A stretch of DNA of 64,000 nucleotides, from positions 29,966-93,965 of the forward strand of contig JACKFY010000003.1 in NCBI GenBank assembly GCA_020632235.1, given 5' to 3'. Below the pieces are notes generated by a model. It ran no database searches. It saw only the letters and a list, made by a program, of their open reading frames with translations, and was not told the DNA's origin. This document shows positions 1-64,000 of the stretch, piece after piece (the stretch's first letter is position 1; every line of letters begins with the position of its first letter). The stretch comes from Pseudomonadales bacterium. GTDB taxonomy: Bacteria > Patescibacteriota > Microgenomatia > UBA1400 > PJMF01. Both the position numbers and the translations under genes were made by a program.

Positions 1-1130
1 TCGTACTCCCGTCTTTTGCCTGGTACTTAATGCCCAGTCTTCGTGACTGGAAGTCGTTAAAGTAGCTAGCAGAGTGTGTTTCACGATAAGTTTCTTGAGC
101 AGGAAACCAGGTTTCGATGTCATACTTCTTACGCTGCCCTGCCCCCATGTCTCCTGTGCACATACGCAGCACTTGGTAAGATAGCTCGAGGTCTTGCAAA
201 AGTGATTCGGAGTATCCTAGCATGCGTTCGTGCCATTGGCGTGTTTCGTTTTCATCTGCCACGGTGTACACAACTTGCTCCACTTTGTTGAATTGGTGCA
301 CGCGCACGATGCCCTGGGTGTCTTTGCCGTGAGCACCTACTTCCCTGCGAAAGCAAGGTGAGATACCTACCATTTTGATGGGAAGATCTTTTTCTGTAAG
401 TGTTTCACCCAGGTGATAGGCGGTGAGCGCAACTTCGGCTGTGCCCGCCAAGAACTGTTCGTCCTGCGTGCGGTAGTGGTCTTCCGCCCCCCAGGGGAAG
501 TAGCCGGTGCCCCACATAGCGTCTTCGTTTACTAGCACTGGTGCGCTCATAGGTGTAAAGCCTTCAGCAGCCAGTTTTTTGAGTGAGTACGACAACAGTG
601 CTTGTTCTAAAAGCAAGCCATCATTCTTTAAAAAGTAGGCACGAAAGCCTGCAATGCGCACTGCACGCGTTGTATCGAGCATGCTCAGTTGCTCCATAAG
701 TTCCTGATGTGGTTTTGGTGTAAATGAAAAGGTGGGTAGCTCACCTTCTATGCGCGCTACAACGTTTCCCGTTTCATCTGCACCCACAGGCACATCGTGT
801 GCTGGTACGTTGGGCACCTGGTAGAGGAGCTGCTCAAATTCACGCTCTACTCTTTTTAATTCTGGCTCGATAGTCTTGAGTTCGTCTTTGATTGCTTTGC
901 CTTGGTCAACAAGCTCTGAGTCTGGTTTGCCACCGTTGCCCACCTGCCGTTTAATTTTTTCTGCTACTTGGTTGCTTTGCTTGCGTAGGTCATCAACAGT
1001 GGTTTGGAGCTCTCTTCTTTTTTGGTCTGCTTGCAAAAGCTGATCTATCACCGATGAGTCAAGCTGTTTGTCTCTGCATGCCTGCCTGGTTACCTCTGGA
1101 TTTTCTCTGATGAACTGGATATCGAGCATG
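1..1130 (-). CDS. serS: Seryl-tRNA synthetase (partial; C-terminus runs off the window start)
   Basis: Reverse-complement translation from the ATG at 1130-1128 gives MLDIQFIRENPEVTRQACRDKQLD... with class II SerRS core motifs (GYFPWGAEDHY, FRREVGAHGKDTQGIVRVHQFNKVE). Not in the ORF track because no stop falls inside the window. Confidence 0.85.
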
Positions 1131-1131
1131 T

Positions 1132-1752
1132 TTACTTTTCCAAAATGTTTTCAAGTACATGGAGGTTCTTGTCATTGAGTATCATCACGAGATACGAGCC
1201 AATAAAGATACCAGCAATATTATAAAACAAGATCGTACTGTAGTACAGGATGAGTGAAGGGCTGGTGACAATAGCTAGTGCTAGGAGCGCAATGGGTGGG
1301 ACGAGTGAGACGGCAATGGCCACACCGGCAGCTGAGTTGGAAGACTTGGGCCAAATCCAGATAAAACTACCCACCACCCCTAGGATAACAGCCAGAAAAA
1401 ATGAGTCAACGGTGACGCTGCGTATGGTGGTGCTGTAGGCAATGTCTCCTCCCAGAGAGACAACAACACTCCAAAACAATAGGCAGGCGCTGATGGCAGC
1501 GATCATGGCAATACTAAATGACTTGAGTGCCAAAAAAAACTCTGTTTTCATACGCCTTTTGGCAAACACCACCATCGCCACAATCGGATCAAAAAGCGGT
1601 GAAACAAGCATCGAGCCGATAATGACAAAGATGTTGTCTAGCTTGATGCCGTAACAGGCCACCAAGCACGAAAAGATGGTGAGCAGCAGCAAGTCTAGAT
1701 CAAGCTTGACCTCTGTCTTTGCCCTTCTGACCAGCGAATCTTGTAGTACCAT
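1132..1752 (-). CDS. Polytopic membrane protein (DUF389-like hydrophobic domain)
   Basis: 206 aa ORF with about 6 hydrophobic segments. The GSMLVSPLFDPI motif resembles the DUF389/TIGR00341 family. Abuts the serS start. Confidence 0.45.
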   Translation of the reverse strand: MVLQDSLVRRAKTEVKLDLDLLLLTIFSCLVACYGIKLDNIFVIIGSMLVSPLFDPIVAMVVFAKRRMKTEFFLALKSFSIAMIAAISACLLFWSVVVSLGGDIAYSTTIRSVTVDSFFLAVILGVVGSFIWIWPKSSNSAAGVAIAVSLVPPIALLALAIVTSPSLILYYSTILFYNIAGIFIGSYLVMILNDKNLHVLENILEK

Positions 1753-1761
1753 ACCAGTAGT

Positions 1762-2685
1762 ATGAAGGATCTCCCCCAGCTGTCAAATAGGGTTGCTGCT
1801 CAGTTTCGTTTGGTATCGCGGCATCTCTATATGAATCCTTTAGAGAAGTGTAATCTCAAGTGTAAAATATGCTACACCAAAAAAACTTCTCCAATTTTAT
1901 CAAATGCTCAGATACTCGCGTTTATTGATCGATACCAAGATGCTCACAAGCTTCAGACTGTGACGTACTGTGGGGGCGAGGTGTTTGCTCTGCAGAGCTT
2001 TCCTGATCTGGTTAACCAAACAGTAGCGCGCGGCGCGATGGTGCAGGTTATTACCAATGGTACGCTTGACCAACTCGACCTCCTCGCGTACCCAAATAGA
2101 GTTAACTTGATTGTGTCTCTTGATGGTCTGGAGGAGTATCATGATGCAAATCGCGGGCTCGGTAACTTTCAAAAAAGCATTGCCTTTTTGCAGAAAGCAC
2201 AACGCCGAGGATTTCACACCGAGGTTTTTTCTATAGTGACCAAGCAAAATTATCTCCAGCTGAATAACTTTGAAGAGTACTTGCAGACACAACTCAGCCA
2301 GCCAGTAGAAGTAACCTATCATCCACGAAAACCCCCTGCGTATCTCGATCATCACCCTGTTTCCAACATTACAGGTGAGACAGAAGGTTTTGATTTTCTC
2401 TCTGACACAGAGCTGGTCACCTTGATGAAAGAGAAACAAACATTTCCACCCAAACAGCTGGGGTGTTACCAACTGGGGGTGATGTCTGACGGAAAGGTGT
2501 ATGGGTGTTGCGAAGGCATTACCCCACTTGGAGTCATGGATGACGAGATTGCCGACTTGCTTGTGCATCTCCGCCAGCGATTGATTAAATGGGAGCGCGA
2601 GAACACTCTCGCAAACTGTCTTGGATGCTCACAACCAGAGTTTGTGTGCGGGATCAAGCGGCAGCTGTTTTTGCTCCAGAATTGA
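1762..2685 (+). CDS. Radical SAM protein with a C-terminal SPASM/twitch-like Cys cluster
   Basis: CNLKCKICY matches the CxxxCxxC radical-SAM motif near the N-terminus. The C-terminus carries CX13CC and NCLGCSQPEFVCG (CX2CX6C). The start could instead be M24 at 1831. Confidence 0.65.
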   Translation: MKDLPQLSNRVAAQFRLVSRHLYMNPLEKCNLKCKICYTKKTSPILSNAQILAFIDRYQDAHKLQTVTYCGGEVFALQSFPDLVNQTVARGAMVQVITNGTLDQLDLLAYPNRVNLIVSLDGLEEYHDANRGLGNFQKSIAFLQKAQRRGFHTEVFSIVTKQNYLQLNNFEEYLQTQLSQPVEVTYHPRKPPAYLDHHPVSNITGETEGFDFLSDTELVTLMKEKQTFPPKQLGCYQLGVMSDGKVYGCCEGITPLGVMDDEIADLLVHLRQRLIKWERENTLANCLGCSQPEFVCGIKRQLFLLQN

Positions 2686-2691
2686 CGTACC

Positions 2692-2766
2692 TGTGAAACA
2701 AGTATCTGTGGTGTGAAACACTGTGTAAAAGCCTGGTGTGAAACAAAAGTGAGTATATTTTATACT
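2692..2766 (+). promoter_or_regulatory. Promoter region with three direct copies of TGTGAAACA followed by a TATACT -10 box
   Basis: TGTGAAACA at 2692-2700, 2712-2720 and 2737-2745 (the latter two as TGGTGTGAAACA), then 15 nt, then TATACT at 2761-2766. The same 9-mer-N14/15-TATACT architecture appears at 15604-15632 and, as TGTCAAACA, at the atp promoter. Confidence 0.4.
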
Positions 2767-2868
2767 CTCGTGAAAAACCCCTCTGCCACGCTTCGCTCTG
2801 GCGTCTCCCTTACAAGGAAAGTGTTAACTCCCTCTTTTACAAGAGGGGATGATGCTACACTACCTGAC

Positions 2869-3840
2869 ATGCAGCAGTCACCAGAATTCCTTCGCCAGCA
2901 AGAACACGTTATTAGCCTCATTCGCCAGTTTTTCTCCGCGAAAGGGTTTCGCGAGTTTATGACTCCTGTTTTGCAAGACGCCCTGCCACTGGAAGAAAAC
3001 TTGTACTCATTCCAAACTACCTGGCAAACGACCGAGGGAAACAAGCAGCTTTATCTTCCCACTTCCCCCGAGAGTTATTTGAAGAAACAACTCGCCACCG
3101 GCTCGGGCAACTGTTTTTCCGTTGCTCATTCGTTTCGCAATTTAGAGCAAGCGGGCACCCATCACTCGCCAGAGTTTTTGATGTTGGAGTGGTATCGCGA
3201 GGGAGCCAACTGGACAGACATCATGCACGACGTGCAAGATTTGTTTGCATATATTTTGTCCACCGCCTCACTCCCTTCTTCATTACAGTTTCAACGTTGG
3301 GAGACGTTATCGCTCGACAGCCTTTTTCAGGAACGCCTTGGCACATCACTCAAGACAGTGTGTGAAAGAGACGCGCTTTTTGAGTTAGCTCACTCTCTTG
3401 GATATACAACTGCTGATGCAGCCTGGAGTCAGATGTTTGATCAGGTATTTTTAAACGAGATCGAGCCACACCTTCCCCAGACGCCCTTCTTTCTAGTAGA
3501 CTTTCCTGTCCGCATCTCTCGGCTGTGCCAAGTGCAATCAGACAAACCGTGGCTAGCCGAGCGCTTTGAGGTCTATGCTGGTGGGCTGGAGCTAGGTAAT
3601 GGCAACACCGAAGAGCTTGATCATAAAGCAGTATTGGCTTATTTTAAAAACGAGGAAGAATGCAGAGGCAACGTTGGTATTTCTAGTCATCCAATAGACG
3701 CAGAGTTCGTGAGCTCACTCGAAGCACTCTCGCACACAGGAAAAAGCTATGCCGGGATTGGGATGGGGGTGGGGCGGGTGGTGGAGGTAGTAAGAGAAAA
3801 TTCTTGTAAGAAAATCATGAGGCAAGCAAAAAAATTCTGA
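2869..3840 (+). CDS. epmA: EpmA/PoxA-like protein: class II LysRS catalytic-domain paralog lacking the anticodon-binding domain
   Basis: Motifs align with the LysRS core: LYLPTSPESYLKKQLATGSGNCFSVAHSFRNLEQAGTHHSPEFLMLEWY, FEVYAGGLELGNGNTEELD and AGIGMGVGRVV. The ORF track starts at 2713, but that region holds the promoter repeats, so the likely start is M at 2869 with a GAGGGG ribosome-binding site upstream. Confidence 0.55.
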   Translation: MQQSPEFLRQQEHVISLIRQFFSAKGFREFMTPVLQDALPLEENLYSFQTTWQTTEGNKQLYLPTSPESYLKKQLATGSGNCFSVAHSFRNLEQAGTHHSPEFLMLEWYREGANWTDIMHDVQDLFAYILSTASLPSSLQFQRWETLSLDSLFQERLGTSLKTVCERDALFELAHSLGYTTADAAWSQMFDQVFLNEIEPHLPQTPFFLVDFPVRISRLCQVQSDKPWLAERFEVYAGGLELGNGNTEELDHKAVLAYFKNEEECRGNVGISSHPIDAEFVSSLEALSHTGKSYAGIGMGVGRVVEVVRENSCKKIMRQAKKF

Positions 3841-4117
3841 TTAGATTGTTCATTTTCTGCTATCCCTTGAAAAGACATTGTTGCTACTTGCTGAGTGGTT
3901 ATTCCCGATTTTTTCCTCTTGCATCTGGCTGTCAACAGATTTAGTTGTTCTTCAACATCGCTGATTTCTAGCACTACCCCCCCCGATTAACAAGAAATAG
4001 AGCCCACTGACTGGCTAGATAGTTTTTAATTGCTTGTGTGGAGAAAAGTTCAAACGGTTGGTCTTGGTAACGATCGACTGAAGGGATCATAATAGCAATA
4101 TTATACAGTTCACTTAC

Positions 4118-6163
4118 TTACTTTCCAAACACCTCTATCAAAAATGAAATATGCTCGCTGGGCTCTGTGTCAATTAAAGCAAACCCTCGCGCAACGTCAT
4201 CTCTGTTCACGCCTCCAGCAAACGAGACGTCTTTGAGTTTTTTTGTGACGGATGAGGCTTTCATGCCAGCAAAGCCCTGGGGTCGCATCAGCGAGTAGGC
4301 ATGCAGAAACCCAGACAGCTCGTCACAGGCAAACAGGTACCGCTCGATGCGTGTCTCTGGCTGTTTGCCCGTTCTGTCTGGTGCGTGGGCAGCAATAGCG
4401 TCTTTGAGTACTTGGGGGTATTCAGACAACCACTCTGTTAGCGCTTTGTTGGGGTGTTCGTCGGGAAACTCTTCCCAGTCGAGGTCATGCAAGAGTCCTG
4501 CCTGGTACCACAACTCGCTATCTTCACCGAGTGTACGCGCGTAGGCCTCCATGGCCTGGGCTACCATCTGGGCATGATGGCGCAGTTTTTCGTTTTGGAT
4601 GTGCTTGGTGAGCAGCTCTTCTGCGGCTGCCCTACTTGGCAAGTCGGCTTTTTTTGCTGGTTTGCTCGTTTCTTTGGTTTGTGATCGCACAAATTGTTGC
4701 TGGTTTTCTACCTGCCATGGGAGGGGGCGGAGGGTGGGGAAGGCGATCACCTCGCGAATACTCCAGGTGTTAGTCAAAAGCATCACCAGTCTATCGATAC
4801 CCATGCCCATGCCGCCCAGTGGCGGCATGCCGTACTCCATGACCTCCAAGAAGTCTTCATCAATAGGGTGCGCCTCATCGTCACCCGAGCGCATGCGTTG
4901 CTGCTCGCCGTCAAAAATAGCGCGCTGATCAATAGGGTCGGTGATCTCACTCCAGCCATCGGAGATCTCTTTGCCCCCTACGTAGAGCTCGTAGCGCTCA
5001 GCTAGATCTGGTTGTAATCTGTGTTTTTTTGCCAGTGGACTGACGTCTCTGGGGTAGTCAATCACCCAGGTCGGCTCAATTAAGGTGGGTGCGACCAGAG
5101 TATCAAACAAAGCAAATAAAGCTTTGCCTTTGGTAAAATCACCGATCAGTTCTTCTTGGTGTTTTTTCAATAGCGCTTGCACGCTCTCGTCATCGAGCTG
5201 ATCCCACGTGACGCCAAGGTGTGTCTCAACTAGCTGGGTCATCGTGGCGCGTGGCCAACTTCCTTCAAGAGAGACAGTTGTCTCCCCCACCTGTAGTTCT
5301 AGTGTGCCGTTTACTGTCTGTGCTAGGTGCTTGATGAGCCCCTCCAGTGTTTCGATTATCGTATTGTAGTCAGCGTAGGCGTGATACCACTCCATCATGG
5401 TAAACTCTGGCTGATGGGTTTGGTCTACCCCTTCATTGCGAAAGTTGCGGGCTATCTCAAATATTTTTTCGTACCCACCTACAATAAGTCGTTTCAGGTA
5501 GAGCTCTGGGGCTAAACGCAGGAAAAAATCGCTATCGAGCGCGTTCATGTGAGTGATGAACGGTTTGGCGTTCGTGCCCCCGTAGACAGGGTGAAAGACG
5601 GGTGTTTCAACCTCGGTAAAGCAATGCACGTCCTGTAGGTATCGCCTAATCTCTTTTTCAATCAGCCAACGAGCGTCTAGCACGCGTTTTGTTTCCGGGT
5701 TAATGAGCATGTCAACAGCGCGGTTGCGAAAGCGCGCCTCTTTGTCTTCGGCTGCGTTCCACTCGGTGGGTAGAGGGCGCAGGGCTTTGCCCAAAAAGAG
5801 AACCTCTTGAGCAAAAATAGTGATCTCGCCTGTTTTGGTAGCATCAACTGTTCCCTTGACGCCTATAAAGTCTCCTCTGTCTACCAGGTTTTTGAGCCAC
5901 GAAAACGCCTCGGGCATATCATCTTTTCGCACCATCACCTGGATGTCGCCTGTCATGTCTGCGAGGTCAAGAAAGATAACCTTGCCATGCGCTCTGATAG
6001 ACATCACCCGACCAGCGGTTTGTACTTCCTGGTCTTTTTTTGCTATGCACCCGGCTACAGTGTGTGTTTTATTGAATGCATAGGGGTGTGGATTGATCCC
6101 CAGCTCTTCGAGCTGAGAGCGTTTTTCTGTTTTGGCTTGTATGGCTTCGTCTATTCTGGACAT
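4118..6163 (-). CDS. lysS: Lysyl-tRNA synthetase with a C-terminal HD-domain phosphohydrolase extension of about 175 aa
   Basis: A full class II LysRS (OB-fold N-terminus, FRNEGVDQTHQPEFTMMEWY, GGMGMGIDRLVMLLTNTWSIREVIAFP), then a linker, then an HD domain (LRHHAQMVAQAMEAYARTLGEDSELWYQAGLLHDLDWE...). Confidence 0.9.
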   Translation of the reverse strand: MSRIDEAIQAKTEKRSQLEELGINPHPYAFNKTHTVAGCIAKKDQEVQTAGRVMSIRAHGKVIFLDLADMTGDIQVMVRKDDMPEAFSWLKNLVDRGDFIGVKGTVDATKTGEITIFAQEVLFLGKALRPLPTEWNAAEDKEARFRNRAVDMLINPETKRVLDARWLIEKEIRRYLQDVHCFTEVETPVFHPVYGGTNAKPFITHMNALDSDFFLRLAPELYLKRLIVGGYEKIFEIARNFRNEGVDQTHQPEFTMMEWYHAYADYNTIIETLEGLIKHLAQTVNGTLELQVGETTVSLEGSWPRATMTQLVETHLGVTWDQLDDESVQALLKKHQEELIGDFTKGKALFALFDTLVAPTLIEPTWVIDYPRDVSPLAKKHRLQPDLAERYELYVGGKEISDGWSEITDPIDQRAIFDGEQQRMRSGDDEAHPIDEDFLEVMEYGMPPLGGMGMGIDRLVMLLTNTWSIREVIAFPTLRPLPWQVENQQQFVRSQTKETSKPAKKADLPSRAAAEELLTKHIQNEKLRHHAQMVAQAMEAYARTLGEDSELWYQAGLLHDLDWEEFPDEHPNKALTEWLSEYPQVLKDAIAAHAPDRTGKQPETRIERYLFACDELSGFLHAYSLMRPQGFAGMKASSVTKKLKDVSFAGGVNRDDVARGFALIDTEPSEHISFLIEVFGK

Positions 6164-6187
6164 AATTATGTAGTTTTTTCTAGTTTA

Positions 6188-6242
6188 TACAAAAAAAACC
6201 TCGCTATCTGCTTGGTGTGTGAAGACCGAGGCTGGCGAGGTT
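6188..6242 (-). terminator. Rho-independent terminator downstream of greA, probably the end of the atp-greA transcript
   Basis: On the minus strand, CCUCGC...GCGAGG stems are followed by U8 (the plus-strand A-run at 6191-6198). Confidence 0.45.
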
Positions 6243-6250
6243 GTGTGTTT

Positions 6251-6724
6251 TTAATTTATGGTTGTAATCTCAAGCTTTTTTTCCCCGCCAGGGGTGTTCA
6301 CCAGTATGGTATCACCCTTCTTCTTTCCCAGCAGCGCCTTGCCCACTGGTGAAGTTGCAGAGATTTTGTCTCCTGTGCCGTCAGCCTCAAACTCACCCAC
6401 GATGTGCAGTGAGTGGGTTTTTCGTCCTTCTTTCACCTCTACGTGTGAGCCAATGGTGACTTTGTCTTTACTTTTGGATGAGCGGACCACCTTTGCGTTG
6501 GCGATCACCTCTTGAATTTCGTCAATTCTGGTCTGGATCAGTTGTTGATCTTCACGGGCCGAGTGATACTCGGAGTTTTCTGACAAATCACCAAACTCGC
6601 GCGCGCGTGCAACGCGCTCGACTACCTCTGGTAGTTTTATCTCTTCGAGCTCCTGGAGCTCTGTCTTGAGTTCTTCTAAGCCCTCTTTGGTTACCTCGAT
6701 TACTTTTGTGGTGTCGTCTGTCAT
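6251..6724 (-). CDS. greA: Transcription elongation factor GreA
   Basis: 157 aa with an N-terminal coiled coil and a C-terminal FKBP-like domain, including GDLSENSEYHSAREDQ. Sits 15 bp downstream of atpC on the same strand. Confidence 0.9.
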   Translation of the reverse strand: MTDDTTKVIEVTKEGLEELKTELQELEEIKLPEVVERVARAREFGDLSENSEYHSAREDQQLIQTRIDEIQEVIANAKVVRSSKSKDKVTIGSHVEVKEGRKTHSLHIVGEFEADGTGDKISATSPVGKALLGKKKGDTILVNTPGGEKKLEITTIN

Positions 6725-6739
6725 AGCTTCCTTATTGTA

Positions 6740-7156
6740 TCAGTTTCTATTTCTCATAGCTAGTTGTTGCTCCAAAAGCGCTCTCTTTAGTGACGCCTCA
6801 GCCAAAAGTAATTCTCGTCTATCTTTGCTCGTCCTGATTACTTCTTGCGCCTGTTTGATAGCAGCCTCTGCTTTGGCAGCACTTGCCTCTCGCTCGTGTG
6901 TGCCAGCATCCACCATGATTGAAACACTGTTGTCTGGTTGTACGGTCAAAAAGCCTTTTGAAACAACGATTTTCTCTGTGCTTCCAGACTCTAGCACCAG
7001 CGTCACCAGCCCTGTTTTGAGTGTCGTGATGAGTGGGACGTGATTTGGCAAAATGGTCACCTCCCCTTCGCTGGCGGGTGCGGTCAGCTGGGCAACTGCG
7101 TCACTGCGCAGCACTTCTCTTTCTTGACTGACCACCACAACACTGAGTGTGTTCAT
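6740..7156 (-). CDS. atpC: F1 ATP synthase epsilon subunit
   Basis: 138 aa, position at the end of the atp operon, typical epsilon N-terminal beta-sandwich sequence. Confidence 0.8.
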   Translation of the reverse strand: MNTLSVVVVSQEREVLRSDAVAQLTAPASEGEVTILPNHVPLITTLKTGLVTLVLESGSTEKIVVSKGFLTVQPDNSVSIMVDAGTHEREASAAKAEAAIKQAQEVIRTSKDRRELLLAEASLKRALLEQQLAMRNRN

Positions 7157-7166
7157 ACAAGCTCCT

Positions 7167-8579
<1,413 letters not shown>

Positions 8580-9446
8580 TTATTGTTGTGACAGTACTGA
8601 TGTTGTGATGTCGAGTAGCTCGCTGGTGATGCTTGCTTGTCGTGATTTATTGTACGCGAGCTTGAGGTCGTCAACCAACTCACCAGCATTATCACTGGCG
8701 TTCTTCATAGCAACCATGCGCGCGGAGTGTTCGCTGGCTTTCGCCTCCAAAAATGCGTGCAGGAGTGATGTCTCAAGGTAGTAGGGCAGTAGCTCATCCA
8801 AGATGTACTGGGCAGATGGCTCAAACAAAAACTCACTTGCTTCAATTGGTTGAGCGAGCGTTCTTTCATCTGGATCGTCAATGGTGAGCGGTAAGATCTG
8901 GGTTTGGGCAACTTCTTGACGCAGTGTGTTGATAAAGTCCATAAAGAGTGCGGTGACCGAGCGATACTCGCCATCCACAAACCCTTGTGTCACTGCAGTA
9001 GCAATGGGTAAGATATCGGTGAGTTCGACGCTGTCTCCTAGATCGGTAAACTCTGCTTTGGTAGTGAGCCCGTAGGTACGAGTAAAGGCGACGGCTTTTT
9101 TACCTACCGCAATAATAGTGGGTTGCTGATGCGTGTTGTACCATTGGAGAGCGTGTTTGAATAAGTTGGGGTTGAGGCTGCCACACAGACCTCGGTCGGT
9201 CGAGACCAGTACCAGTACGTCAGCCCCGTCACTGTGCTGCTCAAGTAGTGGATGAATATACTCCACTACTTGCGACTGGAGGAGCTTGAGTGAGTTGGCA
9301 AGCGTGAGGGCGTAGGGCCGAGCCGCCAGCGCACTTTCCTGGGCCTTTTTCATCTTACTGGCAGAGACCATCTCCATTGCCTTGGTGATCTTAGCAATGT
9401 TATTGGCAGTCTTGATGCGTTGTTTTATCTGTCTAGCGTTATTCAT
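8580..9446 (-). CDS. atpG: F1 ATP synthase gamma subunit
   Basis: 288 aa. N-terminus MNNARQIKQRIKTANNIAKITKAMEMVSASKMKKAQ and a conserved C-terminal helix. Confidence 0.9.
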   Translation of the reverse strand: MNNARQIKQRIKTANNIAKITKAMEMVSASKMKKAQESALAARPYALTLANSLKLLQSQVVEYIHPLLEQHSDGADVLVLVSTDRGLCGSLNPNLFKHALQWYNTHQQPTIIAVGKKAVAFTRTYGLTTKAEFTDLGDSVELTDILPIATAVTQGFVDGEYRSVTALFMDFINTLRQEVAQTQILPLTIDDPDERTLAQPIEASEFLFEPSAQYILDELLPYYLETSLLHAFLEAKASEHSARMVAMKNASDNAGELVDDLKLAYNKSRQASITSELLDITTSVLSQQ

Positions 9447-9449
9447 AGG

Positions 9450-10976
9450 TTACTCTGCTACTTCAAGTAGTTCTGGGTGGAGTGCGTTAAACTCGACGAT
9501 AGCATCTTTGAGCGATTCGGTGGTTGCATCACTGATAACTTTTTCACTGGCGATAGCTCTGAGTACTGTGGCATAGTTTATTTTAAGATGCTCGAGGTAC
9601 TCTGCCTCCCAAGTCTGGACGCTATCAAGAATGACAGTGTCCAAAAAGCCATTCACCGCAGCAAAAATAACAGCTACTTGCTCTTCTAGTTTAAGTGGTG
9701 CGTCCCAGCCTTGCTTGAGTACCGCATTAACGTGCTCGCCGCGGTTCAGTTGTGCTTTGGTGCGATCGTCCAGGTCAGAGCTAAACTGGGAGAATGCCTG
9801 CAGCTCTCGAAACTGTGCTAAGTCAAGCTTCATGGTGCCTGCCACTTGCTTCATTGCTTTGTACTGAGCAGCACTTCCTACACGAGATACCGAGTTACCC
9901 ACATTGATAGCAGGCTTCATACCGGCGTTAAACAGGTCTGACTCGAGATAAATTTGCCCGTCGGTGATCGAGATCACGTTGGTAGGGATAAAGGCAGAGA
10001 TATCATTTTGCTGGGTTTCAATGATTGGGAGCGCGGTGATAGAGCCACCACCATATTCTTTGCCCAGTCGCACTGCTCTCTCTAGCAACCTTGAGTGGAG
10101 ATAAAATACGTCTCCTGGGTAGGCTTCTCTTCCTGATGGTCGTCTCAAAAGTAGTGAGATTTCGCGATATGCCTGCGCGTGCTTTGAGAGGTCATCAAAG
10201 ACAATTAAAACATCTTTGCCTTGTTCTAAAAAGTACTCGGCTATAGCCTGACCAGCGTAGGGGGCTAAGAACTGCTGGGCAGCTGCGTCTGAGGCGGTTG
10301 CGGCCACGATGGTGGTGTACTTGAGTGCGTCATGATCTTCGAGCACCTGTATAAACTGGGCGAGTGACGAGCGCCTCTGGCCAATGGTCACGTAGACACA
10401 GAGCACGTCTTGGTCTGATTGGTTGAGAATAGTGCCCAGAGCAACAGCAGTCTTACCCGTGCCGCGATCGCCAATAATGAGCTCTCTTTGCCCTCGACCT
10501 ACCGGGATCATGGCGTCGATTGCTTTAATGCCCGTCATCAGAGGCACCGAGACTGATTGTCTTGCCATAATGCCAGGGGCAATTTTTTCAAGCGGCATCT
10601 GTTTTTTTGATTTAATGGCAGCTTTTCCATCAAGTGGTCTGCCGAGCGCGTCAACTACTCGACCAAGAATAGAGTCTGCCACACCAACAGAAAGAATTTG
10701 ACCTGTACGCTTGACTGTTTGACCTGCTTCTACCCCAGATGCATCGCCCAGTGCCACAATACCCACACCTTCTTTTTTTAGGTTGAGTGCTAAACCATAT
10801 TGGTTAGTGCCAATGTCAATCAGTTCACCCGCCTGGACGTCGTCTAAACCCTTTACTTGCAGCACTCCATCGCCAAATGACATCACGGTGCCGACTGATT
10901 CTGGAGTAGGAGTGATGTTGGCCTGTTTTATCAGCGTGCTGAGTTGAGTGTGAAATGTGTCTGTGTGTTTTGCCAT
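9450..10976 (-). CDS. atpA: F1 ATP synthase alpha subunit
   Basis: [13 protein letters not shown]-loop and conserved alpha-subunit sequence. Confidence 0.95.
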
Positions 10977-11000
10977 GAGGTACTTTCTAGGGTGTTGGTG

Positions 11001-11426
11001 TTACATCTGCGCAATCATACTTTTTTGAAGCTCCGAGAGTTGATGGCGGATAGTTTGATCATAGAGTGTTGAGCCAATTTGTAGCTTAATGCCGCCAATC
11101 ACATGCGGATCAACAACCTCTTTGAGTGTCAGTGTGGCATCTTTGTTTGCAACCAATGTTTGTATTTTTTCTCTCTGCTGGGTAGTTATTGGTACTGCAG
11201 TGGTCACGATGGCCTCAGACCGCTCTGATGGTAAACGCTCGAGCGTGCCGGCTACTGTCGCATCAAGTACGCTCTCACCTATTCGCAGCTGGATGCCTCC
11301 GAGCACTGCCTCGTCAACAACCTCTCGCATCTTGAAAGAAGATAGTTTTTTCTTAAGTACCTGCTCTACCTCTTTTTTTTGAGCGGCAGTGAGCTTGCTA
11401 GCGGTCGTAACGGTAACAACAGTCAT
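11001..11426 (-). CDS. atpH: F1 ATP synthase delta (OSCP) subunit, short form with an internally duplicated C-terminal motif
   Basis: 141 aa between atpF and atpA. Two similar segments, REVVDEAVLGGIQLRIGESVLDATVAGTLERL and KEVVDPHVIGGIKLQIGSTLYDQTIRHQLSEL, both resemble the delta C-terminal motif. Confidence 0.6.
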   Translation of the reverse strand: MTVVTVTTASKLTAAQKKEVEQVLKKKLSSFKMREVVDEAVLGGIQLRIGESVLDATVAGTLERLPSERSEAIVTTAVPITTQQREKIQTLVANKDATLTLKEVVDPHVIGGIKLQIGSTLYDQTIRHQLSELQKSMIAQM

Positions 11427-11428
11427 AG

Positions 11429-11914
11429 TTAGATAGTTTTTCCGAGTGTGTCAAGTTCTGTCTCGATCAACGCGTGTTGTTTTTTTGTATCAAGATTGTT
11501 GCCAATAAGACGCTCTGAAACAGCTACAACAGCTGCAATCATATCTGTCCGTGCTGACTGCATGCTTGCTGCTTGTTCTGCTTGCCAGGCTGCTCTTTCT
11601 TTTTCAATCTCTGTTTGTGCTGCAGTTTTTGCCTCAGTCAAGAGTTGTTCTTTTACATTGGCAGCTTCTGACTTTGCCTGCTTGAGGAGCTCTGATCGTT
11701 CTGCAGCCACTTTCGTTTTAGCATCCTTTTTCATCTCATCGATCTTTGTTCTTGCCAGGAGTGCATCATCAGCAGCTTTTTGTCCTTCTTCAATGCGTTT
11801 GGCTCTCTCTTCGAATACTTTCAACACTGGCTTGTAGATCAAGTACGTGAGCGCCGCGAGCACAACGCCAAAGTTAACTACTTGAAAGAGAATGAGCGAA
11901 ATGTTTATGTCCAT
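11429..11914 (-). CDS. atpF: F0 ATP synthase subunit b
   Basis: N-terminal transmembrane helix followed by a long charged coiled coil, in operon position. Confidence 0.8.
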   Translation of the reverse strand: MDINISLILFQVVNFGVVLAALTYLIYKPVLKVFEERAKRIEEGQKAADDALLARTKIDEMKKDAKTKVAAERSELLKQAKSEAANVKEQLLTEAKTAAQTEIEKERAAWQAEQAASMQSARTDMIAAVVAVSERLIGNNLDTKKQHALIETELDTLGKTI

Positions 11915-11935
11915 GGGGTGTGCTCCTTGTTTTGA

Positions 11936-13077
<1,142 letters not shown>

Positions 13078-13082
13078 TGGGT

Positions 13083-13110
13083 ATTATACAAATAATACGG
13101 TGTTTGACAA
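13083..13110 (-). promoter_or_regulatory. Putative atp operon promoter: TGTCAAACA, then 12 nt, then TATAAT
   Basis: Minus-strand sequence ttgtcaaacaccgtattatttgTATAAT lies directly upstream of atpB. Same architecture as the TGTGAAACA-N14-TATACT sites. Confidence 0.4.
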
Positions 13111-13160
13111 CAGTAAAACACACCACCAAACAAGCATGCGGCATATTTTTTCAAAACACT

Positions 13161-15236
13161 CTACTCAGCTAGCACAATGACTGCATTGTACTCCCCACTG
13201 GGGTCTTCGGTATTGTACTCTTCTTGCGTTCCCGCAACTAGTTCAAGACCGCTGTCGGCGCTCAGTTGCTCGAGAAGTTCTGGATTGTCTTCTGGGGTGA
13301 GGAGATACATACCCGGTTCGTACTCCCCTGTGGCATTACCCGTATCTATACTATTGTACTCACCAAGAGGCATATCTGCTTTGGTGCTGCTTGCATATCC
13401 TGCCGTGCTGGTGGCGTTGAGGATGAGAACATCGAGCTCGCTTGTGGTAACTTGGGCCGACTCACTTGCTTCTGGTGTAGGCTCGGGTGATGGGTCTGGT
13501 GTGCTGACAACCTCTACAACAGGTGTAGGGGTTGAAGTGGGAAGGGACACATCGCCCGCTTTCATGCGGATAAATAAAAATCCTACACCGACACCAACAC
13601 CAACTGTGACCAAAAATACAATCAGCACAATAGAAAGTAGTTTGACCATATTTTTCGTCCCTGTCTCATTTTTTATGACTGGTTTTTTGACTACAGGTGG
13701 GGAAGTTTTAGCCGCTTGTCTTTCATCCTCACTCGATTCTGCATGAGCAAACTGTGCGATATTAACATCTTCCTCTGTAGTATCTAGCTCACTTTTTTGT
13801 GCGCTTTGATCATCTCCCAGCTCGAGTGGCGCGTGGATTTCTTCATCAGCATCACTCTGATCCTGTTTGTCAGTATCCTCATTTTTTTTGTTGTCGTCAA
13901 CAGTTATTTCTTTTACTGTTTTATCTTGAATTTCGATAGTACTCTCTTTTTTTGGCTCGGCAGTCTCTTGTTCTGTCGCGTCTTCAATCTCTAGCGCAGA
14001 AGGTGGTTGTTCTTCGGCTTGATCTGCCTCTTCCTTCTGTACTTTTGCATCTGTGTTTTGTGCTCCTTCCCCTACCTCTTCAATAGCGAGTGGTTCACTC
14101 GAGTCTTCTTGGTCTTTTGTGTCACTTTCATCTTGTTTTGTGCCAGATGTATCTGTACTCGCATCACCAGCTACAACAGGAGTAACGACGCTTGTGACGG
14201 CGCTGGCAGCTGCGACTTCTGCTGGGGTGGTGGGGGTGGGGATGCTAGTGTCTTCTGTATCTGACTCGACCGATGTATCTGAGGCTAGCTCAACATCGTC
14301 ATCTTGTTTTTCTGTGTCCTCGCCCGCATCTTTATTGTGTTCATCTGGTTCTTCAAGGTTTCCTGCTACGAATGCTTCTAGCTCTTTTTCGGTTGCGGCT
14401 TCAAGAGCAAACTGTGGCACGCTGTAGTCTGGAATAGCCAGACTCTTCATAGCCACCTCCATCATTTTTTGTACAAATGAGGGCATGTCAACGTCTTTAT
14501 CGCTGTGTTCTGCCAGCTGTTGGAGAGGAATAGTGCTACTGAGAGCTTCTGTGAGCGTTTCCTCTACCAGTTCGTTTGTTAGTAGGTAGACTGTTTGGGT
14601 GCTGGGCTCTGAACCCTTGAGCGTCTTGATACTCTCGGCCACTGCGTCTAGGTCATCTATTTCGTGAGCTGCTGTTTGGTCGATGCCGATGTACTGCAGG
14701 GCGCTGTAGAGTACCCCACCCATCTGAACCAAGGTAACCGATGGCTCTAGCGAGACAAGTGACTTGGCCGCCCAACTGATGGTGACAACACTCATATGTG
14801 GCAGCTCAAACTGGGTGGCTGCGGCTCGAAGAGGGGCCAGTACTTCTTTTTCAAATGCGCTCAGCTGCACTCGAGAGGTACCTTTAAACTGTGTCAGAGT
14901 AAAGTGTTTGACTTGATGTGTCTCGGGAGTTATACCCAAGGATGGCAACGTTGTTTTTTCAATATACTCAGACACCTTGGACTCAGTCGTTTCTTCAACC
15001 GAGATAATGGCGTTCGTTGCCAGGTCATCAGGAAGTACCACCGCATACTCTGTTTTTTCTAGTTTTTCGAATAGCTTGAGGATGTTTTTGGGCACAAGCA
15101 CCCCGTTTTTGATGAACGAGCCGTTTACCTGCTTAAATGACTCGACGGCAAAGGTGTGCTCTTTACTCCCCTTTTTCATCTGGGCGATGTAGGCCACGTC
15201 GGGCAAGATGGTGAGTAGCGTCATAGGCTTTGGCAT
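13161..15236 (-). CDS. Membrane-anchored protein: PilM-like actin-fold N-terminal domain, long acidic disordered linker, one transmembrane helix, LytR_C-like C-terminal domain
   Basis: The N-terminus, AVVLPDDLATNAIISVEETTESKVSEYIEKTTLPSLGITPETHQVKHFTLTQ, matches the PilM pattern. A D/E/T/S-rich region of about 200 aa follows, then a GVGVGVGFLFI transmembrane helix. The C-terminal VLILNATSTAGYASS...NAVIVL is LytR_C-like. Confidence 0.4.
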   Translation of the reverse strand: MPKPMTLLTILPDVAYIAQMKKGSKEHTFAVESFKQVNGSFIKNGVLVPKNILKLFEKLEKTEYAVVLPDDLATNAIISVEETTESKVSEYIEKTTLPSLGITPETHQVKHFTLTQFKGTSRVQLSAFEKEVLAPLRAAATQFELPHMSVVTISWAAKSLVSLEPSVTLVQMGGVLYSALQYIGIDQTAAHEIDDLDAVAESIKTLKGSEPSTQTVYLLTNELVEETLTEALSSTIPLQQLAEHSDKDVDMPSFVQKMMEVAMKSLAIPDYSVPQFALEAATEKELEAFVAGNLEEPDEHNKDAGEDTEKQDDDVELASDTSVESDTEDTSIPTPTTPAEVAAASAVTSVVTPVVAGDASTDTSGTKQDESDTKDQEDSSEPLAIEEVGEGAQNTDAKVQKEEADQAEEQPPSALEIEDATEQETAEPKKESTIEIQDKTVKEITVDDNKKNEDTDKQDQSDADEEIHAPLELGDDQSAQKSELDTTEEDVNIAQFAHAESSEDERQAAKTSPPVVKKPVIKNETGTKNMVKLLSIVLIVFLVTVGVGVGVGFLFIRMKAGDVSLPTSTPTPVVEVVSTPDPSPEPTPEASESAQVTTSELDVLILNATSTAGYASSTKADMPLGEYNSIDTGNATGEYEPGMYLLTPEDNPELLEQLSADSGLELVAGTQEEYNTEDPSGEYNAVIVLAE

Positions 15237-15321
15237 AACAGGGGTATTTTTTTGAGTAAATCAAGACCCAGCTATCAGTATGAAAAAAAATTACTCGTTT
15301 GGCAAGTGGCGGAATGAATGA

Positions 15322-15603
15322 TTAACACGGCGTCAAGTTGCCGAGGCGTCCCACCATTGCATCTAGTGCCTTGATTGCAGTGAGCTGCTTGTTATTTGGA
15401 TAGTGTTTTCTCCACACATAGCACGACCAATCGTCAACTATCTCGGCACATATGGTTTCTCCTGCAACAAACGAGAGTTTTCCGCAGTGGAAGTTGTTGA
15501 GAGCGCGGTAGGTCTGCATGAGTGCGTGCTGTAGCACGACTTCTGCATATGTTTCACGCGTGCAACAGTGTAATGATCTGGTCGCAGTATGTCGTGAAAC
15601 CAC
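15322..15603 (-). CDS. Small Cys-rich hypothetical protein, divergent from the C39-like peptidase gene
   Basis: 93 aa ORF with 7 Cys in normal-GC DNA. No recognisable family, so it may be spurious. Confidence 0.2.
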   Translation of the reverse strand: MVSRHTATRSLHCCTRETYAEVVLQHALMQTYRALNNFHCGKLSFVAGETICAEIVDDWSCYVWRKHYPNNKQLTAIKALDAMVGRLGNLTPC

Positions 15604-15632
15604 TGTGAAACAGAGCTGATGTAAGCTATACT
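15604..15632 (+). promoter_or_regulatory. Putative promoter: TGTGAAACA, then 14 nt, then TATACT
   Basis: ccactgtgaaacagagctgatgtaagcTATACT sits 10 bp upstream of the ATG at 15642. The inverted partner GTTTCACG at 15551-15558 pairs with CGTGAAAC at 15592-15599. Confidence 0.35.
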
Positions 15633-15641
15633 ATTCTTTGC

Positions 15642-16280
15642 ATGGCTCAGCACATCGTTCCTTTTTACCCAAACACGCCAGATAACACCCATTGCTACCA
15701 AGCGGCACTGAAAATGGTGCTCAAGTTTTTTTGGCCAGAGGAAGCATACTCTTTGGATGAGCTGGACGAAGTAACTGCCAAGGTTGATGGGCTGTGGACG
15801 TGGCCGATTGCCGGACTACTGTGGCTACAAGAAAAACACGCCGAGGTGAGCATGATAGATGCATTTGATTTTCATGCATTTGTGAAAGACGGAGGGCAGT
15901 ACTTGCTTGATTTTTATGGAGATGAGGTGGGTAGCGCGCAAATTGCCCACAGCGATATAGAGCAAGAGATTAGTTTTGCCCAGCAGGCTTTAAAAACGCT
16001 TTCGATAGAAAAAAGGAGTGCTCGTATGGCAGATGTGAAGGCACTACTTGAGGATGGATTTCTGGTTATCTGTAACGTGAATGCTAATGCACCCAACAAC
16101 AAAGAGGGGTACACAGGGCACTTTGTCGTTATCACGGGGTTTGACGAGAATGGGTTGTATATGCATGATCCTGGATTACCACCACGGCGCAATCGACGGG
16201 TGAGCTATGAGCACTTTACCTCTGCTTGGGCGTATCCAGATGAAACAGCGAAGTGGTTGATTGCGGTGAGGAAAGTGTGA
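15642..16280 (+). CDS. Peptidase C39-like (papain-fold) domain protein
   Basis: Carries the Cys motif NTHCYQAALKMVL and the His motif YTGHFVVITGFDENGLYMHDPG, typical of C39/C39_2 peptidase domains. No ABC transporter partner nearby. Confidence 0.55.
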   Translation: MAQHIVPFYPNTPDNTHCYQAALKMVLKFFWPEEAYSLDELDEVTAKVDGLWTWPIAGLLWLQEKHAEVSMIDAFDFHAFVKDGGQYLLDFYGDEVGSAQIAHSDIEQEISFAQQALKTLSIEKRSARMADVKALLEDGFLVICNVNANAPNNKEGYTGHFVVITGFDENGLYMHDPGLPPRRNRRVSYEHFTSAWAYPDETAKWLIAVRKV

Positions 16281-16352
16281 GTCCGCTGGGACTATCCGCC
16301 GGTGGGTGGAAGGACACAGAGCTTAAAAAAGTCGGTCGGCTGACGGATCTAA
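16277..16352 (-). repeat. tRNA-Lys-derived partial copy (3' acceptor end, degraded T-region, variable and anticodon 3' half) fused to a hairpin-containing repeat
   Basis: gtgagtccgctgggact (16277-16293) and aggacacagagcttaaaa (16311-16328) are identical to tRNA-Lys segments. The T-loop is replaced by a 17-nt insert. It is followed by a 24-nt repeat unit (aagtcggtcggctgacggatctaa) that also encodes the GIY-YIG C-terminus DPSADRLF*. Confidence 0.6.
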
Positions 16353-16616
16353 CCGAACTAATAGTAACGACCAGAGAAATGACCTACCCCTACTTGACTT
16401 AAGCTGTTTTTCCCTATAAAGAGCAGTGCTTTTTTCTCCGCATAGCTCAATGTAGAGATACTCCCAAAAAGGCGGAAACCTATGAGTAAAGCTTGGTTTC
16501 TTTACCGGTAGTTGTTGATTGTGCTGGTCAAGTCGGTTATTAAGGTGTTGTGTTATGCCAATGTATATTTTGTGTGCAGTGGGATTGTAGATGCAGTACG
16601 TGTAGTATGGCGGTAT
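16323..16616 (-). CDS. GIY-YIG nuclease domain protein (YhbQ/UPF0213-like)
   Basis: PYYTYCIYNPTAHKIYIGITQHLNNRLDQHN is the GIY-YIG core, and ALYREKQLKS follows it. The track ORF (to 16649) uses a GTG inside the tRNA-Lys T-arm, which is probably spurious. The true start is unclear. Confidence 0.6.
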   Translation of the reverse strand: MPPYYTYCIYNPTAHKIYIGITQHLNNRLDQHNQQLPVKKPSFTHRFPPFWEYLYIELCGEKSTALYREKQLKSSRGRSFLWSLLLVRLDPSADRLF

Positions 16617-16693
16617 TGGTGAGTCCGCTGGGACTCGAACCCAGGACACAGAGCTTAAAAGGCTCCTGCTCTAACCAACTGAGCTACGGACCC
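16617..16693 (-). tRNA. tRNA-Lys (anticodon TTT), CCA encoded
   Basis: The reverse complement GGGTCCGTAGCTCAGTTGGTTAGAGCAGGAGCCTTTTAAGCTCTGTGTCCTGGGTTCGAGTCCCAGCGGACTCACCA folds as a canonical cloverleaf with a GTTCGAGTC T-loop and anticodon loop CTTTTAA. Confidence 0.85.
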
Positions 16694-16755
16694 TCACACA
16701 AGCACGTAGTATACCCCACTGATGAATGCTCCGCTACAGATAAAGAAAATCTAGA

Positions 16756-16794
16756 ACACAGAGCTTAAAAAGTCCGTCGGCTGACGGATCTAAT
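16756..16794 (-). repeat. Second copy of the tRNA-Lys-derived hairpin repeat, upstream of tRNA-Lys
   Basis: acacagagcttaaaaagtccgtcggctgacggatctaa matches 16314-16352 with two or three differences. It shares acacagagcttaaaa with the tRNA-Lys anticodon and variable region and contains a CCGTC-ggct-GACGG hairpin. Confidence 0.6.
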
Positions 16795-16951
16795 CTTTAC
16801 CCCGATACTTCTCGGGGAACCCCGCCCCGTCTGAAACCCAACCTCCAGTTGGGATGATGCGAACCCTCAAATCTGCGTGTGCTGTGATATGTCAGAGTGT
16901 TGTACGTATTCTGATTCGTTTGGAAATCTCCCTGCATGCTATCATGCCACT

Positions 16952-17797
16952 ATGCCAGAACTACCCGAAGTAGAAACAATTGTTAGGCGTCTGCAGCCAC
17001 TTGTGGTGGGCAGCACTATTGAGCAGGTTGAAGTGCGAAAGGAAAAATCATTTCAAGGCAGTCTTGATGCAGTTGTGGGGGCTACTATGTTGAGTGTTGA
17101 GCGCCGAGCAAAGTTTATTCGCTTGCAGCTGGACAACAACTACAATCTTCTCGTACACCTCAAGATGACAGGGCAACTTATCTATGTGTCTAGCACAACT
17201 AGAGTGGGTGGTGGACACCCCACCGCCGACTGGGTGGACGAGCTACCTAGCAAGCATACACGAGTGATTATCTCCCTTTCAAAATCGGCCCAGCTCTTTT
17301 TTAACGACCAGCGTATATTTGGGTGGATCAAGGTGATGAGTGATGATGAGGTACGCTTTATTTTTGACCAGCTTGGCCCCGACGTGATAGATGCGAGCGT
17401 AACGCCAGACTATCTGTATGAAAAATTGCAGGGCAGGAGTATTGCTATAAAACAAGCCATTATGGACAATAGCGTGATGTCAGGCTTGGGTAACATTTAT
17501 GCCTGTGACGCACTAAATCGTGCCAAGATCCATCCTGCCCGACCCGCCAAGAGCCTGAGCAAGCCAGAGGTTGCAGAGCTGCTTTCCCAGTCAAAGCAAG
17601 TGCTCGAACTGGGCATCAAGTTGGGTGGGGCTACCATAGAGCACTTTATGCATATTGATGGCTTTTCGGGCAGGTACCAAGACGTGACGGCTGTGTATGG
17701 GCGGGAAGGTGAGGCGTGCTACAACTGCGGCGGCACCATCAGCAAGATCAAGCTGGGTGGACGAGGGACGTACTTGTGTGAGGGGTGTCAGGAGTAA
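16952..17797 (+). CDS. mutM: Formamidopyrimidine-DNA glycosylase (Fpg/MutM)
   Basis: Starts MPELPEVETIVRRLQP with the catalytic Pro2, and ends in the zinc finger CYNCGGTISKIKLGGRGTYLCEGCQ. Confidence 0.9.
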   Translation: MPELPEVETIVRRLQPLVVGSTIEQVEVRKEKSFQGSLDAVVGATMLSVERRAKFIRLQLDNNYNLLVHLKMTGQLIYVSSTTRVGGGHPTADWVDELPSKHTRVIISLSKSAQLFFNDQRIFGWIKVMSDDEVRFIFDQLGPDVIDASVTPDYLYEKLQGRSIAIKQAIMDNSVMSGLGNIYACDALNRAKIHPARPAKSLSKPEVAELLSQSKQVLELGIKLGGATIEHFMHIDGFSGRYQDVTAVYGREGEACYNCGGTISKIKLGGRGTYLCEGCQE

Positions 17798-17832
17798 AAA
17801 AATACTATAGTTAGAGTGTAAGAAAGATTATT

Positions 17833-18513
17833 GTGAAAAATAAAACTTCTATTCAGACCGACGCAGTGTTAAAAGAAGACCATGACTCACTCTATGAAAG
17901 TCTGGCAAAGTATAGAAGAGAGATGCTTGGTCCTAGTATTGGTACCTTTAGGAAAGACGATTCAGTCTTATGGTTTTCCTATACAGAAGACTATTTAGCT
18001 GCTTTAGAAATACTGATAAATCAAAAATTAGAACATGAGCAAATGCCCTTAACTAATTATGAAAAGAATAGGTTAACTATACCAATTCTTTTTGTTTTTA
18101 AACATACAATTGAGCTTTGCTCTAAGTCAATACTTCTTGCTTTCAATAATGGTTTTGACAAAACACACAGTTTGGAAAAAATATCTTTAGCAATTAAGGA
18201 GGTTCAGAAAAATAGACACAAATTAAAATCTAGCTTAAATAAAGCCCCCCAAACGATAGATAAAATACGATTACTAGGTGCAGGAGACGAAAATAAAGCT
18301 CTAAATAACATGTCTGGCTATTTGACCAAATTAGTTCAATTATTAGAAGATTATTTTTTTAACGTTCATCTATTTGAGACAATGCGCTCAATTATGGTAG
18401 CAGATGTTAATAATGAGCTATTTAGATACCCAGAATCTAATTCTATAAGCATAGTTCTCAATAACTACGACTTTTTTCTCAATCCTTTTTTTAAGATTGA
18501 TCTTGTTGGCTAA
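17833..18513 (+). CDS. Hypothetical protein in an AT-rich island
   Basis: 226 aa ORF in DNA of about 33% GC against a background near 50%. No recognisable family. GTG start. Confidence 0.55.
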   Translation: MKNKTSIQTDAVLKEDHDSLYESLAKYRREMLGPSIGTFRKDDSVLWFSYTEDYLAALEILINQKLEHEQMPLTNYEKNRLTIPILFVFKHTIELCSKSILLAFNNGFDKTHSLEKISLAIKEVQKNRHKLKSSLNKAPQTIDKIRLLGAGDENKALNNMSGYLTKLVQLLEDYFFNVHLFETMRSIMVADVNNELFRYPESNSISIVLNNYDFFLNPFFKIDLVG

Positions 18514-19457
18514 CAATACTTCTTCAACTCCCTCACCGCCTGCTCAAACTGCTGTTTTTCTTCCCAACTTAGTTTGATTTCCAACGTGTCTTCTACCCCG
18601 CCGCGCCCCACCACACAAGGGACGCTTGCTGCTACTCCACTCTGGCCGTAGTACTGATGCAGAGGAATAGAAAGCGGCAAGACTGTTTTATTGTCCGAGA
18701 GAATGCACGAGACGATATGTGACACAACAGCCCCGATGCCGTAGTACGTAGCGCCCTTACTATCAATAATGCGGTAGGCGGCGTTTCTAGCCTGCTCATA
18801 CGCGCGCTGTATCTGTTGCTCTGAAATAGTGGGAAAGTGGAGGAGTGGTTGACCACCCACGCTGGCGGTTGAGAGTGTGGGAAATGAGTGGTCGCCGTGC
18901 TCACCGAGGATGTAGGCATGCACGCTACTAGGGCTGACATGCAGTAACTCTGAGAGATGAAAGCGAAAGCGCTGGGTATCAAGAGTGGTGCCAGAGCCAA
19001 AGATTCGGCCTTTGGGCCAACCAGCGATGCGGTAGGCATGATAGGTGAGTATGTCCACAGGGTTGGCTACAATCAAGATCACAGCCTCTGGTGCGTGCTT
19101 GATGATGTGGGGTAAGATTGACTCTAAAATGGCTTTGTTTTTTTCTGTCAAATCAAGACGTGTTTCGCCTGGTTTTTGTGAAGCGCCTGCAGCATAGACA
19201 ACGATATCGCAGCCTGCTAGGTCTTCGTAGCGCTCTGTTGCCGTAATGGTTGCCGGATGCAAGACACCCATAGCGTGCTCAAGGTCGAGCTGTTCGCCGA
19301 TAAGATCATCTTTGCATCTACCGTGTAGCACGAGCTCGTTCACATCGCCAGTATGGAGGATGGAAAACGCGGCAGTCATGCCTACCCGCCCACACCCGAC
19401 AATAGCAACTTTATTCAGTTGTGTGTTTTGTTTGTTCAAAGACGGAGTGTTTGGCAT
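18510..19457 (-). CDS. ldh: L-lactate dehydrogenase
   Basis: Rossmann N-terminus KVAIVGCGRVGMTAAFSIL and the catalytic-loop motif GEHGDHSFP, which is LDH-type rather than MDH-type. Confidence 0.8.
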   Translation of the reverse strand: MPNTPSLNKQNTQLNKVAIVGCGRVGMTAAFSILHTGDVNELVLHGRCKDDLIGEQLDLEHAMGVLHPATITATERYEDLAGCDIVVYAAGASQKPGETRLDLTEKNKAILESILPHIIKHAPEAVILIVANPVDILTYHAYRIAGWPKGRIFGSGTTLDTQRFRFHLSELLHVSPSSVHAYILGEHGDHSFPTLSTASVGGQPLLHFPTISEQQIQRAYEQARNAAYRIIDSKGATYYGIGAVVSHIVSCILSDNKTVLPLSIPLHQYYGQSGVAASVPCVVGRGGVEDTLEIKLSWEEKQQFEQAVRELKKYC

Positions 19458-19463
19458 ACGTTT

Positions 19464-20423
19464 CTAGCGTAGCATTTTTTCTGCCACTTGGACAATATGG
19501 TGACTGGTGAGACCGTGTTTTTTATAGAGTTCGTTTGGCGTTCCAGACTCCCCAAACTTGTCTTCGACTGCGAGTAGTTTGATAGGCAATTGTATGCCCA
19601 GTTTGGCCAGTGATTCAAGCACCGCGCTCCCCAGCCCGCCGGTAATTTGATGATCTTCGATAGTAATAATAGGCATGTTGTTCTTGGCAGCGTTCACCAG
19701 CACGGTGGTATCAAGTGGCTTGATGGTGTGCATGTTAACTACTTGCGCTTGGATACCTTGTTTGCTGAGCACTTGATGTGCCAGCACTGCTTGTTCTACC
19801 ATGGGACCGCAGGTAATCAGCATGACGTCACTTCCCTGGGTCATGATCTTTGCTGCTCCTATCTCAAAGGTATCGTCTGGAGTTGTGTAGGTAGTGGTCG
19901 CGTACTTTGTCGTGCGCAGATAGCAAGGGCCGTTGTGCTGCAGCGTGGCGTGTGTTGCCTGATAGCTTTCTTGTGCGTCACTAGGCACGAGTACCGTCAT
20001 GTTAGGGAGGGTGCGCATCAGTGCGATGTCTTCGAGTGCTTGGTGGGTGGCACCATCTGGTCCAATCCCCAGGCCTGCGTGTCCGCCCATCAGCTTGACA
20101 TTGAGATTTGAGTAGCAGATGGCTGTGCGTATCCCGCCGTAGGCGTTGTAGCACAAAAATGCAGCATAGCTAGCGGCAACAGGTAGTTTGCCAGCCATAG
20201 CAAACCCAGCTACCACACTGGCCAGGTTTTGTTCAGCTACGCCCACCTCGACAAAGCGCTCTGGCGCTACTTCTTTAAAGTAGTTGAGGCGTGTTGATTC
20301 TTCCAAGTCTGCTGAGAGAGCAATAATATCTGGATTCTCTTTAGTTGCATCAGCCAGTGCCCGGCCAAAGCCTTCTCTGGTAGAGTTTTTTTCTCCTACA
20401 GGAAAGTGCACGGTGATGCTCAT
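19464..20423 (-). CDS. tkt: Transketolase, C-terminal subunit (pyrimidine-binding plus C-terminal domains)
   Basis: FVEVGVAEQNLASVVAGFAMAGKLPVAASYAAFL. The likely start is ATG at 20423-20421, overlapping the stop of the N-terminal subunit gene as ATGA. The track ORF extends to 20483. Confidence 0.8.
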   Translation of the reverse strand: MSITVHFPVGEKNSTREGFGRALADATKENPDIIALSADLEESTRLNYFKEVAPERFVEVGVAEQNLASVVAGFAMAGKLPVAASYAAFLCYNAYGGIRTAICYSNLNVKLMGGHAGLGIGPDGATHQALEDIALMRTLPNMTVLVPSDAQESYQATHATLQHNGPCYLRTTKYATTTYTTPDDTFEIGAAKIMTQGSDVMLITCGPMVEQAVLAHQVLSKQGIQAQVVNMHTIKPLDTTVLVNAAKNNMPIITIEDHQITGGLGSAVLESLAKLGIQLPIKLLAVEDKFGESGTPNELYKKHGLTSHHIVQVAEKMLR

Positions 20424-21238
20424 AGATGTAACTCCTCTAGTGCTTGCTCTGCTTCTTCCGCACTTGGCGCTTTGCCGTGCCACTCGTACTTGCTTTCCAT
20501 GAATGAAACCCCTTTTCCTGGAGTGGTCTGGCAGATGATCGCGGTTGGAGGACTACTTGTTTTTGCTTGTTTGAGTGCTGCATAGATTTCTTCTGGGTTA
20601 TGCCCGTTAATATGCACCACTTCCATGCCAAATGAGGCAAGTTTGGCGGAAAATGGCTCGAGTGGCATCACATCATGCGTGTTTCCCCCAATCTGGATGT
20701 TATTTCTATCAATGAGTATGGTCAGGTTTCTGAGGCAGTATTTATTGATATAGTTGTAGGCCTCCCAGGTTTGGCCCTCTTGGTGCTCGCCATCACTGGT
20801 GATACAAAAGACGTGTTGGCTTCCTCCATCCATCAGCAGTGCGTGAGCGCAGCCAGCAGCCTGTGACAGGCCTAAGCCGAGTGGACCCGAGGTATTTTCA
20901 ATTCCTAGAGAAACATCTCGGTGTGGATGACCCTGGAGAGGGCTGTCTAGTTGACGAAGCGTGAGTAGTGTTTCGTTTGAAAAATATCCAGCCTCTGCTA
21001 GCGTTGCGTACAGTACCGGGCAGATGTGCCCGTTTGAGAGAAAGACGCGATCCCGGGCCGTCCAGCTTGGATTATCTGGGTTATGCTTGAGGATGTCGGA
21101 AAAATATAGCACAGCAAAGACGTCCGCCATTCCCAGCGCACCGCCAGGATGACCACTGCCTGCACGAGCCAACATTTTTATGATGGAGCGACGGATGGTG
21201 GTGGCTGTTTTGGCTACGGCAGTAGTGTCGAGGGGCAT
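20420..21238 (-). CDS. tkt: Transketolase, N-terminal subunit (TPP-binding)
   Basis: RRSIIKMLARAGSGHPGGALGMADVFAVLYF and GHPHRDVSLGIENTSGPLGLGLSQAAG. Confidence 0.85.
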   Translation of the reverse strand: MPLDTTAVAKTATTIRRSIIKMLARAGSGHPGGALGMADVFAVLYFSDILKHNPDNPSWTARDRVFLSNGHICPVLYATLAEAGYFSNETLLTLRQLDSPLQGHPHRDVSLGIENTSGPLGLGLSQAAGCAHALLMDGGSQHVFCITSDGEHQEGQTWEAYNYINKYCLRNLTILIDRNNIQIGGNTHDVMPLEPFSAKLASFGMEVVHINGHNPEEIYAALKQAKTSSPPTAIICQTTPGKGVSFMESKYEWHGKAPSAEEAEQALEELHL

Positions 21239-21283
21239 TACAATTTATTTTAATCCTTTTTTTCCCTTAAAAAAAGGTGTAGA

Positions 21284-22552
21284 GTGAAAGAGAGAACGTG
21301 CCAAAGGCGCGTCTGTTTTGCTATGCCACAACAACCATCAGTCTTTATGATCGGCTGGGAGTACCCACCGCACAATAGCGGCGGTTTGGGTGTTGCGTGT
21401 CAGGGGATGACCGAGGCTTTAGCCAGCGCTGGCCACCACATCAACTTTACTCTACCCTACCAGTTTGCAGGGAGTGTGGGACACATGAGTGTGCACGCCT
21501 CGCCTGATCCAACAGTGCGGAAAAGCCAAGCGCAGAGTCCTCCGTGGAACGCCTATAGTGCTTCAAGCAGCATTCAGCAGGTGTCACTGCGCGCAGCATT
21601 TGTTTCTGGGGTTGATACTCTGCCTCAGGCAGACCTCGAGCATCATGTAGAGTCATACGCCCAGCGCGTACAAAAAATAGCACACAGCCAGTCATTTGAC
21701 GTGATTCATGCACATGACTGGCTTTCGTTTCCTGCTGCTATGGCAGTGCATGCTGATACAGGAAAGCCACTGGTAACTCACATTCACTCGACAGAGTACG
21801 ATCGTATCCCTGGCGGAAATGGTAGTAGCTATATCATGCAGGCAGAGCAGCGTGGCATGCAGGCTGCTACTCATGTGATTGCCGTTAGTGAGTACACCAG
21901 GCAGATCCTCATCAAGCAGTACGGTATTAACCCGACCAAGATATCGGTAGTGCACAACGGCATAGCACCGCACAGTACGCAGGTGGCACAAGCGCAGTTT
22001 GCGGGCAGAAAACCTATGGTGGCGTTTATGGGTAGAATTACTGGCCAAAAAGGTGTGCATCAATTTCTGGAAGTAGCAAAACGAGTGACAACAATACTAC
22101 CCGAGGCCTTGTTTGTGATCGCAGGCAATGGCGATCTGTACCACAATGTACTACTACACAATGCAGCAGCGGGGCTCTCGGCGCACGTCTTGTTTGCGGG
22201 GTTTGTGCGTGACAGGCAAAAACAACAGTTACTCTCTCGGGCTGACGTCTTTATTATGCCGTCTCTCTCCGAGCCATTTGGATTGGTTGCGCTTGAGGCT
22301 GCCCAGCACAACACGCCGGTGATTATCTCAAAAAACTCTGGGGTGGCAGAGGTGCTGCCCAGCGCCACTCAGCTTGACTACTGGGACACCGATAAAATGA
22401 GTGAGGCAGTTCTTTCTTTACTCAAAGATCGTGAGGCCGCCCAGCTGCAGATAGCATCTCAACAGCGCGATCTTTCTCATGTTACCTGGCAAAACTCGAT
22501 CGAAAAACTAGGTAGCGTGTACAAGCGAGCACTCTTGGGTACTCATGGCTAA
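21284..22552 (+). CDS. GT-B glycosyltransferase (GT4/GT5, glycogen-synthase-like)
   Basis: IGWEYPPHNSGGLGVACQGMTEALA near the N-terminus and the C-terminal EPFGLVALEAAQHNTPVIIS motif. GTG start with an AAGGTG ribosome-binding site. Overlaps the GH57 gene start. Confidence 0.7.
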   Translation: MKERTCQRRVCFAMPQQPSVFMIGWEYPPHNSGGLGVACQGMTEALASAGHHINFTLPYQFAGSVGHMSVHASPDPTVRKSQAQSPPWNAYSASSSIQQVSLRAAFVSGVDTLPQADLEHHVESYAQRVQKIAHSQSFDVIHAHDWLSFPAAMAVHADTGKPLVTHIHSTEYDRIPGGNGSSYIMQAEQRGMQAATHVIAVSEYTRQILIKQYGINPTKISVVHNGIAPHSTQVAQAQFAGRKPMVAFMGRITGQKGVHQFLEVAKRVTTILPEALFVIAGNGDLYHNVLLHNAAAGLSAHVLFAGFVRDRQKQQLLSRADVFIMPSLSEPFGLVALEAAQHNTPVIISKNSGVAEVLPSATQLDYWDTDKMSEAVLSLLKDREAAQLQIASQQRDLSHVTWQNSIEKLGSVYKRALLGTHG

Positions 22553-23768
22553 GGTTTGTTGGTACTTTCACCTGCACCAGCCATTTCGCCTTGCCGCTCA
22601 AGACGTTTTTTCACTAGGGAAGAATCACGAGTATTTTTCCGCAGATAACGCAGTTATTTTTCAAAAAGTAGTAAAAAAATCATACCTTCCGATGCTGACA
22701 CTCCTTCTTGAGTTGTGCCAAGCACATCCGCAATTTGTGTGCGCGCTGTCTCTGACTGGTGTGTTTTTAGAGCAGGCGAGTGAGTACGCGCCAGAAGTAC
22801 TTGTGTTGCTGCAACAACTGGTTGCCACAGGCCAAGTAGAGCTCTTGGCAGAGACCTATCACCACACGCTGGCCTCGCTCTACTCTACTCAAGAGTTTAA
22901 TGTGCAGGTACACCACCACCTGCAGCTGCTTGATCAACTGTTTGCCTACACCCCAACAGTTTTTCGCAATACCGAGCTGATTTACCAAAATGAAATAGGT
23001 AGCATGGTGGCACAACTAGGGTTTATTGGCCTATTGACCGAGGCAGTGCCCCGCTATCTGGATGGTAGAGAAAAAACACGACTGTATCGAAGTGTGGGTG
23101 ATGAAGCACTCCCCCTCTTGCTCAAGCAAGCAGAGCTTTCCGATGACATTGCGTTTCGGTTTTCAGACAAGCAATGGAGCCAGTACCCTCTTACTGCGCA
23201 GACCTATCTAGAGTGGTTAGATAACTACCGTGATGACGAGTTGATCAACTTGTTTATGGATTTTGAGACCTTTGGCGAGCACCAGTGGGCAGATACAGGA
23301 ATTTTTTCGTTTTTTCAGTCACTCAACGAGATGTTGATTGCAAATAAAGCAGCGCAGCTTGTCACCCCTAGTATGGTACTTACACCACTCACCAAAAAAC
23401 AGCGATGTGACCTGCCCGTCTATGATGTGCCAGAGCCTATTTCTTGGGCAGACGTTGATCGCGATATTACAGCCTGGATCGAGAATAGTATGCAGCAGGA
23501 TGCACTCAAACAGCTGTATGCACTTGAGAAGATTATCACTACTCTTCCTCGTTCAAGCTCGGCTAAAGGCAGCGTTACTGCAAAACACATTGAGTTGCTT
23601 TCGTTGTGGCGAAATTTGCAAACCAGTGATCATTTTTACTACATGTGTACCAAGTGGGCAGCAGATGGTGACGTGCACGCCTACTTTAGTCCGTACCAAG
23701 ACCCGTACGAGGCCTACCGTAATTTTTGTATTGCACTCAGGGACTTGAGCGATAGAGTCAAACAGTGA
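22545..23768 (+). CDS. Glycoside hydrolase family 57 (alpha-amylase or branching-enzyme type)
   Basis: N-terminal WYFHLHQPFR, the GH57 H-x-HQP signature. Confidence 0.75.
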   Translation: MAKVCWYFHLHQPFRLAAQDVFSLGKNHEYFSADNAVIFQKVVKKSYLPMLTLLLELCQAHPQFVCALSLTGVFLEQASEYAPEVLVLLQQLVATGQVELLAETYHHTLASLYSTQEFNVQVHHHLQLLDQLFAYTPTVFRNTELIYQNEIGSMVAQLGFIGLLTEAVPRYLDGREKTRLYRSVGDEALPLLLKQAELSDDIAFRFSDKQWSQYPLTAQTYLEWLDNYRDDELINLFMDFETFGEHQWADTGIFSFFQSLNEMLIANKAAQLVTPSMVLTPLTKKQRCDLPVYDVPEPISWADVDRDITAWIENSMQQDALKQLYALEKIITTLPRSSSAKGSVTAKHIELLSLWRNLQTSDHFYYMCTKWAADGDVHAYFSPYQDPYEAYRNFCIALRDLSDRVKQ

Positions 23769-23780
23769 TAGGCTAGTAGC

Positions 23781-25793
23781 ATGGCTCGCGCACTCACCCT
23801 AGGAAACGGAAAAATACTGGTTGGTCTAGATAAATATGGGTTTGTCAGGGACTTTTATTTTCCCTACGTGGGGCTTGAAAACCATGTCTCGGGCCACCAG
23901 CACCGTATTGGAGTCTGGATCGAGGGCGAGTTTAGCTGGATTGATGATGGCTCGTGGGATATCACCATTGGGTATAAAAACGAAACTATGGTGGGCTACT
24001 TGGTGTGCAAGCGTGAAGATTTGGGCGTGAGTATTGTGATGGAAGACATTGTTTATAACGAGCACAACATCTTTGTGCGCCAGGTGGATGTCTATAACAT
24101 GCGTGATGAGCCCATAGAGGTGCGGCTGTTTTTCCACCAGGTGTTCTTGATACACGAAAGCAAAAAAAGAAACACCGCCTTTTATGACCCCACCCACGCC
24201 ACCCTCGTGCACTACAAAGGCAGGCGGGTGTTTGTTGCCAACGGCAAGACAGACGCAGGTACGGGCATTGATGCGTACTGTGTGGGTGAGTATCAGTATG
24301 GTGGTAAGGAGGGCACCTTTCGTGATGCAGAGGACGGTGAGTTAGGCAGTAACGCAGTGGAGCACGGCTCGGTGGACTCTGTCATGCGCTTGAGCTTGAC
24401 TGTTCAGCCTAGAGAAAAGGCGCGAGCGTACTACTGGATCTGTGCTGCCAAGTCGCTCGAGACAGCCTACCAACTCAACGATCTTGTCTTACAAAAAACC
24501 CCTGGCTCGATGGTGCACTCTACCAGTAGTTACTGGCGGGCGTGGCTGGACACCCATGTCTCCAATCTTGCTGACTTGCCGCCAGAGCATAAGAAACTAT
24601 TTGACACGTCACTGTTTATTGTTCGGTCGCACCTTGACAATCGCGGTAGCATTATTGCTGCGAGCGATAGCGAGATGATCGAGTACGGCAAAGATGACTA
24701 CTCCTATATGTGGCCGCGCGATGCGGCGTTTATTGTCTCTGTGCTGTGTAAAGCTGGGTTTGAAGAGGTGGTCAAGCCATTTTTCTCGTTTTGTACCGAT
24801 GTGCTCCACCCCGATGGCTATCTTCATCACCGATATAGATCTGACAAAAGCCTGGGTTCTACCTGGCACTCAACTGCCCAGCAGACTGAGTGGCTCAAAA
24901 ACAAACTGCTGCAGCTGCCCATTCAGGAAGACGAGACAGCCAGCGTGTTGGTGGCACTTTGGGAGTACTACACAGCGTCAAAAGATGTGGAGTTTATCGA
25001 GGCGCTCTACAAACCACTCATAGAGAAAATGGCAACATTTTTGGTGCAGTTTCGAGACAAAAAAACAGGCTTGCCACTCCCCTCGTATGATCTGTGGGAG
25101 GAAGTGATGGGGGTGTCTACCTACACCTGTGCTTCGGTCTATGGCGGACTGATGGCAGCAGCGCGGTTTTCAGAGCTGTTGGATAAAAGAAACCACATGC
25201 GTGAGTACACCAGTGTGGCCAAAGAGATCAAGAAAGCGGCCTGCGACTATCTCTATGATCCTGACCTCGCCTCGTTTGTGCGGTATGGAAAAATAAATCA
25301 GAGTGGTGAGTTTGAGCGGGTGCGGGTAGTTGATGCCAGCTCGCTGTTTGGCCTGTGGCACTTTGGCATGTTAGACCACACCGATGAGCGTTTCAAGAAC
25401 ACCCGACAGCAGGTGCAGGCACGACTGTGGAACCCTTCACAGCTGGGTGGCTACATTCGCTACGAGCGTGATGCCTACTTTCGCGCCAGCGACCTACCCA
25501 ACCCTTGGTTTATTACTACCTTGTGGGACGCGCAGTGCACGCTACTACAGCCAGAGCTGACAGAGCGTGACTTAGAAAGTGCTAAGCAAACGCTTGATTG
25601 GGTGGTAGAGCATGTGTACCAGTCTGGCATCTTGGCAGAACAGCTGGACCCCTACACAGGCGAGTCACTCTCGGCTACGCCGCTTGTGTGGAGTCACGCA
25701 GTGTACATAGAGACTATTCAGATGTATCTGGAAAAAAAACGAGATCTTGAGCTGGGTACCGAGGTGTTGAGCCAGGAGCTGCATGTGATTTAG
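23781..25793 (+). CDS. Glycoside hydrolase family 15 (glucoamylase/glucodextranase-like)
   Basis: 670 aa. A bacterial/archaeal GH15 N-terminal domain (LGNGKILVGLDKYGFVRDFYFPYVG) and a C-terminal (alpha/alpha)6 region. Confidence 0.75.
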   Translation: MARALTLGNGKILVGLDKYGFVRDFYFPYVGLENHVSGHQHRIGVWIEGEFSWIDDGSWDITIGYKNETMVGYLVCKREDLGVSIVMEDIVYNEHNIFVRQVDVYNMRDEPIEVRLFFHQVFLIHESKKRNTAFYDPTHATLVHYKGRRVFVANGKTDAGTGIDAYCVGEYQYGGKEGTFRDAEDGELGSNAVEHGSVDSVMRLSLTVQPREKARAYYWICAAKSLETAYQLNDLVLQKTPGSMVHSTSSYWRAWLDTHVSNLADLPPEHKKLFDTSLFIVRSHLDNRGSIIAASDSEMIEYGKDDYSYMWPRDAAFIVSVLCKAGFEEVVKPFFSFCTDVLHPDGYLHHRYRSDKSLGSTWHSTAQQTEWLKNKLLQLPIQEDETASVLVALWEYYTASKDVEFIEALYKPLIEKMATFLVQFRDKKTGLPLPSYDLWEEVMGVSTYTCASVYGGLMAAARFSELLDKRNHMREYTSVAKEIKKAACDYLYDPDLASFVRYGKINQSGEFERVRVVDASSLFGLWHFGMLDHTDERFKNTRQQVQARLWNPSQLGGYIRYERDAYFRASDLPNPWFITTLWDAQCTLLQPELTERDLESAKQTLDWVVEHVYQSGILAEQLDPYTGESLSATPLVWSHAVYIETIQMYLEKKRDLELGTEVLSQELHVI

Positions 25794-25820
25794 GTTGACT
25801 CCTTTTCCCCTCCTTGTACA

Positions 25821-26750
25821 ATGACCCCCATGAGTAACTATGTGATTGGTATTGATGCTGGTGGAACAAAGACGGAGGCGCTGTGCGCAACCTTGGATGG
25901 TGAAGTAGTAGGTAGGGGGTTTTCTGGGCCTAGCAATTTAGGCACGACCTCGGTGGGCGCTGCGAGCTTTAGCTTGAAAGAAGCTATTCGCCAGGCAACT
26001 GAAGGGCTGGCAGACGCACGCGTCGCACGCATGGTGGTGGGTTTGGCGGGGATGGATACACCTGAGGAAGAAAAACGAGCGCACGAGGTGTTTAGCCAAG
26101 CACTCCACGAGTATGGCATCAACAACTTAATGTTAGTGAATGACACCATGATTGCGCTCAAGAACGGGAGCGATGCGCAGGATGCGGTGATCATTATTTC
26201 TGGCACAGGCTCCAATTGTGTTGGCATCAATAGTGCTGGCGAAACCAAACAAGCAGGTGGCATGGACTACCTACTCACCGATCAAGGCTCGGGGTACTTT
26301 ATCGGCCGGCAAGTACTGCGTGAGGCAGTCAAAAGCTATGACGGACGTCGCACTCACTCCGTGCTAGAAGAGCTAGTGGCCAAGCACTTTTCCATTCCTT
26401 CTCTAGACCACCTGAAAGAGCAAGTCTACAACCCCGTGTTGAGCAAAGTGGAGGTGGCAGCGCTCGCTCCACTCTGTTCTGAGGCGTTTGACTTGGGTGA
26501 TGTTGCTGCCCAAGAGATCTTCACTCACGCCAAGCAAGAACTGATGCTGCTCCTCACCACCGTTGTTAATGGACTACAGTTTTCTGGTGCGTTTGATGTG
26601 GTGCTGGGGGGCTCGGTTACACACATTGATCATGTGCAAAAGTATCTCAAAGAACAGATTGTTCTTAAGTACCCGCTCGCGCAGGTTGCTATCCCTGAAA
26701 AACCACCCGTGTTTGGTGCACTCAAGATGGCTTTGAGCACACAGCAGTAG
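25821..26750 (+). CDS. BadF/BadG/BcrA/BcrD-type ATPase (N-acetylglucosamine-kinase-like sugar kinase)
   Basis: VIGIDAGGTKTE, the ASKHA phosphate-1 motif, plus the ISGTGSNCVG motif. Confidence 0.7.
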   Translation: MTPMSNYVIGIDAGGTKTEALCATLDGEVVGRGFSGPSNLGTTSVGAASFSLKEAIRQATEGLADARVARMVVGLAGMDTPEEEKRAHEVFSQALHEYGINNLMLVNDTMIALKNGSDAQDAVIIISGTGSNCVGINSAGETKQAGGMDYLLTDQGSGYFIGRQVLREAVKSYDGRRTHSVLEELVAKHFSIPSLDHLKEQVYNPVLSKVEVAALAPLCSEAFDLGDVAAQEIFTHAKQELMLLLTTVVNGLQFSGAFDVVLGGSVTHIDHVQKYLKEQIVLKYPLAQVAIPEKPPVFGALKMALSTQQ

Positions 26751-26827
26751 CTATTTTCATATTTGTTGGTATACTACGTATATAGTTCTAGCAACTAACT
26801 TACGGAACACAGTAATAATTTCCCAAT

Positions 26828-26894
26828 GAGTAGTATGTCTGGAAATGTAGTATGTATGGGGCTCAGTAGTAGCCCAAGAAATGAGTGTGTATGG
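26828..26894 (+). promoter_or_regulatory. 5' UTR repeats GTATGT(C/A)TGG, three copies, the last overlapping the RRM gene start codon
   Basis: gagtagtatgtctgg at 26828-26842, gtagtatgtatgg at 26847-26859 and gagtgtgtatgg at 26883-26894, which includes the ATG at 26891. A GGGCT...AGCCC hairpin lies between them. Confidence 0.3.
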
Positions 26895-27241
26895 CAGATA
26901 CAGCAACACAACAAGTAAATCCTAACAAGTTGTTTGTAGGCAACATCCCTTGGAGCATAACCCAAGACGGCTTGGTCGACCTTTTCTCGCAGTACGGTGC
27001 GATTGTCGACGCCAAGCTGATGACCGAAAGGCAAACAGGTAGGTCAAAAGGTTTTGGATTCGTTGAATTTGAAAGCGCAGAGGCAGCGCAAGCGGCAATT
27101 GACGCGTTAAGCGGCACTGAAGTAGAAGGTAGAGAGCTCGTTGTCAACGTTGCCCGACCAAGAGCACCCCGAGAAGACCGAGGTGGCTATCGCGGTGGCG
27201 GTGGCGGATACAACCGAGACCGCAACAGCCGAAGCTGGTAA
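26891..27241 (+). CDS. RRM-type RNA-binding protein with a Gly/Arg-rich tail
   Basis: KLFVGNIPW is the RNP2 motif, KGFGFVEF is RNP1, and the tail is RGGYRGGGGGYNRDRN. Confidence 0.85.
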   Translation: MADTATQQVNPNKLFVGNIPWSITQDGLVDLFSQYGAIVDAKLMTERQTGRSKGFGFVEFESAEAAQAAIDALSGTEVEGRELVVNVARPRAPREDRGGYRGGGGGYNRDRNSRSW

Positions 27242-27269
27242 GCTAGGCTTGGATACATGAAATATCTAA

Positions 27270-27297
27270 AAAGACCCCTTTTGAGGGGTCTTTTTTT
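27270..27297 (+). terminator. Rho-independent terminator
   Basis: aagaCCCCTTttgAGGGGtc followed by T7. Confidence 0.7.
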
Positions 27298-27339
27298 GCA
27301 CGTGCTTGCTTGGAGTAGTACATGGTAAGATGCAGATAG

Positions 27340-27867
27340 ATGTTTGCAATCATCCTACTCATTATCTCGGGAGTTATCTTAGCAGCGGTTGTGTTGTATT
27401 TTGGTATGCAGGTGCTGTATGCCAGCACCATGCTGCACGGCCCTGTGTTTGTGCCTAGCAAACCCAAAGATGTTGCCCAGATGATCAAGCTCGCCCAGCT
27501 AAAAAAATCTGACAAAATTTTGGATCTTGGCTCTGGAGACGGCACGGTAGTATTGGCGCTAGCAAAGCTGGCGTACCAGGCTCATGGAGTTGATATTAAC
27601 CCGCTATTGGTGCGAAAAGCACGAAAGAAAGCGGTCGCACTTGAGCTGTCAGAGCGCGTGACGTTTGAGCGCGCTAATTTTTGGAGTCTTGATTTGTCTG
27701 AGTATGATGTGATTTTTTTCTATGGCACTACGTATGTTATGAAAAAACTAGAGAAGAAACTGTTTGCAGAGTTGAAGCCAGGGTCGCGAGTTGTTTCCAA
27801 TTACTTTGAGTTTCCTACCTGGAAGCCAGCTAGAGAACAAGGGAAGATTAGGGTGTATGAGAAATAA
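27340..27867 (+). CDS. Class I SAM-dependent methyltransferase (small)
   Basis: ILDLGSGDGTVVLALA is motif I, and there is an N-terminal transmembrane helix. Confidence 0.65.
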   Translation: MFAIILLIISGVILAAVVLYFGMQVLYASTMLHGPVFVPSKPKDVAQMIKLAQLKKSDKILDLGSGDGTVVLALAKLAYQAHGVDINPLLVRKARKKAVALELSERVTFERANFWSLDLSEYDVIFFYGTTYVMKKLEKKLFAELKPGSRVVSNYFEFPTWKPAREQGKIRVYEK

Positions 27868-28067
27868 TGCAAAGTATGAGCGTTAGGGACGAATCTTTTT
27901 TAGCAAGGTTACTTAGAAAACAGTCTGTTGTTGAACGCGTCGCTCAAGAAACTGGAAAGAAATGCGGGGGGGCAAAGAATGAGATTGGTCGTCAGATAAA
28001 ACAGTGTTTAACAGGAAAAAATCCTATTTCTGGTGCATCAGTTACAAAATCTGGCGTTGAAGATTAA
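27867..28067 (+). CDS. Small basic hypothetical protein, overlapping the methyltransferase stop as TAATG
   Basis: 66 aa ORF in a layout consistent with translational coupling. No known family. Confidence 0.25.
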   Translation: MQSMSVRDESFLARLLRKQSVVERVAQETGKKCGGAKNEIGRQIKQCLTGKNPISGASVTKSGVED

Positions 28068-28663
28068 TAACAGACAACAACCAGGTCAAAACTACTTTCT
28101 GGCCGTATGTGTGAAAAGTAATAGTCCTCGGCCGGATCCCACCTGCGGTGCCAATCATCCATGTATGTCGCTCCTTCTCGATTCACAAGGTTTGTCCTTC
28201 TTACTGTATCATCGGAAGATTGCACTAAAACTGAAAGGTCGACAAGTTTAGTAAGCTCTGGTCTAGCAGAGTACGCGCCGTCGAGCACAATCACTCTGTG
28301 GGGAGCAATAGTGATAGGTGTATCAGATAAGCCTTTGTTTGTTTGAAAATCAAATGGACGATAGGATACAGCTTCTCCATTTCTGAGGGGTATAAGCACC
28401 TCTTTTGCAAGTCGTTTCCAGTCAATACCAAGCTGGACTCTTTCTTCAGGAGATCTATTATCCCATAGCTCATTTTCGCCACCAGCCCAAAAATTATCAG
28501 CCGTAACAACAACCCCGCCTACTTCTTCAGCAACTTTTTTCGCCAGGGTTGATTTGCCAACACCACTTCTGCCATCAAGTGCAATGATGACTGGGTGTTG
28601 TGCGTTGTTTTTTAATGCAGTTATTACTGCGACAAGATACTCCATACTGTTTGAAGGTTGCAT
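28064..28663 (-). CDS. P-loop nucleoside kinase (uridine kinase / nicotinamide-riboside kinase family)
   Basis: IALDGRSGVGKSTLAKKV is the Walker A motif, then ADNFW, then VIVLDGAY. The layout resembles NRK/Udk. Confidence 0.65.
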   Translation of the reverse strand: MQPSNSMEYLVAVITALKNNAQHPVIIALDGRSGVGKSTLAKKVAEEVGGVVVTADNFWAGGENELWDNRSPEERVQLGIDWKRLAKEVLIPLRNGEAVSYRPFDFQTNKGLSDTPITIAPHRVIVLDGAYSARPELTKLVDLSVLVQSSDDTVRRTNLVNREGATYMDDWHRRWDPAEDYYFSHIRPESSFDLVVVCY

Positions 28664-28678
28664 GTTTTTAGTTCTTAA

Positions 28679-29116
28679 CTATTTCCACCCATACTCAGAG
28701 TACATCTCACCTTTTGCGACAGCATCAAGTGCGTAGCGCACGGACGCAATCATGTTTTCTGGTAGATCAGCCATATCAAACCACTTCAACTCGCTACATT
28801 TATCTGGCTCTTTGTTCGTTATCTTTCCACTCCAGCTCGTAGCTACAAAATATACATCTACGCGCTCTGAGCCATCACTATCAGATTTTCGATGCATGAT
28901 GTGGGCTGGTTGTAGGTTGTTTGGTTGTAACATAATGCCTATTTCTTCTTTTACCTCTCTGATGATAGCCTGGGAGAATGGTTCGCCCTCGTCGACATGT
29001 CCAGCAACAAGACTCCAGTCGCCGTCGTGATAGCCAGTGTTATGGCGTTTGGATAACAGAATTTTGTTTTCTTTTTGCAAGACAAGGAATGTGGCGACGA
29101 TATTGGTGTGGCGCAT
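28679..29116 (-). CDS. NUDIX hydrolase
   Basis: GHVDEGEPFSQAIIREVKEEIGI is the Nudix box. Confidence 0.85.
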   Translation of the reverse strand: MRHTNIVATFLVLQKENKILLSKRHNTGYHDGDWSLVAGHVDEGEPFSQAIIREVKEEIGIMLQPNNLQPAHIMHRKSDSDGSERVDVYFVATSWSGKITNKEPDKCSELKWFDMADLPENMIASVRYALDAVAKGEMYSEYGWK

Positions 29117-29135
29117 GGCAGAAATAGTGAGCTGG

Positions 29136-29486
29136 TTATTTTTTACTATATCTTCCGATGAAAAAACTAATTATCAAGCCAATAATTGTAAGAATAGTAT
29201 CGATTTTTGATCCGGCGTCAGATTGTTCATATAAATTGAGCATGTATTTTAAGAAGTTTGAGGAAATCCATAAAATTTCATTTTTATAAAATGAAATGAA
29301 AAATGATATTAAAATAAATTTAAAAAGAAGGTCACCTCTTTTTTGTTGATGTTCGATCGCCTGCAAAGTAATTTTTCTATCTTTGTTCTGCAACTCAAGC
29401 ATTTTTAGTAAGACGTTTCTCATGTCTTCCAGATCATCATCAATTTTTTTTATCTTTTTTGAGGAAGAAAGAGGAGATTTGTTCAT
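29136..29486 (-). CDS. Small membrane protein in an AT-rich DNA segment, immediately downstream of tRNA-Glu
   Basis: 116 aa with two hydrophobic helices, in DNA of about 30% GC. Confidence 0.4.
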   Translation of the reverse strand: MNKSPLSSSKKIKKIDDDLEDMRNVLLKMLELQNKDRKITLQAIEHQQKRGDLLFKFILISFFISFYKNEILWISSNFLKYMLNLYEQSDAGSKIDTILTIIGLIISFFIGRYSKK

Positions 29487-29494
29487 ATTTTTTG

Positions 29495-29566
29495 TGACCC
29501 CACGGGGAATCGAACCCCGCTTTTCAGGATGAAAACCTGATGTCCTAGCCGATAGACGATGGGGCC
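29495..29566 (-). tRNA. tRNA-Glu (anticodon TTC)
   Basis: The reverse complement GGCCCCATCGTCTATCGGCTAGGACATCAGGTTTTCATCCTGAAAAGCGGGGTTCGATTCCCCGTGGGGTCA gives a cloverleaf with anticodon loop TTTTCAT. CCA is not encoded. Confidence 0.85.
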
Positions 29567-29607
29567 ATCTATCTTTTTTACTATACTATCAATTGCACTG
29601 CACCACT

Positions 29608-29758
29608 CCTTTCAGGATGTCACCCTCAGGGTGATCACTCGCTAGAGCGAAAAACCTGATGTCCTTATCTCCCGCAGGGAGGCTAGCCGACAGACCCCGT
29701 TATTGCCTCAAATATTTAATCGAGAGCAAAACGGGACAGGCTTTGGGGCCATCTATCT
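29608..29758 (-). other. Partial tRNA-Glu duplicate (5' leader, acceptor 5' half, D-arm, anticodon arm; no T-arm) interrupted by three hairpin insertions
   Basis: The colinear blocks ggggccatctatct, ctagccgaCagac, aaaacctgatgtcct and tttcaggatg match the tRNA-Glu gene and its 5' flank. They are separated by inserts that each form hairpins: CCCGTT...AACGGG, CTCCC-gca-GGGAG and TCACCCT-c-AGGGTGA. Confidence 0.6.
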
Positions 29759-29815
29759 GTAGTATTGTACCATTTTCATTTCTAGCAGATAGAGACTGGT
29801 AAATAGTGCTTTTTT

Positions 29816-30190
29816 TCAAAATAACCATGTAATATTTTCAAAGTGCTCGATGGTGTCACCCTGCAGCGTCACGCAATCAAAGCGATAGTTTTTGTGAATG
29901 GCGTGTGCTTTGACGTATGCAGCAGCACAGATTTGGAGGGAGCGGAGTTTTTTCTGGGTAATGCTGCTACTGGGGTGAGCAGGAGCATGCTTTGATCGTG
30001 TCTTGACCTCGATGAATACCAGTTCGTCTCGGTCGTTGTCCCAGGCGATAATATCTACTTCGTGGTTTTTGTAGCGCACGTTTTGCTCTACTACACGATA
30101 TCCTTGTGTTGTTAAAAAGCGAGCAGCTGCACCTTCCCCTCTAGAGCCAGTGGAGGTATTATGCGCTCTTTGTTGTTTGGGCGACAGCAC
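29816..30190 (-). CDS. yraN: YraN/UPF0102 family endonuclease (start uncertain)
   Basis: [49 protein letters not shown] matches the YraN core. The track ORF extends to 30394, overlapping rplS. A likely start is GTG near 30190, or ATG at 30262. Confidence 0.6.
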
Positions 30191-30512
30191 TCTTTTCTTT
30201 AATGCGGGTGGCTGCTTTTCCGATGCGGTCGCGGAGGTAATAGAGTTTTGCGCGCCTGACATGACCTTTGCGTTTGACCTCGATAGACTTGATACTTGGC
30301 AGACGCACGGGTAGAATCTTTTCAACCCCAATGCCGTTTGCACCGATCTTGCGCACGGTAAATGATTGACCAGCACCCGCGTTTTTAATAGCAATTACCA
30401 ACCCCTCAAATAGCTGGGTGCGTGTTTTATCACCGTCAGTAATGCTTTGGTGAATGCGCACGGTGTCGCCTATGTGTACGTCTGTGGTGTTGTGAGTAAA
30501 GGTGTTTGCCAT
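30159..30512 (-). CDS. rplS: 50S ribosomal protein L19
   Basis: [80 protein letters not shown]. Confidence 0.9.
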
Positions 30513-30571
30513 ATCTCCTTCAGGTTATTCTTAAAGCAAGAGATGTATTGTACTGTATGTTGGAGCTGTTC

Positions 30572-32263
30572 TCAAGTGCGTGGTTTTTGATTCTTCATGC
30601 CTGCTACTTTGAGAAACTCTACAAATAAAGGGTGGGGCGCGAGTGGGCGAGATTTATACTCCGGGTGTGCTTGGGTTGCGATGAAAAACGGGTGCACTTC
30701 TGGTGGCAGCTCTATCATCTCAACAAAAAAATCATCGGGTGAGGTGCCCGAGATGACAAACCCCGCGTCTTCTAGTGGCTGGCGGTACTCATTATTAAAT
30801 TCATAACGATGGCGATGGCGCTCTGAAATGAGGTTTTGTTTGGCGTCTTTAAATGCCTTGTGTTTGCTATAGATGCTGTGTGCGAGTGTGCCTTTTTCCA
30901 AAATACAGTCGTACGCACCCAAACGCATGCTGGCCCCGTCCCCCTTGATGCGCTGATAGGATGCCTCAAATGGAATGTCGTGAATGATGGGGTGGGGTGT
31001 ATCGGGGTTGACTTCGGTGGTGTGGGCGTCGTCTAGGCCGCACACATTACGGGCAAACTCCACACTGGCCAGCTGCATGCCGTAACACAGGCCCAAGTAC
31101 GGCACTTTGTTTTCTCGGGCATACTTGATGGCATTAATTTTCCCCTCGACTCCCCGCTCTCCCCAGCCAATAGGCACAATAATGCCGCTGGCTGACCTGA
31201 GCGTTTTCCAGGCATTTTTGTCGTTTTGTTCTAGCTGTTCGGCGTTAATAAGCTCTATCTGGACGTCGAGTGACTGGTGCCAGCCAGCAAACGAGAGCGA
31301 CTCCAAGAGCGAGACGTACGAGTCTTTTAGCTCAAACTCACCCGTGGCGATGTACTTGGCGATGATAGCGATGGTGACGGTTTCTTTTTTGGGCGTTGAG
31401 ATAGAGTCAACAAAGTCACGCCAAGGCTTCAGGGTACTTCGCTGTGCCTCTAGTCCCACTTTTTTTAGCACTTTCTCGTCAAACTGTTGGTCTGCTAGCA
31501 CCAAGGGTACGTGGTAGATCGTTTCAAGATCTGGGTTCGAAATAACATCAGCAGCGTCGATATTGCAGTAGTAGGCTACTTTTTCTTTGCGCTTGTCATC
31601 AATGTAGTGCTCTCCTCTCCCCACAATAAAGTCGGGCTGAATGCCCATTGAGTTGAGGGTGCGCACCGAGAGCTGAGTGGGTTTTGACTTTAACTCATTG
31701 ATGTGGGAAGGGTTCGGAAAGTAGGTGACGTGGACGTGGATAACGTCACTGGGCTGCTGTAACTTCATGATGCGGTAGGCCTCGTAGTAGATGACGTTTT
31801 GGTATTCGCCCGCCGTGCCACCCAGCTCCACCAGGCAGATATCAAACCCGTTGCCCGCTTTTTTTATTCTGCGAATGGCCTCTTGTGGGATGTACATCCA
31901 GGCGTCAACGGTAGCACCGTTGTAGGCCAGATTGCGGGTGTTGTCTATCACGGTGGAGTAGATCTGCCCTAAAGTAGTAAAGTTGGTCTCGCCCACTTCT
32001 TGGCCCAAGAAGCGCTCGTACGAGCCCAGGTCAAGATCTGCTTCCAGGCCGTCTTCACACAAAAAGACGTCGCCGTGCTCGATAGGGTTGATGTTGCCCG
32101 AGTCTAAATTGAGATAGTTTTCACACTTGATGTTGGTGACCGAGTAGCCGCGGCTTTTGAGCAGCATTCCCAGCGAGGCCGCCGTGATGCCTTTGCCTAG
32201 GCCCGACAGCACACCGCCAGATACAAAGATATACTTAGTGGGAGTTGTTCCATGATTGCTCAC
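30572..32263 (-). CDS. pyrG: CTP synthase
   Basis: KYIFVSGGVLSGLGKGITAASLG at the N-terminus and a C-terminal glutamine amidotransferase domain (GLCYGMQL). Confidence 0.95.
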   Translation of the reverse strand: MSNHGTTPTKYIFVSGGVLSGLGKGITAASLGMLLKSRGYSVTNIKCENYLNLDSGNINPIEHGDVFLCEDGLEADLDLGSYERFLGQEVGETNFTTLGQIYSTVIDNTRNLAYNGATVDAWMYIPQEAIRRIKKAGNGFDICLVELGGTAGEYQNVIYYEAYRIMKLQQPSDVIHVHVTYFPNPSHINELKSKPTQLSVRTLNSMGIQPDFIVGRGEHYIDDKRKEKVAYYCNIDAADVISNPDLETIYHVPLVLADQQFDEKVLKKVGLEAQRSTLKPWRDFVDSISTPKKETVTIAIIAKYIATGEFELKDSYVSLLESLSFAGWHQSLDVQIELINAEQLEQNDKNAWKTLRSASGIIVPIGWGERGVEGKINAIKYARENKVPYLGLCYGMQLASVEFARNVCGLDDAHTTEVNPDTPHPIIHDIPFEASYQRIKGDGASMRLGAYDCILEKGTLAHSIYSKHKAFKDAKQNLISERHRHRYEFNNEYRQPLEDAGFVISGTSPDDFFVEMIELPPEVHPFFIATQAHPEYKSRPLAPHPLFVEFLKVAGMKNQKPRT

Positions 32264-32343
32264 GGAGATGTATTGTAGCTAGAATAAGCCTTTAGGGCAA
32301 CTTGTATTTTCATTCAATAAAAAGTAAAATTGTTTAAAATATA

Positions 32344-33132
32344 ATGAGTAATTTAGAAAAATTTTTTTGCTGGCGCAAGAATGCTTTGGCAGCTAGCAAA
32401 GCGCATCCGGATAAACCTCATGAGTTATCTCCTTTAATTTCTCAAGATGAGGTGTCAAAAATGTTAGATTTTATCACTGATTTGATAAATGAACACGCAC
32501 GGAATGTGTTCAAAGATTTTGATATAGTGATGCAACTCTATTTAGATGGGCGTAGAGATGATCGGCTGTATAGGTTTTTTAAATCTTGCAGAAAGCCATT
32601 TTTGATTTATAGAAGTATTGTTTTCATGTTGACAGAAGAACGGATGATTGATCCAGATTTAAATAACTTTATAAAATTATTGGGAAAATTTAATGATAGT
32701 TTTTTCTTGGAAAATAACTCATATGCTACAAAGCTTAGAGCTGCTTTTAACAAAATTAAAGACAATTCTTTTCCAGAGCATGTGCCCACCAGTGGTTTTG
32801 CTTCCAGATTTGGGGAGTTGAAGTCTGAAATACTACATTTTTTTGATGAAATGGAAAAAAAACAGTCAGTAGATATTAATTCGTACCATGATTTGCGCAA
32901 ACTTCTAAAGCATATGTTGAACTACTTTCAAATTTTTGCTTACTTAAATAGAGATGAGATTTCATTGCACAAATTTTATGAGATTAGTCAGTTGGTTGAC
33001 GTAATGGGGGATACGCATGATACTGCAATTCAACAGTCATTAAAAGGAGAAGTTGAGTATATTAAATACAAAGTTGCCATTGAGGCTGGCTTGTTCTCTA
33101 GGGTTAGAGAAGCTCTAACTTTATCCCAATAA
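32344..33132 (+). CDS. Hypothetical protein in an AT-rich island between pyrG and dnaE
   Basis: 262 aa in DNA of about 32% GC. No recognisable family. The 3' end overlaps the dnaE stop convergently. Confidence 0.5.
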   Translation: MSNLEKFFCWRKNALAASKAHPDKPHELSPLISQDEVSKMLDFITDLINEHARNVFKDFDIVMQLYLDGRRDDRLYRFFKSCRKPFLIYRSIVFMLTEERMIDPDLNNFIKLLGKFNDSFFLENNSYATKLRAAFNKIKDNSFPEHVPTSGFASRFGELKSEILHFFDEMEKKQSVDINSYHDLRKLLKHMLNYFQIFAYLNRDEISLHKFYEISQLVDVMGDTHDTAIQQSLKGEVEYIKYKVAIEAGLFSRVREALTLSQ

Positions 33133-36100
33133 CTTCGCTATTTGTTTTTCTAACTGCTTACTCCATTCCACTGTGTAAGGCAAGACCATGCGTTGCTGCT
33201 TGCCCTCGCCAGGAAGGAGGATAACCACCGAGTGTTTGCCTGGGTGTGACTTGAGGAGGGCGCCCAGCTTGGTTAGCGTTTCCTGAGGGGTTTTTCGCGG
33301 AATGAAGATCTCTTTGTGCAGCTTGCTGGCAGTGTGGGTGAGCTCTACTTGGTTTGGCTGCGTAATGCTCTCGACAATGAGCTGAAGCTCCTCATCGCGC
33401 TCATCCACCTTGGCGCGCATAATTACCACGCTATCTGACTGGAGGAGTGATTGGTACTGCTCGTAGGTTTTGGGGAATACCACAAAGCTGGCGCTCCCGC
33501 TGGCGTCTTCGAGTGTGCCAAACGCCATAGGTTTGCCTGTTTTTTTGGTGGTTACTTCTCGCACCCGGGTCAACACCCCGCCAAAGGTGAAGATCTGCCC
33601 CACGTGAATGGTGCGGTCAAGGTCGGCAACTGTTTTATTGGCTTGGCTGCTTGCGACTTCCAGCTGCTTTGAGAGGGGGTGGTCGGTTAAGTACAACCCT
33701 AATAACTCTTTTTCAAAGTGCAAAAGCTCGGCGCGCGGGTACTCATCAGTTTCCAAAAAAGTGTCTTGCGGGGCCGAGGCGTGCTCGCTGGTGTTGGCAA
33801 AGAGGGTGTCTTGGCCCTCCACCGCCGAGGTGAGCTTGGTGGCAGTGGCGCGAATACTCTCGAGGTTTTCTAGCATACTCGCCCGGTTGCCAAAGGTGTC
33901 AAACGCGCCTACCTTGATCAGGCACTCCAGCGTTGTTTTGTTGACTTTTCTACTATCTGTCTCGTGAATAAACTGCGTGAGTGAGACAAACTGCCCCAGT
34001 TCTTTTCTGGTTTCTAAAATATTTTCAATCGCGCTGCTGCCCACGTGCTTGATAGCAGTCAGGCCAAAGCGAATAGCGTAGCCATTCAGCGAGCTCTCGT
34101 CCGTTTCTAGCGTAAAGGTGTCCGATGAGCGGTTGACATCTGGTGGCAGCACTACGATACCCATGGCTTTGCTCTCCTCGATGGCTCTGGCCACTTTTTC
34201 ATCGCGTTGGGCAGAGCTACTGGCAGACTCCACACTCATGACAGCTGTCATGTACTCCACGGGGTAGTTGGCCTTGAGATACGCTGTTTGGTAGGCAATC
34301 ATGGCGTAGCTGGCCGCGTGCGCTTTGTTAAAGCCGTAGTTGGCGAAGGCCTCGATAAAGCCCCAGACTTTTTCCGCCACTGTTTTTTCGTAGCCTTTCT
34401 TGATAGCCTCATCCACAAATCGTTTTTTATTTTTATCCAGCAGTGACTTTTTCTTTTTCCCAATCGCGCGGCGCAAGATATCCGCATCACCTAGCGAGTA
34501 GCCTGCCATGATGTTGGCGATCTGCAAGATCTGCTCTTGGTAGACCATCACCCCGTAGGTCTCTTTGAGTACATTTTTGAGCGTCTCGTGCGGGTAGATG
34601 ACGCTGTTGGGGTTGTGCTTGCCTTCTATAAACTGCGGGATCAGATCCATGGGACCAGGCCGGTAGAGTGCTACCATAGCGGTGATGTCTGAAAACTGGT
34701 TGGGCTTGAGCGAGCGGGCTACTCGGCGCATACCCGCAGACTCCAACTGAAAGACGCCAAAGGTATCTCCAGCTGAGAGCAGCTCAAAGGTCTTTGTGTC
34801 ATCGAGTGAAATAGTGTTGATATCAAGGTCATTCCCCGTTATTGTCTTGATGTGGTTGATAGTAGTCTGGATGGTCGAGAGGTTCCTGAGACCCAAGAAG
34901 TCAAACTTTAAGAGGCCGATAGCATCATCACTGATGTTGCAATCAAGTGCGTACATGTCGTACTGCGTTACCATCTTGCCTGATTTGCTATCTTGCTGAA
35001 TGGGGGTGTAGTCGGGCAGTGGTTTGTCGGTGATGATAAGCGCTGCTGCGTGTACTGATGAGTGGCGGATAGAGCCCTCGACTTGCTCTGCTAGGTCAAT
35101 CAGTTTTTTATACTTTGGTTGGCTGTAGTAGGTGGTCAGCTCTGGCACGGTCTCGACCGCACTGCGCAGGCTCGTTTTTTTGCCTGGGTTATTGGGGATG
35201 AGCTTGGCAATTTTGTCTGGTTCTTCGTAGGGCATGCCTAGCACTCGCCCGATGTCTCTGACGGCAACCCGAGCCTCCATCTTTCCAAAGGTGATGACGT
35301 GCCCCACGTGATCTTCACCATACTTTTTGGCCACGTAGGCAATCACCTCGTCTCGCCTATCGTCGGCAAAGTCCATATCAATATCTGGTGGGGTGGGACG
35401 CTGCGGGTTTAAAAAACGCTCAAATGCCAGCCCGTGTTGGAAGGGATCGATAGTGGTGATGCCCAGCACAAACGCCACCAGTGAGCCTGCTGCCGAGCCG
35501 CGCCCAGGGCCCACCCCGATTCCTTGCTCTTTTGCCCAGTTAACAAAATCTTGAGTAATCAGGAAGTAGGTGGCGTAGCCCTTTTGATTGATGATGTCTA
35601 TTTCGTAGCGCATGCGCTCTTTCATCTCGTTTGTAACGGGGTCAAATTTTTGCTCTAGTCTCTGCCAGCACATCTGCTCAAAGTAGCTGTCGGCAGTTTC
35701 TCCTTGTGGTACGGGAAAGTTGGGGAAGATCAGCTGGCCAGTGGGGATCTCGACGTTGCACTGCTCTGCTATCGCAACTGTGTTGGTGATGGCCTCCGGG
35801 TAGTCGTGAAAATCACGCATCATCTCTTCGGTTGACTTGAGGTACAAATCTGGCGTATCAAGCATACTCATGCGCTTGGTGTCGCTGATGAGCTTTCTGG
35901 TCTGCACGCACAAGAGGGCGTCTTGGGCAACACTATCACCTTTTTTGACGTAGTGGACGTCGTTGGTAGCCACAATGGGTAGCTGCAACTGCTTGGCAAT
36001 GGCAAGTAGCTTGGTATTAAGCGCGTCTTGCTCGCTACTCCCCTCATGTTTTTGCAGCTCTATATAGAACCTGCCCGCAAACCGCTCGTTGTACCACTTG

Positions 36101-36621
36101 AAAAGGGCGAGCGCCTCATCGTCTTGGCCTGCCCTGAGCAATCTATTGAACGGACTATTCATGCAGCCGCTCAGTACAATGAGATGATCGCTATATTTCT
36201 CAAGAATCTCTTGGTCCATTCTGGGTTTGTACGAAAACCCTTCCAAATGAGCGAGAGAGACCAACTGCATTAAGTTTTGGTAGCCGATGTGATTCATGGC
36301 CAGCAGGGTAAGGTGTGCCTGGTCACTGCCCATACGCACCTGTTTGTCAAAGCGAGAATTGGCCGCCATGTAGGCCTCTACCCCGATGATGGGTTTCACC
36401 CCCTCTTTCTTAGCCGTGTTGTAGAAGTGAAGGGAGCCGTACATTGAGCCGTGATCAGTCAGGGCGAGGGCAGTTTGGTTGTGCGCCTTGGCTTGTTGGA
36501 CAAGTTCGGGTAGCTTTCCAAGCCCATCGAGCATTGAGTACTCGGAGTGCACATGAAGGTGGACGAAGTCTGACATGGGTAGGTAGAGGATAGCTTGCTT
36601 TAGCACGCCTCGCAAGAGCAA
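33121..36621 (-). CDS. dnaE: DNA polymerase III alpha subunit
   Basis: N-terminal PHP domain FVHLHVHSEYSMLDG. 1166 aa with conserved palm and fingers. Confidence 0.95.
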   Translation of the reverse strand: MLLRGVLKQAILYLPMSDFVHLHVHSEYSMLDGLGKLPELVQQAKAHNQTALALTDHGSMYGSLHFYNTAKKEGVKPIIGVEAYMAANSRFDKQVRMGSDQAHLTLLAMNHIGYQNLMQLVSLAHLEGFSYKPRMDQEILEKYSDHLIVLSGCMNSPFNRLLRAGQDDEALALFKWYNERFAGRFYIELQKHEGSSEQDALNTKLLAIAKQLQLPIVATNDVHYVKKGDSVAQDALLCVQTRKLISDTKRMSMLDTPDLYLKSTEEMMRDFHDYPEAITNTVAIAEQCNVEIPTGQLIFPNFPVPQGETADSYFEQMCWQRLEQKFDPVTNEMKERMRYEIDIINQKGYATYFLITQDFVNWAKEQGIGVGPGRGSAAGSLVAFVLGITTIDPFQHGLAFERFLNPQRPTPPDIDMDFADDRRDEVIAYVAKKYGEDHVGHVITFGKMEARVAVRDIGRVLGMPYEEPDKIAKLIPNNPGKKTSLRSAVETVPELTTYYSQPKYKKLIDLAEQVEGSIRHSSVHAAALIITDKPLPDYTPIQQDSKSGKMVTQYDMYALDCNISDDAIGLLKFDFLGLRNLSTIQTTINHIKTITGNDLDINTISLDDTKTFELLSAGDTFGVFQLESAGMRRVARSLKPNQFSDITAMVALYRPGPMDLIPQFIEGKHNPNSVIYPHETLKNVLKETYGVMVYQEQILQIANIMAGYSLGDADILRRAIGKKKKSLLDKNKKRFVDEAIKKGYEKTVAEKVWGFIEAFANYGFNKAHAASYAMIAYQTAYLKANYPVEYMTAVMSVESASSSAQRDEKVARAIEESKAMGIVVLPPDVNRSSDTFTLETDESSLNGYAIRFGLTAIKHVGSSAIENILETRKELGQFVSLTQFIHETDSRKVNKTTLECLIKVGAFDTFGNRASMLENLESIRATATKLTSAVEGQDTLFANTSEHASAPQDTFLETDEYPRAELLHFEKELLGLYLTDHPLSKQLEVASSQANKTVADLDRTIHVGQIFTFGGVLTRVREVTTKKTGKPMAFGTLEDASGSASFVVFPKTYEQYQSLLQSDSVVIMRAKVDERDEELQLIVESITQPNQVELTHTASKLHKEIFIPRKTPQETLTKLGALLKSHPGKHSVVILLPGEGKQQRMVLPYTVEWSKQLEKQIAKLLG

Positions 36622-36642
36622 TGGTTAGCCCAACTTTATATT

Positions 36643-38016
36643 CTAGAGCTGTTTCAACTGCCGCTCAATCTCCACCCTCACTTGGCCTGCGTCAGCATTG
36701 TTTCCCACCACCCGCATGGCCTGGCCCATAAAGAACCCCAGCACTTGGGTTTCACCAGCTTGGTATTTTGCCACTGCGTCAGGATGCTGTGTTAGTATTT
36801 TTTGGATTGTGGTGCTCAGCTGCTGTGCGTCAACGCTACTGCTGGCAGTCTGCTTTTGGTATGTTTTCAGCACCGACTCGGGCGTGCTTTCAGGGTTGAT
36901 CTCTAGCTGTTTATTCACGAGTGCTGCAGCAATTTTTTTGGGTAGAATGCCTTGTTTTTCTGCTAATGCAAATACACTGTCAAGCCACGCTGTTTGCTCT
37001 GCATTGACCACCAGCATCTTTAATGCCTGGTTGTTTAGGCCGTAGGTATCGCTCCAACGGGTTCGCACGCTGCCTGGCAACTCTGGTAGCTGGTGTTGCC
37101 ATTCTTTAATCTGGCTTTGGGCAAACTGGAAGGGAGGGAGGTCGGGGTCGGGCATGTAGCGGTAGTCGGCTGCATCTTCTTTTGCGCGCTGCGTAAAGGT
37201 GATATCTTTTGTGCTGTTGTAGCCTCTGGTTTCTTGTGCTGGAAGCACGCCAGTATCGAGCACTTCGCCTTGCCGCTCTACTTCATGGCTAATAGCGTTT
37301 TCTAAAAATCGGAATGAGTTAATGTTTTTGACCTCGACTTTATACTCAGGCAGCTGCCCGCGCTCCGCCTGTTCTGTACTCTGCAGAGAGATGTTTGCCT
37401 CCAGTCGCATGCCGCCTTGTTCCATGTCACAGTCAGCAATCTCTAGGTAGCGCATGATCTCGCGCAGATTGCGGCCGTACTCGGCTGCCTGCGCGGGCGA
37501 GGTAACATCTGGCTCACTTACGATCTCAACCAGCGGCACGCCAGCCCGGTTGTGATCAATCATGCTAACCTTTTCCCCGTCAAGAGTGGCGTGGATCATC
37601 TTGGCAGTGTCTTCTTCCAGATGAATGCGCGTCAGGCGGACAGGCCCGTGGGAGGTCTCTACTGCCCCACCAGTGCAGAACGGAATGTCATACTGGCTGA
37701 TCTGGTAGCCTTTGGGCAGATCAGGATAAAAGTAGTGTTTTCGATCAAACTTTGAAAATAGGTTGATATCACAACCCAGTGCTAGACCAAGCTTGATAGT
37801 CCACTCGATGGCTGTTTTGTTGGCTACGGGCAGTCCGCCTGGCATCCCCAAGCAGACGGGACAGGTATGAGTGTTGGGTTTTTCTGCAAAAAAGGGGTTA
37901 TTTGTGCAGCCGCAAAACATTTTTGAGGCAGTTTTTAGTTCGGCGTGCACCTCCATACCACAGATGAGGGTGTAGGCTTCAGTCCGTCGGTTGATGGATG
38001 GGTTTTGGGCGTTCAT
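36643..38016 (-). CDS. gatB: Asp/Glu-tRNA amidotransferase subunit B
   Basis: ICGMEVHAELKTASKMFCGCTNN...CPVCLGMPGGLPV. Confidence 0.9.
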   Translation of the reverse strand: MNAQNPSINRRTEAYTLICGMEVHAELKTASKMFCGCTNNPFFAEKPNTHTCPVCLGMPGGLPVANKTAIEWTIKLGLALGCDINLFSKFDRKHYFYPDLPKGYQISQYDIPFCTGGAVETSHGPVRLTRIHLEEDTAKMIHATLDGEKVSMIDHNRAGVPLVEIVSEPDVTSPAQAAEYGRNLREIMRYLEIADCDMEQGGMRLEANISLQSTEQAERGQLPEYKVEVKNINSFRFLENAISHEVERQGEVLDTGVLPAQETRGYNSTKDITFTQRAKEDAADYRYMPDPDLPPFQFAQSQIKEWQHQLPELPGSVRTRWSDTYGLNNQALKMLVVNAEQTAWLDSVFALAEKQGILPKKIAAALVNKQLEINPESTPESVLKTYQKQTASSSVDAQQLSTTIQKILTQHPDAVAKYQAGETQVLGFFMGQAMRVVGNNADAGQVRVEIERQLKQL

Positions 38017-39389
38017 TGCTTATTCCTCCAGGTGTTCCAACGTGTTGCTCTCTCAAACGCATCGGCAATTTGGATAGCCCTTCCTTCTTTCCACCACGGC
38101 GTGGTGATGTTCATTCCTAAGAAAAGATTGGTGGTCTCATCTCTATAACACGGCACGCTGACGCCAGGCAGCCCGCAGATAGAGCTCGGTTCCAACAGCA
38201 TGTCTTCTAGCTCGCCAAACATAGCCTGCCCTTCACTAGCGCCACGTTTCTTGGCAAAGCCTGGTGATGACAAGCTAACGAGCGCGTCGTACCTTTCAAA
38301 CAACTCTTGAAAGTCTCTCATAAATAAGGTGCGGACTTTATTTGCATGAGTGTAGTACTGCTCGGCGTAGCCTTTACTCAGCGTGTAGGTGCCCAGCATG
38401 ATGCGGCGTTTGGCCTCGTCACCAAAATGAGAGCGATCTCCACCATAGCGAATGCCAGTGTAGCGGGCAAGGTTGCTTGAAACCTCTCCTCGCTGGACTA
38501 TGGTGTAGACGCCAATCGCGTAGTGTGGGTCAAATGTTGGGGCTGGCTCGACAGTAGCACCGAGGTCTTCAAGCACCTTGAGTTGTTCTTCAAAGCGTGA
38601 CTTTGTTTCTTCAAACTCCGCAAGATTGTGGTAGATATACCCGATGCGCATGTCTTTGATAGGTTTTTGAAGTGACGCGGTAAAGTCGGGTGTTGCCTGA
38701 GGGCTGGTGGTAGCATCAAGGGGGTCGTGTCCGGCAATGGCGTTCAAGAGGATGGCCGAGTCTTCGACTGTTTTGGTCATTGGCCCGGGGCTGTCGGTGG
38801 ATGACGCCATCGCCACGATGCCGTATCGGCTCACCCTACCGTAGGTGGGCTTGAGACCCACGATGCCACACCATGAGGCAGGCTGGCGAATAGAACCAGC
38901 CGTCTCGGTGCCGAGCGCTGCAATGCACATATCAGCAGCGACCGCCGCTGCACTTCCACCAGATGATCCTCCTGGTAAGTAGTCAGTATTTCTGGGGTTT
39001 TTTGTCACATCAAAGTCTGATGTTTCAGTTGATGACCCATGCGCCCATGCATCCATGTTGGTTTTGCCTATAAGTACAGCTCCGCTAGACCTAAGCTTTT
39101 GTGTAACACTTGAATCAAAAGGAGGAATGAAGCTCTCAAGCACTTTAGAAGACGCAGTAGTAGGCATATCTTTCGTGCAGAAGTTATCTTTAATAGCCAG
39201 TGGTATACCCGAAATTTTTGTATTACTTTGCTCCTGAAAGTTTGCATCTTCTTTTATATAAGTATATGCATTGATATCATTATTTTTAGATTGAGATACT
39301 TCTGTACACTTTGTTATTAATTCATTAATTGATATATCTTTAGATTTGATCGCTTGATGAGCTTTTTTGAGAGTTAGAGTGTTTAACAT
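38013..39389 (-). CDS. gatA: Asp/Glu-tRNA amidotransferase subunit A
   Basis: Amidase signature [13 protein letters not shown]. The N-terminal roughly 100 codons lie in AT-rich DNA. Confidence 0.9.
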
Positions 39390-39392
39390 TAC

Positions 39393-39683
39393 TTACTTTT
39401 CTAAAATACGCGGCACTACTATAAAGCCCTGATACGTTCGATGCGCATTTTTTAGCGCTTGATCCTGGGTAAACATTGTGTCTTTATGTACCTCGTCTTC
39501 TCTATATACATTCTCTAGACCAGTGACTTGGTGTGTTGGTTCAACTCCCCCAACTTTTACTTCTTGGAGGGTTTTAATTGTTTCTAGCGTTTCATTAAAT
39601 GCAGCAGTTAGGTCTTTGTCTTGGTCATTATTTATGGGAATATGCGCAAGTGTTGCTATGTGTTGCGTATCTGTTCGTTTCAT
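39393..39683 (-). CDS. gatC: Asp/Glu-tRNA amidotransferase subunit C
   Basis: 96 aa, operon position just upstream of gatA, GatC-like length and sequence. AT-rich. Confidence 0.75.
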   Translation of the reverse strand: MKRTDTQHIATLAHIPINNDQDKDLTAAFNETLETIKTLQEVKVGGVEPTHQVTGLENVYREDEVHKDTMFTQDQALKNAHRTYQGFIVVPRILEK

Positions 39684-39706
39684 GATCTATATAAGCCTTA
39701 GTTACT

Positions 39707-41056
39707 ATGGTATGTATTATCACTAGATTAGCTTTGAGTTCAAGTATAAAAAGACTAGCAGGCCCTGTATACTTTGCCTTAATGTTTTCAAAACTGGTTA
39801 AAAGCATCTCTCTGCCGCCTCTCATAAGATTATTTTTATTCTTAGTACTCTCTGTTGCTGTACTCACAGTATATTTTTTCAACTTTGAGAATAGAATAAA
39901 TTTTGGACCCGAGCAAGGACTTTCACTCATTACTTCAGCAGATTATATTCATAAAGACTTTAGCTTGCTTGGACTTGAAAATCTGCAGAGAGTCACATCT
40001 CATGGGCATGTGCTTTATTCAGGCTCACTGTACAATTACTCACTTGTTCCATTTTTGGTTCTTTTTAATTATAGCCCTGTAGCACTGACTATACTCTCTG
40101 CTCTTAGCATCATTGCTGGAAGTGTAATGACTGCTTTGGTAGCAAAGAAAGTAATATCAAACACGGCTGGAATGTTTACATTTATAGTAAGTGTGTTTAG
40201 TGCAGTATATATTTGGCATGCAACGTTTATATGGATACTCAACTATCTTCCATTTATCGGGGCAGTATCACTACTCTGCTTTTATTATTTTAAGGAACAA
40301 AAAAATCAGTCTTTGCAGGCTCTATTTTTAGGGATTTTATCAGGAGTAGGCTTTAACTTGCAGTACATGTATGTATTTACGGCACTCTTGGTAGTACTTT
40401 CTATATTATTCTTAAGTAAAGAAAAATGTAAGCACACATGTGTATTTATTACTGCTTTTGTTATAGGAAATGCGCCTATGATTCTTTTTGATATTAGAAA
40501 CGACTGGTATCATTCTCGACTGTTGATGCAGTATGCACTTGATACCTTGCACAATACAGGACAAAGTAAGATTGCGTATTATCACTTTCTGCAATTTTTT
40601 CCACTGCTTTTTATTGGAGTTGGCATACTCTTAGAAAGAGCATATAAAAAACTTCCAGTGCTAGCTGTATTACTAGCAGGCGCATACATTTGGGCTAATA
40701 TGTTGACGCCATTAGTCAACTATAATCGTCCGGTCGGAATGTCTGTAACAGTCGCTGAGCTTGATTTTGCTGCACAACTGATTGCTGCTGAAAACCCTGA
40801 GCAGTTTAATATTGCCTCACATCTGCCATTTGATTCAAGTAGGGCGTATCCGCTCAGGTACATACTTGAGTATAGGTATAGCACGACACCTCAAGGAGTA
40901 GAAGAATATGCGTCATCAAGTGTGGTGTACGGATTAGCGAAAAATGATATTTCACTCCTTGATGCATTTCCGTGGGAGTTTAGCGCGCACAATCCAGACA
41001 AGATAGAGTTGATAGGAAAATTTGCAGATGAATATAGTCTTTACAAAATTGAATGA
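39707..41056 (+). CDS. Polytopic membrane protein, probable GT-C fold glycosyltransferase (ArnT/PMT-like), AT-rich
   Basis: 449 aa with more than 10 predicted transmembrane helices and a soluble C-terminal domain. GC about 35%. The start is probably downstream of 39707. Confidence 0.45.
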   Translation: MVCIITRLALSSSIKRLAGPVYFALMFSKLVKSISLPPLIRLFLFLVLSVAVLTVYFFNFENRINFGPEQGLSLITSADYIHKDFSLLGLENLQRVTSHGHVLYSGSLYNYSLVPFLVLFNYSPVALTILSALSIIAGSVMTALVAKKVISNTAGMFTFIVSVFSAVYIWHATFIWILNYLPFIGAVSLLCFYYFKEQKNQSLQALFLGILSGVGFNLQYMYVFTALLVVLSILFLSKEKCKHTCVFITAFVIGNAPMILFDIRNDWYHSRLLMQYALDTLHNTGQSKIAYYHFLQFFPLLFIGVGILLERAYKKLPVLAVLLAGAYIWANMLTPLVNYNRPVGMSVTVAELDFAAQLIAAENPEQFNIASHLPFDSSRAYPLRYILEYRYSTTPQGVEEYASSSVVYGLAKNDISLLDAFPWEFSAHNPDKIELIGKFADEYSLYKIE

Positions 41057-41083
41057 GGCTAAAAATTGTTTAGTGAGATGGTT

Positions 41084-42004
41084 TTAAGCTGCCGTATGAC
41101 CCCTAAGTGCTGCAATTCTCTCTTCTACAGGAGGATGAGTTTGAAACAACCCCGCAAACCACCCTACCGCGTCGCTGCGAAAGCGCAGGGGGTCGGCAAT
41201 GTACAGGTGGGCGGTGGCTTTGTTGGCAGCTTCAAGCGGCTCGTGGTCACGAGAAATTTTCTCTAGCGCCCGGATCAGCCCCTCTGGGTTTTTGGTCATG
41301 CTCACGCCCGTGGCATCCGCCAGGAACTCGCGTCTTCTGGACACCGCCAGCTTGATCAGATTGGCCACAATAGGGGCAAGGAAGGCGAGCGCGATGCCCA
41401 CCACTATAAAAAAGACCTGAAACTGCGCGGGCGCACGATTGTCATCACTTTGTTTGTTATTGCCAAAAAACGACATGCGTAGCATCCAGTCTGCCAGCAG
41501 GGCAATAAAACCCACCAGCACGGTGACAATAGATAGCAAGCGAATATCATAGTTTTGCACGTGCGCCAGCTCGTGGGCCACTACACCCTCAATTTCTGAT
41601 CTATCGAGTCTACTCAGCAGACCAGTCGTGGCGCAAACCACCGCGTGGTCTGGATCACGCCCAGTCGCAAAGGCGTTCATGGCGCTGTCTTGGATAACGT
41701 ACAGTTTTGGCATAGGAATACTCTGCCCAATGCAAAGATTTTCAACCGTGGTGTAAAAATCAAAGTACTCGTCTCTCTTGGCTTCTCTTGCCCCTGACAT
41801 CGAAAGAATGATCTTGTCTGAAAACCAGTACGACGCAAACGAGGTAAGACCAGAGAAAATCAGAGCCACTCCAACAGTGTCAAGCCCATATCCAAATGCT
41901 ACTGACATGGCGTAGGTAGAGAGCGTGATGAATAACACAAACACACCCATGATGATCCATGAGCGTGTTTTATTTTCTGATATTAGGTTATAGTGATTTT
42001 GCAT
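41084..42004 (-). CDS. htpX: Zn-dependent protease HtpX (M48)
   Basis: HELAHVQNYD is the HEXXH motif. N-terminal transmembrane helices. Confidence 0.85.
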   Translation of the reverse strand: MQNHYNLISENKTRSWIIMGVFVLFITLSTYAMSVAFGYGLDTVGVALIFSGLTSFASYWFSDKIILSMSGAREAKRDEYFDFYTTVENLCIGQSIPMPKLYVIQDSAMNAFATGRDPDHAVVCATTGLLSRLDRSEIEGVVAHELAHVQNYDIRLLSIVTVLVGFIALLADWMLRMSFFGNNKQSDDNRAPAQFQVFFIVVGIALAFLAPIVANLIKLAVSRRREFLADATGVSMTKNPEGLIRALEKISRDHEPLEAANKATAHLYIADPLRFRSDAVGWFAGLFQTHPPVEERIAALRGHTAA

Positions 42005-42045
42005 TCTAGCTATAGGATAAAAAATACTACTTGAGAAATAAAATT

Positions 42046-42639
42046 TTATTTCTCAAGGTTGACTATAGGCTCTTTCATATCTTCTGAGGATACTGTTGTA
42101 GCACTGCTGTCTTTTGGCATAACAAGCCCCTCTTCTGGGCCAAACTTAAACAGTGAGGCTACAAGATTGGAGGGAAAGGTGACCAGTAGTTGATTGTAGC
42201 GCTGAGTCAAATCAATGAGTAATCGTCTGGCATACATCAGCTTGTCTGCAGTGTCGCGCAGCTCATTCATAAAGTTGGTCACTGTGGCGTCAGACTTCAG
42301 CTCTGGATTATCTTCTACTGTAATAGCAATTTGGGGCACTAATTGTTGAATACTATCGAGTGCTTTCTGCATATCTGCTGATGAGCCAGAGCTGCTGGCC
42401 GCAGCAATTGTTTTTCGCGCTTCTGCGAGCATCTCAAAGATGCCTTTTTCGTGTTTGAGGTAGCCTTTGACAGCGCTCTCAAGATTGGGAATGAGTGAGG
42501 CTTGGCGCTTCAACTGGTTGCCAATTTCTTGAATGCTCGCCTCTATCTTGGTTTTGAGGCTCTGGAGTGTGTTGTACACACTCGCAATGTAGCCGAGTAC
42601 CCCCAGGATAATGACGCCGATAACGATGTATATAGTCAT
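42046..42639 (-). CDS. lemA: LemA family protein
   Basis: N-terminal transmembrane helix MTIYIVIGVIILGVLGYIASVYNTLQSLK and a LemA-like coiled region. The track ORF starts at 42678. Confidence 0.7.
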   Translation of the reverse strand: MTIYIVIGVIILGVLGYIASVYNTLQSLKTKIEASIQEIGNQLKRQASLIPNLESAVKGYLKHEKGIFEMLAEARKTIAAASSSGSSADMQKALDSIQQLVPQIAITVEDNPELKSDATVTNFMNELRDTADKLMYARRLLIDLTQRYNQLLVTFPSNLVASLFKFGPEEGLVMPKDSSATTVSSEDMKEPIVNLEK

Positions 42640-42870
42640 GAGTACCTTTCGTTTGATCACATCTACTAGTGGCGTCATAATAGCACACGAGGTTCTAGAC
42701 TGCTAGCATGAAGAGCCTCTGGTGTCTTGAGTGCGACCTTGTCCGTTGTGTTCTGTGGCATAGCGCAGTATAATCCGCTTACTAGCCAAAGCTTGGAAAA
42801 ACGGTTTGTGGATGAAGCACGGAGCTGTCTACTGCTGAAAAACAAGCAATACATAGAGTCCTGATACGCT

Positions 42871-42924
42871 GGGATAATCTAGTGGTTATCCCGACACTAG
42901 GTGTCGGGGCACGGAAGAGATCGC
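42871..42924 (+). repeat. tRNA-Asp-derived partial copy with hairpin insertion; upstream copy of a 44-bp direct repeat
   Basis: GGGATAA-tctagtgg-TTATCCC is D-arm-like. CCCGACAC-tag-GTGTCGGG replaces the anticodon 5' half. ACGGAAGAGATCGC matches the tRNA-Asp anticodon 3' half and variable loop. The 44-mer at 42881-42924 is identical to 43314-43357. Confidence 0.6.
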
Positions 42925-42950
42925 GTATAGTAACAATAAGTAGCAAATAT

Positions 42951-43026
42951 GGCCTCGTGGTGTAGTGGTTAACATGCTTCCCTGTCACGGAAGAGATCGC
43001 CGGTTCGAGTCCGGTCGAGGTCGCCA
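42951..43026 (+). tRNA. tRNA-Asp (anticodon GTC), CCA encoded
   Basis: GGCCTCGTGGTGTAGTGGTTAACATGCTTCCCTGTCACGGAAGAGATCGCCGGTTCGAGTCCGGTCGAGGTCGCCA gives a canonical cloverleaf. Confidence 0.85.
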
Positions 43027-43042
43027 AAAAGAAGAAATACGT

Positions 43043-43297
43043 ATGTCTTGGGTCTACATCTTGTGTAGCAAAAAAGATAACTCATATTATGTTGGTAGTA
43101 CCAATAATCTAGAACGGAGAATTGGGCAGCATAACAATGGTTTTTCTCGATACACCAGAGCAAAAATCCCTTGGAAGTTAGTGTATACAGAAACTCATGA
43201 TTCTCTAAAAGACGCTCGAATACGAGAGCAACAACTCAAAAACTGGAAAAGCAGAGTTGCTCTTGAGAGATTGATAGGTAAAAACAAACAGCTCTGA
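43043..43297 (+). CDS. GIY-YIG nuclease domain protein (YhbQ/UPF0213-like), second copy
   Basis: MSWVYILCSKKDNSYYVGSTNNLERRIGQHN...IREQQLKNW. The track ORF (from 42965) runs through tRNA-Asp. The ATG at 43043 lies 17 nt after the tRNA. Confidence 0.7.
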   Translation: MSWVYILCSKKDNSYYVGSTNNLERRIGQHNNGFSRYTRAKIPWKLVYTETHDSLKDARIREQQLKNWKSRVALERLIGKNKQL

Positions 43298-43299
43298 TA

Positions 43300-43382
43300 G
43301 GTCAGGACGGTGTAGTGGTTATCCCGACACTAGGTGTCGGGGCACGGAAGAGATCGCCGGTTCGAGTTCGGTCGAGGTAGCA
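43300..43382 (+). other. Full-length tRNA-Asp-like pseudo-tRNA with a broken acceptor stem and the anticodon arm replaced by an extended hairpin; downstream copy of the 44-bp repeat
   Basis: GGTCAGGACGGTGTAGTGGTTA-TCCCGACACTAGGTGTCGGGGC-ACGGAAGAGATCGCCGGTTCGAGTTCGGTCGAGGTAGCA. The D-loop, variable loop, T-arm and 3' acceptor are close to tRNA-Asp, but the 5' acceptor cannot pair and the 3' end reads GCA rather than CCA. Confidence 0.6.
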
Positions 43383-43541
43383 AAAAGATATTCTAGGATA
43401 TCTTATAACTTGTAAAATCAAGTGTTTCTAAAACTATAAGATGTCTTATAGTTTTACTACTAACTATAGGTCTTTTTTACGCACCAACTGTGTATTGTCA
43501 CATGTAGGTAGTTTGGTATAGTACGACTACGTTTCGTATCT

Positions 43542-44423
43542 ATGTCACAAAAACGATTGCAGTCATTTTTAAAGTTTTACAAGCTCCATCAGGTGTTGGT
43601 GAGTGTAGTGGCGCTGTGTGTGGTAGTGGGATTAGTTTTGCTGGCAACCTCTTTACTCTCAGGCAACACACAAAATCAACAAGTAGCAGAGGTAAGTGTC
43701 TCCCCTAGCCCGAGCGAGCTCATGTTGGCAGATGTCCAACCTGAACAAGAAGTGGTGAAAAGCGAGATTGTTTCAACTCTCTCTCCGCTCGCGCAGGAAG
43801 AGGCTGTGACCCAGGTGGAATCAGGCGATGTGCTCAGCTCAGAAAACTGGGTAGGTCCAGAGGCGAGCGCGCCCATGTCCAGTCCTGAAGTAGTTCAAGA
43901 ACCAGTAACTACTCAAGAAAATCGGGATGTTCAATCTGTTGAGCCAGGAAAAAGTGATTTTGCACCCCTACCTGAACCAACAATGGCACAACAAGTAGAA
44001 TCCTCTCAAGAAGCAAGCTCTGATTACATTGTTGTGGAAGGTGATACTCTCGAGGCGATTGCTGCTCGTAGTGCTACCTCGGTCGGCTGGCTGGCGCACA
44101 AAAATAACTTGAGTAATCCAAATCACATTGAGGTTGGACAAGTTTTAAAGATGCCAGGCTCCTCTCAAAACCAACAAGAGATTGCTGTACAAAGTCAGCA
44201 AGATGCTCAGCCGGAAGCAACCCACGTAATGGGTGAAAGCCAGACTGCTGGCACCTACATGGTCCAACCTGGAGATGCGCTGTGGAGTATTGCCGAGAAG
44301 CACTTAGGTAGTGGTTATCGTTGGGTAGAGATCTATGAGTTGAATGTTGATACTCTTGGCAACACTCCAGACTTGATTTACCCCAACCAGCAGCTAGAAC
44401 TACCCAGTGGGGTTATTGGGTAG
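43542..44423 (+). CDS. LysM-domain protein with an N-terminal transmembrane anchor
   Basis: Two LysM motifs: YIVVEGDTLEAIAARSATSVGWLAHKNNLSNPNHIEVGQVLKMP and YMVQPGDALWSIAEKHLGSGYRWVEIYELN. Confidence 0.75.
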   Translation: MSQKRLQSFLKFYKLHQVLVSVVALCVVVGLVLLATSLLSGNTQNQQVAEVSVSPSPSELMLADVQPEQEVVKSEIVSTLSPLAQEEAVTQVESGDVLSSENWVGPEASAPMSSPEVVQEPVTTQENRDVQSVEPGKSDFAPLPEPTMAQQVESSQEASSDYIVVEGDTLEAIAARSATSVGWLAHKNNLSNPNHIEVGQVLKMPGSSQNQQEIAVQSQQDAQPEATHVMGESQTAGTYMVQPGDALWSIAEKHLGSGYRWVEIYELNVDTLGNTPDLIYPNQQLELPSGVIG

Positions 44424-44460
44424 TACGCGCCCAGTATTACTCATGCTACACTAAGTGCGC

Positions 44461-44531
44461 GCGGGATTCGTATAATGGCAGTACGTCACCTTCCCAAGGT
44501 GAAAGCACGGGTTCGATTCCCGTATTCCGCT
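44461..44531 (+). tRNA. tRNA-Gly (anticodon CCC)
   Basis: GCGGGATTCGTATAATGGCAGTACGTCACCTTCCCAAGGTGAAAGCACGGGTTCGATTCCCGTATTCCGCT gives a cloverleaf with anticodon loop TTCCCAA. CCA is not encoded. Confidence 0.8.
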
Positions 44532-44560
44532 CAGAGTACCAGACCACCTTCGTTTTATAC

Positions 44561-44875
44561 ATGCAGTTTCAGTTACTTCTCAGCCAAGCTCGCGCCATTC
44601 GTAAAAAGTATGCACAGTGGGAAGAGACGCATTTGGGTCAAACATGGACCAAGACTCAGCTAGTTGAAGGTCTGGTGGTGGATGTTGGCGACCTGATGAA
44701 GTTGGTGCAGGCAAAAGAGGGGCTGAGAGACATCAAGCATGTTGATGAAAAACTTGCTCATGAGCTTATCGACTGTTTGTGGAGCGTGATGGTAATCGCT
44801 GATGCCTATGGTGTTGATCTCGAAAAGGCATTTGTGAGAGAGATGGACGCGCTTGAGGAAAAGCTGTCTGCTTAG
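44561..44875 (+). CDS. MazG-like nucleotide pyrophosphohydrolase domain protein
   Basis: 104 aa. LVEGLVVDVGDLMKLVQAKEG...ELIDCLWSVMVIADAYGVDLEKAF is typical of small all-alpha MazG/NTP-PPase proteins. Confidence 0.6.
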   Translation: MQFQLLLSQARAIRKKYAQWEETHLGQTWTKTQLVEGLVVDVGDLMKLVQAKEGLRDIKHVDEKLAHELIDCLWSVMVIADAYGVDLEKAFVREMDALEEKLSA

Positions 44876-45011
44876 ATTTTTATACGCACAAAAATTGGTT
44901 TAATTCAAGACCTACGGTTGGAGTCTATCCCGTCTGAACCCCGATCGCAGGTCGTGGGTGACAGCGGGGATACCGCAGATTTTCACTGTAACTTCAGTTT
45001 AGCACATCAAG

Positions 45012-45085
45012 AGCCACCTCGGGGATTCGAACCCCGGACCTACGGTTTACGATACCGCCGCTCTAGCCATCTGAGCTAAGATGGC
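45012..45085 (-). tRNA. tRNA-Thr (anticodon CGT)
   Basis: The reverse complement GCCATCTTAGCTCAGATGGCTAGAGCGGCGGTATCGTAAACCGTAGGTCCGGGGTTCGAATCCCCGAGGTGGCT gives a cloverleaf with anticodon loop ATCGTAA. CCA is not encoded. Confidence 0.8.
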
Positions 45086-45163
45086 ACTTGACCAGATAAA
45101 TTATAGCATAGGTGTGTTGCGGCTCGAATACTTCGGGGAAGATGCTGTATACTGCTTAGTACC

Positions 45164-45934
45164 ATGCCTACCACTTCTTCACCGCTTCCTGATCAACCAA
45201 CAACCGAGGGCACTACTTTGGACCATACCGGAGACAACTCGCCCACCTCAAGACTGAAAGAATTTGAAGAAAAAAAGACCGTACGCCGCAGTTTGCTTAT
45301 TATCGGTTTTAGTGTTGTGTTGTTCCTTTTATTTTTAGTCTTTGGCCTCCCCTTCTTTTTTGGTGTGTTTGTCAATTTGGTGGGTAGCGGCCTAGAAGAA
45401 GAAGTTGTTGTGTCGCCGCAATCACCTAGCATCTCGGTGCCATTTGAGGCTACAAACAGTGCGAGTGTGCAGGTGGTAGGATATGCCCAGTCTGGGGCAG
45501 AGGTTAGCCTGCGGCGTGCAAGTAGCACCTTGGGTCGGGTAGTAGCGAGTGAGGATGGCTCATTTAGCCAGCTTATTTCTCTTCAGGAAGGAAGCAACAC
45601 AGTAACGGCAGTGGCTATCCATAACGGTCTTGAGTCTGTGGCGAGCACACCGCTCACCATACTGCTCGATACAAAGCCACCCGCATTGGAAGTAAATGAG
45701 CCGAGCGACAACGCCAGCTTTACCTCGCGGGCAGAACAAGAGCTTATTATTTCTGGCAGCACTGACCAAGAGGCGAGCGTTACCATCAATGGCAGGTATA
45801 CGCCGGTCGCAAGTGACGGGACGTTTACCCTAACCCAGCAGTTGGTGGAGGGTGAAAATACCCTCACTGTGGTAGCTCGTGATGACGTAGGTAACGAAAC
45901 AACCCGAGAGCTGAGTGTCTCGTTTTCACTCTAG
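45164..45934 (+). CDS. Membrane-anchored protein with a beta-rich (Ig-like) extracellular region
   Basis: Pro/Thr-rich N-terminus, a transmembrane helix (LLIIGFSVVLFLLFLVFGLPFFFGVFV), then T/S/V-rich repeats consistent with a beta-sandwich. Confidence 0.45.
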   Translation: MPTTSSPLPDQPTTEGTTLDHTGDNSPTSRLKEFEEKKTVRRSLLIIGFSVVLFLLFLVFGLPFFFGVFVNLVGSGLEEEVVVSPQSPSISVPFEATNSASVQVVGYAQSGAEVSLRRASSTLGRVVASEDGSFSQLISLQEGSNTVTAVAIHNGLESVASTPLTILLDTKPPALEVNEPSDNASFTSRAEQELIISGSTDQEASVTINGRYTPVASDGTFTLTQQLVEGENTLTVVARDDVGNETTRELSVSFSL

Positions 45935-47112
45935 TCTGCTTTTTTTACCCCCAATGCCCAGAGCGTGCTCCAAAAGTAAAGAAACACAAATGGCTGGATC
46001 AGGCTTGCGGTAAAGAGGCTGTGCGTCATGAGTGACATGATCAACGCTTTTTGTGTGGCCGTTGTCTTTGTATTAGTCCAAAATTGTACCAAAATAGCAC
46101 CAACCAAGACCAGCAATGGCACGCCACCCACCAGCAGTATAAGCTGGATACTGTTATCGGGTATCCTATAGAAGATAAATGGTGTGCCAAAGGTGGTCTG
46201 TACACCAAACATATCGCCGCCAGTAAGCAACTCTGAGGGAGAGAGGGCAAACTGCTGGAGTGTTTCTCCTCGAGCTTCTACTGTTTGGGTGCGAGTTAGA
46301 TCAACCCCCAACCCCCCTGGTTTGGGCATGAGGGCATATGTGGTTATGAGCACTATAAGACTTATGATGAATACTCGCGCGTTTTCTTTTTTTGCTGTTT
46401 GGGAAAGTAGGAGCATTACACCGTGCCCAACCAGAAACGCCAGCCAGACAGCCCGAGACACCGTAAGGGCGATGCCAATGGTAAATAAAAAGGTGCATAC
46501 CCAGCGTACTGTGCTTTTTTTGAGACGCAAGCTTAAGATGTAACCAAAGACAAACAACAGACCGGTAAAGCTAGGGTCAAAGAGCGTGCTAATTAGCCTA
46601 TAGTAGTGATCGTCCCAGCCAAGGGCTGTGAGAAACCGAGTATCTGGAAGTAACACATACTGGAGTAGCCCGAGCCACAGGTGCCCCAGCAAGCTCAAGA
46701 GTATCCAGCCCCTCAACTCTTTTCTTTTCACACTCTGTGTCAGGCTAAAAACAAACAAGGCATAGAGCAGTAGTCGCCCGGCGTAGAGCAGCGTGATGCC
46801 GTCATGCTGGACAAGCACCTCAAGGCCTACCTGTAAGCTGATCCACCCGAGTGTAAGTACAATAAGAGGTTGCTTTTGGAGAGTATGGCGGATCTGATTG
46901 AAAAAAGTAGCACTAGACTTAGTTTTCAACATCAGTACCATCCAAGAAAAAACAGCGATGCTGATGGATAAATCATGTAGGTAGAGCGCTCCGGTAGGTA
47001 GTTGTATGCGTCCAAGTTGTCCCAAAGTAAGGACAACAAATGTGGCGATACCGCTAATGCGGTAGAGTGTCTGCAGCATGCGTGACGAGTGCTTTGTGGG
47101 TGACGAGTACAA
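45931..47112 (-). CDS. O-antigen ligase (Wzy_C)-like polytopic membrane protein
   Basis: About 10 transmembrane helices. TVSRAVWLAFLVG is a Wzy_C-like motif. Lies next to a Wzx-like flippase. Confidence 0.45.
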   Translation of the reverse strand: MYSSPTKHSSRMLQTLYRISGIATFVVLTLGQLGRIQLPTGALYLHDLSISIAVFSWMVLMLKTKSSATFFNQIRHTLQKQPLIVLTLGWISLQVGLEVLVQHDGITLLYAGRLLLYALFVFSLTQSVKRKELRGWILLSLLGHLWLGLLQYVLLPDTRFLTALGWDDHYYRLISTLFDPSFTGLLFVFGYILSLRLKKSTVRWVCTFLFTIGIALTVSRAVWLAFLVGHGVMLLLSQTAKKENARVFIISLIVLITTYALMPKPGGLGVDLTRTQTVEARGETLQQFALSPSELLTGGDMFGVQTTFGTPFIFYRIPDNSIQLILLVGGVPLLVLVGAILVQFWTNTKTTATQKALIMSLMTHSLFTASLIQPFVFLYFWSTLWALGVKKAD

Positions 47113-48358
47113 TAAACGGTAGTGCTATGAGTCGAGAGTAAGCAAGTCCTTGCGCTACCCCTATTAATCCCCCTGAAGGACCAAGGAGCATAATGCCGAT
47201 AATCATCAAAATAAGAGTAAGTACCATATGAGCATTCATCAGCTGCACTTTTTTGAGGGTAAACAACACCATGTAGGGCAAGAGCATGGCGCTGTAGAGA
47301 ATGCCAGCAACCAAGAGCCAGCGCACACTGGGCACAATTTCGGTCCAGTTTGGGCCTAAAATAAGATCTACAAAGAACTCTGGGGCAATAAACAGTGGAG
47401 CTGCTCCCAGCACCACCACTCCTAGAGTAAGGGAAAACACTTTGTAGTAGGTGTGTAGAAGAGTCTTTCCGTCTTCTTGCAGTGTATTAAAGGTGGGAAA
47501 ACTACTATGGGCAAACGATTGACTGAGCGCGTAGGTTGCCTTGTGGGTAAGCCCGTACGCATTGTGATACAGACCGAGTGCTTGAGCAGAGAGGAGCTTG
47601 CCCACCAAGAGGTTATCGACATTTTCTAGACAGTACGAAAGGGCGGCATTCAGGCTAAAGCGTTTGGTGTGCTCTAGAATTACTCTCCCCTTTTCTTTTG
47701 AAAACCAAAATCGAGGGGTAACAGCAAACATCTGAAATGACAGTAGTACTTCAAATACTGCTGCTCCAATGAGTGCTACCACCAGTGCCCAGACCGAAGG
47801 AAAAAAAAGTGCGATCACAACTGCAAGAACAGCCTCAACGCTCTGAATAACTGCGTGGTACATCGCCTCTGTTCCAAAACGAAACTCTTTCTGCAGAGAC
47901 ACTACCATGGGGTTAATAGCACCTTTGATAATGGGAACAAGTGCGGTTGCTGCAGTCAGCACAAACAGTGGTGGTTGGTTGTAACCATGCGCGAGTAAAG
48001 CTCCAAGTACTATCATCAAAACAGCAATCAATACACCCCGCATGAGTGCTATGACCCAGGCAGTATCAACATACTCGGCAATGCTCCCTTTTTTTTGCAA
48101 CAACGTAATATTAACGCCTGTTTGGGTGAGCGCCTCGGTGATGCCCAGGCTTACTAATACCAGTGAAAACAAACCAAACTCTTCTGGGGTTAAGAGACGC
48201 GCCAAAAAAAACAACTTAATGAGAGACAGCACTCCTGTGCTCAGCTTGAGCACGCTTTGCCAAGAAAATCCTCTCAGAACGGTGGTATGCATGCCCATTT
48301 TTTCATTGTAACACTTTTGTGACTTGCAGAGCGGGAGTGAGCGCGTCATACTACCCAA
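47054..48358 (-). CDS. Polysaccharide biosynthesis protein / Wzx-like oligosaccharide flippase
   Basis: 12 to 14 transmembrane helices. N-terminal LSLIKLFFLARLLTPEEFGLFSLVLV is typical of the Wzx/MOP superfamily. The start may be M21 or M23. Confidence 0.6.
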   Translation of the reverse strand: MGSMTRSLPLCKSQKCYNEKMGMHTTVLRGFSWQSVLKLSTGVLSLIKLFFLARLLTPEEFGLFSLVLVSLGITEALTQTGVNITLLQKKGSIAEYVDTAWVIALMRGVLIAVLMIVLGALLAHGYNQPPLFVLTAATALVPIIKGAINPMVVSLQKEFRFGTEAMYHAVIQSVEAVLAVVIALFFPSVWALVVALIGAAVFEVLLSFQMFAVTPRFWFSKEKGRVILEHTKRFSLNAALSYCLENVDNLLVGKLLSAQALGLYHNAYGLTHKATYALSQSFAHSSFPTFNTLQEDGKTLLHTYYKVFSLTLGVVVLGAAPLFIAPEFFVDLILGPNWTEIVPSVRWLLVAGILYSAMLLPYMVLFTLKKVQLMNAHMVLTLILMIIGIMLLGPSGGLIGVAQGLAYSRLIALPFIVLVTHKALVTHAADTLPH

Positions 48359-48958
48359 ATGAGCGTTCTTCGGTCAGTGGGGTCGTTATTCCTCGATCTT
48401 ATCGAAACCATTGTGATTGGTTTATCACTTTTTTTAGTGGTGTACCTTTTTTTTGTGCAACCCCATCAGGTAAATGGTCAGTCGATGGTGCCCAACTTTC
48501 AAAATGGTGAGTATGTCTTGACTGACAAAATTAGCTATAAATTTAATGATCCACAGCGGGGAGATGTGATTGTTTTTCACGCGCCAGAGGCTGCCCACTG
48601 CCCCACAGGTACAGGGTGTGACTTTATTAAGCGCATTATTGCCATACCAGGCGAAACAGTCAGCGTGCATGATAATGCTATCTATGTGAACAACCAGAAG
48701 CTCGATGAGAGTACTTACATTCCTAGTGAGTACCCCATTGAGGCTGGGTTGTTTACTCGCGGGCGTGAGGTTACTCTTGGAGCAAATGAGTACTTTGCTC
48801 TTGGTGATAATAGACCGTATTCAAGTGACTCAAGAGCCTGGGGGCCAGTGCCTCGCTCGGCTATTGTTGGTAAGGCCTTTTTTAAGTATTGGCCGAGTGG
48901 TGTTATTGGTCCTGTCAAGCATGCTGAGTATAACGGTACCTTTACTGCTGTAGAATAA
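48359..48958 (+). CDS. lepB: Signal peptidase I
   Basis: NGQSMVPNF holds the catalytic Ser box, followed by GDNRPYSSDSRAWGPVP. Confidence 0.8.
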   Translation: MSVLRSVGSLFLDLIETIVIGLSLFLVVYLFFVQPHQVNGQSMVPNFQNGEYVLTDKISYKFNDPQRGDVIVFHAPEAAHCPTGTGCDFIKRIIAIPGETVSVHDNAIYVNNQKLDESTYIPSEYPIEAGLFTRGREVTLGANEYFALGDNRPYSSDSRAWGPVPRSAIVGKAFFKYWPSGVIGPVKHAEYNGTFTAVE

Positions 48959-49695
48959 TGAGAGTCGTCGATCCACTCAAACTTATTTCGCTCAACATCG
49001 AGGGAAGCAAGCATCTTGATCGCATCATTCCGTTTTTACAAAGCGAGCGGCCAGACGTGATCTGCTTACAAGAAGTCTTCGAGAAAGATTTGGTGGAGTT
49101 TTCTACTCAGCTTGCAATGGAGTGTGTGTTTGCCCCATATGGAAAGGTGACTACCCCCAATCGCTATAACATACCAAACAATGGTCCTTGGGGTGTGGCG
49201 TTACTAACCAAGAAGACTCCAGATACTGTGGAAACCCACTACTACAAAGGAGCAGGTGATATGCCAGAATTTAGCACGCCAACCTCTGTTGACAGAGTAC
49301 TTTTAACAGTCCAAATTTCTCATCAAGGGTGCGCGTACCCCATAGCTACGACGCACTTTACTTGGTCATCTGGAGGAGAACCAAGTGAGGAGCAGCGTCA
49401 AGACCTGGATGCTCTTCTTTCATGCCTTGAACAGTACCCCGACTTGGTGCTGTGTGGAGACCTGAATGCCCCGAGGGGTGGTGAGATTTTTGATATGTTT
49501 TTGCAGCAGTTTCATGACTATCTGCCTTCAGAAATAACTACAACTATAGACAAAGACCTGCATTATGCAGGTGATCTACAGCTTGTCGTTGACGCACTGC
49601 TCTGCAAAGGTACCTACTCTGCCCAGAATGTACGGGTGGTGGGAGGAATGAGTGACCACATGGCTGTGGTGGGAGAGATTGCTCCTACTTTATAA
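48958..49695 (+). CDS. Endonuclease/exonuclease/phosphatase (EEP) family protein
   Basis: LISLNIEGS and VICLQEV are N-terminal EEP motifs. The C-terminal SDHMAV is also EEP-like. Confidence 0.65.
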   Translation: MRVVDPLKLISLNIEGSKHLDRIIPFLQSERPDVICLQEVFEKDLVEFSTQLAMECVFAPYGKVTTPNRYNIPNNGPWGVALLTKKTPDTVETHYYKGAGDMPEFSTPTSVDRVLLTVQISHQGCAYPIATTHFTWSSGGEPSEEQRQDLDALLSCLEQYPDLVLCGDLNAPRGGEIFDMFLQQFHDYLPSEITTTIDKDLHYAGDLQLVVDALLCKGTYSAQNVRVVGGMSDHMAVVGEIAPTL

Positions 49696-49837
49696 TACTT
49701 TTTTCGTGAAATACGTCATAATTTTTGTGAAATTAGCTATTTTTTCCGTATATATCTGAGTGCAAGTACAAACAATAAACATACAAAACCAAAGATTGCA
49801 AGGAATGGTGCCTGACTCGCATCAAATGGAAAAGTTA

Positions 49838-50674
49838 TCATAATTTACTCCCCAACCCCATAATTACGTCTAAATCTCGCTGTGTAGTTTCAAGGTCCCC
49901 TTTGAGGGTAATAGTAATTTTAGTGGCGCGTGCTGACCGGCTGACCCTGACGTTTGAGTGTGCTTTGAGTAAACCATCGAGCTTTGTTTTCCACTGTTTG
50001 AGTGCTTGGTCATCCACCTGCAGCACCTTGGGGCCTGCAATGCGCCTCGGTTCACCCTCCTCTCTTTGGTCAAGGTAGCTACGCACCGCTTGCTCGGTAT
50101 CGCGCACAGTCAGGTTTTCTGCCAAGACTGTCTTAAATACCGCGATCATATCAGATGTTGTATGTAAGCCCAGGAGTGCTCTGGCATGTCCCTCGGTAAT
50201 CTGGCCAGACACCAGGCCATCGGTGACGGCGTCAGGTAGCTCCAGTAGCCTCAGGGAGTTGCTCACATACGAGCTTGATTTACTCACTTTCTTTGCGATC
50301 TCGCCCACGCTGTAGCCAAAGTCACGCTTCAGCTGCTGGAAGGCTTTCGCCCGCTCAACAGCACTCAGGTCTATGCGTTGGACGTTCTCGATGATGGCCA
50401 GCTCGAGCATTTCTTTGCGAGTAGTTTTGCGCAGTACAACGGGCACCTCGGTGAGTCCTGCCATCTGGGCGGCTCGCCAACGACGCTCACCGGCTACAAT
50501 TTGATGGCCGGCCGGTGTCTGGGCAACAACGATAGGCTCTAGGATGCCGTACTGCTTGATGGAGTCGGCTAGCTCGGCGATATCTTCTTTCTCGATGTAG
50601 CTGCGAGGTTGGTAAGGGTTGGGCTGTAGTGTTTCTACTGCCAGTAACTGGATTGAGAGCTTAGCGTCAGACAT
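49838..50674 (-). CDS. parB: Chromosome partitioning protein ParB/Spo0J
   Basis: LQPNPYQPR and VAGERRWRAAQMAGLTEVPVVLR are the ParB box. Confidence 0.85.
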   Translation of the reverse strand: MSDAKLSIQLLAVETLQPNPYQPRSYIEKEDIAELADSIKQYGILEPIVVAQTPAGHQIVAGERRWRAAQMAGLTEVPVVLRKTTRKEMLELAIIENVQRIDLSAVERAKAFQQLKRDFGYSVGEIAKKVSKSSSYVSNSLRLLELPDAVTDGLVSGQITEGHARALLGLHTTSDMIAVFKTVLAENLTVRDTEQAVRSYLDQREEGEPRRIAGPKVLQVDDQALKQWKTKLDGLLKAHSNVRVSRSARATKITITLKGDLETTQRDLDVIMGLGSKL

Positions 50675-50736
50675 ACCATTGGTATACCACAGTACTGCTT
50701 AGAGTGATAGTAGAACACGCGTTTCAAAGAGGGAAG

Positions 50737-50997
50737 TTAGTTGGCAGCAACTACACTGACGGTGGTTTTGCCGTGGCGTTTGCCAAACTGTACGGTGCCA
50801 TCTTGCATAGCAAAAATAGTGTGGTCTTTACCCATACCAACACCTGCTGCTGGCCTATATACAGAGCCGCGTTGGCGCACGATGATCTGCCCTACCGCAA
50901 CCGCCTGACCACCAGACTTTTTGAGCCCTAGGCGTTTGCCGTGACGCTTTCCCTGGGCGTGTTGGGCGACTTTTCCTGATGCTTTGACTTTTGACAT
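50737..50997 (-). CDS. rpmA: 50S ribosomal protein L27
   Basis: [44 protein letters not shown]. Confidence 0.9.
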
Positions 50998-51009
50998 AGT
51001 AGATGTGTG

Positions 51010-52182
51010 CTATTTTCTATACTCGAATTGCCGTATCTCTCGTTGTACCGCTGCATTTTTTCTAGAGTACAGCAGCGGCTTAGACAGTGAAGTGTACCCA
51101 AATGTCTCGAGTTTGTCAATCAGACTGTGGAGGTTGTAGGTGCGTTGTTTCTTTTTAAAACGTATGGTGGTGTTAGGAAAAATAATGACCACCCGAGCCC
51201 CATCTTGCAGAATGGTGCGCCAGTGTTTGAATGCACCCAGATAGAGTCGTTCAAGACCCGTGAAGATATGCTCGACCTGTGAAGGTCGAGGGGTTTGTTT
51301 CCCCAAGAATGGCTCGGTGACGATAGTAGAGATACTGTTTGGCTCTAGAGGTACTGGTTGGGTGGCATCGTGCTCAAAAACATGAGCAACGGGCGAGCTT
51401 TCAAAGTGTGTGGCAAACCAGCCGATGTTGCTGTTGGTGCCAACTACTGCCTGGGAGTCTTGGTCTGAGCCGTATATGCTCGTCATGCCCACTTGGAGTG
51501 CTTCAAGCAGTACCGTGCCAGTGCCGCAAAATGGATCGTACACATTGGTGGTGTCTGGAATATCAGTCAGTACAGCGGGTCCCAGTGCAAGATTGACCAT
51601 CATCCGAGCTACCTTTGGTGGCAGCATGCCTTTTTTCCTGTTCGCATAGGGTTTTTTTCTGTCTACCGCGCTCCACTCGTCAATGTTTTGCACCGCAACT
51701 GTTTTTGCAATTATTGTTTCTTGATCAGTTGTAATGATCAGTATTTCTTGCACCTGTTTTTGATGAAGTAGTACCGAGGCTGAGAGTCCTGTGCGCGAAC
51801 CGGTAACATAGCGAGCGGTCTTTCCTTTTTCAATAAGTGTTTGTTTGATGGTTTGGACAGGAAACTTAGGCACATGATCTCGGCCAAGCTCTGCTATTGA
51901 AAACACAACTTTGTGCGTATCTTGAGAAAGTAGAGTGTTGAGCACTGACTTAGTGATGTCTTCAACTCCCGCGTTTTGTGATAGGGTTGTTTCATGGCGC
52001 AGTATCTTGATTGTGCCTCCCAGTAGTGATTGGAGCTCTTGCGCCGAGCGAGTGGTGATTATCTTACAGAAATGGAGGTTAATCTGTGTAATGCTGCAGT
52101 CTGCATCGGCAGAAAGCACCCGAGTAATCTCGGCAATGGAAAGATCTGGTGTGTTGCCCAACTGAGCGTAGAGTGTATTCAT
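51010..52182 (-). CDS. RNA (guanine-N2) methyltransferase, Trm11/RlmL-like
   Basis: PPKVARMMVNLALG...DPFCGTGTVLLEA are motifs X and I of N2-G RNA methyltransferases. The likely start is M17. The track ORF runs to 52230. Confidence 0.6.
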   Translation of the reverse strand: MNTLYAQLGNTPDLSIAEITRVLSADADCSITQINLHFCKIITTRSAQELQSLLGGTIKILRHETTLSQNAGVEDITKSVLNTLLSQDTHKVVFSIAELGRDHVPKFPVQTIKQTLIEKGKTARYVTGSRTGLSASVLLHQKQVQEILIITTDQETIIAKTVAVQNIDEWSAVDRKKPYANRKKGMLPPKVARMMVNLALGPAVLTDIPDTTNVYDPFCGTGTVLLEALQVGMTSIYGSDQDSQAVVGTNSNIGWFATHFESSPVAHVFEHDATQPVPLEPNSISTIVTEPFLGKQTPRPSQVEHIFTGLERLYLGAFKHWRTILQDGARVVIIFPNTTIRFKKKQRTYNLHSLIDKLETFGYTSLSKPLLYSRKNAAVQREIRQFEYRK

Positions 52183-52239
52183 AACTTTGGATGCAAGACG
52201 CGAGTATGTACCAAAGGTGGCAACACACAAAAAAGAAAG

Positions 52240-52566
52240 TTACTTTGTCGCAATACTCTGCACAGTAAAGGTAGTTTGTGGCTGTCTATGGCCGTATACT
52301 TTGCGGTAGCGTGACTTTGACTTGTACTTGAGTACTCTGATTTTTTTACCCTTCCCGTGACCATCAACAGCAAGGGTAACGCTGGCTCCCGCTACTACTG
52401 GTGTGCCAACACTACCTGCGGTTTTTTTCTCATCATCACCAACAAACAAAACATCGGTTACTTTGAGTGTTTTTTTCTCACCTGTATCAACAGTGTTGGT
52501 AACGAGCGTGTCTCCAGCCCGAACGGTATACTGCTTTCCAGCAAGTTGAATAATAGCGTACTGCAT
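52240..52566 (-). CDS. rplU: 50S ribosomal protein L21
   Basis: MQYAIIQLAGKQYTVRAGDTL... Confidence 0.9.
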   Translation of the reverse strand: MQYAIIQLAGKQYTVRAGDTLVTNTVDTGEKKTLKVTDVLFVGDDEKKTAGSVGTPVVAGASVTLAVDGHGKGKKIRVLKYKSKSRYRKVYGHRQPQTTFTVQSIATK

Positions 52567-52590
52567 AGAGCGAGTAGTATATCATAGACT

Positions 52591-53676
52591 TTAGGCAATG
52601 TGGAGCGACTGCTTGTGAAGAGTATTTCTGGTAGTTGCATGAACGACCCCCAACAGGATGCAGAGGGCAATCAGAGAACTCCCTCCAGCAGAGAGAAAGG
52701 GAAGGGTGAGCCCGGCAATGGGAATAAGCCCTATGTTCATGCTGATATTAACACCAGCTTGAAACAAGATAAGCGCCCCTGTGGTAAGCGCGATGAGTGA
52801 GGGGTCTGTCTCTTGATGGTAAAAAAAGAGATAAAAGCAGTACCCTATTAGCAATGCGTACATAGACACGACCAACAGTGCCCCTATAAATCCATACTCC
52901 TCGGCAATAGCAGAAAAAATAAAGTCAGTTTGGCGCTCTGGTAAAAACTTTAGGTGTGACTGCCCGCCCTCCCCTACCCCCGTCCCCGCCACCCCCCCCG
53001 CGCCGATAGCAATGAGTGCTTGTTGGGCATTGTAGTGGCGTTCTGTTTCCTGTGAGCTTCCTGCGACAAATGAGTAGACACGCTCTTTTTGGTACTCACG
53101 CAAAACAAACACCCATGACAAGACGCTGGATATAAGTAAGATAGAAATGAGCCAGGTGGTTTGTTTTGCGGTAATGCCCCGTGCCCAGATAGTGACGCCG
53201 AGCGTCATTGCAAAGACAATAGTGGTGTCCAGATCAGGCTCGATCATAATTAGTGCTGTTGGAAGAGCTACCAGCGCAAGTGTGACAAGTAGATGCTTCC
53301 ATTTTTTGAGTGAGTGAGTGCGGGTATACCAAATAACTACTAGCATCGTGCATAGCACAGCAAACTGTGATGGCTGGAACACAGCAACGTCCCCGATAGC
53401 AATCCAGCGGGTAGTGCCGCGAGTGGTGGAGGCAAGAAGGAGTGTAGCAACCAGTGAGCCTACTACTCCCAACCACAAAAATGGGCTGTAGCGTAACAAC
53501 ATGTTTGTTGGTATGCGTTGGACTATAAAAAATACAGCAAAACCCACTGCATAAAAAACCGCCTGGCGAAAGGCAAGTGCTTCGTCAATCCCCATCAAAG
53601 TACTCAAACTGAGTAAGGCAAATAGAGCCAAGAGGGCGGGTAAAAACCATCGATGCATGAGACTAGTATAGCGCAC
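52591..53676 (-). CDS. SEDS family protein (RodA/FtsW-type)
   Basis: About 10 transmembrane helices and the C-terminal GLTLPFLSAGGSSL motif. Confidence 0.8.
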   Translation of the reverse strand: MRYTSLMHRWFLPALLALFALLSLSTLMGIDEALAFRQAVFYAVGFAVFFIVQRIPTNMLLRYSPFLWLGVVGSLVATLLLASTTRGTTRWIAIGDVAVFQPSQFAVLCTMLVVIWYTRTHSLKKWKHLLVTLALVALPTALIMIEPDLDTTIVFAMTLGVTIWARGITAKQTTWLISILLISSVLSWVFVLREYQKERVYSFVAGSSQETERHYNAQQALIAIGAGGVAGTGVGEGGQSHLKFLPERQTDFIFSAIAEEYGFIGALLVVSMYALLIGYCFYLFFYHQETDPSLIALTTGALILFQAGVNISMNIGLIPIAGLTLPFLSAGGSSLIALCILLGVVHATTRNTLHKQSLHIA

Positions 53677-53696
53677 CTAGATCACTACTTGATAGA

Positions 53697-56543
53697 TCAA
53701 GCGCGTATTCTGGGAGCATCTTCCAGCGATCTTTCAAGCGTTGTGCTGGTTTTTGCTTCTATCTCATGCCTCCAGTCTTCCGGCCAATCAGACAGGCTCA
53801 CAACCGCGTGTTGTCCTACACTCAAGCCCGCTTCTTTGCGTAGTTTTTGAATGCGGCGAATCAGCTCTCTGGCTTCTCCCTCAACTTTGAGTTCTGGAGT
53901 AATGCGGGTATCAAGCTGGGCAGTTGTTTTCTCACCCACTTGGTTCCAAACCACTGTCTTGATATTCACCTCTTCTTTGAGCACCTCCAAAAGCTCTGCG
54001 GACAGCCTGGGTTGTGGTGAAGAAATAATGACCTCGCCGAGTGGTTGGCGTACTTTTATACCAGCAGCACTTCGCTGTGCGTGGATAATCTCTACCAAAG
54101 AACGCAGCAGCTGCATCTCTTGCTCGAGCGTTGCGTCTAGGTAGTGCTCGCGCGTGCGCGGCCAGTCTGTATGGTGAATGCTCGTTTGATCATCAACCAA
54201 CGCGTGGTGCACCCACTCGCTAAAAAAGGGAGTAAACGGTGCAAAAAGAGTAGCAAGTGTAGTCAGTGTTGTGTAGAACACTGCCCGAGCCTCACCCTCT
54301 CCGTCGCGAATACGATCTCTGCTGCGCCTGAGATACCAGGTAGAAATTTCTGAAACAGCATCAATCAAAGCCCGACTAGCCTTGACAACGTCGTAGGAAT
54401 CAAGATGAGTGGTTACTTCCCGTGTGAGCGAAGAAAGTTTGCTGAGTATCCAACGATCCATCACGTGAAGGTTGCTTATCTCTTCTTCTTTTGTCTGTGT
54501 GTAGTCACTATCTGTATCAGCATAGAGGGTGTAGAACGCCACCATGTTGTACCAAATCAAAAACACGCGCTTTCGCAAATCGGCCACATCACTTTCTTGA
54601 AAACTCAAGTTTTCACCCTTCATCACTGGTGAGCTCATCAGATAGAGGCGCAAGCTGTCAGCTCCGTATTGGCGTACTACCACCATGGGGTCGGGGTAGT
54701 TTTTCTTTGATTTGCTCATTTTTTGCCCGTCGCTGCCCAAGATGTTACCTGTGGTGACCACATTTTGAAAGGCAATAGCATTAAACACTCCCACACTCAT
54801 CACATGCATGGTGTAAAACCACGCCCTGGTCTGGGCAATGTACTCTGAGACAAACTGCGCAGGGTAGGTAGCGTCAAACTCTTTTTTGTTGGCAAAAGGA
54901 TAGTGTCTGGAGGCAAACGGCATCGAGCCCGACTCCACCCAGCAGTCAAACACTTCTGGTACACGCTCCCCTTTGATTGTTTTTTTGTCATCTACCCAGA
55001 CTGCAATAGGATCAACAAACTCACGGTGAATGTCGGTGAGATCAGCAACTTGACTTGGTTCAACAGCCCATTTTTGCAGCTCTTCCAAAGAACCAATGAC
55101 TCGCCTGTACTCGCCATCACTACTACACCAAATAGGCATGGGTGTACCCCAGTAGCGTGAACGCGAAATATTCCAGTCTGGTGCTGCCGCAACCCCCTTG
55201 CCAAATCGACCGTACTTCAAGTGTTCAGGAAACCAATTGATTTCTTCGTTTGTTTCAAGCATTCTCTCTTTGAGGTGCTGCACATCGATAAACCACGCAG
55301 GCTCCGCACTGTAGTAGAGCGGCGTTGAGCAGCGATAGCAATAGGGGTACGAGTGAGTAATTTTTTCTAGGAAAAACACTGCTCCTCTAGTTTCAAGATC
55401 TTCAATAATGCGCTTCTCTGCTAATTTATAAAATGCATGCGGGGCAACCGATACCCACTCAAAAAATTTGCCTTCAGAGTCGAGAGTTGGTATGAGTGGT
55501 AAATCGTAGGTTTTAGAAAGGGTAAAGTCATCCTCGCCGTACATGACGGCTGTGTGCACGATGCCAGTGCCGTCTTCTAGACTCACAAAATCAGCTGGTA
55601 ACACACTCCAGGCGTCTGTTGTGGCGTGCTCTTCTAGATAGGTAAAGAGTGGCTGATAGCGCGTGCCCACCAGCTCTGCACCTGTTTTTGTCTTGATTAC
55701 CGTGTGCTCGCTTTCGCCGAGTATGGAGTCGAGTCTCTCTGTTGCCAGCCACACGCGAGTCTCTTTGGTATACACCAGTGAGTACTCTGCCGACTCATCA
55801 ACAGCAAGTGCTACATTACCCGGTAGCGTCCAGGGAGTCGTGGTCCATGCCACAAAGTAGGTTGGCTCTGAGGGCACGCTGCCATCTGGGTTGGCTGTTA
55901 TTTGAAAGAGTGGATAGATAGACCAGTCCTCCGTATCCTCGTAGCTATTATCCATGGCTATTTCAAAGTTTGAGAGTGGCGTAGCACAGCGCGGGCAGTA
56001 CATGACTACCTTTCTGCCTTGGTAAACCAAGTTTTTGTCATAGAGTTGCTTAAAACCCCACCAGACAGACTCCATGTAGCTGGTGTCCATTGTTTTGTAG
56101 CTACGCTCAAAGTCAACCCACCTACCCAATCGGTTGATGATCGTCTCCCATTCTTTGTCTAGCCTGAGGACTTCAGCACGACACGCCTGGTTAAATGGGG
56201 CAACCCCCATTTCTTCAATGCCCTTTTTTCCGCCCTTGATGTCCAGTTGTTGTTCGATCATGTTTTCGATAGGCAGTCCATGACAGTCCCAGCCCCAGAC
56301 ACGCTCGACACGAAAGCCCTTCATAGTTTGGTAGCGAGGGATAACATCTTTAATCGTTGAAGCCAAGAGGTGTCCGTAGTGTGGCATGCCAGTAGCAAAG
56401 GGAGGCCCGTCATAAAACACGTAGGGTTTGTCTTTGGGGCGCATCTCCACTGATGCTTCAAACGCATGGGTAGTGTTCCAAAACTGCAACACAGCTTCCT
56501 CCATTTCTGGCAAGTTTGGTTTGGCGGGTAGTTTTTTTGGCAT
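53697..56543 (-). CDS. ileS: Isoleucyl-tRNA synthetase
   Basis: PPFATGMPHYGHLL is the HIGH motif and KMSKS is present. 948 aa. Confidence 0.95.
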   Translation of the reverse strand: MPKKLPAKPNLPEMEEAVLQFWNTTHAFEASVEMRPKDKPYVFYDGPPFATGMPHYGHLLASTIKDVIPRYQTMKGFRVERVWGWDCHGLPIENMIEQQLDIKGGKKGIEEMGVAPFNQACRAEVLRLDKEWETIINRLGRWVDFERSYKTMDTSYMESVWWGFKQLYDKNLVYQGRKVVMYCPRCATPLSNFEIAMDNSYEDTEDWSIYPLFQITANPDGSVPSEPTYFVAWTTTPWTLPGNVALAVDESAEYSLVYTKETRVWLATERLDSILGESEHTVIKTKTGAELVGTRYQPLFTYLEEHATTDAWSVLPADFVSLEDGTGIVHTAVMYGEDDFTLSKTYDLPLIPTLDSEGKFFEWVSVAPHAFYKLAEKRIIEDLETRGAVFFLEKITHSYPYCYRCSTPLYYSAEPAWFIDVQHLKERMLETNEEINWFPEHLKYGRFGKGVAAAPDWNISRSRYWGTPMPIWCSSDGEYRRVIGSLEELQKWAVEPSQVADLTDIHREFVDPIAVWVDDKKTIKGERVPEVFDCWVESGSMPFASRHYPFANKKEFDATYPAQFVSEYIAQTRAWFYTMHVMSVGVFNAIAFQNVVTTGNILGSDGQKMSKSKKNYPDPMVVVRQYGADSLRLYLMSSPVMKGENLSFQESDVADLRKRVFLIWYNMVAFYTLYADTDSDYTQTKEEEISNLHVMDRWILSKLSSLTREVTTHLDSYDVVKASRALIDAVSEISTWYLRRSRDRIRDGEGEARAVFYTTLTTLATLFAPFTPFFSEWVHHALVDDQTSIHHTDWPRTREHYLDATLEQEMQLLRSLVEIIHAQRSAAGIKVRQPLGEVIISSPQPRLSAELLEVLKEEVNIKTVVWNQVGEKTTAQLDTRITPELKVEGEARELIRRIQKLRKEAGLSVGQHAVVSLSDWPEDWRHEIEAKTSTTLERSLEDAPRIRA

Positions 56544-56611
56544 TATGATATTTCTTTCTGATAGGTATTAAAAAACCTCGCCTCCTTTTTTCCTGTAAAA
56601 TAGCTGTAGTC

Positions 56612-56790
56612 GCTAAAAACACGGTCAAAAGGTAAGGACGAGGGACAACTCGTGGTACCACCTTACTTACTTCTCATTAGTCGCTGTAACGGGCGCACCC
56701 GGCAAGGTCTATTAGACCTCTAAGGCTGTTCTTCTCGCTCCTTGCCAAGAGATAGCTTGACTTAAGTGGATTGAGAGTAGTATAACACAT
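56612..56790 (-). ncRNA. T-box riboswitch leader upstream of ileS
   Basis: On the minus strand, AAGGUGGUACCACGAG (plus 56651-56664) matches the T-box core GGUGGUACC. It is followed by a terminator helix (GGUA..ACGAG/CUCGU..UACC) and a U-run. A structured Stem-I-like region lies upstream (UUGGCAAGG...CCUUGCCGG with an inner AGGUCU-AAU-AGACCU hairpin). Confidence 0.55.
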
Positions 56791-56793
56791 TTT

Positions 56794-57270
56794 TTACTGC
56801 AAGCTTTGAAGGTATCTTTCAATAGCATCAGATAGTTCTTCAAGAGTTACGTATGCTTCACCTACTTGGCATTTGTTGGGTGTAGACATAATCAAAAAAT
56901 TTTTTTGGTGGGCAAGCGCTTCCAAATATGCAAGCGTTGCTTCTGGTGACTGCAGTAGTGCTATAAGTTGCCCCACTGTAGCAACCGAGACATTACTCAA
57001 AGCAACAACATATGTCTCATGTTGCTCAACACCAGGAAGCGTAGTTTGTAGAAAAAATCTTCCACAGAAACCATCTGTGATTATAGGGGTGTTTCTATCA
57101 GGTTTTTCCCCCGCAATGATAGTATTTATCATAAGCTTATCTACAAATTGGAGGTGAGGATTGCGAATACCTTTTGTGGATGCATGTGGGTACTTCTGTT
57201 GAAATGCAGGATATTCTGGGTGCCAACTTGAAGTAATAATAATGACGGGTAGCGCAGTATCATGAAACAT
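56794..57270 (-). CDS. Hypothetical protein between ftsZ and the ileS leader
   Basis: 158 aa in normal-GC DNA. Not recognisably SepF, YlmE or DivIVA. Confidence 0.45.
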   Translation of the reverse strand: MFHDTALPVIIITSSWHPEYPAFQQKYPHASTKGIRNPHLQFVDKLMINTIIAGEKPDRNTPIITDGFCGRFFLQTTLPGVEQHETYVVALSNVSVATVGQLIALLQSPEATLAYLEALAHQKNFLIMSTPNKCQVGEAYVTLEELSDAIERYLQSLQ

Positions 57271-57447
57271 ATCGATGACAAACGCTAGCTCTTGGGCCGT
57301 AGAAGGCTGAATAAGTAAAACCTGATCTTCTTGGTCGTGTGTAAGGCTGTCATCTAAAACAAGCGGTTCTTGTGTTTGTGGCCAATATATTCAACATAGT
57401 TTTTGACAGCAGCAACCCACTGATCTTTACCACGTTGAGATGCAATA

Positions 57448-58713
57448 CTAACTCTTCTGCCGCAAAAACGCAGGGATCTCAAAGTCATCATCACCGACAA
57501 GGTCATCTTGGGCGGAGGTGTTTTGTTGCGAGCTGGTGCTGGAAAATGCATTCTGGCTAATGAATGATGACGGGGTGTCGTCGTCTCCTCCTCTCGAAAT
57601 CTGCCCCGAGGTGAGTGGTTGGGTAAAGCCTTGAGGCGCACGATCAATCTTTTCTGGCGTAGTAGGCTCTGGCTCTGGTTTTTCCCTGACTCTTGATTGT
57701 GAAGAGCGAGAGTAAGCGCCAAACATAGTGCGGGCCGAACCAGCAAAGCCCATCTGGTCTTCGTGGAAGCCTGTCGCGATCACGCTGATCTTAATCTTGT
57801 TACCCATCTCTTCATTGATGGTAGCGCCAAAGATAATGTTGGCGTCAGGATCGGCGGCGTTGGCGATGATGGTGGAGGCATCAGAGACCTCGGTCATGGT
57901 CATGTCGGGTCCACCGATGATGTTATAGAGCACGCCTTTTGCCCCATCTATTGACACCTCAAGAAGTGGAGAGGAAATAGCCATGCGGGCAGCAGTGGCT
58001 GCGCGGTTTTCGCCACTGGCCTCGCCAATGCCCATCAGGGCAGAGCCAGACTCTGTCATGATGGTTTTAACGTCAGCAAAGTCAACATTGATCAGCCCTG
58101 GTACGGTGATAAGGTCAGAGATACCTTGCACACCTTGGCCCAGTACGTTGTCGGCTAGTTTGAAGGCATCCAGGAATGCCATTTTTTTGTCCACCACGTC
58201 CATCAGGCGTTGGTTGGGGATGACGATCAAGGTATCAACCGACTCTTTGAGATTTTCAATGCCCTCTTCGGCAGACTGCATGCGGGGTACGCCCTCAAAC
58301 GCAAACGGCTTGGTCACCACCGAGACGGTGAGTGCCCCCGCCTCTTTGGCGATCTCGGCGATAATAGGTGAGGCGCCCGTGCCGGTACCACCGCCCATAC
58401 CGGCGGTGATGAACACCATGTCAGTATCAAAGAGCATGTCTTTGAGTTTCTCATGACTTTCTTCAGCTGCTGCCCGCCCCACTTCTGGATCAGCGCCAGA
58501 GCCTAGGCCTTTGGTAAAGTTACTGCCTATCTGCACTTTGGTGTCGGCTTTTGAGGTAAGTAATGCTTGAGCATCAGTGTTGATAGCGATAAACTCTACT
58601 CCCTGGATTTGGTTGGAGGCAATCATCGAGTTGACCGCATTACCCCCACCCCCCCCTACTCCGATGACCTTAATTTTTGCAAATGTGGTGTTAGTTGGTT
58701 TGACGAGTGCCAT
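57448..58713 (-). CDS. ftsZ: Cell division protein FtsZ
   Basis: [17 protein letters not shown] (tubulin signature) and a variable Pro/Ser-rich C-terminal tail. Confidence 0.95.
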
Positions 58714-58790
58714 AGAGATCTTTACTAGTTCAGACTATATCGTTACTTATCGTGTAATTTATGTGGTTTGTCAAGACGTGAAATAGGTGG

Positions 58791-60095
58791 TTACGGTAGT
58801 ATTGACTTGAGTAGCTGCAGGAGTTTTTTCTTGATTGTTTCGAATGAGGGGGTGCCTGAAAAAGAGGGAAGTGAAAACTCACTACTTGATGCTGCGGGTA
58901 GTGTTTGCGCACCGTACTCAAGCAGTCCAATGCTGGTGACGTAACTGGGGTTGTTGATATCCGAGAGAATGCCCGAGATCTCTTTTGGTGTGCCGATACG
59001 AGCGGGGAGCTTGAGCTCTCTTTTGGCAATTGAGACAAGATGGGCGGTACGCGCCCCACCACCGGTGATGACGATGCCAGCGGGGATATCAGCCAGCACA
59101 TTTTTTTGCTCTAGCTTTTCATGCACGAGTGAAAAAATTTCTTTGATGCGTGGGGTCATGATGGCATCAACGATGCTACTTTTGGAGAGTGGTTCGGCAT
59201 GTGGATCGCCAGTAATGCCAGTGATATCAAGCATGTCGGAAGCCTTTCTTCGTTTTTGAAAGTCTTGTTTTGACTCGCCTGCAATGGGTTTGAGCACCGT
59301 TTCGCTCTCGTTTGAGATCTGTAGTTTGATCTCTTCTGCGGCGTCGATGCTGACCCTGCAGCCAAGCGCAATGTCTTGGGTAATGTGGCGGGCTCCAACG
59401 GGAATAGAGTCAGAGTAGGTCAGTGAGCCGTCAATATAGACACACAACGATGTGGTGCCTGCCCCGATATCAATGATCGCTACGCCTAGTTCTTTTTCTG
59501 TTTCTGATAGCACCACTTGAGCAGCTGCAAGCCCAGAAAACACAAATCCATCCACGGTGATGCCTAGGTCACGCAGCACCTTTTCGCTATTTCTGAGTGT
59601 GGTTGACATGCCGGTAATGATGTGTGCTTCAGACTCAAGCCTTACTCCAGTCATACCGACAGGATCTTTGATACCTTCTTGACTATCAACTTTGAAGTCT
59701 TTAGGAATGACATGAATGATCTCTCGCTCGCTGGAAAGTGAAATAGCCCGAGCTGCCTCAATGACGCGATGGACGTCTTCTGGTGTTATCTCTTGGTTGG
59801 GGGCAGCGACCGCCACCACTCCTTTTGAGTTAAGCGAAGAAATATGAGCGCCCGAGACCGAGACGTATGCACTTTCTATTTCTTGACCAGCCATGCGTTC
59901 TGCCCCGTCCACACTTTCAGATACGGTACTGAGCACCTGCTCAAGGTCAACAATTTGGCTTTTACGCATGCCCTTCGAGCTTATAGCACTTACTCCAGTT
60001 ACCTTGAGGCCAACTTCTGGCTCTCTGGTAGCGATCAATGTTGTGCATTTGTCGGTACCGATATCAATAGCAGTGAGGTAATGGTGTTTGGACAT
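58791..60095 (-). CDS. ftsA: Cell division protein FtsA
   Basis: Actin-fold motifs LTAIDIGTDKC and IIDIGAGTTSL. The track ORF starts at 60149. Confidence 0.85.
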   Translation of the reverse strand: MSKHHYLTAIDIGTDKCTTLIATREPEVGLKVTGVSAISSKGMRKSQIVDLEQVLSTVSESVDGAERMAGQEIESAYVSVSGAHISSLNSKGVVAVAAPNQEITPEDVHRVIEAARAISLSSEREIIHVIPKDFKVDSQEGIKDPVGMTGVRLESEAHIITGMSTTLRNSEKVLRDLGITVDGFVFSGLAAAQVVLSETEKELGVAIIDIGAGTTSLCVYIDGSLTYSDSIPVGARHITQDIALGCRVSIDAAEEIKLQISNESETVLKPIAGESKQDFQKRRKASDMLDITGITGDPHAEPLSKSSIVDAIMTPRIKEIFSLVHEKLEQKNVLADIPAGIVITGGGARTAHLVSIAKRELKLPARIGTPKEISGILSDINNPSYVTSIGLLEYGAQTLPAASSSEFSLPSFSGTPSFETIKKKLLQLLKSILP

Positions 60096-60157
60096 AGTAA
60101 CAAGATGCGCACCCTTGACTAGGCTACTGCATAGTTTCCAGCATAGCAAATTTTATT

Positions 60158-60907
60158 CTAGATGCGAAGTACTGGGAGGCGAAAGCGCATGTCTATCTCT
60201 CGAATGGTGGTAGTAGATTGAGTATAGTCTGGTGATGAAAGAAGCGCCTCAAGTGTGTCAAGCGTGCCACTGTCTGCTGACTGGGTAATAAGCACTGTGG
60301 GAAATGCATCATTGTGTACTGCTATGTGATGGGGCGTTGTGATGGTAATGGTGAGCGGTGTACTTGAAAATACTTGATGAGTGCTGAGTAGCTCTACTAA
60401 CGTAAGCAGTGATGGAGAAAGCACTCCGTTGCTCTGACACATTTCAGTACTTTGACAGGTAAGATGCAGTGCTGTTTGTGTATGGTAGGGGATGATCACA
60501 CCAGTTTGGGAGAGGCCGTAGAGCTCGTCATTACTACTGAGTGTGTAGATCTGTTCGAGTGGAGAAATACGCACTTTGAGTGTCGTTGGTAGTGTTTTGG
60601 AGATAGTAGTAATGACAAATGGAGCATGAGTGGTGTCTGTGCGAATGATCTTTTCTATATCTATAAAAAACAGAGGTCTTCCCTCAAGAGTATCGAAGTA
60701 CGCACGTTCTTGCTCACTACAGGGTTGCTGCGTGTCTGCGTAGAGGCACTGGACTTCATGAATGCGGGGTATAGCAAGGAAAACAAGAGTGCTGCACAGT
60801 AAAAAAGCAGGCGCGAGTACTCTCTGGATCATACTCCACAACAGAGACGACGAGCGACCAACAGCTGTTGTCTTTGCTGTACTGCGTGGTTTTTTACTTC
60901 GCTTCAT
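60158..60907 (-). CDS. ftsQ: FtsQ/DivIB-like cell division protein
   Basis: N-terminal transmembrane helix followed by a POTRA-like region. Sits between murG and ftsA. Confidence 0.5.
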   Translation of the reverse strand: MKRSKKPRSTAKTTAVGRSSSLLWSMIQRVLAPAFLLCSTLVFLAIPRIHEVQCLYADTQQPCSEQERAYFDTLEGRPLFFIDIEKIIRTDTTHAPFVITTISKTLPTTLKVRISPLEQIYTLSSNDELYGLSQTGVIIPYHTQTALHLTCQSTEMCQSNGVLSPSLLTLVELLSTHQVFSSTPLTITITTPHHIAVHNDAFPTVLITQSADSGTLDTLEALLSSPDYTQSTTTIREIDMRFRLPVLRI

Positions 60908-62044
60908 GGGGTACTTTTGTAGCTGGGAGAACTGTTTGTATCGTTTTATAGAGTGTTTGCGCGCTGTTGTATGGTAGCTTTTTCTTACTTCTTTGTAAGC
61001 TTTGTCTCATTTTGGTATGAGCAGTTACTACTTTTTTAAGTGCAGCGATAAGTGAGCGAGGGTTGAGTCCGCTTTGCGCAAGCACCACTGCTCCACCAGC
61101 TTTTTCCAGCGCAGCTGCCCCGACAGCTTGCTCGTCATAATGTGAGAACGGTAGTGGAATGAGGACGCTTGGTATACAAAAATACTGTAGTTCCTGGAGC
61201 GTGTTTGCCCCTGCTCTTGAAACAACGCTGTGGGTGTGCTGGTAGATCCAGGCTAGTTCTTTTTCGCTGATCCAGGGGCGAATGGCGTAGCGTTTTTGTT
61301 TGGCAGGCGAGAGTTTCATGCGCACACGCTCTAATTCTGATTGGTAGTTGCGCTGGGCAGTTGGGTTGCCACACTGATGAATGACAGAGAACGTACGAGT
61401 AAGCTCGCCAATGGCCTGACTAATGGTGGTGTTGATGATCTCAGAGCCTTGGTTGCCACCGGTGATATAGAGCAGTGGTTTGTCTGTGTGAAGAGTGAGC
61501 CAAGGTGGGGTGGGTGGGTGGGGTGTGGTCAGACCGGCGCGCATGAGATTACCCGTCAAGACCGCCTTTTTTTGGGCAGCTTGGTGAGCGCCTCTGGATG
61601 AGAGACCGCTACTTTCTTTGCAAGTGGGGTGATAACTCGGGTTGCTCGCCCCAGCACTCTGGTTTGCTCATGCGCCACGATGGGGATGCGTAGCGCCCAA
61701 GCAGCAACTGCAAGTGGCACTGCTTGATAACTTCCAAACGAGACAAAGACATCTGGTTTTTCTCTAAACAGCACTCGCACAGCCGAGAGAATACTCAGTG
61801 GTAAGAGAAACGCTAGTCGCACCCACTCGCTGATGCTCCCAGTCGAGATGCGTGGGGCCTGAAACGCAATGAACTGTGCGCCCACTACCTCAACTTCATT
61901 TTTTTCTTGCGATGGTTGTTTGTGTTTGGTTTGAGAAAACGATCGACCAAAAAAAACTACTTCATGAGTAGCATCTTGAGCCTGAATATACTGGATGAGC
62001 GCCACTGCAGGAGTAAGATGACCACCAGAAATACCGATTTTCAT
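60894..62044 (-). pseudogene. murG: murG (UDP-GlcNAc transferase), split by a frameshift in an A7 homopolymer (T7 at 61567-61573 on the plus strand)
   Basis: The N-domain ORF at 61556-62044 (KIGISGGHLTPAVAL, IPIVAHEQT, VAVSHPEAL) and the C-domain ORF at 60894-61559 (LTGNLMRAGL, ITGGNQGS) abut. Reading through the A-run with a one-nucleotide slip gives the contiguous MurG sequence ...SHPEALTKLPKKKAVLTGNLMRAGL... Confidence 0.75.
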
Positions 62045-63207
62045 GATTCGCTTGCTATGCGTAGGATGATACCAGACGAGAACAATACCATAACCAGCGC
62101 CGATCTACCATACGAGATAAAAGGGAGCGGAATGCCGGTCAAGGGCACCAGGGCCACAATTGCACTCAGGTTTAAGATCATCTGCATGCCTACCCACAAC
62201 ACAATGCCGTAGCCCAAGAGCTGCACTGCTGGCTCATCATGGGCACTGGCGATACGAAATCCGAGTATGGTGTAGGAAAACAACAACAGCATCATCAATA
62301 TTGACCCAAGAAAACCCACTTCTTCGGCAATAATAGCAAAGATAGAGTCGGTGCTTGCTTCAGGAATGTAGGAGAACCGCTGTTTTGAGTTGCCTACCCC
62401 CTGCCCCACCCATCCTCCCCGACCCAGCGCGATGGTAATCTGGCGAATGTGAAAGCTGCTGTCTGAAGGGTTGCTTTCTGGATTAAAAAACGTGCGCACT
62501 CGCTCCATGCGATAGGGAGAGGTAGCAATCAGCCCGGCTACGACAGCCAGCAAGACTGCCCCCACCCCCACAAAGTGAAGTAGTTTGCCTCCGGCTAAAA
62601 AATACATCCCGCAGGCAATGCCCAACACCATCAAGAGGGATCCTAGATCTGGTTGGAGAATGATGATCACAATCGAGACAGAAAGAGAGAGAAGAAAGGG
62701 TCCCAGTCGTTGGTGTTTGGTCAGCCAACTGGCGAGAAATATAATCAGGGAGAGCTTGTAGAGCTCAACTGGTTGAAAGACAACGCCTCCTAGGGCTATC
62801 CAGCGTTTTGCCCCGTTCAGTTCAACACCAATACCGGGCACAAACACCAGTAGAAGTAACAGCAGCCCACCTACCCAAGCATAGTTGCCTAGTGTAAGCC
62901 ACACCCTGGTAGGCAGTAGCGCAGCTACTACAAATGCACACAGTCCAACACCCACTCCCAAGACATGTTGTTTGACAAAGTGATACGGATCACCCAAGAG
63001 CTGGTAACTCTCGGCTATAGAGGCCTCAAATACCCAAAACACCCCGAGGATGCACAAGAGAAACACCACTCCTACAAAAAGACGAGCAAGACGCTTGAGT
63101 GAAACATTTTTTTTTCGTGGCACATTACAATGGTAGCAAACCCTGCCGCGTACCACCAGAAAGAGAAGTTGTATCGGTGTGTTATAGCAGTGCCAGCCAC
63201 ATACCAA
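62041..63207 (-). CDS. ftsW: Cell division protein FtsW (SEDS)
   Basis: dcw position between mraY and murG, and the C-terminal GIPLPFISYGRSAL motif. Confidence 0.8.
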   Translation of the reverse strand: MVCGWHCYNTPIQLLFLVVRGRVCYHCNVPRKKNVSLKRLARLFVGVVFLLCILGVFWVFEASIAESYQLLGDPYHFVKQHVLGVGVGLCAFVVAALLPTRVWLTLGNYAWVGGLLLLLLVFVPGIGVELNGAKRWIALGGVVFQPVELYKLSLIIFLASWLTKHQRLGPFLLSLSVSIVIIILQPDLGSLLMVLGIACGMYFLAGGKLLHFVGVGAVLLAVVAGLIATSPYRMERVRTFFNPESNPSDSSFHIRQITIALGRGGWVGQGVGNSKQRFSYIPEASTDSIFAIIAEEVGFLGSILMMLLLFSYTILGFRIASAHDEPAVQLLGYGIVLWVGMQMILNLSAIVALVPLTGIPLPFISYGRSALVMVLFSSGIILRIASES

Positions 63208-64000
63208 AGATGGTTAACATAATCTGCACCAGCCAGGCTCGCTGGACAATCTTGGGTTCCTCCCACCCCTTGTGTTGGAGGGTAAGGTGAAATGGTGCTG
63301 CTGGTAGTATCTTTTTTTTGCGAAATTTTTTTGAGAGTAACTGCAGAAGTGAGCTGGTGATCTCAATCACAAAAAAGCTACTAATAATGATCAAGGCAAT
63401 AATTTTTCCCAAGAGCAACCCAACCACTGCTAGAGCCGCGCCAAAAGCCATCGAGCCAACATCACCCATAAACATACGTGCCGGATAGACATTAAAGTAG
63501 AGAAACGAGATGAGTGCACCCAGCCACAGGGCAATAAAGGTAGCGATGGGTACATCCATGAGTGAGTCGGAGATCGAGAGAAACCACAAACCAAACAGTG
63601 TAATCATCAGGTTGCCTGCCGCCAGGCCATCAAGCCCGTCGGTGACGTTGACCGCGTTGGCAAATGCAACAATGGTAAAGCTAGCAAAGGGAATAAAGAA
63701 CACACCCAGCTCAAAGTTATCAATAAAGGGCACATTTACAAACGAAATGTGCAGCTGAAAGTACAGCATGCAGCTAATAAGGAGTGCGAGAGTGATCTGC
63801 ACAAAGAGCTTGTGGCGCATGCGCATGCCAAAAAACCCACTTGACTCAAGCTTGAAAAACTTCTTTATGTCGTCATACAACCCGAGTGCTCCAAATGAGA
63901 GAAAGGTAACAAAGAGAATCTGTATTTCTGCAGACAAATTGGTGTGAATGCTGATGATGGGAATGCCAAATAGCTGGAGGGCGGGGATAATAAGGGCAAA
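63182..64000 (-). CDS. mraY: Phospho-N-acetylmuramoyl-pentapeptide transferase MraY (partial; N-terminus beyond the window end)
   Basis: NAVNVTDGLDGLA and MFMGDVGSMAFGAAL are motifs. The reading frame stays open to position 64000. Confidence 0.85.
   Translation of the reverse strand, partial: FALIIPALQLFGIPIISIHTNLSAEIQILFVTFLSFGALGLYDDIKKFFKLESSGFFGMRMRHKLFVQITLALLISCMLYFQLHISFVNVPFIDNFELGVFFIPFASFTIVAFANAVNVTDGLDGLAAGNLMITLFGLWFLSISDSLMDVPIATFIALWLGALISFLYFNVYPARMFMGDVGSMAFGAALAVVGLLLGKIIALIIISSFFVIEITSSLLQLLSKKFRKKKILPAAPFHLTLQHKGWEEPKIVQRAWLVQIMLTIFGMWLALL

Follow-up and report, generated by a model that had tools for sequence, protein, structure and literature searches.

The window analyzed here is a stretch of DNA of 64,000 nucleotides, and positions are counted from its first letter. 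On its plus strand, an intact tRNA-Asp gene and a small gene for a GIY-YIG nuclease stand between two sequences that look like tRNA-Asp. All features of the layout given in a preliminary description were recovered with ARAGORN, Rfam, Pfam and repeat comparison. The features of the tRNA-Asp locus are as follows.

42848-42870, plus strand: degenerate remnant that resembles about the last 20 nt of the GIY-YIG open reading frame (ORF); it is the 5' portion of a 77-nt repeat and stands before the upstream look-alike
42871-42924, plus strand: upstream partial tRNA-Asp look-alike; copy 1 of a 44-mer at 42881-42924, hairpin at 42890-42908
42951-43026, plus strand: intact tRNA-Asp(GTC) gene (ARAGORN; Rfam, 63.9 bits)
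43043-43297, plus strand: stand-alone GIY-YIG nuclease gene of the Slx1/UPF0213 type, 84 aa, ORF with an ATG start (Pfam PF01541, E=6.5e-20)
43300-43382, plus strand: downstream near-full-length tRNA-Asp look-alike; copy 2 of the 44-mer at 43314-43357, hairpin at 43323-43341

Repeats and look-alikes in the window

The nuclease gene abuts the intact tRNA in the same orientation. Its start lies 16 nt past the end of tRNA-Asp on the same strand, and no promoter-like site was found between the two. The perfect direct repeat of 44 nt that had been described for the two flanking elements was verified (42881-42924 and 43314-43357), and in both look-alikes it carries the hairpin CCCGACAC-TAG-GTGTCGGG. 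The 44-mer sits within the 77-nt repeat, which has 83% identity (42848-42924 versus 43281-43357). In the 33 nt on its 5' side, 20 positions are identical between the copies (61%), and on its 3' side the two sequences are unrelated. The hairpin CCCGACACTAGGTGTCGGG is found at only two places in the 64 kb, both at the Asp locus, while none is expected by chance. With two copies at a single locus, a dispersed REP- or MITE-like repeat was rejected as the identity of the hairpin.

The downstream look-alike copies positions 36-71 of tRNA-Asp at 97% and positions 9-21 at 100%, and the upstream look-alike copies positions 36-50 at 100%. The hairpin takes the place of the 3' strand of the D-stem and the 5' strand of the anticodon stem; in the downstream copy, it is followed by an authentic-looking tRNA 3' half. 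The acceptor strands of this copy are unpaired and its 3' end is GCA, as had been noticed from the letters, and the cloverleaf is absent from its minimum-energy fold. Neither look-alike was matched by the tRNA covariance model RF00005 at E<=10 in a search of 651 nt (42800-43450) that returned the true tRNA only, and neither was called by ARAGORN. These results agree with the earlier view of both elements as pseudo-tRNAs that are not decodable, and an unusual functional tRNA was rejected for the same reasons. A group I intron in tRNA-Asp was also rejected, as the tRNA is continuous and no intron was matched at the Rfam gathering score in the window or at E<=10 within 42800-43450. One copy of the tRNA is kept intact, and the other is evidently a dead look-alike with the hairpin where the tRNA sequence breaks off.

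A second locus with the same order lies on the minus strand at tRNA-Lys, and a look-alike without a nuclease gene lies at tRNA-Glu.

16751-16817, minus strand: upstream partial tRNA-Lys look-alike; hairpin TCCGTCAGCCGACGGA at 16773-16788 and a second hairpin at 16800-16817, both present in the RNA fold
16617-16693, minus strand: intact tRNA-Lys(TTT) gene (ARAGORN and Rfam)
16323-16610, minus strand: second GIY-YIG ORF (Pfam GIY-YIG, E=7.1e-14)
16276-16360, minus strand: downstream fuller tRNA-Lys look-alike; tRNA positions 34-51 and 59-75 copied at 100%
29610-29750, minus strand: orphan tRNA-Glu look-alike, broken up by a number of small GC-rich hairpins; the intact tRNA-Glu (29494-29566) follows directly downstream

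The hairpin of the upstream Lys look-alike reads TCCGTC-AGCC-GACGGA. In the downstream Lys look-alike, the hairpin (16332-16347) has one mismatch and the T-arm is scrambled. The Lys ORF has no ATG, and its sole in-frame start is a GTG within the tRNA. This ORF may be decaying, because its 3' end runs into the downstream look-alike. Both GIY-YIG ORFs of the window adjoin tRNA genes, and no GIY-YIG ORF was found at the orphan tRNA-Glu look-alike. The Asp and Lys proteins are 28% identical (E=6e-8); the paralogy proposed for them holds, and it is a distant one.

The nuclease and the locus in cassette-free relatives

By its motifs and profile matches, the Asp protein is a stand-alone GIY-YIG catalytic domain of the Slx1/UPF0213 type. 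Residues Y5, Y16, G18, R26, H30 and E62 are all present, and the same residues are invariant across the nuclease family. The profile of the family matched 1zg2 (UPF0213) at E=9e-17, 1ywl at E=1.7e-14 and SLX1 at E=2.6e-7; I-TevI was matched only at 3e-3. The protein has a single domain, the only other Pfam match being the overlapping T5orf172, and homing-endonuclease matches in NCBIfam and PHROG cover only the first ~35 residues and lie under the cut-offs. The nuclease looks functional, since the residues of the catalytic motifs are complete and its closest characterized relatives are the structure-specific Slx1 nucleases. A DNA-binding module for long-site specificity is absent from the 84-aa protein, which consists of the catalytic domain only; a DNA-binding domain is present in characterized GIY-YIG homing endonucleases, such as I-TevI and the Seg proteins.

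[quoted passage not shown] SLX1 is a structure-specific nuclease, and by analogy this specificity would fit a role associated with the hairpin. To our knowledge, the bacterial UPF0213 proteins have no established function, and the open-access literature searched connects them neither with duplicated tRNA genes nor with hairpins.

The comparison with tRNA-Asp loci of relatives that lack the gene, which had been suggested earlier, was made by locating such loci with a DNA pattern for tRNA-Asp. The tRNA-Asp gene is nearly identical in 14 species, and the GIY-YIG gene is found at this locus in none of them. The gene order HtpX-LemA-tRNA-Asp is kept in 13 of the 14, and in L016 and L021 the downstream LysM gene and tRNA-Gly are kept too. 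A hairpin relic is present in 1 of the 14 species. The Asp cassette is an insertion specific to its lineage, and the tRNA-Asp locus that received it is simple in relatives: the GIY-YIG gene is missing there in all 14, and a hairpin relic is present in only one. This is the presence and absence pattern of a free-standing homing endonuclease gene, seen against relatives that are all distant (LemA 56-66% identical). No close relative of the source organism was found in the protein collection, where the next-best LemA is 68% identical.

Relatives of the nuclease at tRNA genes and the junction hairpin

Relatives of the nuclease in metagenomes were scanned with a narrowed protein alignment, and non-redundant loci were counted. 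A tRNA gene lies at most 310 nt away in 24 of the 42 non-redundant loci with at least 310 nt of flank on both sides. All 32 of 32 near tRNAs are on the nuclease strand, and they represent 17 anticodons; in L005, the tRNA is on the opposite strand. Among the first six distinct homologue contexts, a tRNA gene was adjacent in every one. For about 40% of the family members whose flanks are long enough, no tRNA lies in the vicinity. In phage records, homologues were found in 19 of 50,697, all with less than 60% identity; a phage origin was rejected on the basis of these low numbers and identities and of three inspected cases with no tRNA nearby.

Partial tRNA copies are present at most of the loci near tRNAs, with breakpoints concentrated at the edges of the anticodon arm. 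The 5' copies end mostly at positions 23-29, and the 3' copies start mostly at positions 44-46. Half of the loci duplicate the 5' part of the tRNA together with upstream flank. Where the tRNA stands upstream, as in L004, L040 and L047, the insert is bordered by direct repeats that begin at tRNA position 44/45 and consist of its 3' part. The inserts measure ~300-450 bp, and the repeats often reach into the host flank (L004, L031, L088, L108). Partial duplication of the tRNA gene accompanies insertion, and in relatives the adjacent flank is duplicated too. The order look-alike, tRNA-Asp, GIY-YIG gene, fuller look-alike recurs in L034 and L038, which belong to the tRNA-Asp clade of the nuclease. 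Tandem identical look-alikes are found in L025 (at least 5 copies with a 74-nt period), and arrays also occur in L062 and L034; the window has none. The argument that the same order at two loci reflects a mechanism and not chance is strengthened by dozens of unrelated metagenomic and genomic loci with at least 17 anticodons, by the order in L034 and L038, and by the syntenic relatives without the cassette.

A perfect GC-rich stem of 6-9 bp with a loop of 3-4 nt lies 0-2 nt from the breakpoint at 19 of 22 breakpoints (86%), and such hairpins were found in only 5.6% of control windows. In most relatives, the hairpin substitutes for the whole anticodon arm. The loops of L034 and L038 have 7 nt and mimic anticodon loops, while most others have 3-4 nt. 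The position of the hairpin is fixed relative to the tRNA breakpoint and not to the ORF, so that it precedes the ORF in one layout and follows it in the other. An intrinsic terminator was rejected for the hairpin, as it has no T-tail, the terminator scan was negative and its position relative to the ORF varies.

The sequence of the hairpin was compared across loci with different tRNAs. The hairpin TCCGTCAGCCGACGGA of the Lys locus in the window has its counterpart in TCCGTCAGCTGACGGA at the tRNA-Asn of L108, and the two proteins are 49% identical. Between L002 (tRNA-Lys) and L032 (tRNA-Arg), a block of 26 nt is identical at 26 of 26 positions, while the aligned ORFs agree in about two-thirds of their columns. 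The Asp clade, including the window, has the common form TCCCG...CGGG(A/G), with compensatory changes in the inner stem. Judged by these comparisons, the hairpin sequence tracks the lineage of the nuclease and not the tRNA, and it is conserved better than the gene. The hairpin is a part of the cassette and goes with the nuclease lineage. The cassette also moves: in L089, the cassette of the L077 type recurs with ~93% identity behind other upstream sequence. For the Lys-type homologue, L109 was considered as a second context and rejected: L108 and L109 are one locus, and the unrelated insertions downstream of their tRNA-Asn differ.

Interpretation, rival explanations and known systems

The locus is best read as a selfish cassette of two parts, a GIY-YIG gene of ~85 aa and a short GC-rich hairpin. 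We lean, at a little above even probability, to a minimal mobile cassette of nuclease and cognate hairpin that inserts copies of itself beside or within tRNA genes, with partial duplication of the target, so that one tRNA stays intact. We infer the activity of the nuclease, its cleavage site and target, and the role of the hairpin from sequence. In the proposed mechanism, the nuclease gene would be transcribed from the tRNA promoter, and the nuclease would break DNA in or beside a tRNA gene. Recognition could be of structure or of the conserved tRNA arms, compare T4 SegB and its T-arm motif. Recombinational repair would then copy the cassette in, with the tRNA-derived repeats serving as homology. 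The sequences of the D-arm and T-arm are common to most tRNAs, and the cassette could therefore occasionally move to another tRNA gene. After such a jump, the hairpin of the cassette would stand in place of the anticodon arm, which is not conserved. The hairpin would be the cognate site in cis, either a site of binding or cleavage or a cap that protects the duplicated copy from cleavage, and the 44-mer may be kept identical by selection on the hairpin site or by gene conversion. Recurrent breaks with unequal recombination might produce the arrays of look-alikes and, in the window, the second, upstream look-alike; this origin of the upstream look-alike, like that of the long target duplications, is conjecture. 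Several points count against the model, among them the missing DNA-binding module, the ~40% of family members with no tRNA close by and the opposite-strand tRNA of L005. In sequence, the intact tRNA-Asp next to the cassette does not differ from that of relatives without it, so a target wholly within the tRNA would be cut in the host too, and the model leaves self-immunity unexplained. The three inspected phage homologues stand without adjacent tRNA genes.

The same loci might be explained by an ordinary host factor, active for example in DNA repair or in metabolism related to tRNA, whose gene shares tRNA operons, with the look-alikes as decaying duplicates and the hairpins as generic palindromes or terminators. 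This would agree with the view of prokaryotic Slx1-like proteins as vertically inherited repair factors (PMC1564403), with the ~40% of family loci that have neither a tRNA nor a look-alike, and with the orphan look-alikes that stand without a nuclease gene at tRNA-Glu in the window and in L020. However, the gene is missing in the 14 relatives, the 64-kb window contains two distant paralogues, both of them next to tRNA genes, and the same cassette occurs in different contexts. The hairpins have no T-tails, sit exactly at the breakpoints (86% versus 5.6% of the background) and co-vary with the nuclease clade across different tRNAs, and we regard the housekeeping explanation as unlikely. We also think it improbable, to a degree that leaves it some room, that the look-alikes are the RNA partner of the nuclease, transcribed and acting with it as a tRNA-mimic decoy or antitoxin that would keep a toxic nuclease in check, an addiction module in the manner of a type III toxin-antitoxin system, or as a regulator of its expression. 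The look-alikes could be co-transcribed, because they share the orientation of tRNA and ORF and no promoter-like site lies between these two. The layout of type III antitoxin RNAs is a repeat array beside a toxin gene, and tandem arrays are found in L025, L062 and L034. Compensatory changes in the stem and a hairpin that tracks the protein lineage would also suit an RNA, and the fusion of prokaryotic Slx1-like domains to tRNA methyltransferases hints at an RNA link (PMC1564403). Against this, the position of the hairpin is constant relative to the tRNA breakpoint and not to the ORF, most look-alikes are fragments unable to form a tRNA-like fold, and the duplications into host flank and the cassette in new contexts are left unexplained. 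We know of no GIY-YIG enzyme that has RNA as its substrate.

The remnant of an integrase-type island or prophage in a tRNA gene, with the GIY-YIG gene as leftover cargo, is very unlikely. Integrase-inserted islands leave a direct repeat of the tRNA 3' part, and repeats of this part do flank the insert in L004, L040 and L047. But an integrase is absent from the loci of the window and from dozens of related loci, where the ORFs within and near the repeats are the GIY-YIG gene and host genes only; the insert is only ~300-450 bp, half of the loci duplicate the 5' part and upstream flank, unlike integrase att sites, and a conserved junction hairpin is not a feature of att sites. An assembly artefact behind the duplicated 44-mer has to be weighed, as the source is a metagenome-assembled genome, and the chance of it is extremely small. 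The two copies differ in their flanks on both sides; a Logan assembly made independently from this organism has the same upstream flank and breaks off within copy 1 of the 44-mer, as a real repeat would lead one to expect; and the layout with two look-alikes is found in independent assemblies of other organisms (L034, L038). An insertion sequence or MITE was rejected, as the long direct repeats derive from tRNA, the hairpin is found at one locus of the window and there is no transposase.

The proposed mobile cassette of nuclease and hairpin resembles several known systems in part. T4 SegB, a GIY-YIG homing endonuclease encoded by a free-standing gene within a cluster of tRNA genes, has a conserved T-arm motif in its site (PMC2330249), and it drives segmental amplification (PMC13096335). 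As in the cassette, a GIY-YIG nuclease gene lies free among tRNA genes; SegB spreads with neighboring tRNA genes by break repair, and local tandem amplification is possible. However, SegB is a longer, site-specific enzyme borne by a phage, whereas the cassette lies on the chromosomes of Patescibacteria and other bacteria, and its protein of 84 aa is a catalytic domain of the Slx1/UPF0213 branch. For SegB, neither dead copies of a tRNA nor a conserved hairpin at a junction has been reported. The islands and prophages that are integrated into tRNA genes by tyrosine integrases likewise target a tRNA, supply an intact replacement copy and leave a direct repeat of part of the tRNA flanking the insert, but the cassette has no integrase, an insert of ~0.3-0.45 kb, duplications of the 5' part and a hairpin in place of a tRNA arm.

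In 'fractured genes', a free-standing homing endonuclease gene lies between two gene halves (PMC2677866). There, and in homing endonucleases borne by introns or inteins, the nuclease gene is in or next to an essential gene and the host function is kept alive, as it is here. The cassette keeps it by partial duplication of the gene, whereas the others use splicing or a split intein. Group I introns have been described at position 35/36 of tRNA-Asp and tRNA-Asn of Patescibacteria (PMC13011429). The phylum and the tRNA are the same, and the look-alike of the window regains tRNA identity at position 36; unlike an intron-bearing tRNA-Asp, the tRNA-Asp of the window is uninterrupted and needs no splicing. 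A small protein gene with cognate GC-rich hairpins that co-vary with the protein lineage is also found in REP/BIME with RAYT and in IS200/IS605. In those systems, strand transfer is catalyzed by HUH/Y1 transposases, which a hydrolytic GIY-YIG nuclease does not do; they have no tRNA-derived repeats, and the hairpins of the cassette are not dispersed over the genome, as seen in the 64-kb window.

No prior description of a GIY-YIG gene combined with hairpin-substituted tRNA look-alikes, a design that recurs at many tRNA genes of uncultured bacteria, was found in the open-access papers searched. Tentatively, and with more doubt than belief, we suggest that a Slx1-like nuclease with its cognate DNA hairpin forms a previously unrecognized class of minimal bacterial mobile element, which would spread by break-induced copying among tRNA genes with long target duplications and leave behind an intact tRNA and a hairpin-capped dead copy. 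If true, at least some members of the UPF0213 family (YhbQ/YazA-like) would thereby gain their first biological role. It would also mean that, even where the genome is tiny and gene-dense, a selfish nuclease gene can persist by settling at an essential tRNA gene and partly duplicating it, as opposed to hiding in a self-splicing intron or an intein. The widespread stand-alone bacterial GIY-YIG proteins of the Slx1/UPF0213 type would be tied to a testable pairing of nuclease and hairpin, and small nucleases specific for a sequence or structure, with defined cognate sites, are potential tools. Look-alikes that are annotated as real tRNAs can corrupt the tRNA inventories of uncultured bacteria: ARAGORN calls hairpin-substituted copies "tRNA-Val(tac)" in L027 and "tRNA-Leu(caa)" in L062.

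The tRNA-Asp cassette and its 44-nt repeat

The layout of the Asp locus was read directly from window sequence 42600-43700. The order given in the preliminary description (partial look-alike, tRNA-Asp, GIY-YIG, fuller look-alike) was borne out.

Features of the Asp locus
42871-42924 (+): shorter look-alike, 5' of tRNA-Asp
42881-42924 and 43314-43357 (+): perfect 44-mer, inside a 77-nt repeat of 83% identity
42951-43026 (+): tRNA-Asp(GTC), ARAGORN; Rfam 63.9 bits
43043-43297 (+): GIY-YIG ORF, 84 codons, ATG start; Pfam E=6.5e-20, catalytic domain
43300-43382 (+): downstream tRNA-Asp look-alike, 83 nt, beginning two bases past the ORF stop codon

The tRNA-Asp and the ORF are 16 bases apart. Outside the two 44-mer copies, the hairpin CCCGACAC-TAG-GTGTCGGG that they contain is absent from the 64 kb (chance expectation 0 matches). 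In the 33 nt 5' of the 44-mer, 20/33 bases are identical between the copies and an ORF-end-like remnant is present; the 3' sides are unrelated. The downstream look-alike is a copy of tRNA positions 9-21 and 36-71. Its acceptor strands are unpaired, its fold is not a cloverleaf, and a search with the tRNA covariance model gave no match to it, even at E<=10. In both look-alikes the tRNA-Asp identity resumes at tRNA position 36 (window 43343 and 42910). Group I introns of Patescibacteria tRNA-Asp are reported to be inserted at position 35/36 (PMC13011429), and this agreement may be a coincidence.

An assembly artefact as the source of the duplicated 44-mer is contradicted by an independent Logan assembly, in which the exact LemA neighbour is also present, and by homologous layouts in other loci. 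The Logan contig has the same upstream flank and ends ~30 nt into the first 44-mer. De Bruijn assemblies end in this way at true repeats, and the repeat is very probably real.

Empty sites in relatives

Relatives were found by a DNA pattern built on the D-loop of the window tRNA-Asp plus its anticodon 3' half, which retrieved 14 species-representative genomes, all Patescibacteria MAGs. No GIY-YIG homologue was present at the tRNA-Asp locus in any of the 14. The HtpX-LemA-tRNA-Asp gene order is kept in 13 of them; in L016 and L021 the downstream LysM gene and tRNA-Gly(CCC) of the window are retained too. The tRNA-Asp is a plain single gene in L016, L021, and L023. At the level of sequence comparison with distant relatives, the cassette at tRNA-Asp is shown to be a lineage-specific insertion with approximate borders. 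The window tRNA-Asp and the look-alike 3' half have lineage-specific acceptor bases in common with L016 and L021, which indicates that the host's own tRNA was duplicated on the spot.

A TATAAT box lies at window 42769-42774, ~175 nt upstream of tRNA-Asp; the matching box in cassette-free L016 is ~25 nt upstream. Because the box now stands ahead of the upstream look-alike, the original tRNA promoter may drive the whole cassette.

In three relatives (L017 5700-5895, L018 about 960-1115, L012 about 6340-6490) the intact tRNA-Asp and its terminator are followed by about 130-170 nt of conserved non-coding sequence, at whose end tRNA-Asp positions ~57-76 are repeated. Rfam gave no match to this segment, which may represent another kind of insertion, without coding capacity, at this tRNA.

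The source MAG and several relatives carry the NCBI label "Pseudomonadales bacterium" (record titles L012-L018, L022, L023), so that several of the 14 MAGs are mislabelled. By their gene content, their synteny partners, and their nr names (Woesebacteria, Pacebacteria, Patescibacteria group), they belong to Patescibacteria.

The nuclease family and its hairpins

The Asp-locus nuclease is a bare catalytic domain with no DNA-binding domain, and it keeps the full set of family-invariant residues. The family profile matches the UPF0213 structures BH0048 (E=9e-17) and EF2693 (1.7e-14), then SLX1 (2.6e-7), and I-TevI at only 3e-3. Prokaryotic Slx1-like proteins are regarded as minimal, probably ancestral, repair-type nucleases, and fusions of their domains to tRNA methyltransferases are recorded (PMC1564403). 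Phage homologues are rare, and none of the three inspected adjoins a tRNA gene.

The first six distinct homologue contexts, one of them a Flavobacterium MAG, all adjoin a tRNA gene (Glu, Lys, Asn, Met, Gln, Trp). A metagenome scan gave 80 loci, 69 of them non-redundant; of these, 42 had >=310 nt on both sides, and a tRNA was found within 310 nt in 24 of the 42. Near tRNAs lie on the nuclease's strand (32/32; 17 anticodons), and the sole opposite-strand case is locus L005. A nearby tRNA is missing at about 40% of nuclease-family loci. Two layouts were observed.

Layout A: tRNA 5'-part copy (often with upstream flank), hairpin, ORF, intact tRNA
Layout B: intact tRNA (often with terminator), ORF, hairpin, tRNA 3'-part copy (often with the same terminator)

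The 5' copies end mostly at tRNA positions 23-29 and the 3' copies start mostly at 44-46; the anticodon arm is bordered by these two stretches. At 19/22 junctions a hairpin with a perfect 6-9-bp stem and a 3-4-nt loop was located 0-2 nt from the breakpoint; only 5.6% of control windows contain such a hairpin. At other loci the hairpin is in the D-loop (L002, L032), in the T-loop (L034, L052), or in place of the T-arm (L020). Identical look-alikes form tandem arrays in L025, L062, and L034. The closest tRNA-associated relatives of the window Asp nuclease (L031, L034, L038, L052) all sit beside tRNA-Asp genes that differ considerably in sequence, and they show layout B with a TCCCG...CGGGA hairpin. 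In L034 and L038, look-alikes are present 5' of the tRNA as well, which is the exact window order.

Judged from these alignments, the hairpin is part of the cassette. The nuclease clades follow hairpin type as well as tRNA identity, and three cases show the link directly. The window Lys-type nuclease has a single homologue (49% identity), located beside a tRNA-Asn gene, and the hairpin there, TCCGTCAGCTGACGGA, is one loop base apart from the window's TCCGTCAGCCGACGGA. Between L002 (tRNA-Lys) and L032 (tRNA-Arg) the hairpin block is 26/26 identical and aligned ORF columns are roughly two-thirds identical, while the host tRNA parts differ. At the window Asp locus the perfect 44-mer stands beside sequence of 61% identity. 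The L077-type cassette recurs in L089 at ~93% identity in another upstream context, and the common segment starts at the tRNA 3' end.

In L020 (Pacebacteria GW2011_GWA1_46_10) a mini look-alike at about 6080-6128 (-) comes right after an intact tRNA-Asp. It consists of acggaagagat, TGTCCCGATATGATCGGGAT, and cgaggctcgcca, with the T-arm replaced by the hairpin and no nuclease gene there. Its 15-mer CCCGATATGATCGGG is the hairpin of the L002 and L032 cassettes, and the L020 hairpin appears to be an orphan relic.

The window has only two GIY-YIG ORFs, at the Asp and Lys loci. The Lys locus (minus strand) has the identical element order, a different hairpin (TCCGTC-AGCC-GACGGA), and a protein of only 28% identity to the Asp one. 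This copy may be decaying, because its ORF is without ATG and runs into the look-alike, and its downstream hairpin has one mismatch.

Features of the Glu locus
29494-29566 (-): tRNA-Glu
29610-29750 (-): tRNA-Glu look-alike, upstream of tRNA-Glu, covering positions 1 to about 43

The tRNA-Glu look-alike is broken at four places by small GC-rich hairpins, and AGATAGAT precedes both it and the real tRNA-Glu gene. As this locus has no GIY-YIG ORF, the look-alike may be an orphan remnant left by a cassette that has since been lost.

Proposed origin of the cassette

From the data, the insertion is lineage-specific, the nuclease family as a whole is linked to tRNA genes in a strand-specific way, part of the target is duplicated with one tRNA left intact, and the hairpin at the breakpoint co-varies with the nuclease. 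In a homing-type reading, the nuclease would break DNA in or beside the tRNA gene, and the cassette would be copied in by recombinational repair via tRNA-derived homology. Conserved D- and T-arm sequences would permit occasional jumps between tRNA genes, which would account for the replacement of the anticodon arm, a non-conserved part. The hairpin would serve the nuclease as a cognate cis-site, or else as a protective cap. Repeated unequal recombination, induced by breaks, would give rise to the arrays and the extra upstream look-alike. The closest known parallel is T4 SegB, a GIY-YIG homing endonuclease encoded free-standing within a tRNA cluster, whose site includes a T-arm motif (PMC2330249) and which is reported to drive local amplification (PMC13096335). 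The weak points of this reading are the missing DNA-binding domain, the loci without a tRNA, and self-immunity, which is unexplained because the resident tRNA is unchanged despite the cassette.

Both the empty sites and the co-variation of hairpin with nuclease contradict the idea of a housekeeping gene beside unrelated decay. The idea of an integrase-island remnant is likewise contradicted, since no integrase is present and 5' parts of tRNAs are duplicated as well. It is possible that the look-alikes serve as an RNA partner or an antitoxin-like element of the nuclease, which fits poorly with the variable position relative to the ORF. The architecture of GIY-YIG gene and hairpin-substituted look-alike was not found described in the open-access full-text literature. 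It is rated as a variant of free-standing homing-type nuclease cassettes, and there is a genuine possibility that nuclease and hairpin together make up a minimal mobile element of a class of its own.

Further changes were observed beside related cassettes. L082 is the L077 locus (about 1300-1420) minus 51 nt; the deletion takes the tRNA-Gln 3' end and the long hairpin next to it, and suggests that the DNA beside the cassette is locally unstable. In L109, a variant of the L108 genome, two extra tRNA-Asn 3'-end copies (963-980 and 1110-1128) lie downstream of the tRNA-Asn that bears the Lys-type cassette; they point to additional, unrelated insertions at this tRNA. Look-alike cassettes can also inflate or distort tRNA inventories: ARAGORN miscalls hairpin-substituted look-alikes as "tRNA-Val tac" (L027 1433-1506) and "tRNA-Leu caa" (L062 1845-1917).
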